A DNA stretch of 63,327 nucleotides, the filler included, from Octopus bimaculoides (taxonomy: Eukaryota): NCBI RefSeq assembly GCF_001194135.2. It is 4 parts of 4 records of this genome, joined end to end, with 100 filler letters (N's around TTAATTAATTAA, not from the genome) between each part and the next. Parts side by side here need not be neighbours in the genome. Positions count along the whole stretch, not along the records: positions 60,028 to 63,327 come from NW_026325853.1; 3 more parts are not named here. One strand, 5' to 3'. Each line of letters starts with the position of its first letter. Positions within the stretch are counted from its first letter, which is position 1. The translations under genes were made by a program, and so were the position numbers. The notes below the pieces were generated by a model. The model saw only the letters and a program-made list of their open reading frames with translations. It made no database searches and had not been told where the DNA came from. Of this stretch, positions 1-63,327 are shown piece by piece.

Positions 1-85
1 AATACTGGATTCGATGTAATCGACTCCACCTCCACCCCACTCCCCCGAAATTGCTGGCCTTGTGCTTTTAGTAGAAAGGATTATT
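1..85 (+). mobile_element. SINE family A, 3' tail fragment
   Basis: GATGTAATCGACT...GGCCTTGTGC...GTAGAAAGGATTATT matches the 3' part of the family A copies elsewhere in the window. Confidence 0.8.
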
Positions 86-120
86 TTAATCGTCATCATT
101 ATGAGTATTTATGGAGAATT

Positions 121-286
121 AAACACACCAACATCGGTTGTCCAGCGGTATTGGGGAGGATAAACGCACACACACACACACACACACAACGGGCTTTTTT
201 CAGTTTCCGTTTACCAAATCTACTCACAAGACTTTGGTCGTCCTGAGGCTATAGTAGAAGACACTTGCCCAAGGTGCCACGCAGTA
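121..286 (-). mobile_element. SINE family B fragment with internal (CA)n
   Basis: Reverse complement of GTGGCACCTTGGGCAAGTGTCTTCTACTATAGCC...GGAAACTGAAA plus internal microsatellite, shared with 9670-10092 and 51390-51907. Confidence 0.85.
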
Positions 287-429
287 GTAGATACATAGTG
301 AAAGGACAAATTTACTGTTGTGTTCGTCCCGAGATAGTCTCTCATATGGACTTGCTGTGTTAGTAAGCACAAAATATATATATATTAATAGTGACCAATT
401 TCGCCTTAGTTTTTGGATGGTAGCAAGTA

Positions 430-870
430 CATGCTACTGAGAAAGCCCAATAAGGCAGAAATTCGCCCGAAACCACCTCATCGGTGACTACAGCTCGCGG
501 GACTCTGTGTATGGTAAGCCAACGAAAAATTACCTTGAAGTTTTGGAAGTGCTGGTCACCTGATGATGAATTATATCGCATATGGCTCGCTCTCAAAAGA
601 GATTTCACATTCTTGAAGTAGCAGTTTCCGTGTGGGAAGAATATAGTTTTGCTTTTCATGAAAACCGCAGAGTTATTTCCCTTGTAAACGATACCATAGT
701 TACCTCCCTTGTCAATTGATCAGATTTTTTTGTATATTTTCGATAAGTGCACAGGAAATAACCATCTTTTGTTATCAAAATTAGTGAATCCCAAAGTCTT
801 TTTTTGCGTAATAATCATCAGTCGGTTACTTTTATCCCAAAAGGCACGATTTCCGCATGCATCTACTCGG
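430..870 (+). mobile_element. Highly decayed Tc1/Tc3-like transposase remnant
   Basis: Frame-hopping translation gives RQKFARNHL..VW*ANEK..SPDDELYRIWLALKRDFTFLK*QF..G..QKARFPHAS. This resembles the Tc1/Tc3 order RLxFAxxH..VxWSDEKKF..GPDG..YWxDLR..RQFGGG..FQQDNAxIH, with many stops. Confidence 0.4.
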
Positions 871-886
871 TTGTATTTACTTCTAA

Positions 887-1098
887 GGCGAGCTGGCGAA
901 ATCGTTAGCACGCCGGGCAAAATTCTTAGCGGTATTTCATCCATCTTTAAGTTCTGAGTTCAAATTACGCCGAGGTCGACTTTGTTTCTCTTCCTTTCGG
1001 GGGCGATAAAATAGGTACTAGTTTAGTACTGGGATCGATATAAGCAACTTAACTCTCTCAAACTTGCTGGCCTTGTGCCAAAACTAGAAATCATTATT
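887..1098 (+). mobile_element. SINE family A (tRNA-derived), full length
   Basis: GGCGAGCTGGCGAAATCGTTAGCACGCC head (A-box-like), GAGTTCAAATT B-box-like motif, GGTCGAC..GGGGCGATAAA body, short ATT tail. Confidence 0.9.
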
Positions 1099-1104
1099 AA
1101 TTAT

Positions 1105-1298
1105 AATCCTTTCTATTCTAGGCACAAGGCCCGAAGTTTTGAGAGAGAAGACTAGTCGATTACATCGACCCCAGTACACAACTGGTAATTAATTTATCGA
1201 CTCTGAAAGGATGAAAGGCAAAGTTGACCTGGGCGGAATTTGAACTCAGAACGTAGCGGCAGACGAAATACTGCCAGCGACACTGCCAGATCGCCGCC
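1105..1298 (-). mobile_element. SINE family A, tail-to-tail with the 887-1098 copy
   Basis: Reverse complement of the same head, B-box and body. Confidence 0.9.
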
Positions 1299-1377
1299 TT
1301 CATTATTAACTCTAATGATATATTTGATAATATAAGTATGGACGTGTGGTTAAGAAGTTTACTTTGCATCCACGTTG

Positions 1378-3180
1378 TTGCATCAATAGCCACAGCATAC
1401 CAATCCCACCGTTCATAGGGTGTTGACAGCAAATGGAGCGCCTGATCAGCGGAGTCCGTCCCTTCCGTAAGGGGCGTAAAAAGTAAACGCTCCAAATTGA
1501 CCAGGTACAAACTGGGGCAAGGCACGACGGTGAGGCGGTAATAAATGACGGAGGCGACGTATGTGTTCGCCAACTCTGCTCGGCCTTTCAAGGATAGCTT
1601 CCTCTCGGTCCATTTCTGGGTGAGACTGGCAACCCAGCTCGTCATCTCGATCCAGTTCTTTTCCAGTTGGATAACGGTCCGAACCAGACCCCGAGCAATT
1701 TTACGGGCCCGACCGTCCAACGTCTTACAACAATGTCCGTCGACACAGATCGAGGGTCAGTACATACAGAAGGGACAAGAGTGGGCACCCTTGACGGACC
1801 GAACTCCCGATGTTGTATGGTTCTGATAGGTGACGATTCACCCGGAATAACGACCAGATGTTGCTATACATGGCAGCGATCCAACCGCAGAAAACTGAAC
1901 CGAAATCGGGTGCCTTAAGAACAGCCGCCAGATATTGATGGTCAACCCTATCAAAGGCTTTTGACTGATCTAAATTGATCAGAGCCCCATCCATGCCAAG
2001 TTCTTTAACTATCCTATCCACGATGTAACGCATGAGATGGAGGTTGTCGTGAGAATTCTTTCATTCTGTTGCCAGTTGCAGAAGATATCTGCCAAGAGGC
2101 CTGCAAAGAAGTCCGGTATACTGCAATAAAGCTCGTAGAGCAGACCATCTAATCCTGGCGATTNNNNNNNNNNNNNNNNNNNNNNNNNNNNNNNNNNNNN
2201 NNNNNNNNNNNNNNNNNNNNNNNNNNNNNNNNNNNNNNNNNNNNNNNNNNNNNNNNNNNNNNNNNNNNNNNNNNNNNNNNNNNNNNNNNNNNNNNNNNNN
2301 NNNNNNNNNNNNNNNNNNNNNNNNNNNNNNNNNNNNNNNNNNNNNNNNNNNNNNNNNNNNNNNNNNNNNNNNNNNNNNNNNNNNNNNNNNNNNNNNNNNN
2401 NNNNNNNNNNNNNNNNNNNNNNNNNNNNNNNNNNNNNNNNNNNNNNNNNNNNNNNNNNNNNNNNNNNNNNNNNNNNNNNNNNNNNNNNNNNNNNNNNNNN
2501 NNNNNNNNNNNNNNNNNNNNNNNNNNNNNNNNNNNNNNNNNNNNNNNNNNNNNNNNNNNNNNNNNNNNNNNNNNNNNNNNNNNNNNNNNNNNNNNNNNNN
2601 NNNNNNNNNNNNNNNNNNNNNNNNNNNNNNNNNNNNNNNNNNNNNNNNNNNNNNNNNNNNNNNNNNNNNNNNNNNNNNNNNNNNNNNNNNNNNNNNNNNN
2701 NNNNNNNNNNNNNNNNNNNNNNNNNNNNNNNNNNNNNNNNNNNNNNNNNNNNNNNNNNNNNNNNNNNNNNNNNNNNNNNNNNNNNNNNNNNNNNNNNNNN
2801 NNNNNNNNNNNNNNNNNNNNNNNNNNNNNNNNNNNNNNNNNNNNNNNNNNNNNNNNNNNNNNNNNNNNNNNNNNNNNNNNNNNNNCCTTTCCTAAGCGCC
2901 TCTTCTAACTTTCTCACTAAATCACCCTCTAATCTATTTGTTTCTACGGCTTAAACTTTGCTAAATCTAACTGATTCTACTTTGATGGCCCTTTTTAGGT
3001 TATACCACCATTTATTGTTGACGATTGCCCTCGTCAAAGCTTTCTGAACTAACTCTTTAATCCAGTCTCTGTAAGCTTGGCACGCTGGGAGTGACGTGTT
3101 CAGCCTCTAGTAGCCGGGGCCCTGTCTACGTATGCTATCTAAGTCAACGCTAAGAAATTCAGCTAATGGACCCAGTGCAT
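1378..3180 (-). mobile_element. L1/Tx1-clade LINE ORF2 remnant (endonuclease-RT linker plus reverse transcriptase), gap inside
   Basis: Minus-strand translation in element order: QGPGY*RLNTSL..WWYNLKRAIK (2886-3180), SPGLDG, LINLDQSKAFDRVDH, SVRQGCPLLSLLYVL, WTERKLSLKGRAELAN, LRKG..HPMNGGIG; frameshifts and stops present. Confidence 0.92.
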
Positions 3181-3247
3181 TAAACAGCCGAGGTTTTGCC
3201 GCTAAGCATTTCGCTCGGTGTGCTAACGTTTCTGCCAGCTCGCCGCC
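3181..3247 (-). mobile_element. SINE family A head fragment
   Basis: GCTAAGCATTTCGCTCGGTGTGCTAACGTTTCTGCCAGCTCGCCGCC followed by an (AAT)n array. Confidence 0.85.
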
Positions 3248-3251
3248 TTAG

Positions 3252-3313
<62 letters not shown>

Positions 3314-3661
3314 TATTAAAAAAAAAAAAATAAAAAAAATCGGGGGCGGTACGGGACAATACAATATAGATGGAGTGGAATAATGATGATGATGGTGGTG
3401 ATGGTGAGCGTAGCAGCAGTGGTGGCGTCAATTTCTCATTAAAACTTATAAACAAAGAAACAAACAAAGTATAAGACGAGACTTTCAGATTATTATTGGG
3501 AATCGTTTCCAGACAGTGGTGGATTAAGTCAAATTGATTTGGATTAGTATTAAACTGGATAGAGTACAAATAGCTGACTTGTTAGTAGGTTGGACAGTAT
3601 ATACAAGTGGGTCGTGAATTTCTATCCATTTACATTGACATTCAGCTTCATTTGTTTTTGC

Positions 3662-3900
3662 TCTCTTCTACTGTTCAATCATTGGACTACGGCCATGCAG
3701 GGGCACCGCTTTGAAGTATTTTTTGTTTTAGTCGAAGGGTATCATAGTCGAATAGATCAGGTTGGTATCAATACTTATTATTTTTTTTTTATTAAGTCTT
3801 GGACTTATTTCATCAGGGTCTCTTTTGCCGAACCCGCTAAGTTACGAGGAGATAAACAAACCAACACCGGTTGTTAAGGGTGGGGACAAACATAGACACA
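3662..3900 (-). mobile_element. SINE family B 3' half
   Basis: CAATCATTGGACTACGGCCATGC..CTTTTGCCGAACCCGCTAAGTTACG matches the family B tail. Confidence 0.75.
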
Positions 3901-4114
3901 AAGAGAAATGCACGCACGCACACATACAAACATGCATACACATACATACATACATACATACATACATACATACATACATACGTACATACATACATAAGGA
4001 GTCAAAATTATAATGATGTTTGGTTGATAATTGATGATGGACGAACATGTACACGTCGTTTGTTTTTTGCTATTTTCCGAATGTTCGTTCGTTGTCTTTT
4101 CGTGTAGCATTTTA

Positions 4115-4210
<96 letters not shown>

Positions 4211-4213
<3 letters not shown>

Positions 4214-4403
4214 GGCGCATGGCTCAGAGGTTAGAGCGTCGAGCTTACGATCGTGAGATTGTGAGTTCGATTCCCGGACCGGGCTGCGTGTTGTGTTCTT
4301 GAGCAAGGCACTTTACTTAATGTTGCTCCAGTTCACTCAGCTGTAGAAATTGGTCGCGACGTCACTGGTGCCAAGATGTATCGGTCGTTGCCTTTCCCTT
4401 GGA
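4211..4403 (+). mobile_element. SINE family C (tRNA-like head)
   Basis: GAAGGCGCATGGCTCAGAGGTTAGAGCG..GAGTTCGATTCCCGG (A and B boxes) followed by TTGTGTTCTTGAGCAAGGCACTT body. Confidence 0.88.
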
Positions 4404-4896
4404 CGTGCTGTGTTTAAGAACACGATAATATATCAGGAGGAAACGAAAATCATCCCTGCAGTAACTAGTGAGAATGCTTGATGCATTTTGGCCTCCTTGT
4501 CGATGGTGTGAACTCACAGACAGCTTCATGCTTAGACGAGATTTGTCACTCCCGATAATTGGAAAAATAGCGAAAATCATTCTCTGGTACTGCGACTGCT
4601 CACCGATGAGTCGTAAATTAAAATCCATTGAAAGAACATTGGATTAATTACCGTTGGGTCGTCAATTTAAACCCATTACAAAGATATTAGGGGTTATATT
4701 GGTGGACAATGCTGAATTTTGAACTTCTATACAGTTTTCATCTGAATAAAAGCAAAATATCATTTGGCCAAGATGTCAGGCAATCGCACCGAACCTGAGA
4801 TCTCATTTTTCTTTTGTCATGATGAAGGCTCCAGTTGTTCGACCAATAATACTATCAACTTGTATTGTAGCGTAGTGAAAATGATTGGAGATTCAA

Positions 4897-5109
4897 GGCG
4901 GCGAGCTGGCAGAAACGTTAGCACGCCGGGCTAAATGCTTAGCGGTATTTCAGAAGTCGCTACGGTCTGAGTTCATATTCCGCCGAGATCGACTTTACCT
5001 TTCATCCTTTCGAGGTCGATGAATTAAGTACCAGTTGCGTACTGGGGTTGATCTAATCGACTGGTTCCCTCCCCAAAGATTCCGGGTCTTGTGCCTAGAG
5101 TAGAAAGAA
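4897..5109 (+). mobile_element. SINE family A, full length
   Basis: GGCGGCGAGCTGGCAGAAACGTTAGCACGCC head through GCCTAGAGTAGAAAG tail. Confidence 0.9.
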
Positions 5110-5263
5110 AAAAATGATTGGAAATTCCACCCCCACCCCCACCACCATCACCAAACCTCACCACCATAACTACCATTATCATTACCATAACCCCTCCCCT
5201 ACACACTATCATCACCACGATCACCTCCACCATCTTTACCACTACCACCAACTCCACCATTAG

Positions 5264-5305
<42 letters not shown>

Positions 5306-5639
5306 CACTACTTATGTCTGAAGATCGATCACACCCCGATCCACTTTGGTCACCGTGACCCTTTAATTTCCATTATTGTATTATGTTTTAGTAATATGAT
5401 TCAAGGTCGATTAATATATACAGAGTATATATGGGTTACTTTACTCCATACGTAATCCGTTGCTGAATAGAAAGTCAGTTTTATTATGCAAAACCCCCAG
5501 AGCGTTAGAGTGGTACAAAAATCCAGATTAAATGGCGGATTAAAAGTCTAATAAGTATTTAATTCTAAGTTCGATCGTGCTAGGGTCTATCTTGCTACCA
5601 CGCATCGTCTCTTTAAAGCCAAAAAAATATATAATTTGC

Positions 5640-5964
5640 CAGAAGCGACCCCACCCCTTTCGATCACAAATGACCACGGGATTGCACCTAGAAAGTTCCC
5701 TTCCGAGACACAAGTCCGGACAAGGTTGTTTATGGAAAACCAGCAGTCACCCATGCAGACCAGTTTTCCCCCCTTTCCACGGCACCGATGTGGTCCAAGG
5801 CAAAGGCTGATACAGCTTGCACCAGTGCCATTGCAATTCATTTTTGTAGCAACGTGAAACAAAGTATTTTGCTCAAGAGCACAGCATACAACCCGGTTCG
5901 GGAATCGAACTCACAACATCACGATTGTAAGCCCAACGCTCTAACCACTGAGCCATGGGCCTTC
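5640..5964 (-). mobile_element. SINE family C
   Basis: Reverse complement of the head at 5865-5964 (GGAATCGAACTCAC..CTAACCACTGAGCCATG..CCTTC); body matches 4211-4403. Confidence 0.8.
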
Positions 5965-6007
5965 GCATACTCTAATAATTGTATATAATAAATACAGGCA
6001 TACTTCA

Positions 6008-6600
6008 ACTTACGTCGGTGTTTGGTTCTAAGACATACGATTGAACTCGAAAAACAACGTCACACGAAAAAAAAAAAGAATAAAAAACATAAACAAACAT
6101 TAGACAGATGCCAAAACACCGACGAAAGCATAAGAGTCACAACTGAGGCCTATGACAGAAATTTGGGACATCTAAGAATTAAGGAAGCTATCCCCATAGA
6201 CAGACAAGTACCCCAAATTAACAACAGGCTGGAGGTTGGCAAGCTAGAAGGTTAGCTACATCTGAATGCGTGTAAGTTCATTTTTGATGACATGCTCATG
6301 TATAAAAAAAACCCCAGAAAAACTGCGCGTACATATCTTAGAAGCAGCGCTGCGGATGTGCCAATGCACACGAGCTTAAGACATGGCCGCCATCACGCAC
6401 TTCTCATGAGGATTTTCCGGAAGGAGCTACGTGAAACTATTGCAGAGACGCTTCCGAAAAAAAAAAATATTCAGTAACCGTTGGAAAACCGATTATAGCA
6501 GTGACTCGATCAATTCCTAGCGATATCTGAAGAAGGAATTTTTATATTCCGAAATATTATTATATCAGACTAGGAATAATTAAATTGTAACAGTTATTAT
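6008..6600 (+). mobile_element. Penelope-like element 3' remnant (GIY-YIG endonuclease C-terminus plus downstream pseudo-LTR region)
   Basis: TYVG at ~6008 and HLRIKEAIPIDRQVPQINNRLE at 6172-6234 resemble the PLE endonuclease motifs YxG..LxIxEAIxI....PxIN; a hammerhead motif follows at 6513-6577. Confidence 0.7.
6513..6577 (+). ncRNA. Type I hammerhead ribozyme, intact catalytic core
   Basis: CUGAAGA 6527-6533; extra A; stem II GGAAU/AUUCC (6535-39/6546-50); GAAA 6551-54; 2-bp stem III; AUU cleavage triplet ending at 6561; stem I GAUAU/AUAUC (6522-26/6562-66), internal loop, then AUUCCUAG/CUAGGAAU (6513-20/6570-77). Confidence 0.82.
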
Positions 6601-7589
6601 AGTCCATTCTGCAATGTTGTGCCATTCAAGACATTATATTTCACAAACATTTACTTGTTTTAATAACTGTCTTGTACATGTTTTCACATCTATTTTATTC
6701 GATTTTTAGGTGTTTTAAAAATCTTTTCTTTTAAATATGTTCGTTGAAACCGACGTAAAGTCGGATAAATCCATTAATGTCCCTCCACCCACCAAAAAAA
6801 AAAAAAAAAAAAATGAAGAACAACAAAAGACTAATATACAGTTGAAAAAGACGTAACTCGAAACGATGTAAGTTGAGTTATGTGTGTATTTTCATGTTTT
6901 TATATTCTATGTTCTGATCCTATCAGGGTTTATTTTGTGTTGAAAAATGTATCATCTACTAACCATATTATATTGGTTCGGTTCACTCAACTGTAACCTT
7001 CCCCCCCAGCTGCCTATTCTCATAAAATGTCTAACCATATGTCAATTCAAAGAGACTATGATTATACACGAAATCATGTCAAAAGATCAGAGACCCGTTG
7101 CCATTTCTTGCTATACACTGAGAACACGTGCCGAGCATGACGCTGTTTCCTGTACTCGAACGCTGCTATTATTCGTGAGCAATTGACGTGGACTGATGCA
7201 GATATGGTCACTTTAACATGATGCGAGCTGTTGAACGTGTGTTATAGACATTACACATGATAGCTTGTCTTAGTCATCCAACTTCCATCCTTATTTATTT
7301 ATTTATTTCTGTTTTCCGCCCTTGTCTGTAGCTTTCAGTTGTTATGTGTAGTGTAATTTTTACCGTACGTCCTTGCCAAAATACAGAAGTTTGCTTGTCA
7401 CGTAGTTGGGATCAACTTTAGCAAGCAGATATATGTCATGTTGTCGAGATATCTGTCAAATATTTCTAAACAGCATTGACATTAAATACAAAAACATTAC
7501 GATGAAAAATAATCATTCAAATTTAGCAGCTCGGAGCTGTTCATTATGAAAAAAAAAAAAAAAATTGTTAGTGTTATCTCCTAAGAATT

Positions 7590-7912
7590 GTTTCAAGTTT
7601 CGGCACAAGACAGGCAATTTCAGGGAAGTGGGAAGTAGATAAGCCGTGTTCGGCTGCTACTTATTTTATCGACCCCCGAAAGGATGAAAAGCAAAGTAGA
7701 CCTTGACAGAATTTGAAACTCATAACATTTTAGAGTAAATACTCATATGCTGAGGATGCTGCTGCACTCCGTCTCCAAATGCAGGAGTTGGGTGTCACAT
7801 CGGGATGAAAGGTAAAGTCGACTTCGGCGGAATTTGAACTCAGAACGTAAAGACAGATGAAATACCGCTAATCATTTCGCCCGGTGTGCTAACGTTTCTG
7901 CTAGCTCACCGC
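7590..7912 (-). mobile_element. Two SINE family A fragments (7590-7725 tail/body; 7802-7912 head)
   Basis: GATGAAAGGTAAAGTCGAC..GAATTTGAACTCAGAACG..GCTCACCGCC reverse-complement matches. Confidence 0.8.
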
Positions 7913-7934
7913 CTTGATGATGATGATGATGATG

Positions 7935-7980
<46 letters not shown>

Positions 7981-8370
7981 CAACAACAACAACAGCGACG
8001 ACGACGACGACGACGATGATAGCATTGGAAGCAATATTGGTTTGAATAATGACAGTTATCGCTATTGCACAACCCTGAAGAATATCAATTTACCATTAAT
8101 GAAATATCAACGAGAAGAAACCAATAACGACTGGTATAAATGTTGAATTTTATGTAATATAATGTCTGTAAGGACGTTGAACTGAGTTCATTTACGATAG
8201 AGGTCGCTACTTCACAGCACCCTAGAAAATATCTATTAACATCGTTGAAATGATAGTGAAGAAATGGCGGAGAAAAGAACAAAAAAAAATGAACGAATAT
8301 ATTGAAAGATAGATTACTTCTCATGAAAGTGATGCATTGGTTTAATTCTTAACGACATTGGCGTATTTGT

Positions 8371-8612
8371 GCTCGGGAAAATGAAAAAGTCTTTTACATT
8401 TCGAGCCTACGCTCTTCAACAGAAAGGAATAAGAGAAAATAAACAGAGATCGAAAGAATGAAAAAAACGTAGGTTTCAGCGGTCCAGCATCTCGAAAATG
8501 TGTGCGTATATATATATATATATATATATATGGGAGAATATACAAATAATAACAACAGACGAGGACAGGTGGTGTAAATAACAAAAGTATATATTAGTAT
8601 GACGCTCGGGAA
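8371..8612 (-). mobile_element. Hammerhead-bearing dispersed repeat (PLE terminal-repeat or retrozyme-like), permuted copy
   Basis: Two blocks homologous to 39529-39710 but in swapped order; GCTCGGGAA is present at both 8371 and 8604. Confidence 0.6.
8391..8426 (-). ncRNA. Minimal hammerhead-like motif, U6 core variant
   Basis: Minus strand CUUU-CUGUUGA-A-GAGC(GUAG)GCUC-GAAA-UGUA-AAAG: 4-bp stem I, 4-bp stem II, loopless stem III, GUA triplet. Confidence 0.62.
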
Positions 8613-8654
8613 TTATATATATATATATATACGCACACATACACCTACACACAC

Positions 8655-8790
8655 ATATGCACGACAAGCTTCTTTTAGTTTCCGTCAATCAAATCCACTC
8701 ACAAGTCTTTGTTCGGCTCGGGGTTTTAGTAGAAGGTGCGGCGCAGTGGGACTAACCCCAAGACCTCACGGTTGGGAAATAAGCTGCTTA
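8655..8790 (-). mobile_element. SINE family B head half
   Basis: TTTCCGTCAATCAAATCCACTCACAAG..GCAGTGGGACTAA..GCTTACTGCACA reverse-complement match. Confidence 0.75.
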
Positions 8791-9669
8791 CTGCACACCC
8801 ACACCTAAAAAGAAAAACAAAAGCAAAAAAATGAAAACAGTTGAACCAAAAGAGCCCTTCCCCCCCTCCCATACACACCAAGAAGTTTAACAGAAATACG
8901 TAAAGTACAATAGTCTCTTCTTGTTCAACGTAGGAATCCAAGAACTAGAGAGGAGAAAGATCAAATATTCCTTCATACTGAAAATGGCTGGAGGTGGAGG
9001 GTGGGTGGGGTAGGATAGTGGAGGGTTGGGTCAGTTGCTCATTATTAACTTTCTGTAGCAATATGGACAGGTGATCAGGACGAAGGTATGGGGAGGAGAC
9101 GAGGGAGGGGTCACGATGAACTTACAAGTTCTAGTGAGCTTTGACTAATTTCTTTTTACATTAAATTTCCTGGTCCCGGATGCATCTGTCATTGTTGTTC
9201 GTATTTTGTTTGCTTGTTTTCGGTTTAATTGTTGTCAAAGTTTTTCTTTAAAAGCGAGAGAGGAGGTGGGGCAATGTCTCTATTTCTTGTTAACATTGTG
9301 TCGAATACAGGCAAGAAAAACCGACGAAATGTATAAAAAGTGACTTTTCTGCTGAAACTAAGTGAATGAATTAAGATAAATTTATCACATTTCTTTACAA
9401 GGACCCCAAATACAAACATACACGCAAATATGCATGCACGCACGCACACACAAATACATACACACACGCACATGCAAATAAACATACACACAGCTATACA
9501 TACAGATATACACAGACATATACATACGCACACACAAACACATGCACACAGACATATACACACGCACACACATACACACACACAGACATACGTACACACA
9601 CACGCACAGTCACACAGACATATACATACTCACACACATAGACACATACACACAGACACATACATTTGT

Positions 9670-9862
9670 CTATTACTTGTTCTAGTTATTGGACTGCGGC
9701 CATGCTGGGGCATCGCCTCGAAAGGGTTTTAGCTGGGAAAATTCACGCCAGTATTTATTCCAAGTTTGGTATTTATGTGTTTATTCTATCATTCCCTTTT
9801 ACCGCGCTGAGATACTGGGACGTAAACACACCAGCATCGGTTGTCAAGCGATGTTGGGGGGA

Positions 9863-9935
<73 letters not shown>

Positions 9936-10092
9936 GACAGGCTTCTTTCAGTTTCCGTCTACCAAATCCACTCACAAGGCTTTGGTCGGCCCGAGGCTAT
10001 AGTAGAAGACACTTGCCCAAGGTGCCACGCAGTGGGACTGAACCCGGAACCATGTGGTTGGTAAGCAAGCTACTTACCACACAGTCACTCTT
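9670..10092 (-). mobile_element. SINE family B, full length with internal (TA)n(CA)n
   Basis: Head GAGTGACTGTGTGGTAAGTAGCTTGC..GGTTCAGTCCC, internal microsatellite, tail CCAGCATGGCCGCAGTCCAAT..GAACAAGTAA. Confidence 0.92.
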
Positions 10093-10509
10093 GCAGCTAT
10101 AAAGACTAAAGCTAAAATGAGTGTGAATGACATGATTTATGGAGGCAATGTGAGGAAGGGTGGAGATAAATACAAGACAAAAAGGTGCATTCGTTTAGGA
10201 AACATATACACACATACATAAGAACGAATTGTTAAGCTTGAGACGCATTGTTTTTCTATTGCAGCTCATATAATTAATGCAGTCAACTTCAAAGGAAGAA
10301 GCTTCGACCAAAGTCGTTCATTTATGAATTAATGTCTTTTTAAAAGAGGCAGTTTAAGGGTTTTGCATTTTGAATTCGTTTGAAGCCCGTTCAACTTTGT
10401 CTACAGGGTTATTGCTCTAAAGAACTGCTGCGCAGTCTTGTTTCTCTCAATGGCCTTAGCAACAATAGCACCGGTAAATGATAACCAGTAGCAAAAACAC
10501 CACCAATAA

Positions 10510-10581
10510 ACAATGATAATGATAATAATAACAATGGTAACAATGAAAATAATAATAACAATAATAATGATAACAATAATG

Positions 10582-10642
<61 letters not shown>
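10510..10642. repeat. (AAT)n microsatellite array
   Basis: Directly visible trinucleotide run. Confidence 0.95.
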
Positions 10643-10643
<1 letters not shown>

Positions 10644-10926
10644 TCCTGGATGATTCTATAACTTCTTAAATTGCAGAAGAATTTGGCGGTCAGGCAGTTT
10701 GGCTTAAATGGTAAAGCTTTCTAACCGGATATTAGAGGGATGTGAGTTCGATCCTCATGGCTGTGAGGATTTTGAGATTGGTACTGGATATCGTAGAAAG
10801 GGACCCTGTGCAGTATTTGGCAATAGATTATTGTCCGTTCTAAGAGGATTAACCGAAGCAATCAAGATCGAAAGCTCTCAGAAGATAAACGATATAACAA
10901 CAATAACAATAGTAATAATAATAATA

Positions 10927-10957
<31 letters not shown>

Positions 10958-11151
10958 CGACAATGATGATAACAATGTAGAAGTTGAAATGAAACTAGAG
11001 CGGCAGCTCCAAATATGACCGCGATGTATATAAATGTATTTGAAGTGAATGGCAATGACACAAATTCGTATGTGTACACACACACACACACACACACACA
11101 CATACNNNNNNNNNNNNNNNNNNNNNNNNNNNNNNNNNNNNNNNNNNNNNN

Positions 11152-11213
<62 letters not shown>

Positions 11214-24827: not shown

Positions 24828-24927
24828 NNNNNNNNNNNNNNNNNNNNNNNNNNNNNNNNNNNNNNNNNNNNTTAATTAATTAANNNNNNNNNNNNNNNNN
24901 NNNNNNNNNNNNNNNNNNNNNNNNNNN
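24828..24927. other. Artificial 100-bp scaffold join N44-TTAATTAATTAA-N44
   Basis: Identical geometry at 24828-24927, 45545-45644 and 59928-60027; the 12-mer gives stop codons in all six frames. Confidence 0.95.
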
Positions 24928-25771
24928 GTAGGTAGTTTATCTTACCGTTTTTGTTTTTTTAATGTAATAAACAGGTTTACAAAATCTCTGTTGGACTTCA
25001 ACCGATAGCTAACATAAAAGTTTTCTGTTATATGTTAGTATGGTAGCTAGGGAAATTTAAATATAAATTTCGACTTAAGGGTATTTACACGTTTGTTTCG
25101 TATGTGTACGCACAGTAGTCCGTGCGTTGTACTTTTATAGCATGTATGTATGTATGTATGTATGTATGTATATAGATATATGTGTGTGTGTGAGTGTGCG
25201 CGGAGGGAGTTATGCGTGTCTGTGTGCATGTATGTATGCATGTAAGCACGTATATGTGTTTGCCTGTGTGTATGTGTCTTTGTCCATGTATGTATGTATG
25301 TATATATATGTGTGTATATATGTCTGTTTGTATATATATGTATGTATATATNNNNNNNNNNTGTTTCAGCCAAGTGGCTGCGGTCATGCTGGTGCACCAC
25401 CGTATGTATGTGCGTATGTTTCCATGTATATACACATAAATATTTGCATATGTTTATACATATATCTATTTACAAATACATATATACATGTGCATGTATG
25501 TTTTTGGATGTAAATGTATATATGCGTGTATTCATAAGAACTCAAGAACACATTTGCCAAATGGTGTAAGAGTGCGTTTGTGTGGGGATTTGTGTATGTG
25601 CGTGTGCGTGAGCATGTACGTGTGTGTGCTTGGATGTATATAAGTATACATCTACGTTATAACATCCATATAGACACAGCGACATACAGAGAAACACACG
25701 CGCTAACACACACTCGCACATACAATAATTACATAAATACATTCATATATATTCACACAGACATAACACTC

Positions 25772-25849
<78 letters not shown>

Positions 25850-26129
25850 NNNNNNNNNNNNNNNNNNNNNNNNNNNNNNNNNNNNNNNNNNNNNNNNNNN
25901 ATATATATATATATATATATAATGTATATACTTATATGTATATACATACGTACGTACATACAGAAATATTCAAATGTGGTTTTTGATCGAAAATGAGAGT
26001 ACGCAATGCGTTATATAAAAATTATAGTTAATATATTCATATGAAATCTTGAAATATAAATATTACTAGTTTTCTTTTGAATTTTTTTAGAATTCAGTTA
26101 AATAACGAAACACAATTTAATTGCAATAA

Positions 26130-26640
26130 TTCCATGAAACCCAAAAGTACTGGAGTTTGAGAGAGGATATCATCGTACTTTCTATGACCTATCCTGAATG
26201 TTTGCAATGGGCTGGACTCCAAGAGAAATCTTTCAATGGTCCAATGATGGATTCATTTTATGTGATGGGTTGTGCCTACGACACGGTTTCGTACTAAGTG
26301 TGGCATTCATCAGCAGGATGTGTTTTTAAGAGAAGGCTTTTCTCCTCAATTACAACTTTCACTAGAATTAGATACATCTGAAGGATGTTCTATTTGGCAT
26401 GAAATTTTATATAGTCATGAGAGAGTAGGGCTTTATAGACACGTTGTGGGACAATAGATGTGGGCTGTCGAGGTTTTGATAGGGGCGTTTATTCGTAAAA
26501 GCTCTGGCGTGGCTTGGAGTTACTGGTGCAGCAAAGAGCTGGGTCAACTAGATGTAAGGGTCTGATTTGAATGACCTGGAACTCCTAGAAACTCCAGAGT
26601 ATCTCATCTGCAAGATGTATCCTAAAACTAAACCTATACA
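26130..26640 (-). mobile_element. Probable Penelope-like element remnant with a degenerate hammerhead
   Basis: Hammerhead-like motif at 26275-26317, followed on the minus strand by a stop-riddled frame MNPSLDH*KISLGVQPIANIQ..LKLQYFWVSW; the PLE assignment is inferred from this layout. Confidence 0.4.
26275..26317 (-). ncRNA. Degenerate type I hammerhead motif
   Basis: Minus strand CCUG-CUGAUGA-AUGC(CACACUUA)GUAC-GAAAC-CGU-GUC-GUAGG; core and GUC are intact, but there is an A.C mismatch at the base of stem II and one C too few at the stem I/core junction. Confidence 0.5.
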
Positions 26641-26646
26641 CCTACT

Positions 26647-27052
26647 CTTTTACTTGTTTCAATCATTTGACTGCGGCCATGCTGGAGCACCGCCTTTGGT
26701 CGAGCAAATCGACCCGAGGACTTATTCTTTGTAAGCCTAGTATTTATTCTATCGGCCTCTTTTGCCGAACCGCTAGGTTACGGGGATGTAAACACACCAA
26801 CATCGGTTGTCAAGCGATGTTAGGGGGACAAACACAGACACACAAACATATACACACACAAACATATGTATATATATATACATATATACGACGAGCTTCT
26901 TTCAGTTTCCGTCTGCCAAATCTACTCACAAGGCTTTGGTCAGCCCGAGGCTATATAGTAGAAAACACTTACCGAAGGTGAAACGCAGTGGAACTGAACC
27001 CAAAACCATGTGGTTGGTAAGCAAGTTACTTTCCACACAGCCACTCCTGCGC
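26647..27052 (-). mobile_element. SINE family B, full length
   Basis: Head, internal microsatellite and tail all match the other B copies. Confidence 0.92.
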
Positions 27053-27269
27053 CTTTTCATAAGTTTGTCCTGCCTTTACTCGTTTCTTTTTGCATTCATC
27101 TTTCTCTCTCCCACACTGTCTCCCTCTCTCTCTTTTCTTCCTCTTCTCTCTATCCTTTCTCTCTCCATACAATTATAATATTTTATTTCTTATTATAACC
27201 GGGAATTCCAAACTTAATTTTATTATGTATCATAAATTATATCCCATATTCTATTAACTCTAAATAAGA

Positions 27270-27585
27270 TGTCAACAATCAAAAACAGTTTCAATAGTAG
27301 TTAGAGACATTGTCAAATATATTGTCAACGGTCGAAATATTGTCGACTGCCAAATACGCTATCTAGGATTTTATCGAATTTCAAAGATAGCTTCGAAGAT
27401 ACTCTCAAATGTCAAAAATTCGCGTCCAAAGTTGCTGTCAGCTGTCAAATATAACGTTGAATGTCCAATACAGTGTCAAAGATACTGTGGATTGTTAGAG
27501 GTACTCCCAAAGATATGATACTGCCAACCGTCAAAGATAATGTTGACTATCAAAGATGCTGTCATCTTAAAAGATACTCTCAACT
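27270..27585. repeat. Degenerate short-period minisatellite, consensus approximately (C)TGTCAAAGATA
   Basis: Recurrent TGTCAA, TCAAAGATA, TCGAAGATAC and GTCAAAGATA motifs. Confidence 0.6.
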
Positions 27586-28244
27586 ACAAAAACACCATTA
27601 CATTAATAACACCATTATATTGATATTTTACATAGGCGTAAGTCCACAAACGTGGTGGGGTTTATCTCAAACCAATATTTGATTGCTTCGTATGTTATTA
27701 ACCCTTTAGAAGATGAAAAGCAAAAGGAACAGTAGCTTATCTAAAACCAGTATTTGAATTCTACGTACGTTATTGAAGATAAAGGCGAAAAGCAAAACGC
27801 ATCCCAACGGAACGTGTTGAAAATGTTAAACATCATTTATATAGATTAGATTTCACTTCCAATCACCAGACTATCCATCTCCAGAACTGTAGGTTCATGG
27901 CAGAAACATTTAAATAAATAAACTCACTTAAAAAGAAAAACAATAAATAATGCTCAGACAAAATGGCAGAATAGGAAATACAGTACAAAGAATAAACTAG
28001 ATACGATTCAGTACATAAATAAGGTACTGCTCCAGCATGGATTAAAAATTTACAAGAGGTTACACCAACTAAGGTATCTGTACAATGAAATGAATAAATA
28101 AACATATACGCAATTGCACTTATATATGGCTTAAACTAAATTGTACACACAAAACACTGCAGAGACATAACCAGAGTATATAAGGAACTGCATCAGCTAA
28201 GATAATTACAGAATTAAATGAAAGATGTAATATATAAGTGCAGA

Positions 28245-29343
28245 TGCGGAGTACCCAAAAATAACCAGAATCGTTAGCACACCGAGTGAAATGCTAAGCG
28301 GTATTTCGTCTGCCGTTACGTTCTGAGTTCAAATTCCGCCGAGGTCGACTTTGCCTTTCATCCTTTCGAGTTCGATAAATTAAGTACCAGTTACGTACTG
28401 GTTCGATGTAATCGACTTAATCCGTTTGTCTGTCCTTGTTTGTCCCCTCTCTGTGTAGCCCCTTGTGGGCAATAAAGAAATAATAAACATTTTCCGTGGG
28501 ACAAGCCCGTTGTAGTTCAGGCTTTCGCCGCTAGAACCCCCTTGATGCGACCATCAGGCAACAGTCTGCCGACCGACGTTGTCCTTTGTGGTCATACTGT
28601 CACGTGGTGCGTCTTTGTGTTGCAGTGCTTCTCTTCTGTTCGTCGATTTTTGCGGTGGCTGAAACGTGTAATTTCGTTTCCTGCTGGGGAAAACGGAGGC
28701 CATAACAGTACCATGCTTCAAACAGCTTACAAGGATGTTGCCATGAGCAAAACACAAGTTTATGAGTGATTTTCGCTCTTTAAGAATGGCATTTGTCGCT
28801 TGAAGACCAACCTCGTTCAGAACGACCGTTGACATCTCGAAGGAATGAAAACATCACGAATATTGATGAGCTAATTTTGGAAGGCTGTCAGCGAACAATT
28901 GATGAACTTGTTGATATGACTGCTGTGTCCTGGAGCTCCTGCCAACGAATTTTGAGCGAGGAAATGCGAATGAAAAAAAGTTACAGCAAAATTTGTGGCT
29001 CCCTTGCTCATGGAAGATCAAAAGCAGTAACGACTGAATGCGTGTTGTGAACTGAAAGAACAGTCAGAGGTTCATCCGGATCTTTTTTCGAAGATCATCA
29101 CTGGTGACAAAAGCCGGTGCTACGTAATTTGCAGATATGGAAGAGGTGAAGAAAAAATGACGGAGGTGTTAAAAGGTATCACTTCACATGAGTTCCAAGA
29201 CTGCTTCAAACGGTGGAAAACGCACCTGGACCAATGAATTGCTTCAAATAGAGAATATCTTGAAGGCGATAAAAGTGTAAACATGTAAAACTAAGTGAAT
29301 AAAATATTGCGAATTTCCGGTTTCTTTTGGGTACGCTCTCGTA
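28245..29343 (+). mobile_element. mariner transposon, internally deleted, both TIRs present, SINE A nested at 28266-28482
   Basis: TIRs GTACCCAAAAATAACCAGAAT (28251..) and ATTTCCGGTTTCTTTTGGGTAC..CTCGTA (..29343); translation MLQTAYKDVAMSKTQVYE*F..LEDQPRSERP..RTIDEL..RILSEEMRMKK, KIITGDK, FADMEEVKK..FKRWKTHLDQ*IASNREYLEGDK. Confidence 0.92.
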
Positions 29344-30057
29344 TACTCTTGTATTGTACGAACTAAATTAGTTCTGATAAAAACGGAGTATTATATTTAG
29401 AACAGTGAAAGGAGGTGTTAAGGTCCTTGTTCACTTAATTATAAGCTTCTGGGAAAAGAGATTTGGAGAATAAATAAAAATGATGAAAGTAAGAATAGAG
29501 ACAGACTCGTGAAATTTTGAAGACTGTAAGAGATTTCCTGAACTGAAAGATTCGATAATGAGACAAATTGACAAGAAATTGGTGTCCTAAATCTTTGCAT
29601 TGTACACCAGCTGAACTACTTTTAGTGATATAATGGGTGTCAATAATAAGTCTGGAAACAAAGGTATTATATTCAGGAGGATGGGAGAGAAAACGAGCGA
29701 GACGGAGATCATAAAGAAAATGAGCAGATGGAGGAAAATAGTTTCGTGGACAAGAAATTAGTCCAATTATGTAGTAAGATAACAGAAATGAAGGAAATGA
29801 CAGAGACGGATGGAAAGAAATATTCATACAGACATTATGGGGTGATCCTGACACACTTTTAAAGTAATAAATACACACACACACATACGTACGCAGAAGG
29901 GCGAGGTTGCATACGAATACTGATTGTATGTAAACACAAATATACGGTTACACAAGTCATCAGTGAAGCAGACACTCGGTTACACATTTCCCCCTTATGT
30001 GTGTGAACGTCTCTGTGTGTTTATAATGCATTCAGAAACCCCCTTTCAAAATTACAC

Positions 30058-30101
<44 letters not shown>

Positions 30102-30159
30102 TCATACATACATTCATATACTTGTATAACTATATATACTTTTCCTTTTTATTCTTTTA

Positions 30160-30538
30160 TTCTTACACCTGTTTCAGTCATTTCACTGCGGCCATGCTGG
30201 AGCACCACCTTAAAGGGTTTCAGTCAAGAAATCGACCCCAAAGTTTATTCTTTATACACCTATTACNNNNNNNNNNNNNNNNNNNNNNNNNNNNNNNNNN
30301 NNNNNNNNNNNNNNNNNNNNNNNNNNNNNNNNNNNNNNNNNNNNNNNNNNNNNNNNNNNNNNNNNNNNNNNNNNNTATATATATATATATGACGGGTTTC
30401 TTTCAGTTTCCGTCCCCCAAGTCCACTCACAAGGCTTTCGCTGGCCCGAGGCTATGGTAGAAGTCACTTGTCCAAGATGCCATGCAGTGGGACTGAATCT
30501 GGGACCATGTGGTTGGGGAGAAAGCTTCTTACCACATA
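30160..30538 (-). mobile_element. SINE family B with a gap in its internal microsatellite
   Basis: Tail 30160-30266 and head 30390-30538 match family B. Confidence 0.85.
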
Positions 30539-30656
30539 CACCTACGTAAGCACACTCTGGTAGTCAAATCCAGAAAAATATTACATATATATACATATAT
30601 ACATATATATGTGCACGCGCCTGCGTGAGTGTATGCGTATGCACGTGAGTGTGGAT

Positions 30657-30694
<38 letters not shown>

Positions 30695-30924
30695 GTGCGT
30701 GTCCGTGAGTGTGTGCATAGTTACACAGCACATACACACACACATATATGAACACTGCATGGAAATATACACATACGCGCGTACGTACATATATGTACAT
30801 ACGTAATTTAGGCTTGCATATATACACAAATGCATACTAATAGGGACCAACGTGCGCATAAATATTCTTAGAAACGCATGCGCATAAATGCATTTACAAA
30901 CACATACAATCAAATACTAATACG

Positions 30925-30980
<56 letters not shown>

Positions 30981-31076
30981 CGTATACAAATTCACATACT
31001 CATGCATATTTATGAATACATTTCGAAGCAAGCACATAAATACGCAAGCACTCTACAGATACTAATTAAGGCCAAA

Positions 31077-31116
<40 letters not shown>

Positions 31117-31460
31117 AAAAGATAATTATTGTATAACGTCCATCTGTTCATTTAATTATTGATGAAGTGTATTGATATTGCCGCGCCTCCCCCACCAAGA
31201 CTACGAGTATCGTCACCATCACCACCACCACCATCATCACCACTGCCACCACCACTACCACCACCACCACCAGTACATCCATGCATAACCATAATTTGTC
31301 TGTGTGTCTTTGTAGAAATCTCTATCCCCTTTCCACACCCGTTCATCACCACGATTAGCAGTGCCAGGACCACCATTCCATCGTCTAATACGAATTAATC
31401 TGTAGCGAGTACATCCACCATATTACCCCCACCTATCCATCCTGCACATGCTCGCTCTCA

Positions 31461-31513
<53 letters not shown>

Positions 31514-31666
31514 CTCTTTCTTTCTCTCTTCTTTATAACCTCCATTCCGAGAGGCGGTCATTATTATATGGACTGCAAATGCATAGACAATGTGCTTTAT
31601 CTTTCCAATGACCACAATGCTGGATTACAGGATCAGATAGTTGGATAAACAGACAGACAAAAAGAC

Positions 31667-31727
<61 letters not shown>

Positions 31728-32535
31728 CTTACACACGTACATACATACATACATACATAGACATACAATGATGTAAATTATTGATACAAACAGATATATA
31801 CATGTATACATTCAAATATGCATATATANNNNNNNNNNNNNNNNNNNNNNNNNNNNNNNNNNNNNNNNNNNNNNNNNNNNNNNNNNNNNNNNNNNNNNNN
31901 NNNNNNNNNNNNNNNNNNNNNNNNNNNNNNNNNNNNNNNNNNNNNNNNNNNNNNNNNNNNNNNNNNNNNNNNNNNNNNNNNNNNNNNNNTATATATATAT
32001 ATATATATATAAATATATATATTAAAGGCGGTGCTCCAGTATGGCCGTAGTTAACTGACTGAAACAAATAAAAGAATATAAGAATGTACATTTATATGCA
32101 TGTGTGCGTATATATTTATAAGCATATAAGTATATATATATATGCATACATACATACATGTGTGTATGTGTATATGTATATGTATCTGTGTGTGTGTCCG
32201 TGGTCGTGTGTCTGTGTGTGTTGTGTGTGTGTGTGCGTGCGTGTGTGTGTGCGTGCGTGTGTGTGTGCATGCGTGTTTGTGTGTGTGCACCTATGTAGCC
32301 ACGCAGATATATTCAAGTTACACCCACGCGCTCATTTAGATCGAAATGTAGATTCGCTCTCCTGACTCTGTTAGCATAATCACGGAACGTAACCTAGACA
32401 GTTAACATACATACATTACATACATACATACATAAATGCATACATACATACATACATAAATACATATACATGTATGTATGTATGTATGTATGTATGTATG
32501 TATGTATGTATACTTATATATGCGTATGCGTATAC

Positions 32536-32577
<42 letters not shown>

Positions 32578-32579
32578 TA

Positions 32580-32644
<65 letters not shown>

Positions 32645-33643
32645 NNNNNNNNNNNNNNNNNNNNNNNNNNNNNNNNNNNNNNNNNNNNNNNNNNNNNNNN
32701 NNNNNNNNNNNNNNNNNNNNNNNNNNNNNNNNNNNNNNNNNNNNNNNNNNNNNNNNNNNNNNNNNNNNNNNNNNNNNNNNNNNNNNNNNNNNNNNNNNNN
32801 NNNNNNNNNNNNNNNNNNNNNNNNNNNNNNNNNNNNNNNNNNNNNNNNNNNNNNNNNNNNNNNNNNNNNNNNNNNNNNNNNNNNNNNNNNNNNNNNNNNN
32901 NNNNNNNNNNNNNNNNNNNNNNNNNNNNNNNNNNNNNNNNNNNNNNNNNNNNNNNNNNNNNNNNNNNNNNNNNNNNNNNNNNNNNNNNNNNNNNNNNNNN
33001 NNNNNNNNNNNNNNNNNNNNNNNNNNNNNNNNNNNNNNNNNNNNNNNNNNNNNNNNNNNNNNNNNNNNNNNNNNNNNNNNNNNNNNNNNNNNNNNNNNNN
33101 NNNNNNNNNNNNNNNNNNNNNNNNNNNNNNNNNNNNNNNNNNNNNNNNNNNNNNNNNNNNNNNNNNNNNNNNNNNNNNNNNNNNNNNNNNNNNNNNNNNN
33201 NNNNNNNNNNNNNNNNNNNNNNNNNNNNNNNNNNNNNNNNNNNNNNNNNNNNNNNNNNNNNNNNNNNNNNNNNNNNNNNNNNNNNNNNNNNNNNNNNNNN
33301 NNNNNNNNNNNNNNNNNNNNNNNNNNNNNNNNNNNNNNNNNNNNNNNNNNNNNNNNNNNNNNNNNNNNNNNNNNNNNNNNNNNNNNNNNNNNNNNNNNNN
33401 NNNNNNNNNNNNNNNNNNNNNNNNNNNNNNNNNNNNNNNNNNNNNNNNNNNNNNNNNNNNNNNNNNNNNNNNNNNNNNNNNNNNNNNNNNNNNNNNNNNN
33501 NNNNNNNNNNNNNNNNNNNNNNNNNNNNNNNNNNNNNNNNNNNNNNNNNNNNNNNNNNNNNNNNNNNNNATTTAATATACGCATGTTCGTTCTCTTCTGA
33601 TTTAAATTATTTAAATTTTGTATTATGTATCACGGAACAGTAC

Positions 33644-33687
<44 letters not shown>

Positions 33688-33974
33688 GAGAGAGAGGAGA
33701 GAGAGAGGGAGGAAGGATAAATGTGAATGTGTATTCTCGTGCGCGTGTCTGTTTTTATTTATCAGTATCCTTTCTCAAACGACGGAGCAAGTTTGTAACA
33801 AAGAAACACACAAAGCCCCCTCTGTAGCGTCTGCATAATAACAACGTTAACTGATGCAAATTGACATTTCAGAAATTCTTCAATATCCTAATTGTTCCAT
33901 TTACAGACTGCATCCGTGAAGTCCGTGTTAACTTTTACCTTTCTTCACTTGAAGATCTTTGTCCCTCCAGATTA

Positions 33975-34305
33975 TGGTTGTGGCATTTACTAACAGGTAC
34001 AATCAGTTAAGTTCGCTTTGCAGCTAGGTGGTTTCCCGGGTACCCTGTGAAAATGTCTTCTGCTGTAGCTCTTGGCCGACCAATAGTATGTGAGCGAACT
34101 GGGTGGGCGGAGACCGTGTGGAAAACTGTGAATTATATACGTATATTCGCGGGTGTGGTAAGAAGCCACTTTCCCAAACACATGGTTCCAGGTTCAGTCC
34201 CACTGCGTGGCAACTTGGGCAAGTGTCTTCTACTATAGCCTCGGGCCGACTAAAGCCTTGTGAGTGGATTTGGTAGAAGGAAACTGAAAGAAGTCCGTCG
34301 TATAT
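33975..34305 (+). mobile_element. SINE family B head(s) running into a gap
   Basis: GGGTGTGGTAAGAAGCCACTTTCCCAAACACATGGTTCCAGGTTCAGTCCCACTGCGTGGCAACTTGGGCAAGTGTCTTCTAC. Confidence 0.85.
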
Positions 34306-34938
34306 ATATNNNNNNNNNNNNNNNNNNNNNNNNNNNNNNNNNNNNNNNNNNNNNNNNNNNNNNNNNNNNNNNNNNNNNNNNNNNNNNNNNNNNNNNNNNN
34401 NNNNNNNNNNNNNNNNNNNNNNNNNNNNNNNNNNNNNNNNNNNNNNNNNNNNNNNNNNNNNNNNNNNNNNNNNNNNNNNNNNNNNNNNNNNNNNNNNNNN
34501 NNNNNNNNNNNNNNNNNNNNNNNNNNNNNNNNNNNNNNNNNNNNNNNNNNNNNNNNNNNNNNNNNNNNNNNNNNNNNNNNNNNNNNNNNNNNNNNNNNNN
34601 NNNNNNNNNNNNNNNNNNNNNNNNNNNNNNNNNNNNNNNNNNNNNNNNNNNNNNNNNNNNNNNNNNNNNNNNNNNNNNNNNNNNNNNNNNNNNNNNNNNN
34701 NNNNNNNNNNNNNNNNNNNNNNNNNNNNNNNNNNNNNNNNNNNNNNNNNNNNNNNNNNNNNNNNNNNNNNNNNNNNNNNNNNNNNNNNNNNNNNNNNNNN
34801 NNNNNNNNNNNNNNNNNNNNNNNNNNNNNNNNNNNNNNNNNNNNNNNNNNNNNNNNNNNNNNNNNNNNNNNNNNNNNNNNNNNNNNNNNNNNNNNNNNNN
34901 NNNNNNNNNNNNNNNNNNNNNNNNNNNNNNNNNNNNNN

Positions 34939-34994
<56 letters not shown>

Positions 34995-35154
34995 GTACGT
35001 AGGAGGAGAGAGTGGTAGATGTGTATGCATGTTTATATGCATGCGTGCACATGATTTTGATGGGTAGTGTTAGAATGAGAAATTATTGCTAACAGCGAAT
35101 TGATTTCATAATGTACGTGTACATGAATGCAATTAAATTGAAAAAAAATCAATA

Positions 35155-35156
35155 CT

Positions 35157-35214
<58 letters not shown>

Positions 35215-35273
35215 CGGCGGCGTCGGTGCGGGTGTTGGTGGTGGTGGCCGTCGTCGTTGTCGCAGTAGTAGTT

Positions 35274-35327
<54 letters not shown>

Positions 35328-35390
35328 ACGGCGGTGCGGGTGGTGGTAGTGGTGGTCGTCATCGTCACCATCGTCGTCGTCGTCGTCGTC

Positions 35391-35439
<49 letters not shown>

Positions 35440-35464
35440 CAGCAGCAGCAGCAGCAGCAGTAGC

Positions 35465-35522
<58 letters not shown>

Positions 35523-35583
35523 CCAGCAGCAGCAGTACCAGCAGCAGCACCAGCAGTAGTAGTAGCAGTAGTAATAGTATCAA

Positions 35584-35625
<42 letters not shown>
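35155..35625. repeat. Compound in-register trinucleotide array (GTA/GCA/GTC/GTG)
   Basis: Directly visible; it generates the poly-S, poly-V, poly-T and poly-L ORF artefacts. Confidence 0.95.
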
Positions 35626-36249
35626 GTAATAGCTGTGTGAAAAATTATAAGTGAATAACGTGTGATTACTCGGTGAACAGTACCTTACCAAGGAAAAATG
35701 TACATCCTTTCAACGAAGAATTCACATTTGGTAAGTCTTCTCGACTAGGCTTCGCTAATAAAACGAAATCTGGCTGAACGTATTCCCCGTACTTACCAAT
35801 GACCCGACAACTACCAATTGTATGTTTTCATTTGATGTTCAGTTAATTCAGATTTCCAAGTTCTCTCCATTTCCTCTCTTATCTCTATGTTCTTCATATA
35901 TCCCAAAATACCCGAAGGTGCCCTCCATATAGAGGGCACCTTGGGATACTTTCTGATGTTTAATATGGGAAAATATGGATAATGCAGTCCTTCTGGTACA
36001 GGAGATCTTCTAACTAGGGTTACTCTATTTCATTTTCATTTTCCATAAAGTCAGTATACAGAGTAGCTGCAGGCTGGACAAACACATTAATGGGATGAGA
36101 TGAATGATGAACACGATGATATCAATAGGAGAAGACAGAAGCCGCCCGACGAGCTCTGCTTCTCTAAACTAACTAGGGCTACTCAAGGAACTGCATATCT
36201 CCAGAATTTTCCTGAACACCAAAGGCACAAATTCTCACTCCAGTGTTGT

Positions 36250-37690
36250 TCTCCAATCAATAGGTGTATGCTTAGAGTAGTTCCTTTCGCCTAAACCATT
36301 TTTTTTACAGTCTCCCATTTTTTGATAATTTCACTGTAGGAGAACATATCCCTTTCCTTCCTCACTATTCTTTGCAACCGAAACGGAAAATGTCGATGAG
36401 GGCTTGGAGGAATAGAGAAAAGTTTTTCCTCAATCCTTTTAGCCGCATCTACCACATAACCTCTCTCGCCATTGCCATTTTACTGAGGAACACTGCCTAT
36501 CTCGAATCTCAAAGGCGATGGTTTGATGGTTTTCACGATGAACTCAGCAGATAGCTGGATTCGTCCTACACGTGACAACTCTCAAAATAGCAATTGTTCT
36601 GACAGTACACAGAGCGTGCAATTCGGTTTCGTCGCTTTGGAAGCATCTCGGGCAAATCCCCCTGGTTGCACTTCCGTACCTTTGGTGTTTATCGTTAACT
36701 GGTAGTGCCCTTCGGCAGTACTGTAAAGCCAAGATATTCGGGAAATTATTAATAGTATTTCCCGGCCCGATAGTCCTTCAAAATAGAGCATATAGTTCGT
36801 GCGGTGAAGGCGCGCGGCTTAGTGGTTAGGGCATTCGGCTCGCAATTGTAAGGTCATGAGTTCGATTCCCGGCGACGCTTTGTGTCCTTGAGCAAGACAC
36901 TTTATTACACGTTACTCCAGTCCACTCAGCTTGTAAAAATGAGTAGTACCTATATTTCAAGGGCCGGCCTTGTCACGCTATGTGTCACGCTGAGTCTCCC
37001 CGAGAACTACGTTAGGGACACAAGTGTCTGTGGATTGCTCAGCCACTTGCACGTTAATTTCATGAGCAGGCTGTTCCGTTGATCGTATCAGCTGGGTCCC
37101 TCGTCGTCGTAACCGACGCAGTGCTCCTATCCTATCCTATAGTTCGTGCAAGTCAGCACCTAGAATTTCTTGAAGAACATTATCGATTTTATCCACCAGT
37201 ATCTTTCTAAACATATTGCTAAATTTGAACTTCGATCAACTGAATTGCCCAACTGGTCGAGAGAGTTGAGCGCCTGACGGCATTCTATCTCAGGCAGAAG
37301 GGCAGAAACATACAAATTGTTAAACCATTCCCTGTACACAGAAACTAAAGTTATTCTTTGTCCGTTTTTAATGACACTAAAGCTTGTATGAACAATCTTG
37401 TAATTATTCGTATTCCCCGAAAGCTGAAATCAATAGATCTCACCATATTTGATGGATATATTTGATCATCAACAGTCAAATACTTGATTCTGTCTACTGC
37501 ATTAGAATCTGCTCTAAATGAATATTTCCTTTATCAAATTTCTTTTCCTAATGAAATATAGCAGATGCCGCCAGGATTCCAAGTCCTTAAAGCTCTAACT
37601 GAGAGAATATGTGCAAAACCGATCACTTAAACGGTCAAGAACAGTCTCCAACATGGCTGAATCCAGCATCTTGCATTTGATTGGCTACTA
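36250..37690 (-). mobile_element. L1/Tx1-clade LINE ORF2 C-terminal remnant (Cys/His region), interrupted by SINE C
   Basis: Removing the SINE gives IECRQALNSL..FRKILVDKIDNVLQEILGADLHELYALF*RTIGPG..NFPNILALQYCRRALPVNDKHQRYGSATRGICPRCFQSDETELHA (CxxC...H motif). Confidence 0.85.
36803..37137 (+). mobile_element. SINE family C, full length with a 12-bp target-site duplication
   Basis: GAAGGCGCGCGGCTTAGTGGTTAGGG..GAGTTCGATTCCCGG head; TSD TATAGTTCGTGC at 36791-36802 and 37138-37149. Confidence 0.93.
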
Positions 37691-38274
37691 AATAAATTAA
37701 ATGCTTGAATTTAATGCATCTGATATGATGAGATATTAAACGGTTCTTCTACCATTCGTTATGTACTGAGTTAATTGACAGCATAATTAAACATGCATAG
37801 AAATACGTCAAATTCTATAGCGATTCTGAATTTATCAAAAACATTTGAGGCCATCAATCACCATGTAATTGTTGATAAACGCACTAATTTATACAACTGC
37901 CCATTCGTTATAATTCTCGTACACAGCTTCGCTCATTCCAAGAAGGTTAAAGAATCAAATTGAAGGAAAAACCGTATTCGAAAAACAAAAAAAAAGGTGT
38001 TGAGCCGCAGCTAAAACAGCATCTCGATAGGCGCCATTCTGACTACGGACATTCGGGCCACGTTTTGCAGTTGGATGTTGTTATTGTTGCTACTGTCAAA
38101 TGTTTTCTATAATGATGTGGATGTTGTTGTTGTTGATGTTGTTGTTGTTATGCAAATTGGTCAAAGCTAATCTCGCTGAGTATAATATGCTTCGGTAAAA
38201 TGTCTAAGACTAAAACACATGCGTTACGTTTTTCAGTTGGCTTTAAAACCCCGCACCACTATTACTGCAACTAC

Positions 38275-38362
<88 letters not shown>

Positions 38363-38490
38363 GCTGCTACAACTACTACTACAACTAATAATATAATACT
38401 AATAATAATAATAATCCTTTCTACAATAGGCACAAAGCTTCAGATTTTATGTGCCTATAGTAGAAAGGATTATTTTTATTATTATTATCA

Positions 38491-38915
38491 AGACGGCGAG
38501 CTGGCAGAATCGTTAGGACGCCAGACGAAATGCTTAGCGGTATTTCGTCTGCAGCTACGTTCTGAGTTCAAATTATGACGAGGTCGACTTTTCCCTTCAT
38601 CCTTTCGAGGTCGATGAAATAAGTTCCAGTCTAGTACTGGGGTTATGTATTTGACTATCTCCTGTCCCGAAATTGATGCCCTTGAGGCAAAATTTGAAAC
38701 CATCTGGCAAGCTGGCAGAATCGTTAGCGCGCCGCACAAAATGCTTACCGGTATTTCGCCCGTCGCTACGTTCTGAGTTCAAATTCCGCTGAGGTCGACT
38801 TTGCCTTTAATCCTTTCGGGGTCGATAAAATTAGTACTAGTTACGCACTGAAGTAGGTGTAATCGACTTGATCCCTTACCCCAAATTTGAGGCCTTGTGC
38901 TTCCAGTAAAAAAAA
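38491..38915 (+). mobile_element. Two tandem SINE family A copies (38491-38702, 38706-38915)
   Basis: Two heads, two B-boxes and two tails in direct orientation; (ATT)n follows. Confidence 0.88.
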
Positions 38916-38956
38916 TTATTATTATTATTATTATTATTATTATAATAATAATAATA

Positions 38957-38997
<41 letters not shown>

Positions 38998-39139
38998 CAT
39001 CATCAATTTTCCAATTTAATTGCATTCATATACATGTGTTATAAATCAAATCGCTTTTAGCTAAATTTCCTAATTTTCACCTCTCCGCAAATTCATGTGC
39101 GTGCATGTTTGCATATAAACATACATGTAACCACACGCG

Positions 39140-39173
<34 letters not shown>

Positions 39174-39528
39174 ATACATACGTGCATACATACACAGGTA
39201 CGTAGTTACAAACACGCACTCTCATACAGACACATATGCATACATGCATGTATACGTATATACATACGCATTGCATGCTTTCATACACACACACACAAAT
39301 ATTGTCCAAAAGATCAATCAATAGACATTAGATTTATCCTACTTGCATGTTGTGTTTTTTAAGACTTTAAACTTTCTCTAGGGGAAGATTTTCTGCGCTA
39401 ATTGCATAGAAGATATGGTTGATTGAAGCTTTCCATCTTATAACACCATACCCTATTTTAGGTAGAGAACATTTTTTGAGATATTTTCCACCGAATGTGG
39501 ATTTGTAGAGCATTATAGAGTTGGAATT

Positions 39529-39710
39529 TACAAAAGAAAAACAAACAAAATAGAAACGAAGACGGGTGTGTAAACAACAAACAGATGTATTTGTTTAATG
39601 CTCGGGAAGTGAGAAAGTCTTTTACGTTTCGAGCCTACGCTCTTCAATAGAAAGGAACACAGAAGTGAAACAGAGAGCGAAAATATAAAATAGGTTTAGT
39701 GCCTAGCGAT
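39529..39710 (-). mobile_element. Second copy of the hammerhead-bearing repeat seen at 8371-8612
   Basis: GCTCGGGAAGTGAGAAAGTCTTTTACGTTTCGAGCCTACGCTCTTCAATAGAAAGGAA aligns with 8371-8430; 39529-39608 aligns with 8541-8612. Confidence 0.7.
39619..39654 (-). ncRNA. Minimal hammerhead-like motif (U6 family), G5-to-A decayed copy
   Basis: Minus strand CUUU-CUAUUGA-A-GAGC(GUAG)GCUC-GAAA-CGUA-AAAG; palindromic ACGU stem III. Confidence 0.58.
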
Positions 39711-39806
39711 CAATCAAGTATTATATACATAGGTAGGTAGGTAGGTAGGTAGGTAGGTAGGTAGGTAGGTAGGTAGGTGGATGGATGGATGGATGGATAC
39801 ATAGAC

Positions 39807-39873
<67 letters not shown>

Positions 39874-39909
39874 TAGATAGATAGATAGATAGNNNNNNNN
39901 NNCATAGAC

Positions 39910-40014
<105 letters not shown>

Positions 40015-40139
40015 CTCTTTTACTTGTTTCAGTCATTTGACTGCGACCATACTGGAGCACCACCTTTATAGTCGAGCAAATCTACCCCAGAGCTCATTCC
40101 TTGTAAGCGTAGTACTTATTCTATCGGTCTCTTTTGCCG

Positions 40140-40205
<66 letters not shown>

Positions 40206-40868
40206 AACAAATAGTAAATGAGTANNNNNNNNNNNNNNNNNNNNNNNNNNNNNNNNNNNNNNNNNNNNNNNNNNNNNNNNNNNNNNNNNNGTGTGTATGA
40301 ACGCTGTGAGACACGAACTTGAAAGTAGGGACGAAGTAGTTCGCGTGTTTGCTCGGCGATAGCCAAGGAAGAAAAGGATTATTGACCGGAAGCATGTGAC
40401 CATGCCGGTGTAAGGGGAAGAGAGAGAGTGGTAGAGGGAGAAACAAAGGGAGGAAGTAGAAGAATATGTGAGCAACGAGAGGAAAAGAGAAAGAGAGGAA
40501 GTACGAGGGGGAAAAAGAGATACGTAGTACTAACAGAGGAAGAACGAGAGGGGTAAAGCAAGATACGTAGTAGTAAAGAGGAAGAACGAGAGGGGGGAAA
40601 ATGATAGAGGAAGAGAAAGAGAAAGAGATAGAGTAGCGTCGGAAAATATGAAGTTACGAAAACTACTTGTAAAAACAAATAGTAAATGAGTATATGCATA
40701 TATACGAACAAGTATGTGCATATACATATACATATACGACGAACTTCTTCCAGTTTCCATCTGCCAAATCCACTCACAAGGCTTTGGTCGGCCCGAGGCT
40801 ATAGTAGAAGACACTTGCCCAAGGTGCCACACAGTGGGACCGAACCCGGGACCATGTGGTTGGTAAGC

Positions 40869-40870
<2 letters not shown>
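40015..40870 (-). mobile_element. SINE family B split by an insertion in its internal microsatellite
   Basis: Tail 40015-40140 and head 40735-40870; the intervening sequence is 40205-40692. Confidence 0.85.
40205..40692. mobile_element. Unclassified purine-rich dispersed repeat bounded by 20-bp direct repeats
   Basis: AAACAAATAGTAAATGAGTA at 40205-40224 and 40673-40692; the internal part (GTGACCA..GGAGGAAGTAGAA..GTGAGCAACGAGAGG) recurs at 61330-61440. Confidence 0.55.
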
Positions 40871-40925
<55 letters not shown>

Positions 40926-41677
40926 CGTGCTTTTTCAGTTTATATTCCTGAAGTATATTGCAGCTAAAGGCAATAGTAGAAAATACTTGGTTAAGATTTT
41001 ATGCAGTGGGTTTGAACGCGAAACTGAATGCTTGATGAATTGAGCTACTTAACCACAGAGCCACGGCTGATAGAGTTTACCAAAAACGCGCACGTGTGTG
41101 TGCGTGCGTGCGCGCTTGTAAGGTATGCATGTGTGTATGTGCAAACATGTTTATGCGTATGTATTGTGTGTGTGTTGACTGTGTGTTTCACAATAAAGCC
41201 ATTAATTATTATTTCCCTAGCAATTGAACAGATGAGAATGTTGCATGTCTTGATCCAGGAAAATTTAAAATCAGTTTTAACACGTGACACGTCACATGAC
41301 CAAAGAGCAATAATTTAATTATCTAGAACGTTGTAAAGTAATTTCATTTTGTATTTTATTAACTAATAATTGTTTACACAAGCTAAGTCACATCATTATT
41401 TCTTCAACGCTTCCTCCATTCTCTCTCCTCTTCTCTACTCTCCCCTTCCTTTTCTCTCTCTCTCTTTCTTTCTTTTTCTCCCTCTCTCACTCACTTTCAC
41501 TCTTCTGAATTCGTCTCTGCGTCAACATGGACGTGTACACTTATTCGAAGATAAGGTTTCTTTTCTGTCAATGAGAAACACTATTTCTTGGGTTGCTCTT
41601 GCTTTTTCAAGGGAAACTCAGAGTGACAAAGAAGGGCAGTCTATCTGTTTTTATGATTCTGTTTTGTTTATCTGTAG

Positions 41678-41769
<92 letters not shown>

Positions 41770-43209
41770 ACGCGTGTGTATGTGTGTGTATTCTACATAC
41801 ATACACACTCACACACAGACACACACACACATACACACATATTTAGGCGCTGGAGGGCTGTGTAGTAAGTCCAAAGTAGACCATGCAATGTTGGTAGAAT
41901 CTACTTTTCTTTGCCAAGATGTGTTTCAAAGTGATGTAGCGTTTTCATTATGACAACATATGAAAGAGCTCATGTGTTGGAGTAGACGTCTCTTAAATGA
42001 GCTTTCTATTAAACCGATGCATGACGCAATTTTTTGCGGGAATTTTTCCGTCTTTTCAAGCAACGGTAGAAGAAATTTAGCCATGGACTGCACTGCGATA
42101 TCGAACCCGAGATCACGTGGAAAATCTTATTATATATTTCATAGATACAGATAATGTTTATTTAAACGTAGAGTTAATTCTAATGGCTAACAGGAAAGCA
42201 GTGTCATGGCGAACTATGGCAAACACACCAGTTAACTTGCATCAAGATTAGTGTGCTTCCAGCTATAGAATGGAAACAACTTTCACAATTTGTAGCATGC
42301 GCATGCGTGATAATGTTTACGTGTTTAGCAATCAAGAGTAAGAGACAGCAGGAATTTCGTTATGGGCGTTTTACAGATGACAAGATTTATTCTCTTCATT
42401 AGATATTTGATCTGCGGGGTCATGTACTGCATAATTAAGTATACTGCACCACTCCTGCTCAAAAACGTGGTATGAATCTTGGATATGTTGTCGTCTTTCA
42501 GTTCAATCGCTCGCGGTTATCGATCATTATGTCGAAAAATATGCCCAACCGGTGGAATTAAAAATGGATGAAGATATATCACGTCTTTTCTTTTTCTGTT
42601 AAACTAATAGCCGTACACTCCTAACTGAAGACGAATAATCTACCCATGACAATGAGAGCAACTGAGGACAGTAGGTAGGTGTCATTAACGTCGAGGTTTT
42701 TAAGTGCACACTAATCTAATTATTAGTGCCAAATATTCAGAGTTTTAGGAAACTGATGTGGGTCTGTCAAGAAATAATAATCAGTGAAGCTCATAAGATT
42801 GGGTGAGTTTGTAAAACATGAGGATTAGAACGATGTTAGACTGTCCCAACAAGCATTTCACCTGGCGTGCTAACGTTTCTGCCAGCTCGCCGCCTTAATC
42901 TATCTATTTTTCTATCTATTTCTCAAACGCGGGATCGGCCCAGAAATTTCAGAATCCTCTTCTCGTACGGATGGAATACGGACTTACATAAATTCTTGTT
43001 CTTCATTGGTTATTAATACCTCGTAGAATAAACTTACGCTGTTACTGCCACTTTCGTTATTGTTGTATAAGACAATAATAACGATTTTCGAGAAGAGCAT
43101 TCATCATACGATTTTCAACCGTGATCACCCCAACTTTTCGGAAATCAAGAACTAACAGAAACCAATATATTTCAACTCGGCACAAAATTTCATTATTTCT
43201 ATTCTAATC

Positions 43210-43421
43210 ATTTGATAACGGTTTCAAATTGTGACACAAGATCAGCAAATTCGAGTGAGGGGTTAAATCGATTACATTGATTCCAGTGTTCAACTGGTAC
43301 TTACTTTATCGACCCTAAAAGGATGAATGGCAAAGTCGACGTCGGCGGCACTTGAACGCAGACAGACGAAATACCGCTAAGCATCGTGTCCGGAGTACTA
43401 ACGATTCTACCAGCTCGCGGC
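43210..43421 (-). mobile_element. SINE family A
   Basis: Reverse complement of tail, body and head. Confidence 0.85.
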
Positions 43422-44184
43422 CTATTTTATATCCCATAATAATAATAATATTTTAATCTACTCATAACTGTGATATTGATCGAAATCAATCGATTTATTC
43501 TAGTACCATTGATCGAACCACGAAACCAATGAATTTGACCAACTATTTCGTTATTGAAAGACTCGTAAGAAAAGCAAACTCATAAAAACAGATAAATGCA
43601 GAAGACGAGAGCAAACAAAGATACGAACACAGTTGAAATATCGATAGAATCATTGACAATAATTCTTTCCTACAGTGTTCAAATCCACGACGTAACTCCC
43701 GCTACTTTGCGTAAATTTTAGATACTTTTACTAAAATTAAATTTCAGATTGTTGAGCGCTACAGCAAATTGTTTCACAGACAGAAATGATTTATAGATAT
43801 TTCGACTGCATTAGTATATTCCTGTTTTTTTTAATTTTCGTCTTTCTTTTTAATTTATGAATATAGTCTATAGATATATAGTCCGCATAACTGTATTACA
43901 ACCCCATCTGGTTATCTTCTGTTAACAGAAACTCTGTTTGTTTAATTTTAAATGTGAGGTTGGTTGGAAAAACGAATTCGTTCTCGGAGAAAAATATATG
44001 AATATAATATGTATGTGTTTATCACAATTGTATATGTTCAGTTTTCAGTAATTTTTCGCATTAATCACCTTTATATTTCAATCAATGAAGCAATCAATAT
44101 ATATAAAGAATATACGTACGTACGCATACATATATTCAGGAGTACATATGTGTATCAATGTATATGTGTATCAATGTATATGTG

Positions 44185-44261
<77 letters not shown>

Positions 44262-45513
44262 NNNNNNNNNNNNNNNNNNNNNNNNNNNNNNNNNNNNNNN
44301 NNNNNNNNNNNNNNNNNNNNNNNNNNNNNNNNNNNNNNNNNNNNNNNNNNNNNNNNNNNNNNNNNNNNNNNNNNNNNNNNNNNNNNNNNNNNNNNNNNNN
44401 NNNNNNNNNNNNNNNNNNNNNNNNNNNNNNNNNNNNNNNNNNNNNNNNNNNNNNNNNNNNNNNNNNNNNNNNNNNNNNNNNNNNNNNNNNNNNNNNNNNN
44501 NNNNNNNNNNNNNNNNNNNNNNNNNNNNNNNNNNNNNNNNNNNNNNNNNNNNNNNNNNNNNNNNNNNNNNNNNNNNNNNNNNNNNNNNNNNNNNNNNNNN
44601 NNNNNNNNNNNNNNNNNNNNNNNNNNNNNNNNNNNNNNNNNNNNNNNNNNNNNNNNNNNNNNNNNNNNNNNNNNNNNNNNNNNNNNNNNNNNNNNNNNNN
44701 NNNNNNNNNNNNNNNNNNNNNNNNNNNNNNNNNNNNNNNNNNNNNNNNNNNNNNNNNNNNNNNNNNNNNNNNNNNNNNNNNNNNNNNNNNNNNNNNNNNN
44801 NNNNNNNNNNNNNNNNNNNNNNNNNNNNNNNNNNNNNNNNNNNNNNNNNNNNNNNNNNNNNNNNNNNNNNNNNNNNNNNNNNNNNNNNNNNNNNNNNNNN
44901 NNNNNNNNNNNNNNNNNNNNNNNNNNNNNNNNNNNNNNNNNNNNNNNNNNNNNNNNNNNNNNNNNNNNNNNNNNNNNNNNNNNNNNNNNNNNNNNNNNNN
45001 NNNNNNNNNNNNNNNNNNNNNNNNNNNNNNNNNNNNNNTATATATATATATATATATGAATATATATATATACATACATATATATATATGTATGCATGTA
45101 CGTAAATGTGTATGTATGTGTGTATGCGTGTGTCCGTGTGTTTGTGTATGTATGTTTGTGTGTGTATAGATTATGAGTGTGAGCGTGTGAGTATTTAAAT
45201 GCACGTGATTTCTTTTCCAGTAAGTCCTAATTTCCGTCCTTTATAGTTATTCTGTGTCACGCGATGCATTGTCAGGGATTAAGCAGTGCACACACGGACG
45301 GACAGACACAAGTTTCAAAATTCACAAGCACAAATACACATGTACAAGAATGCATACACGCACACATACACACATACACACTTATACATATATGCATGCA
45401 TACATCCATCACTGCATACGCACACACACACACAGAGTGTATATGCGTATAAGTACTTATACGTATTTATATATATATATGTGTGTGTGTGTATGTTTGT
45501 GTATGTATGTATG

Positions 45514-45544
<31 letters not shown>

Positions 45545-45644
45545 NNNNNNNNNNNNNNNNNNNNNNNNNNNNNNNNNNNNNNNNNNNNTTAATTAATTAA
45601 NNNNNNNNNNNNNNNNNNNNNNNNNNNNNNNNNNNNNNNNNNNN
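45545..45644. other. Artificial 100-bp scaffold join
   Basis: N44-TTAATTAATTAA-N44. Confidence 0.95.
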
Positions 45645-45887
45645 AAACACCTAAAGCCCACGAGGCTCCGGCAGGGGATGGTGGTGAACCCTGCTGTACT
45701 CTTTCACCACAACTTTCTCTCACTCTTTCTTCCTGTTTCTGTTGTACCTGTAATTGAAAGGGTCAGCCTTGTCACGCTGAATATCCCCGAGAACTACGTT
45801 AAGGGTACACGTGTCTGTGGAGTGCTCAGCCACTTGCACGTTAATTTCATGAGCAGGCTGTTCCGTTGATCGGATCAACTGGAACCG
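45645..45887 (+). mobile_element. SINE family C 3' half
   Basis: GGGTCAGCCTTGTCAC..CCCGAGAACTACGTTAAGGGTACACGTGTCTGTGGAGTGCTCAGCC..GAGCAGGCTGTTCCGTTGATCGG matches 36960-37100. Confidence 0.85.
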
Positions 45888-46280
45888 CGTGTGTTTCTGT
45901 GTATGTGTGAGAGAGAAAGAGAGAGAGTGTGTGTGTGTGTGTGTGAAAGACAGTGTGTGTGTGTGCGGGTGTATGCGCGTATATACATGTACGTATATGT
46001 ATAATCTGTGTGTACGTACGTATGTATTTGTGTGTATATACCAATAAAGCGCAACCTCGCTTTCAGACATAACTTGAAGGAAACATGACTACAATTATCT
46101 AAGTTTTTCAAATTTATTTTCCCTTTTAATACCTTATTTTACCATTGTATCCATACATTTTGCCAAAACGTCTACATTTTTAATGGATCAAAACTTCTTA
46201 CTTCAGTTTAAATACATCTTCGGGTTTACTGTTGATGTAGTTGTTGTTGTTGGTGTTGTTGTTGGTGGTGGTGGTGGTCG

Positions 46281-46317
<37 letters not shown>

Positions 46318-46555
46318 TCTGGCTTTATCTGATTGAGTAATCCTATTATCAAAATTATCACATCTTTTATATTCTGATACAGATTTTCTTCACCCACATT
46401 ATCCAATATATACCTCTGTTTTGTAAGCAAGTTGGATGTGGTGTGTGTGAGAGAGATTTTGCTGATAAATTTAACAGAACGAACGATCATGAAGCGGCTT
46501 CTTCATTGCCTCGAGTTTATGATAGTACTTTTTAAGCAAAGGCAAAATGTTATTA

Positions 46556-46725
46556 TACGAGAAACACAGCAATACATCGGTCCCAGCATTGCTGCTACTT
46601 TTGAAATCCGGCCTGGAAGTTGTCTTTCGAAAGCGAGTCGAGGACATTCTGCGATTCGCTCTGGACCTCGACAACGGTGTTAAAACGACGACCTTTCAGC
46701 TGCATTTTCATCTTGGAGAAGTAAC
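46556..46725 (-). mobile_element. mariner transposase C-terminal fragment
   Basis: FSKMKMQLKGRRFNTVVEVQSESQNVLDSLSKDNFQAGFQK*QQCWDRCIA, ending at a TACGAG TIR tip next to TA. Confidence 0.85.
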
Positions 46726-47261
46726 TTAATTACTTCTTTCAAGAATATGTTTCTCAACAAAAGAGTTAGGCCATACATATATACATACATATACGTATGT
46801 ATGTATGTATGTATGTATGTATGTATGTATGTATGTATGTGTGTGTGTATGTATATATGTATGTATGAATGTATGTATGTATGTATGTATGTATGTATGT
46901 ACGTACGTATGTATGTATGTATGTATGCATGTATAACTCATAGGGCATGTGCAGGAGAGCGAGAATCCAATCCATTCTTAATAGGCTTTGGCAAATTCGA
47001 CCGCAAATACTTGATCACTGTTGTTTTCGATCATCGGTGAATACCTCTTCGTTTTAGACAGACAATGTGTGTGTGTTCATAACACGCGACTCATAGGTGT
47101 AAGGGAACTGTTATAGATTTGGGTCATAGCTAAATACACCAGCAACTCAACCAAGCTTGCCGGTTGATGGAGATAAGTTCTGGACTCCCGGGGGAGGAAA
47201 AACAGACTCTATTTTGGGAGAGTTTGCAGTATCTTATGATAAGCATATATACACTTGCGTA

Positions 47262-47373
<112 letters not shown>

Positions 47374-47559
47374 AGTATGTATATGCACATGGAAGAAGGA
47401 TAGTTCTAACTGAAACCTGTGATAGTAGTTGTCAGGTGCCATTTTTGTTTTGTGTTGGTTTTCGTTTTTGCTTGTAGCTAGCCTAACGTCTTCAAGCGTT
47501 TAGAGATTAGCACTCGTGCCATACAAATGTCGACTAGATTGAAATTTGATGTGTGAGGA

Positions 47560-48225
47560 CTTTCTGCATTTTTTCTCTTCCAGTGCAAGTCAAAAACTCG
47601 AACATTCTTAAAGTACAGATAGCTAACCTTTTGTTGCAGAGTTCAGAATGTAACTGCCCAAGCCTTTCTGATACAATTCTATTGCCAATGATCACAAACG
47701 ACTGGTCTTTCTCTTCGGAGTCTAAAGATTTTCAGCCACCACCAGTTATTGGTATTATACAAAGCCAGGTGAGGCCCGCATGAAATACTACTCTTACAGC
47801 TGAGAGGCTACTACTACTACTACTACTACTACTACTGCACATACAAGCATTCTAAACCACATCCATTAAAGTCTCACCCTTATTAATCTTATCGGCATAA
47901 AATCACTCACAAACACGCCTCGGTTTCTGTCCCAGAATCGTTTTGTCTCCTCTCCCTGTTTTTCTACTATTTCTATAAGGACCTCTGCTCATCTGATCTG
48001 GTTGCGCTCAAGCTACCTTCATTCAGACATCCCCACCCGACGTGTCTCATCCTCATTGTTGTGTCCAACCCCACCTCAGTAGACACCGTATTAAACACTA
48101 AGTCTAGTATTTCTCTCTCAGAATGTAGGCACGCTGGAATTGCCTTCCTGCTCATATCCTTCTTGTAAGTGTTTACAAGCAGAACGTCAAGAGGAATATT
48201 AATGGTATAAATCACATCAGTCTAC
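47560..48225 (+). mobile_element. CR1/L2-group LINE, RT C-terminal and 3' remnant
   Basis: With frameshifts: HQLLVLYKAQVRPAMKYYSYS* (compare LYKAQVRPxMEYCS), LSLFFYYFYKDLCSSDL, RWNCLPAHI..KRNINGI (compare WNSLP..FKRxIN). Confidence 0.8.
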
Positions 48226-48949
48226 GTGGTGGAGGCGGTGGTGGTGATGATTGTAGGGGCTGCGACGACTAAGGGTACTACCGCTTCCTCCAGACCCAGC
48301 AAGTAAAAAAAAACATGTATTAAAGTTACACTTCATTATACACGAATCAGCTGCTTGTTAAAGCATACAGATAAGAGATGTGTAAACCATTCATTATCTC
48401 TGGAAGTTAAATCGTAAATCAATAGAACAAATAACAAAGCAATAACGTGGGCTAGAATATATACACGACAAAACTGATAGCAATGTTAGTAACCAACAAA
48501 CATGTCATCATATAAGTGGCACGATCAATTTTTCTATTCAATAATGAACTTGTTGACTATTCTTTCGGAATCATCCATCATTCCTGTTGTATCACATCAT
48601 TTTACGCAGCCATCCTCCGTTCTAACCTATCATGATGAACTCCTTTAAAAGATACCAAATAACTAATAGTGTTTATTACTTTTCCCGAAAACTAGGTAAT
48701 AACCGTGATGTAGCGTTAAGAGAACCTAAGAATTATATACTAAAGGAATAGAATAGAAGTTAATACTTGATCGATAAAAGAAATGGGAGCTACAGATATG
48801 CTAAAATCTGAGAGTCGTAACTGGACGCGGTTTGTATTCTGTCATCAGTATTCAACTGCGTTTATGACAAAAATACTTAATTCTTCAATGATCTAGAGTA
48901 CCTAAAAGCAAATAAATAACACTGGCTGCACAGCCAACTACAATAGAAT

Positions 48950-49975
48950 CTGTACATTGTTCTGAGTATGAGTCAACTCTACTCGTTTGAATCCGTAAAG
49001 ATTTCCTGCTTACAATTGCTAAAATTAGGCCCCTAGAATGACTCCTTCTAACATAGGTACAAGACCTGAAATATGGGAGAGTGAAGTTGAACATAATGAA
49101 TCAAACGAATGAAAAATAAGTTAGTCTAAGTAATTTTGTCCTAGCTCATTTATATGGACCACCGAATGTTCTTCCCAAGGAAGATAAAATAGCAACTGAG
49201 ATAAAAAAGAAATCATAGACTGGTCATCACACACTTAATGATTACAGACACAACACATCAATATCACCAGGATAAACCAAATAAATGATGCATCAACTAC
49301 AAAAGGAAAATGGATACTCTCTCACGCCTACTCATATAGGTCTTACATAGATTAAACAACGCTGAAAATTAGCAAAGAAGAAAATCAAACGAAGTGAAAA
49401 TGTCTCTCAATCCTTGGTGAAATCAATAATGAAATGATACAACCAAAAAGATACGTGAAGTAAATGTAAAAATACAACAAAGCAACAGCAAAGAAAATGA
49501 AATGGAATTGAAACATACTGGAATAGTATTACGAAATACTCCATCCCATCACATACCCCAGAAAAAGAGATAATATAAATATGCATCGGAAAAGGTCTCA
49601 GAGTGTATCAAAGCAACAACGCTCTGAAATATGAATATCCACAGATATAAAGACCATGGTTAATCGGCCAGATATTATTGACAAGGACAAGCAGAAAAGG
49701 ATGTGTCTCTTAATGTCAGTTTCAGTTTCAACAGAAGGTCATATATCTCTAAAAGAAGTGGAGAAATATCTAAATATAAAGATTTGGAAAGAGAAATACT
49801 GTGGAAACTGAAAACAAAAATAAGCTCTATCATAATGGACGGCTTGGAAATGATCATAAATATGCAAATAGTTAAAATTCCCACAGTTTACAAATATCCA
49901 CAGCATTCAAAAAATAGCACAACTAGGCACAGCAAACAAATTACTTGGGGTTCTTTCGATACAGTTGAAAACACT
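48950..49975 (+). mobile_element. R4/Dong-like non-LTR retrotransposon 3' remnant with restriction-like endonuclease domain
   Basis: HWNSITKYSIP..EKVSE..TTL*..TDIKTMVNRPDIIDKDKQKRMCLL..KEVEK/ISKYKDLEREI..QKIAQLGTA matches the RLE PD..EK..KY motif order. Confidence 0.85.
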
Positions 49976-50659
49976 GCACATACGCAAGGCACAAAGAGTT
50001 GCACTCCGCAGTATAGTAAAAGCAATGGGGAAAATAATATAAAGGAATTATTCTCTCAACAATCACGTTCCCTATCACCCCCACTTTAAAATATAAAGAT
50101 CTCCCTCAAAATAAGTACTTGTATATTTTACTAGAGTGGTTTTTACTGAGTCACATGCAGTCAACATAAACAAGGATATAGTTAAGTGTAGCCGTTTATC
50201 TAGCAACAAATATATAAAAATATACAATGAAAGAAGTAATGGATACAAATGATGTCCAATGATACTTCAACACCATTATAAGCACCCATCCCCTCATACA
50301 GGCTGCAATAGAAACAACTATAACTAGAGTCAACTTCCAACAACAAGGAATAGCTGATCAGAATAACCAACTATCAAGCCACAAGGGTGATACCAACATA
50401 CACAGTAACAGAGGTCACTGGTCAACGAAGTTAGAAACCATAGATTTTCTACAAGCAAACATAACATACTCTGGTTAAAACTTCCTGGTGGGCGGTGTTT
50501 CAATTGGCTTTTATTTTTATAATGCTGAATACATAAAGAATGGTGATGAATATATAGATAAAAGAAATTGGGACTCATATTAATAAAACGACACTATTGC
50601 TACTGATACACTTCAAAACATTAGTATTAATATTGAAGATACGTCTACGTGATGAAGGT

Positions 50660-50870
50660 ATTTGCGTTGGAACCATAGGGTTCAGTCCCAGACCAATACC
50701 TTCTGAGTGGAATTTGGTAGACGGAAAGTGTCTAGAAGCCCATAATAGATGTTTGTGTGTGTGTGTGTGTGTGTGTGTGCAAGAAATTTTGATATGACAG
50801 CCTCTTTCCACTATTGACAGCAACACACCAGTTAGTTTATAGTTGTGTTTGTGCCAGAAACACAAGTTCA
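50660..50870 (+). mobile_element. Diverged SINE family B-like fragment
   Basis: GGGTTCAGTCCC..TGAGTGGAATTTGGTAGACGGAAA..(TG)n. Confidence 0.65.
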
Positions 50871-50960
50871 TGTTGTGTTCCAAACAAATTATTTAAATGT
50901 TTTATATCTGTATATGTCTAAATATATACATATATAGAAACGTGGTTATCCACCATTAGG

Positions 50961-51354
50961 TGTACACCCGCTTTCCTATATCAAATTCAAAAAGAAGCAA
51001 CGAAACGCTGACTCCGAACTATCAACACAACAATATTTATTAATGGAGGAAAATAGGCATCTTTAATCTTGGTTGCTGAGACTCCTTCTGTGAGAGAGCA
51101 TGGTTGCTGAGACGTTGGAACGTTGGAATGAGCTGTCCCCAGAGTTGGAATGCTGGAGAGACAGCTTGATACGACCATGCTCATGGCCGGCCGGCCGAGA
51201 AAGAGAATGAAAAGAGCGGGAACGTTTTAGATGTTGAATTCCACGCATGCGCATGGGACTCTTCCTGTGTTCCTTCCGGAACTATTCCCTGCGCATGCGT
51301 GGATGAAAACGCAGTAATGGCGACTGTATTTTGGCGCCAAATGACGTCACTACA
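50961..51354 (-). mobile_element. Probable solo LTR
   Basis: TGTA...TACA termini, AATAAA on the minus strand at 51036-51041, promoter-motif-rich 5' part, about 394 bp; no target-site duplication found. Confidence 0.5.
51240..51349. promoter_or_regulatory. Cluster of promoter motifs: two NRF1-like GCGCATGCG sites in a 14-bp inverted repeat, YY1-like ATGGCG, E2F-like palindrome TTTGGCGCCAAA, CRE TGACGTCA
   Basis: Inverted repeat 51240-51253/51290-51303; TTTGGCGCCAAA 51330-51341; TGACGTCA 51342-51349. Confidence 0.45.
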
Positions 51355-51389
51355 CATACGTTTGTGTGAGTATATATATATATATATAT

Positions 51390-51907
51390 GTGGCTGTGTG
51401 GTAAGTAGCTTGCTTACAAACCACATGGTTCTGGGTTCAGTCCCACTGCGTGGCACCTTGAGCAAGTGTCTTCTACTATAGCCTCGGGCCGACCAAAGCC
51501 TTGTGAGTGGATTTGGTAGACGGAAACTGAAAGAAGCCCGTCGTGTATANNNNNNNNNNNNNNNNNNNNNNNNNNNNNNNNNNNNNNNNNNNNNNNNNNN
51601 NNNNNNNNNNNNNNNNNNNNNNNNNNNNNNNNNNNNNNNNNNNNNNNNNNNNNNNNNNNNNNNNNNNNNNNNNNNNNNNNNNNNNNNNNNNNNNNNNNNN
51701 NNNNNNNNNNNNNNNNNNNNNNNNNNNNNNNNNNNNNNNNNNNNNNNNGCTGGTGTGTTTACGTCCCCGTAACTTAGCGGTTCGGCAAAAGATACCGATA
51801 GAATAAGTACTAGGCTTACAAAGAATAAGTCCTGGGGTCGATTTGCTCGACTAAAGGCGGTGCTCCAGCATGGCCGCAGTCAAATGACTGAAACAAGTAA
51901 AAGAGAG
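51390..51907 (+). mobile_element. SINE family B, full length (gap in its internal microsatellite)
   Basis: GTGGCTGTGTGGTAAGTAGCTTGC head; tail GGCGGTGCTCCAGCATGGCCGCAGTCAAATGACTGAAACAAGTAAAAGAG. Confidence 0.93.
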
Positions 51908-51943
<36 letters not shown>

Positions 51944-52310
51944 TACATACATACATACATACATGTATATATATGTGTGTGTGTGTGTGTGTGTATTATA
52001 TAAATGAAAGTGTATGTGCGTATGTGTATGTGTATAACCCCGAGAGGTTCTGAACTGGTGCGTCCTCGAGAAAAACGGATTTCATTTTCGAAATCTGGGT
52101 CTCAAAGAGAAAGTTTTCCGTAAATAATAATCAAAAAACTATAATTTGATACGAGAAATAACCCGACTTTTAGGTCGCTAAATTTCCTTCTCTCTATCTG
52201 TCACATCTGTGTATTTATATCTCTGTCTTTTGCGCTTTCCCTCCTCTCTATATATGTTTACCAGACTCTCTCTTACTTTTTCTCTGTATATGTATATCTC
52301 TCACGCATAC

Positions 52311-52400
<90 letters not shown>

Positions 52401-53445
52401 ATAACGTAATTGCTTTAATTTTGTTTTAAATGTTGCCGCTGTAATGTATTTGTTTCCATTTTGTGATACACAACTATCCCGCAGAAAATGCGAGCTTCCA
52501 AATTTTGTTTTCTCATTGGACAAAAATTATCAAACTTCAAATGTCTGTAATATTTTGCAAAAATTTTTCTCGAATAAATGAATTACAAAATCGGATTCAG
52601 GGTGAAATATTACATTAACATACCAAATTTGAAATTTTTCACTTATATGTGTAACAATAATATTTGTAGTAACAATATGTGTAGCAACAACAGAAAAGAT
52701 CCCATCTCTCTATCTGTCTCTCTGTCTTTTACGCTTTTTCCATTGTAAACTTTCTTCCCCCTTCTCTCTCTCTCTCTCTCTCTCTCTNNNNNNNNNNNNN
52801 NNNNNNNNNNNNNNNNNNNNNNNNNNNNNNNNNNNNNNNNNNNNNNNNNNNNNNNNNNNNNNNNNNNNNNNNNNNNNNNNNNNNNNNNNNNNNNNNNNNN
52901 NNNNNNNNNNNNNNNNNNNNNNNNNNNNNNNNNNNNNNNNNNNNNNNNNNNNNNNNNNNNNNNNNNNNNNNNNNNNNNNNNNNNNNNNNNNNNNNNNNNN
53001 NNNNNNNNNNNNNNNNNNNNNNNNNNNNNNNNNNNNNNNNNNNNNNNNNNNNNNNNNNNNNNNNNNNNNNNNNNNNNNNNNNNNNNNNNNNNNNNNNNNN
53101 NNNNNNNNNNNNNNNNNNNNNNNNNNNNNNNNNNNNNNNNNNNNNNNNNNNNNNNNNNNNNNNATATATATATATATATATATATATATAATGTATATTG
53201 CTCACGCTGAGTGTGTGTACATGTATGTGCGTGTGTATGCATGTGCATAAGGAGTTTCATTAGGGCGACAAAGTCGAATGACCATGAAAATGCATCAGCG
53301 GCGAGCTTAGGAGACGCAGAAGGAATAGACTTGATGATATACAAACACTAGCCTCCGTCGCTCGGTCTCAGGAGACAGCCGAGCATAGGACGCATCGATT
53401 AGATGATAAGCGTACAAGAATCTCCGTCGCACAAACTCAGGAGAC

Positions 53446-53805
53446 GATGTCCCGCTTCATTTCAAACAACTTCTATTTTCAGTGAGTCTTAGTTTAATCA
53501 TGACTATCAACAAATAGCAAGGGCAAACATTTTCGGTTGCTGGTTTACACCTTGAAGATCCCCGCTTGCGTTAGATGTTCAAGAGTAGGAGGTAAGAACA
53601 ACATTTCCATCTATGTACCATATTGAAAAGTAAAAAAAAATTCGTTCATCGTGATGTTATAAATTGCCCCAAATTATGCAGACAACCGTCCTGGTCGAGA
53701 AGCCTATCCGTCGGAGAAAGCATGGTGTGGCATGGAATAAAAAAGAATTGAAACGAAGACATTCTATTGCGAATATTGTCCGGTAACGACGGGCTGCACA
53801 GCTAG
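53446..53805 (+). mobile_element. Helitron 3' end: PIF1-like helicase C-terminal remnant, subterminal hairpin and CTAG terminus
   Basis: DVPLHFKQLLFSVSLSLIMTINK*QGQTFSVAGLHLEDP..CSRVGGKNNISIYVP (compare FKRLQFPVRLAFAMTINKSQGQ..CSRV); hairpin GTCCG-GTAACGA-CGGGC 53778-53794; CTAG 53802-53805 followed by T. Confidence 0.88.
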
Positions 53806-53806
53806 T

Positions 53807-53981
53807 TGTTGTTGGCACTCCGTCGCTTACGACGTCGAGGGTTCCAGTTGATCCGATCAACGGAACAGCCTGCTCGTGAAATTAACGTGCAAGTGGCTGA
53901 GCACTCCACAGACACGTGTACCCTTAACGTAGTTCTCGGGGATATTCAGCGTGACACAGTGTGACAAGGCTGACCCTTTGA
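53807..53981 (-). mobile_element. 5'-truncated SINE family C with a 9-bp TSD, inserted at the Helitron terminus
   Basis: ACAGCTAGT at 53798-53806 and 53982-53990; (CAA)n tail. Confidence 0.9.
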
Positions 53982-54224
53982 ACAGCTAGTATATAGTAGG
54001 CAAAAACTGTACGCAGGTACACAAAATGAGTGTTCAGACTAAAGTAAGTAGCAGAATCTCTGACATCAAGGTCAGGGATACAGGATACTCTGAAATAAGA
54101 ATTGGCCGTCGGTCATCTAGTGGTTGATGTGATGTAGATATAATAGAACAAAATATGGACAGACAAATGCAAGGCATCAAATCAATTTATAACATATTTA
54201 TGAAATATACTGAAGAAAGAACAA

Positions 54225-54292
<68 letters not shown>

Positions 54293-54653
54293 GTGTGTGT
54301 GTGCGTGTGTGTGTGTGTGTGTGTGTGCGTGTGTGTGTGTAAGGAAATCAGGAAAGATTCGGATGGTGGAAGTTCGTTGTGATTCCATGCAGACAGAATC
54401 ATTCCAGGATAAGGAACAAAAGAATTTAAATGGTCTTTAGAGCTGATTTGATCTAGATAGATAAGTAAAATCCATGGAATCCGCGAAGAAAAACTCGCAA
54501 ATGGTGGGCAGGAAAGGTGGGTTTTGTTTTATAAATTCGTTATAAATTGATTTGATACCTCGAAACTGAAACTGCATGTTCATATTTTGTTATATGTATA
54601 CATTCATAAATGTATATATATATGGAATAATTACTGTGAAGCATTGTGTAGAA

Positions 54654-54944
54654 TATATCGTATAAAGGATCGTGGATAAGGCCAGAACAATGTGAAGTAA
54701 ATGCAAGGCAAATCACAAGAACACAAATATATGAATTAACGTAGACTAATCTTGCATTCAATATTTCGGTGTCCCCATATTCAAATCGGCAACTTTCGTT
54801 AATTTCTTGAAAATGGGGTCATAACACCGAAATATTGAATGCAAAGTAAGTCTACGTTAATTCATATATTTATTTTCTTGTGATTTGCCTTGCATTTACT
54901 TCGCATTCTTTTGGCCTTACCCACGATCCTTTATACAATATATA
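54654..54944. mobile_element. Foldback MITE, ~120-bp inverted arms
   Basis: 54654-54772 is the near-perfect reverse complement of 54824-54944; TA-rich ends. Confidence 0.88.
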
Positions 54945-55303
54945 NNNNNNNNNNNNNNNNNNNNNNNNNNNNNNNNNNNNNNNNNNNNNNNNNNNNNNNN
55001 NNNNNNNNNNNNNNNNNNNNNNNNNNNNNNNNNNNNNNNNNNNNNNNNNNNNNNNNNNNNNNNNNNNNNNNNNNNNNNNNNNNNNNNNNNNNNNNNNNNN
55101 NNNNNNNNNNNNNNNNNNNNNNNNNNNNNNNNNNNNNNNNNNNNNNNNNNNNNNNNNNNNNNNNNNNNNNNNNNNNNNNNNNNNNNNNNNNNNNNNNNNN
55201 NNNNNNNNNNNNNNNNNNNNNNNNNNNNNNNNNNNNNNNNNNNNNNNNNNNNNNNNNNNNNNNNNNNNNNNNNNNNNNNNNNNNNNNNNNNNNNNNNNNN
55301 NNN

Positions 55304-55356
<53 letters not shown>

Positions 55357-56224
55357 TACATGTATGTATATAGAGTGTCCATTCGCTTTAGTTCAATATG
55401 TATGTGTCCATTTGTGCCCCTTTGCGTCCCGTTGCCTAACAGTTTATCAAAAAGAGATTGCTGAAAATCGTTACTAAGCATCATGGACTAAAAATTTTCG
55501 AAGGTGATTGAACAGAAAGTTGACCATATGTGTGTCATCAGCAGTTTACGAACTTACCTAGAACATGTCAATAGTGAACAGCGTCTTAGATTCATTGTCT
55601 CCAGTACAAATGTAGATTAAGATATATGTAATGCATAGAGAAAAATCCTTCGCTATAGCATTCTGTTATCCAGTCATATACGCATACTGAACGATTTGCT
55701 GATATACGCATATTAAATGAGTTTGCTATTGAACGATTTGCTTGCTTACTCACCCCAATGAAACATTTGATCTTAAATAATTAATACAAAGAATAAAGTA
55801 TCGATGTAAAGAAAAAATCACTAACATAGCTGATTAGAAGGGTAAATTGAAATATAGAATAAACTGAGCCAAATGAAATAAGCCATATAACAATAAATAA
55901 TCCTTCTAGAAAAATAATCCATTCCGTATGATTATTTAGTACGACATAAACAATGAAAAACTATCTGTTAAAATGAAACATTCATTTAAAATGAAACATT
56001 CATTTAAAATGAAAAATCTTTGCTTTGAATAATACATTAATATGGTATAACATAAGTACAAAGATTGTGAAGGCCAATACATGTTAAAAACACGGAAGTA
56101 GATGAGCTGCTCATTTAAAATGAAATTAGTTTAAAGCTGAGTAGCAAAAATGAAATATCTTCTTAAAACAATATGTAGCAACAATAGGCATTAAAAAGCA
56201 TCCGCTCAAAGAATTAAGACTTAC

Positions 56225-56370
56225 TCTGCAAACTGGAAACGTCCTTACATTGAAAACATCCAAAGCCTTTGATATCCTGCACTGTCAGACAAGGTTCATC
56301 TTCAACACCCGCATAAATAATCTGCATCAATCTGCTTAGATGACACATTACTTTTAGGACAACAATAAGC
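56225..56370 (-). other. Possible 146-nt exon (host or cryptic)
   Basis: TCTTTTCGCAG acceptor, GTAAGT donor, one open frame LIVVLKVMCH..GFGCFQCKDVSSLQ. However, the opposite strand has RT-like words SKAFD and DPSDFRPV, so it may be an antisense LINE relic. Confidence 0.25.
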
Positions 56371-58144
56371 CTGCGAAAAGACTAAGAGATGACCCATCTG
56401 ACTTTCGTCCCGTCCCTTGTTTACATGCTAATTCATAAATGGAAACAGAAAATGCGTCCAACAGGTCACTGCTTACTGAACTGCTCCACTGATTCTAATC
56501 CCTTTATTTGGTATGCCTACCTTCAAAAGCACTGTCCAGAGACATAGAAGTGGCGTTTCGAAATAAGTGTATCATGTAAATCCGAGGGTGCACCGTTGAA
56601 TAGTGAGGGGACAGTATGGTGAATTTATGTACTAAAAGCTCTGGACAGTTACCAATATGTCCAAGGTTTGCTTATACTGTTATTGGTTAGCTATAAAGTC
56701 AAGAGTGGACTCTCTGCTCAAAACACTTTTAAAATATGTAATCTAACATTTCCAAAGTCTTTTACTATCGTTTAACAATGTTTTTGATACTAGCGTGAAG
56801 TTATCATATTTGAATGAAGTGATAAAACTCGTTTTAACAGAATTTCCGCGTGCAATAAGTGATTGCAGTCTTTTAACCCTTTAGCATTCAGATTAGTTTG
56901 TCAAATATATTCCTTATCTATTGACATTGTTTTGAATTAGTCATACATTATGCTGTAGCTTTGAGATTTGGAATGATACGTTTGTGTACTTTTAGAATGA
57001 CACTTTGGTCAGTTTTAACACAAAACAGATAGAATATTTGGGACTGATATGGCCGGTTTCAATGCTAAGGGTTTAAAGCTATGTTGCATTTATTGCTCTC
57101 TCTCTTCTCACTTTCTTTCTCTCTGATTTTGAAACTGAATAATAATGATATACATACATATATACATACATACATACATACATACATACATACATGTGAA
57201 TGTCAGCGATAGGAAGCCCTACGCTAGGGAAAGAGAGTACTGTGGTTCACGCAGTGCTGGTGAAAGGTAGTGTTTCTTTTTGACTCCGCGTGTGTTGGGC
57301 TTAAAAACGTGTTTATATTCTTGAATGTGATAAAGTGTAGAATTAGATAATTATCCTGCTTCCAGCTACAATGTTGCTGCCAGGATTTGAAAAATAGGGC
57401 AGATTTTTCCCCACTTATTTTGTGATTTAGTGGGGATATTTGAAAAACAAGGGGGGAATTCGCGGCGGTGTTCAGTGAACAAATTAAACACACTGCCCGA
57501 TCAAGTTTATGTATAGAAAATTTTCTTTTTATATGTTTGTTTCCTTTTACACAAGATTAAAACATTGGCTAGAAATTTTCTGAAGTAACACTCCAACTAA
57601 TTTTATCTACGAGCCGCCACTACTGGGGATATACACTGAGATTCTGGTCACATGGTGCTTAATATCAAACCAACTACGTGGATCTGGATTTCTAATTTCT
57701 CGCAGAGAGTGAAATCAATTAAAATAGCTAATAGCCATATAATACATTCTTATCTTATTTCACATCACGACTTTAGTACTTTAAACGCGTAAATATGCTT
57801 TAGTGTACAGAATTTAACTGCTCTACTCTGTTGCTAAATGACTAATTTCTTAACGGTCAGCAAACTAACAGCAAACGGTAATTATTTCACCCTTACGTGA
57901 TCTATGACCTCGATGTGAGGTACAACGAGGTCATTCAATAGTTTTCTTTATTATGAAAGAAGTTGGTTGTAATGTAATTGTGTTTTTATGCACCAGGCTT
58001 CTTTTCTGTCTGTCAAATTAGTTTCAATTATGGCTTTGGAAAGTTTCCCCGAGGTTAAATATGCAAATTAGTGCTAACGTATTTTAGGGCAGAGAACATT
58101 TTTAAAATGATTAGAAATTATGTTCTGAAAGGAAAGAAAAGCAA

Positions 58145-58805
58145 TATTCTTTTCTACTCTAGGAACAAGGCCCGAAATTTTCGGGGAGGGGGAAATCTAT
58201 TAGACCGACCCCAGTACGCAACTGGTACTTAATTTGTCGACCCCGAAAGGATGAAAGGAAAAGTCGACCTCGGCAGAAACTGAACTCAGGCGGCGAGCTG
58301 GCAGAAACGTTAGCACGCCGGGCGAAATGCTTAGCGGTATTTCGTCTGTCTTTACGTTCTGTGTTCAAATTCCGCCGAGGTCGACTTTGCCTTTCATCCT
58401 TTCGGGGTCGATAAATTAAGTACCAGTTTCGCTCTGGGGTCGATGTAATCGACTNNNNNNNNNNCGACTTAATCCCTTTGTCTGTCCTTGTTTGTCCCCT
58501 CTATGTTTAGCCCCTTGTGGGCAATAACGAAATAGGTATTTCGTCTGCCGTTACGTTCTGGGTTCAAATTCCATCGAGGTCGACTTTGCCTTTCATCCTT
58601 TCGGGGTCGATAAATTAAGTACCAGTTTCGCTCTGGGGTCGATGTAATCGACTTAACTCCTTTGTCTGTCCTTGTTTGTCCCCTCTATGTTTAGCCCCTT
58701 GTAGGCAATAAAAGAATAAGAAACTGAACTTAGAACGTAAAGACAGACGAAACACCACTAAACATTTCGCCCGGCGTGCTAACATTTCTGCCAGCTCGCC
58801 GCCTT
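58145..58805. mobile_element. Nested SINE A cluster: a minus-strand host split at its B-box by a plus-strand SINE A dimer (58289-58718)
   Basis: 15-bp TSD AGAAACTGAACT(C/T)AG at 58275-58289 and 58719-58733; monomers 58289-58533 and 58534-58718. Confidence 0.9.
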
Positions 58806-59927
58806 GGAAAGAAAAGCAATATTAGCGAATGACTAATATTATTTGAGCTAATTCCGTTATTTCCAGTCACTCGCACTGGCACTCACTCGCTTAGGCTGTC
58901 ACTCTTACAGTAATTTTGTGAACGCTTATAAGTTTATATATCAGGACTGATCCTTCACCTCAGACACTCAGGTGCCTATTATTTTCCTTGGTATCTTGTT
59001 TTTTATTCTTTTACTATTCATCTTTTATACAGTTTCTGTTTAAGACCCTTACCCTAAGATCATTTTCGTTTGGTGGTCTTAGTAGTGCAAACAAGGTGAG
59101 GTATACTTCGTTTCTACAGACGGTGACCACGTAATCTATCAGCTTTCCTGCACATTTTTTTCTCTCTTTTAATTATTACAACAGAAGATAACTCAGGAAA
59201 TGCTTCTTTCTTGAGAATTCGCCAAAGCATAGACTTCACCATACCACTAAAGCAATGATGAAATAATCACTAATTAGATGTACAATATTGTACAAGTGTA
59301 GGAGTGAAAATTAGCATATTTTAGGTAATAAATCAGTGGGATAGTAATAGACTATATGTTTTAATATTCGAGGGCAGAAAACGCTTTTGTGTCGGACTTG
59401 ACATCAGGAGTTCAGAAAGCGCATACGGATGTAAAATACTAGACCTTTTAAAAAGAAAGCATTCATTTTGCTGTGTTAGCAAAACTCCGAGTCCTGAAGC
59501 AAAGCTCCAAGTCCTGAAGGAGATCAGACAGAGTGCATCCTACAGGGTGCTGTTGCGGCAGTAATCTGTCTTCTGTGATGTAATGCTTTCGATGACCCAT
59601 ACCTCTTACACAGACCCTTAACAGACGTTTCTTGTCGGTTATAAGTGATGCGTGTACTTTTATGCATCAAGTGCCTATATGAGACGTTCTCTCAAGGAGG
59701 CTAATTCCTGTGTCCTTTGTAAACATAAGGACACAGGAAATGTGTCAAGACTGACAGGAAGCGGTGCTTCTTAGGGATAAATAGCAGTAGTATTATTCCA
59801 TTTCATGGGACTGTCACACTGAGTTGACAACATACCACCACTTTATAGTGTTACTACTGTATAAATATCTCTAAGAGATTTAGAAATGTATTATTTCTAT
59901 TATATATATATATATATATATATATAT

Positions 59928-60027
59928 NNNNNNNNNNNNNNNNNNNNNNNNNNNNNNNNNNNNNNNNNNNNTTAATTAATTAANNNNNNNNNNNNNNNNN
60001 NNNNNNNNNNNNNNNNNNNNNNNNNNN
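59928..60027. other. Artificial 100-bp scaffold join
   Basis: N44-TTAATTAATTAA-N44; it truncates the candidate exon at 60028. Confidence 0.95.
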
Positions 60028-60235
60028 CAACCTTTTCAGTTGGGGCTGGAAGTCCTGGTTGTGGGCAAACAGCTTCTGCAGACGGGGTTGAAAGTCCTGA
60101 TTCTCTGCAAAGAGCTGGTGCAGTCGGGGGTTCGCCGTTAGTAGACTCTTCAGCTCGTTCATCCCCATTTTTGCGGCCCGCGATAACAGGTTCTCCAAAG
60201 CAGCCAATCCGTACTGGAGAGAGGCAGGGTTGGTC
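60028..60235 (-). CDS. Candidate internal coding exon of an unidentified host gene, with a 14-aa tandem repeat (partial, runs into a gap)
   Basis: Branch-like TACTTAAC (60268-60261), pyrimidine tract, TTCAG|G acceptor; frame TNPASLQYGLAALENLLSRAAKMGMNELKSLLTANPR-LHQLFAENQDFQPR-LQKLFAHNQDFQPQ-LKRL. The two 42-nt units differ by five synonymous third-position changes in this frame. Confidence 0.72.
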
Positions 60236-60381
60236 CTGAATAGAAGAGAGAGAAAACGGGGTTAAGTAACGTTTATGCATAATGTGGTGGGGAAGGAGAT
60301 AGATGGGTAAGGGGAGAGGAAGAGAAAAGGAAGGGGAGAAGAGAGAGAGAGAGAGAGAAAGAAAGGTCAAGTAAACATTTA

Positions 60382-60534
60382 CATCATCATCATTTAATGT
60401 CTCTTGTCCATGCTGGTATGGGTTGGACAGTTTGACAGAAGACTATTCCAAGCTCCGCTGGCTACTTGGCATGGTTTCTATGGCTGGATGCCAACCACTG
60501 TACAGAGTGCATTGGGTGCTTTTTATGTGGCACC
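60382..60534 (-). mobile_element. 3' end of an RTE-like non-LTR element or derived SINE with (GAT)n tail
   Basis: CATCATCATCATTTAATGTC..CCATGCTGGTATGGGTTGGACAG..GGCTGGATGCC..GTGGCACC; short-repeat tail typical of RTE-type ends (family assignment from recall). Confidence 0.55.
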
Positions 60535-60591
60535 AAATTGAAAAATCCGAAGATTCAGAAAAATTATATTACATATATATAAGAGGGTTTA

Positions 60592-60798
60592 CCACTAAGT
60601 GTACATTCGTTTTGCTAGAAGTAGACCACCTATGGGTCTGACCACTAAGAAAAGATTGTTCTCAAGAAAATTCAGCAAATACCAGAATATTGTTATATTT
60701 CGGGATGGTGTTTGCTGAGTTTTCTTGAGAACAGTCTTTTCTTAGTGGTCAGACCCATAGGGGATCTACTTCTAGCAAAATGGCTGTCCACTTAGTGG
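60592..60798. mobile_element. Foldback MITE, ~93-bp inverted arms (right end in a gap)
   Basis: 60592-60684 pairs with 60706-60798. Confidence 0.85.
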
Positions 60799-61329
60799 AC
60801 NNNNNNNNNNNNNNNNNNNNNNNNNNNNNNNNNNNNNNNNNNNNNNNNNNNNNNNNNNNNNNNNNNNNNNNNNNNNNNNNNNNNNNNNNNNNNNNNNNNN
60901 NNNNNNNNNNNNNNNNNNNNNNNNNNNNNNNNNNNNNNNNNNNNNNNNNNNNNNNNNNNNNNNNNNNNNNNNNNNNNNNNNNNNNNNNNNNNNNNNNNNN
61001 NNNNNNNNNNNNNNNNNNNNNNNNNNNNNNNNNNNNNNNNNNNNNNNNNNNNNNNNNNNNNNNNNNNNNNNNNNNNNNNNNNNNNNNNNNNNNNNNNNNN
61101 NNNNNNNNNNNNNNNNNNNNNNNNNNNNNNNNNNNNNNNNNNNNNNNNNNNNNNNNNNNNNNNNNNNNNNNNNNNNNNNNNNNNNNNNNNNNNNNNNNNN
61201 NNNNNNNNNNNNNNNNNNNNNNNNNNNNNNNNNNNNNNNNNNNNNNNNNNNNNNNNNNNNNNNNNNNNNNNNNNNNNNNNNNNNNNNNNNNNNNNNNNNN
61301 NNNNNNNNNNNNNNNNNNNNNNNNNNNNN

Positions 61330-61545
61330 AAAAGAAATAGCAGCCGGACACACGTGACCAAGGCTGTGTAAAGAGAAAGAGTAGCAGAGGGAAAAGAAGG
61401 GGAGGAAGTAGAATAAAAGTGAGCAACGAGAGGTAGAGAGGGAGAGAGAGATAGTAGTAGTAACGGTGAGTGGCGAATATATGATGAGAATCGTTCGTTG
61501 TCCGAGAAAGACGGTTTTGCAATTCCTTGGTGAACGACCTGCACA
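61330..61545. mobile_element. Second copy of the purine-rich repeat seen at 40380-40500
   Basis: GTGACCA..GTGTAA..GGAGGAAGTAGAA..GTGAGCAACGAGAGG is shared. Confidence 0.6.
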
Positions 61546-61559
61546 AGTCGTTTGTTTGT

Positions 61560-61790
61560 GCTGTGGATTAACTCACTCTTTCCAGCAGATCAACGTTGCC
61601 TGAACAAGGTGCTCAATGTGACACACTATCAGAAGCTGAAGGGGTCGCAGAGCAACGGAAAATGAAGTGCTGTGCTCCGAGACACAAAGCATTGCCCAGT
61701 AACTACAGTTGAAACTATGATCCTACAAAATGGCGAGTGCAAAACCGCAACTGCTAAGTCAAGCATTTCACCAACTCTCACCAGCAAAAT
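61560..61790 (-). mobile_element. Old SINE family C-like copy
   Basis: GAGCAACGGAAAATGAAGTGCTGTGCTCCGAGACACAAAGCATTGCCC resembles the reverse complement of the family C core. Confidence 0.5.
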
Positions 61791-61955
61791 ATATAAAATA
61801 TTAAAGTTTTAAACATATAATAATAATAATAGTAATATTTACCCAGCTTTGGGAAAGTTGAAAAGGTTTGCTAAATCTTTCTCATATTGGCCCATCTGAA
61901 AATAAAAAACAGTGCAAGTCATTAGAAACACTACACACACCCACACACACACACA

Positions 61956-62550
61956 TACAATGTGTGATGGGTAAATTGTCGCCATTTTATATTTTTAATT
62001 TCATGCCTGCTCATTGTTTGTTTTTGATTTTGTCAGCTACACAGTATAGTAGGGTCAGCAGAGCACTGCACTGTCTGTGAGAAAAAAACAGCACCTTGAT
62101 GCAATTTGCTGTACCAGAAATTTGGAAACGGCATGCTGTACTGCTTGGCATTCACATGCCAGAAGCTGCGATACAAACACTTCATAGTGTTTGGGTGTCA
62201 ATCTGAGGACATGTAGCAAGAGTGATAAAACCCTCTTTATTACGTCTGGGGTGGAGTTGAATGAAAGACCCAAAAAACTCCTTGTAACACCAAAGATGAA
62301 CGGAAGGCAAGGATTATGGCAGCATTCACCAACTTAAACAAGGAGACCATCCAGAAGAGTTGCAGGAGATTCCAAAGCATTCTGGGGGCTGTGGTTGAAG
62401 CCAATGGCGATTTTATTGAATGAATTTACTCTTTAGTATTTCAAAGCTGATTTTATGTAATTTTGGTAAATATATCTGTTGAAATGAAATGTCAGTGTTA
62501 TTTTCATATTTGCATAATTTAGACGACAATTTATTCACCGCACCCTGTGC
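61956..62550 (+). mobile_element. Internally deleted Tc1/mariner-superfamily (maT/DD37D-like) element with both TIRs
   Basis: N-terminal EIWKRHAVLLGI..CLGVNLRT fused to C-terminal YYVWGGVE..TKDERKARIMAAFTNLNKETIQKSCRRFQSILGAVVEANGDFIE*; TIR cores TAAATTGTCG (61972-61981) and CGACAATTTA (62524-62533). Confidence 0.82.
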
Positions 62551-62856
62551 ATATATATATATATATATATATACAAATAANNNNNNNNNNNNNNNNNNNN
62601 NNNNNNNNNNNNNNNNNNNNNNNNNNNNNNNNNNNNNNNNNNNNNNNNNNNNNNNNNNNNNNNNNNNNNNNNNNNNNNNNNNNNNNNNNNNNNNNNNNNN
62701 NNNNNNNNNNNNNNNNNNNNNNNNNNNNNNNNNNNNNNNNNNNNNNNNNNNNNNNNNNNNNNNNNNNNNNNNNNNNNNNNNNNNNNNNNNNNNNNNNNNN
62801 NNNNNNNNNNNNNNNNNNNNNNNNNNNNNNNNNNNNNNNNNNNNNNNNNNNNNNNN

Positions 62857-63102
62857 AAGGATAGGAGGATTCTATAAGGAAGCTGGGTCTACCAACCTCG
62901 GGACCAAGAGATTGCTGTTGGTCACCTCCACGCTTACTCATAAACACAAAGCGCTTGTCCTCGTTGGGGCCGGAACCCTTGGCCCCATGCGCCATCTTCT
63001 GTTGGTTGGATTTGTCACTGCCACCTCTGTCGTTTGCCTCGTTGGATGACTTTGTGGGTGTTTGTTCAAGGAAGGGTCCTTCGAGTTGGTTCTTTGGCCG
63101 CT
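62857..63102 (-). CDS. Candidate coding exon of an unidentified host gene (partial, runs into a gap)
   Basis: GACTAAT branch-like motif (63161-63155), long (CT)n tract, GGCAG|AG acceptor; open frame xRPKNQLEGPFLEQTPTKSSNEANDRGGSDKSNQQKMAHGAKGSGPNEDKRFVFMSKRGGDQQQSLGPEVGRPSFLIESSYP; GC-richer than flanks, no TE motif recognised. Confidence 0.55.
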
Positions 63103-63121
63103 CTGCCAATGAAAATCAGAA

Positions 63122-63153
<32 letters not shown>

Positions 63154-63327
63154 CATTAGTCACCTTGGAAACATAAGTTGGAAGATGCCTCTCTCATTCC
63201 TGCATCTTCCCATCATCACTGCACACAGAGCTAATGATACCAAGCTGGGGTCTTTAAGCAGAGGAAATTAATATCAAAAATTTTACCGGTGAGTGTGTTA
63301 AATTTTAAGGCACAATAAGACAATGAC

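What the first reader, a model, noticed from the sequence alone, without database searches (positions are those of the whole stretch)
60028..60235. Unidentified protein exon with a selectively constrained 14-aa repeat (LxxLFAxNQDFQPx)
Units CTG CAC CAG CTC TTT GCA GAG AAT CAG GAC TTT CAA CCC CGT and CTG CAG AAG CTG TTT GCC CAC AAC CAG GAC TTC CAG CCC CAA differ at five third positions without changing the amino acid (L, A, N, F, Q). A third unit starts (LKRL) at the gap. This favours this frame over the alternative open frame (DQPCLSP..). The acceptor and branch site are strong. I cannot match the peptide to any family I know, so it may be lineage-restricted. Basic residues at unit borders would also fit a processed precursor (speculative).
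Basis: partly seen in the sequence, partly recalled or inferred. Interest (0 to 1): 0.7.

Follow-up and report, generated by a model that had tools for sequence, protein, structure and literature searches.

The report
Coding exon of cephalopod-only RRM protein
The stretch is a real protein-coding exon on the minus strand, the start of what is a large last exon in the one known relative, in a gene so far seen only in cephalopods. Its short 14-residue repeat is an old, conserved helical motif, not a string of hormone peptides, so it is real but fairly ordinary.

Summary
On the minus strand, 60235..60028 reads TNPASLQYGL…LHQLFAENQDFQPR LQKLFAHNQDFQPQ LKRL. Two 42-nt units (60123-60082 and 60081-60040) are followed by the start of a third. 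They differ at 11 bases, 8 of them at third codon positions and 5 purely synonymous. In-frame pS is 0.67 and pN 0.16; the other two frames give the reverse.

The exon is the third of three consecutive minus-strand exons in the piece: 63102-62897, 61895-61843 and 60235-60028 (cut by the piece's edge). Their splice phases fit one reading frame.

The joined 155-aa peptide has one significant match among 1.84 billion representative proteins. It is GAB1609074.1, a 1771-aa hypothetical protein of the octopod Argonauta hians (E 9.4e-14). The match runs colinearly across all three exons. The Argonauta gene has introns at the same positions and phases. Its TNP… exon is the 4.4-kb last exon.

That protein starts with an RRM, has no obvious signal peptide, and is mostly low-complexity. 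Its repeat region has three full units plus a shortened one, without conserved basic borders.

The peptide-precursor idea is not. Function remains inferred: a small helical module in an RNA-binding protein. Interest is modest.

The parts
62897..63102 (-). Exon A (206 nt). Acceptor cattggcag|AGCGG, with 2 nt completing a codon. Donor CCCGAG|gttggt, phase 0. Encodes RPKNQLEG…NEDKRFVFMSKRGGDQQQSLGPE.
   Evidence: It aligns to residues 243-291 of Argonauta P0001, including the conserved DKR-V-M motif. The orthologous Argonauta exon has the same entry and exit phases.
61843..61895 (-). Exon B, a 53-nt mini-exon. Acceptor ttttattttcag|ATGGGCC, donor CCCAAAGCTGG|gtaaata. Encodes MGQYEKDLANLFNFPKAG, with the final Gly codon split across the intron.
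   Evidence: Argonauta has a 44-nt mini-exon ending CCCAAAGTTGG|gtaaata, with the same donor position and phase.
60028..60235 (-). Exon C, the finding. Acceptor ctattcag|G at 60235, coding frame from 60234. It is cut at 60028 by the edge of the piece. In Argonauta the equivalent exon is the roughly 4.4-kb last exon.
   Evidence: tblastn gives 45% identity over all 69 codons to L001 24232-24438.
60236..60275 (-). Splice acceptor region of exon C: a polypyrimidine tract and a TACTTAAC-like branch-point candidate.
   Evidence: Direct reading.
60124..60153 (-). Shortened leading repeat unit LKSLLTANPR (10 aa).
   Evidence: It aligns to LQKFLRANSG in Argonauta and shares the L..LL..N pattern with the full units.
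60082..60123 (-). Repeat unit 1, LHQLFAENQDFQPR.
   Evidence: The orthologous Argonauta unit is LLHLLQKNTDFHQR (6 of 14 identical).
60040..60081 (-). Repeat unit 2, LQKLFAHNQDFQPQ.
   Evidence: The orthologous Argonauta unit is LLKIFAHNGGVLPS (7 of 14 identical, sharing K3 and FAHN).
60028..60039 (-). Start of repeat unit 3 (LKRL), cut by the piece's edge.
   Evidence: It corresponds to LERIFAKPGQLYPD in Argonauta.

Best explanation
The finding is the 5' part of a coding exon on the minus strand. In the one relative available, the equivalent exon is the large last exon. The gene is an orthologue of Argonauta hians GAB1609074.1, and no relative was found outside cephalopods.

Shown here:
- The exon, its frame and its acceptor are real.
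- It is the third of three colinear exons in the piece.
- The 14-residue units already existed as distinct units before the two lineages split, and they have been kept under purifying selection.

Inferred from the relative only:
- The full protein has an N-terminal RRM, possibly two.
- About 70 residues of linker carry a conserved DKR-V-M motif.
- An all-helical segment of about 110 residues contains the repeat.
- A tail of more than 1300 residues is low-complexity, rich in Gly, Asp and Arg, and ends in an Arg/Gly-rich stretch.
- Together these suggest an intracellular, probably nuclear, RNA-binding protein.

Inferred mechanism of the repeat: each unit is a short amphipathic helix (L1, L4 and F/L5 on one face, capped by N8) followed by a turn (x-D-F-x-P-x) whose Phe packs back and whose Pro starts the next helix. 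Three full units plus the shortened unit would stack into a small helical module. That module would serve as a protein-protein docking or self-association surface next to the RNA-binding part. It is not a set of peptides to be cut out.
For: Frame and exon:
- The open frame is shown.
- The substitution pattern between units is frame-specific.
- The phases of exons A, B and C are compatible and give one 155-codon reading.
- Exons are 52.7% GC against 39.9% for the introns.

Homology:
- There is a single hit, P0001, at E 9.4e-14. It aligns query residues 26-156 to its residues 243-373.
- BLASTP gives 39% identity over 133 columns, running without a break across both exon junctions.
- P0001 is GAB1609074.1 of Argonauta hians.

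Gene structure:
- In locus L001 the three orthologous exons have the same intron positions and phases.
- The TNP… exon runs from 24232 to the stop at 28632.

Constraint across species:
- Window against Argonauta gives pS 0.73 (saturated) and pN 0.37.
- Differences by codon position are 32, 20 and 43.
- Unit-specific residues are shared by orthologous units: FAHN and K3 in unit 2, DF..R in unit 1.

Protein context:
- RRM_1 matches residues 20-86 of P0001 at 22.2 bits when scanned alone, above the 20.7 cut-off.
- There are weak nucleolin, eIF3G and SRSF RRM matches in the PDB.

Helical character:
- Both AlphaFold models are all-helical, with short helices over each unit.
Against: - The function is not shown by any experiment or by any characterised homologue.
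- There is only one relative, and it is a computed gene model. Its joining of the RRM exons to this region is not verified here.
- The RRM exons lie outside the piece, so their presence in this species is assumed.
- The structure models are of low confidence (pLDDT 62.8 and 47.7), and Foldseek found nothing significant (best E 1.3).
- No transcript of this species was available.
- Units 1 and 2 are more alike within the window (10 of 14) than either is to its orthologue (6-7 of 14). Some past homogenisation in this lineage, or faster divergence in Argonauta, is needed to explain that.
Confidence: 0.72

Rival explanations
1. The exon belongs to a secreted prohormone or neuropeptide precursor. 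The repeated units would be cut out at the basic residues on their borders.
For: R or KR residues occur near unit borders (…QPR|L, LKRL). Exon A carries KR…KR (DKRFVFMSKRGG).
Against: - The orthologous protein starts MASGQKTNPACMSLSKDR…, with no hydrophobic signal, and carries an RRM.
- Border residues are not conserved as basic: R/S/D in Argonauta against R/R/Q here. LKRL corresponds to LERI.
- No unit ends in an amidation Gly.
- The repeat sits inside a 1771-aa, mostly low-complexity protein.
Confidence: 0.03
2. It is not a functional exon. It would be a chance open frame, a pseudo-exon or a transposon-derived ORF.
For: Two of the three frames are open over the 208 nt. The surrounding introns contain repeat elements.
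Against: - There is a significant colinear match to an annotated gene in another cephalopod, with conserved intron positions and phases.
- The substitution pattern is third-position-biased in one frame only.
- The peptide matches no Pfam family, transposon-related or otherwise.
- There is only one hit in 1.84 billion proteins, where a transposon ORF would give many.
Confidence: 0.03
3. The likeness of units 1 and 2 reflects a recent duplication or gene conversion in this lineage, not selection on each unit.
For: The units are 10 of 14 identical within the window. The orthologous Argonauta units 1 and 2 are only 3 of 14 identical to each other. Window units are 6-7 of 14 identical to their orthologues.
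Against: - The synonymous difference between the units is already pS 0.67, close to the saturated between-species value of 0.73, so any homogenisation is old.
- Unit-specific residues are shared with the orthologous units, which places the duplication before the species split.
- Replacement differences remain four times rarer than silent ones.
Confidence: 0.1
4. The helical segment is a distant STI1/DP-type domain, as in Hop, Hip, SGTA, ubiquilin and Rad23. These are bundles of short amphipathic helices that hold hydrophobic client segments. The protein would then be a co-chaperone-like adaptor.
For: The resemblance is to a pattern recalled from memory only: N-P/N-Q-punctuated short helices of the form …ANPRLHQLFAENQDFQPRLQKLFAHNQ…. 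The models show a run of helices of 6-11 residues across the repeat units.
Against: - Pfam gave no match to any family, STI1-type or other, even at E up to 10.
- There was no PDB sequence match with either a single sequence or a profile.
- Foldseek found no significant match. Its best, non-significant hits were armadillo-like or generic helical proteins.
Confidence: 0.12

Closest known systems
GAB1609074.1, hypothetical protein Ahia01_001192800 of Argonauta hians (1771 aa)
   Same: It gives a colinear match across all three exons (39-45% identity, E 9.4e-14). Intron positions and phases are the same. It has the same LxxLFxxN… periodic units, with unit-specific residues shared.
   Different: - It is very diverged: 54% nucleotide identity in exon C, with silent sites saturated.
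- Unit 2 has lost the QDFQ turn (NGGVLP).
- The mini-exon is 44 nt rather than 53 nt.
- The protein is itself uncharacterised, so it lends no function beyond its RRM.
STI1/DP-type helical domains (Hop, Hip, SGTA, ubiquilin; Rad23 XPC-binding domain)
   Same: Both have short amphipathic helices separated by N/P-containing turns in an all-alpha segment of about 60-110 residues. This is established knowledge recalled from memory.
   Different: There is no detectable sequence or fold match. The 14-residue period and the conserved D-F-x-P turn are not features I know from those domains. The context here is an RRM plus a long disordered tail, not TPR, UBL or UBA domains.
RRM proteins with long low-complexity tails (nucleolin-like and SR-like proteins)
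   Same: The relative has an N-terminal RRM, with weak best matches to nucleolin, eIF3G and SRSF RRMs. Its tail is rich in Gly, Asp and Arg and ends in an Arg/Gly-rich stretch.
   Different: The matches are weak (E 0.02-0.8 in the PDB). There is no orthology to any named RRM protein. The helical repeat segment has no counterpart in those families as far as tested.

Membership tests
Orthologue group of Argonauta hians GAB1609074.1 | Significant, colinear protein similarity | tested here: met
   E 9.4e-14 against 1.84 billion representatives. The match covers query residues 26-156 and is unbroken across exon junctions.
Orthologue group of Argonauta hians GAB1609074.1 | Same intron positions and phases | tested here: met
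   Three introns have matching phases (1, 0, 2). The junction sequences are near-identical: CCCAAAGYTGG|gtaaata and cag|GACCAAYCC.
Orthologue group of Argonauta hians GAB1609074.1 | N-terminal RRM and long low-complexity last exon | not testable with these tools
   Both lie outside the 3.3-kb piece. The upstream exons are beyond 63327, and exon C is cut at 60028.
Prohormone / neuropeptide precursor | N-terminal signal peptide | tested here: not met
   The relative's N-terminus, MASGQKTNPACMSLSKDRTIAV…, has no hydrophobic core and runs straight into an RRM. This was judged by reading, not by a predictor. The window's own N-terminus is not available.
Prohormone / neuropeptide precursor | Conserved mono- or dibasic cleavage sites flanking each repeated peptide | tested here: not met
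   The borders are R, R and Q in the window but R, S and D in Argonauta. KR in LKRL corresponds to ER.
STI1/DP-type helical domain | Match to the family's sequence profile | tested here: not met
   Pfam hmmscan at E up to 10 gave no family, for either the window peptide or the Argonauta segment.
STI1/DP-type helical domain | Fold similarity to solved members | tested here: inconclusive
   The models are of low confidence (pLDDT 62.8 and 47.7). The best Foldseek hit against the PDB has E 1.3, and no STI1 entry appears among the top 50.
Armadillo/HEAT-type alpha-solenoid | Repeat units of about 40 residues with two or three helices | tested here: not met
   The unit here is 14 residues with one short helix. 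The top Foldseek hit, a designed armadillo protein, is not significant (E 1.3, TM 0.33).
Transposon ORF | Transposase, RT or integrase domain, or many copies | tested here: not met
   There is no Pfam hit and a single relative in the protein library. The genomic copy number in this species could not be tested.

The most novel reading that the evidence does not exclude
The roughly 110-residue helical segment, with its 14-residue LxxLFxxN-x-DF-x-P units, would be a previously undescribed protein domain that arose within cephalopods. It would be joined to an RRM and a very long disordered tail, forming a lineage-specific scaffold of ribonucleoprotein assemblies. Such a scaffold could be relevant to the unusual RNA biology of coleoids.
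Probability: 0.2. Interest if true: 0.5.

Novelty: new member of a known kind. Interest (0 to 1): 0.27.

Why it matters
The report settles an annotation point. An unannotated-looking stretch is a genuine exon of a fast-evolving gene, so far seen only in cephalopods, with a defined frame, splice sites and two upstream exons. It removes the more exciting reading of a repeated neuropeptide precursor.

The remaining interest is modest. The helical repeat segment matches no described domain family. Together with the Argonauta protein it defines a small orphan family of RRM proteins that could be followed up in cephalopod genomics.

Tried and rejected
- Three word-indexed protein searches found nothing: the window peptide, Argonauta residues 1-417, and a two-sequence alignment. 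That tool did not return P0001 even when queried with P0001's own sequence, so its silence is not informative.
- Pfam gave nothing on the window peptide or the Argonauta helical segment.
- PDB sequence searches with a single sequence and with a profile gave only chance-level hits, E 0.5-1.
- Foldseek of the better model against the PDB had a best E of 1.3.
- A scan of JGI metagenome contigs with back-translated motifs matched 448 stretches, none confirmed.
- A full-text search for NQDFQP found 0 papers.
- The alternative frame DQPCLSP… was rejected. It does not fit the phases of exons A and B, and the Argonauta match is in the other frame.
- The alternative donor for exon A (ATGA|gtaagc at about 62933) was rejected. 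It would leave phase 1, which gives a stop codon in exon B, and the Argonauta alignment continues through the following residues.
- The possible mariner-like remnant in the intron could not be confirmed.

Full report
**What is there**

The piece 60028-63327 contains two assembly gaps, 60801-61329 and 62581-62856. On the minus strand, 60234..60028 translates without a stop to TNPASLQYGLAALENLLSRAAKMGMNELKSLLTANPRLHQLFAENQDFQPRLQKLFAHNQDFQPQLKRL. A second frame is also open (DQPCLSP…). The third frame has stops.

Unit 1 is at 60123-60082 and unit 2 at 60081-60040. Twelve bases of a third unit (LKRL) follow before the piece ends. Tandem Repeats Finder reports the same array: period 42, 2.1 copies, 78% matches, score 106.

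**Is the pattern more than chance?**

- The units differ at 11 of 42 bases.
- Eight of these are at third codon positions (binomial P = 0.009), and five are purely synonymous.
In the two other frames the order is reversed, with pS 0.11-0.13 and pN 0.27-0.31.
- Fourteen codons are few, and Fisher's test on the counts gives only P of about 0.09. The within-window test is therefore suggestive but not decisive.

**Gene structure in the window**

Reading the minus strand upstream shows two more exons.

| Exon | Coordinates | Length | Acceptor | Donor |
|---|---|---|---|---|
| A | 63102-62897 | 206 nt | cattggcag\|AGCGG | CCCGAG\|gttggt |
| B | 61895-61843 | 53 nt | ttttattttcag\|ATGGGCC | CCCAAAGCTGG\|gtaaata |
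| C | 60235-60028 | 208 nt (cut) | ctattcag\|G | not in the piece |

The phases fit. Exon A ends in phase 0. Exon B ends with two bases, GG, and the G at 60235 completes that Gly codon. The spliced reading is 155 codons without a stop. The exons are 52.7% GC and the introns 39.9%.

**Relatives**

- A full HMMER scan of 1.84 billion representative proteins with the joined peptide gave exactly one hit, P0001. It is 1771 aa, with E 9.4e-14 and 41% identity, aligning query residues 26-156 to its residues 243-373.
- BLASTP shows the alignment running unbroken through both exon junctions:
  - DKRFVFM aligns with DKRLVCM.
  - LANLFNFPKAGTNP aligns with LNNLLNFPKVGTNP.
  - GLAALENLL aligns with GLSSLENLL.
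  - KLFAHN aligns with KIFAHN.
- P0001 is GAB1609074.1, hypothetical protein Ahia01_001192800 of the octopod Argonauta hians.
- That genome and its annotation were published with the vampire squid genome. [quoted passage not shown]
- The genomic locus was fetched as L001.
- The Argonauta exons equivalent to A, B and C have introns at the same positions and phases. The junctions are nearly identical: CCCAAAGTTGG|gtaaata and gacag|GACCAATCC.
- The TNP… exon continues as one open frame of about 4.4 kb to the stop codon, so it is the last exon.
- Window against Argonauta over exon C gives 45% amino-acid and 54% nucleotide identity, with pS 0.73 (saturated) and pN 0.37. Differences by codon position are 32, 20 and 43.

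This is good evidence that the exon, frame and acceptor are real, and that the sequence has been under purifying selection for a long time.

**The repeat seen across species**

Argonauta reads LQKFLRANSG | LLHLLQKNTDFHQR | LLKIFAHNGGVLPS | LERIFAKPGQLYPD, and the periodicity then ends. The array is therefore short and fixed: one shortened unit plus three full units.

Orthologous units share unit-specific residues. Unit 2 has K3 and FAHN in both species, and unit 1 has DF..R. The units were therefore already distinct before the two lineages split.

Units 1 and 2 are more alike within the window (10 of 14) than in Argonauta (3 of 14). This needs either old homogenisation here or faster divergence in Argonauta. 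The high silent divergence between the units (pS 0.67) rules out a recent event.

**What kind of protein**

- P0001 begins MASGQKTNPACMSLSKDR… and has no hydrophobic signal sequence (read directly).
- Residues 20-86 match Pfam RRM_1 at 22.2 bits when scanned alone, above the 20.7 cut-off. In the whole protein the match has E 0.0027.
- PDB sequence matches are weak and are to nucleolin, eIF3G and SRSF RRMs.
- A second RRM-like stretch at about residues 150-220 is my reading only. Pfam does not detect it.
- After the helical segment, the protein is more than 1300 residues of low-complexity sequence. This includes Ser/Thr/Gly-rich runs, MREGEAR repeats, Gly/Asp/Tyr-rich repeats and an Arg/Gly-rich end.
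- This is the make-up of an intracellular RNA-binding protein, not a secreted precursor.

**The helical segment**

- It matches no Pfam family.
- It gives no PDB sequence match.
- AlphaFold models built from only two sequences are all-helical, with one short helix per unit, but confidence is low (pLDDT 62.8 and 47.7).
- Foldseek found nothing significant (best E 1.3).

My mechanistic reading is inference. It proposes an amphipathic helix with L1, L4 and F5 on one face, an N8 cap, a D-F-x-P turn, and units stacking into a small docking module beside the RRM. A resemblance to STI1/DP-type domains is recalled from memory, and every test available here failed to support it.

**Rivals**

- The precursor idea fails on three counts: no signal peptide in the relative, no conservation of basic border residues, and the protein context.
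- A transposon or chance ORF is excluded by the colinear orthologue with conserved introns and by the single hit in the protein library.
- Recent gene conversion is unlikely given the silent divergence between the units.

**Limits**

- There is only one relative, and it is a computed gene model.
- No transcript of the source species could be consulted.
- The RRM exons and the rest of exon C lie outside the piece.
- The word-indexed protein search failed to return P0001 even for its own sequence, so it says nothing about absence in other cephalopods.
- The representative library collapses relatives above 50% identity, so other octopod orthologues may be hidden behind P0001.

**Verdict**

This is a real, conserved coding exon of an orphan RRM-protein gene, so far seen only in cephalopods. 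Its repeat is an old helical motif. Novelty is low to moderate: it is a new member of an uncharacterised family that already has an annotated hypothetical protein.

Noticed in passing
window 60592-60798: An almost perfect hairpin in the intron. The arms are 93 nt (60592-60684 and 60706-60798), 90% complementary, with a 21-nt loop. It folds at -88 kcal/mol, z-score -21. It directly abuts the assembly gap that starts at 60801, so it is either a foldback or MITE-like element or an assembly artefact.
   Followed up: partly
window 61957-62548: Imperfect 25-nt inverted repeats (61957-61981 and 62524-62548) enclose 542 nt with plus-strand ORF scraps such as …ETIQKSCRRFQSILGAVVEANGDFIE. From memory these recall the C-termini of Tc1/mariner transposases. 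Pfam and PDB sequence searches gave nothing, so this stays a guess at an intronic transposon remnant.
   Followed up: partly
window 63118-63153 and 60336-60362; L001 about 23120-23140 and 24200-24228: CT/GA dinucleotide microsatellites lie just upstream of the minus-strand acceptor of exon A and about 100 nt upstream of that of exon C. CT-rich runs (pure CT before the mini-exon, CTCA then CT before the last exon) also precede the equivalent acceptors in Argonauta. The polypyrimidine tracts appear to be built partly from CT repeats in both species.
   Followed up: no
window 60380-60540: An intronic stretch (…tgtccatgctggtatgggttggacagtttgac…ggcatggtttctatggctggatgccaaccact…) looks to me, from memory only, like a cephalopod SINE-type dispersed repeat. 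It was not tested.
   Followed up: no
P0001 (Argonauta hians GAB1609074.1), residues about 565-635 and 800-900: The relative's tail contains its own short tandem peptide repeats: MREGEAR/MREGVPR heptads, and YHP…DDREMYGGGG units. They are unrelated to the 14-residue repeat of the finding.
   Followed up: no
tool behaviour: The word-indexed protein search did not return P0001 when queried with P0001's own residues, although the cluster look-up shows P0001 is in that collection. Negative results from that tool should not be read as absence for eukaryotic proteins.
   Followed up: partly
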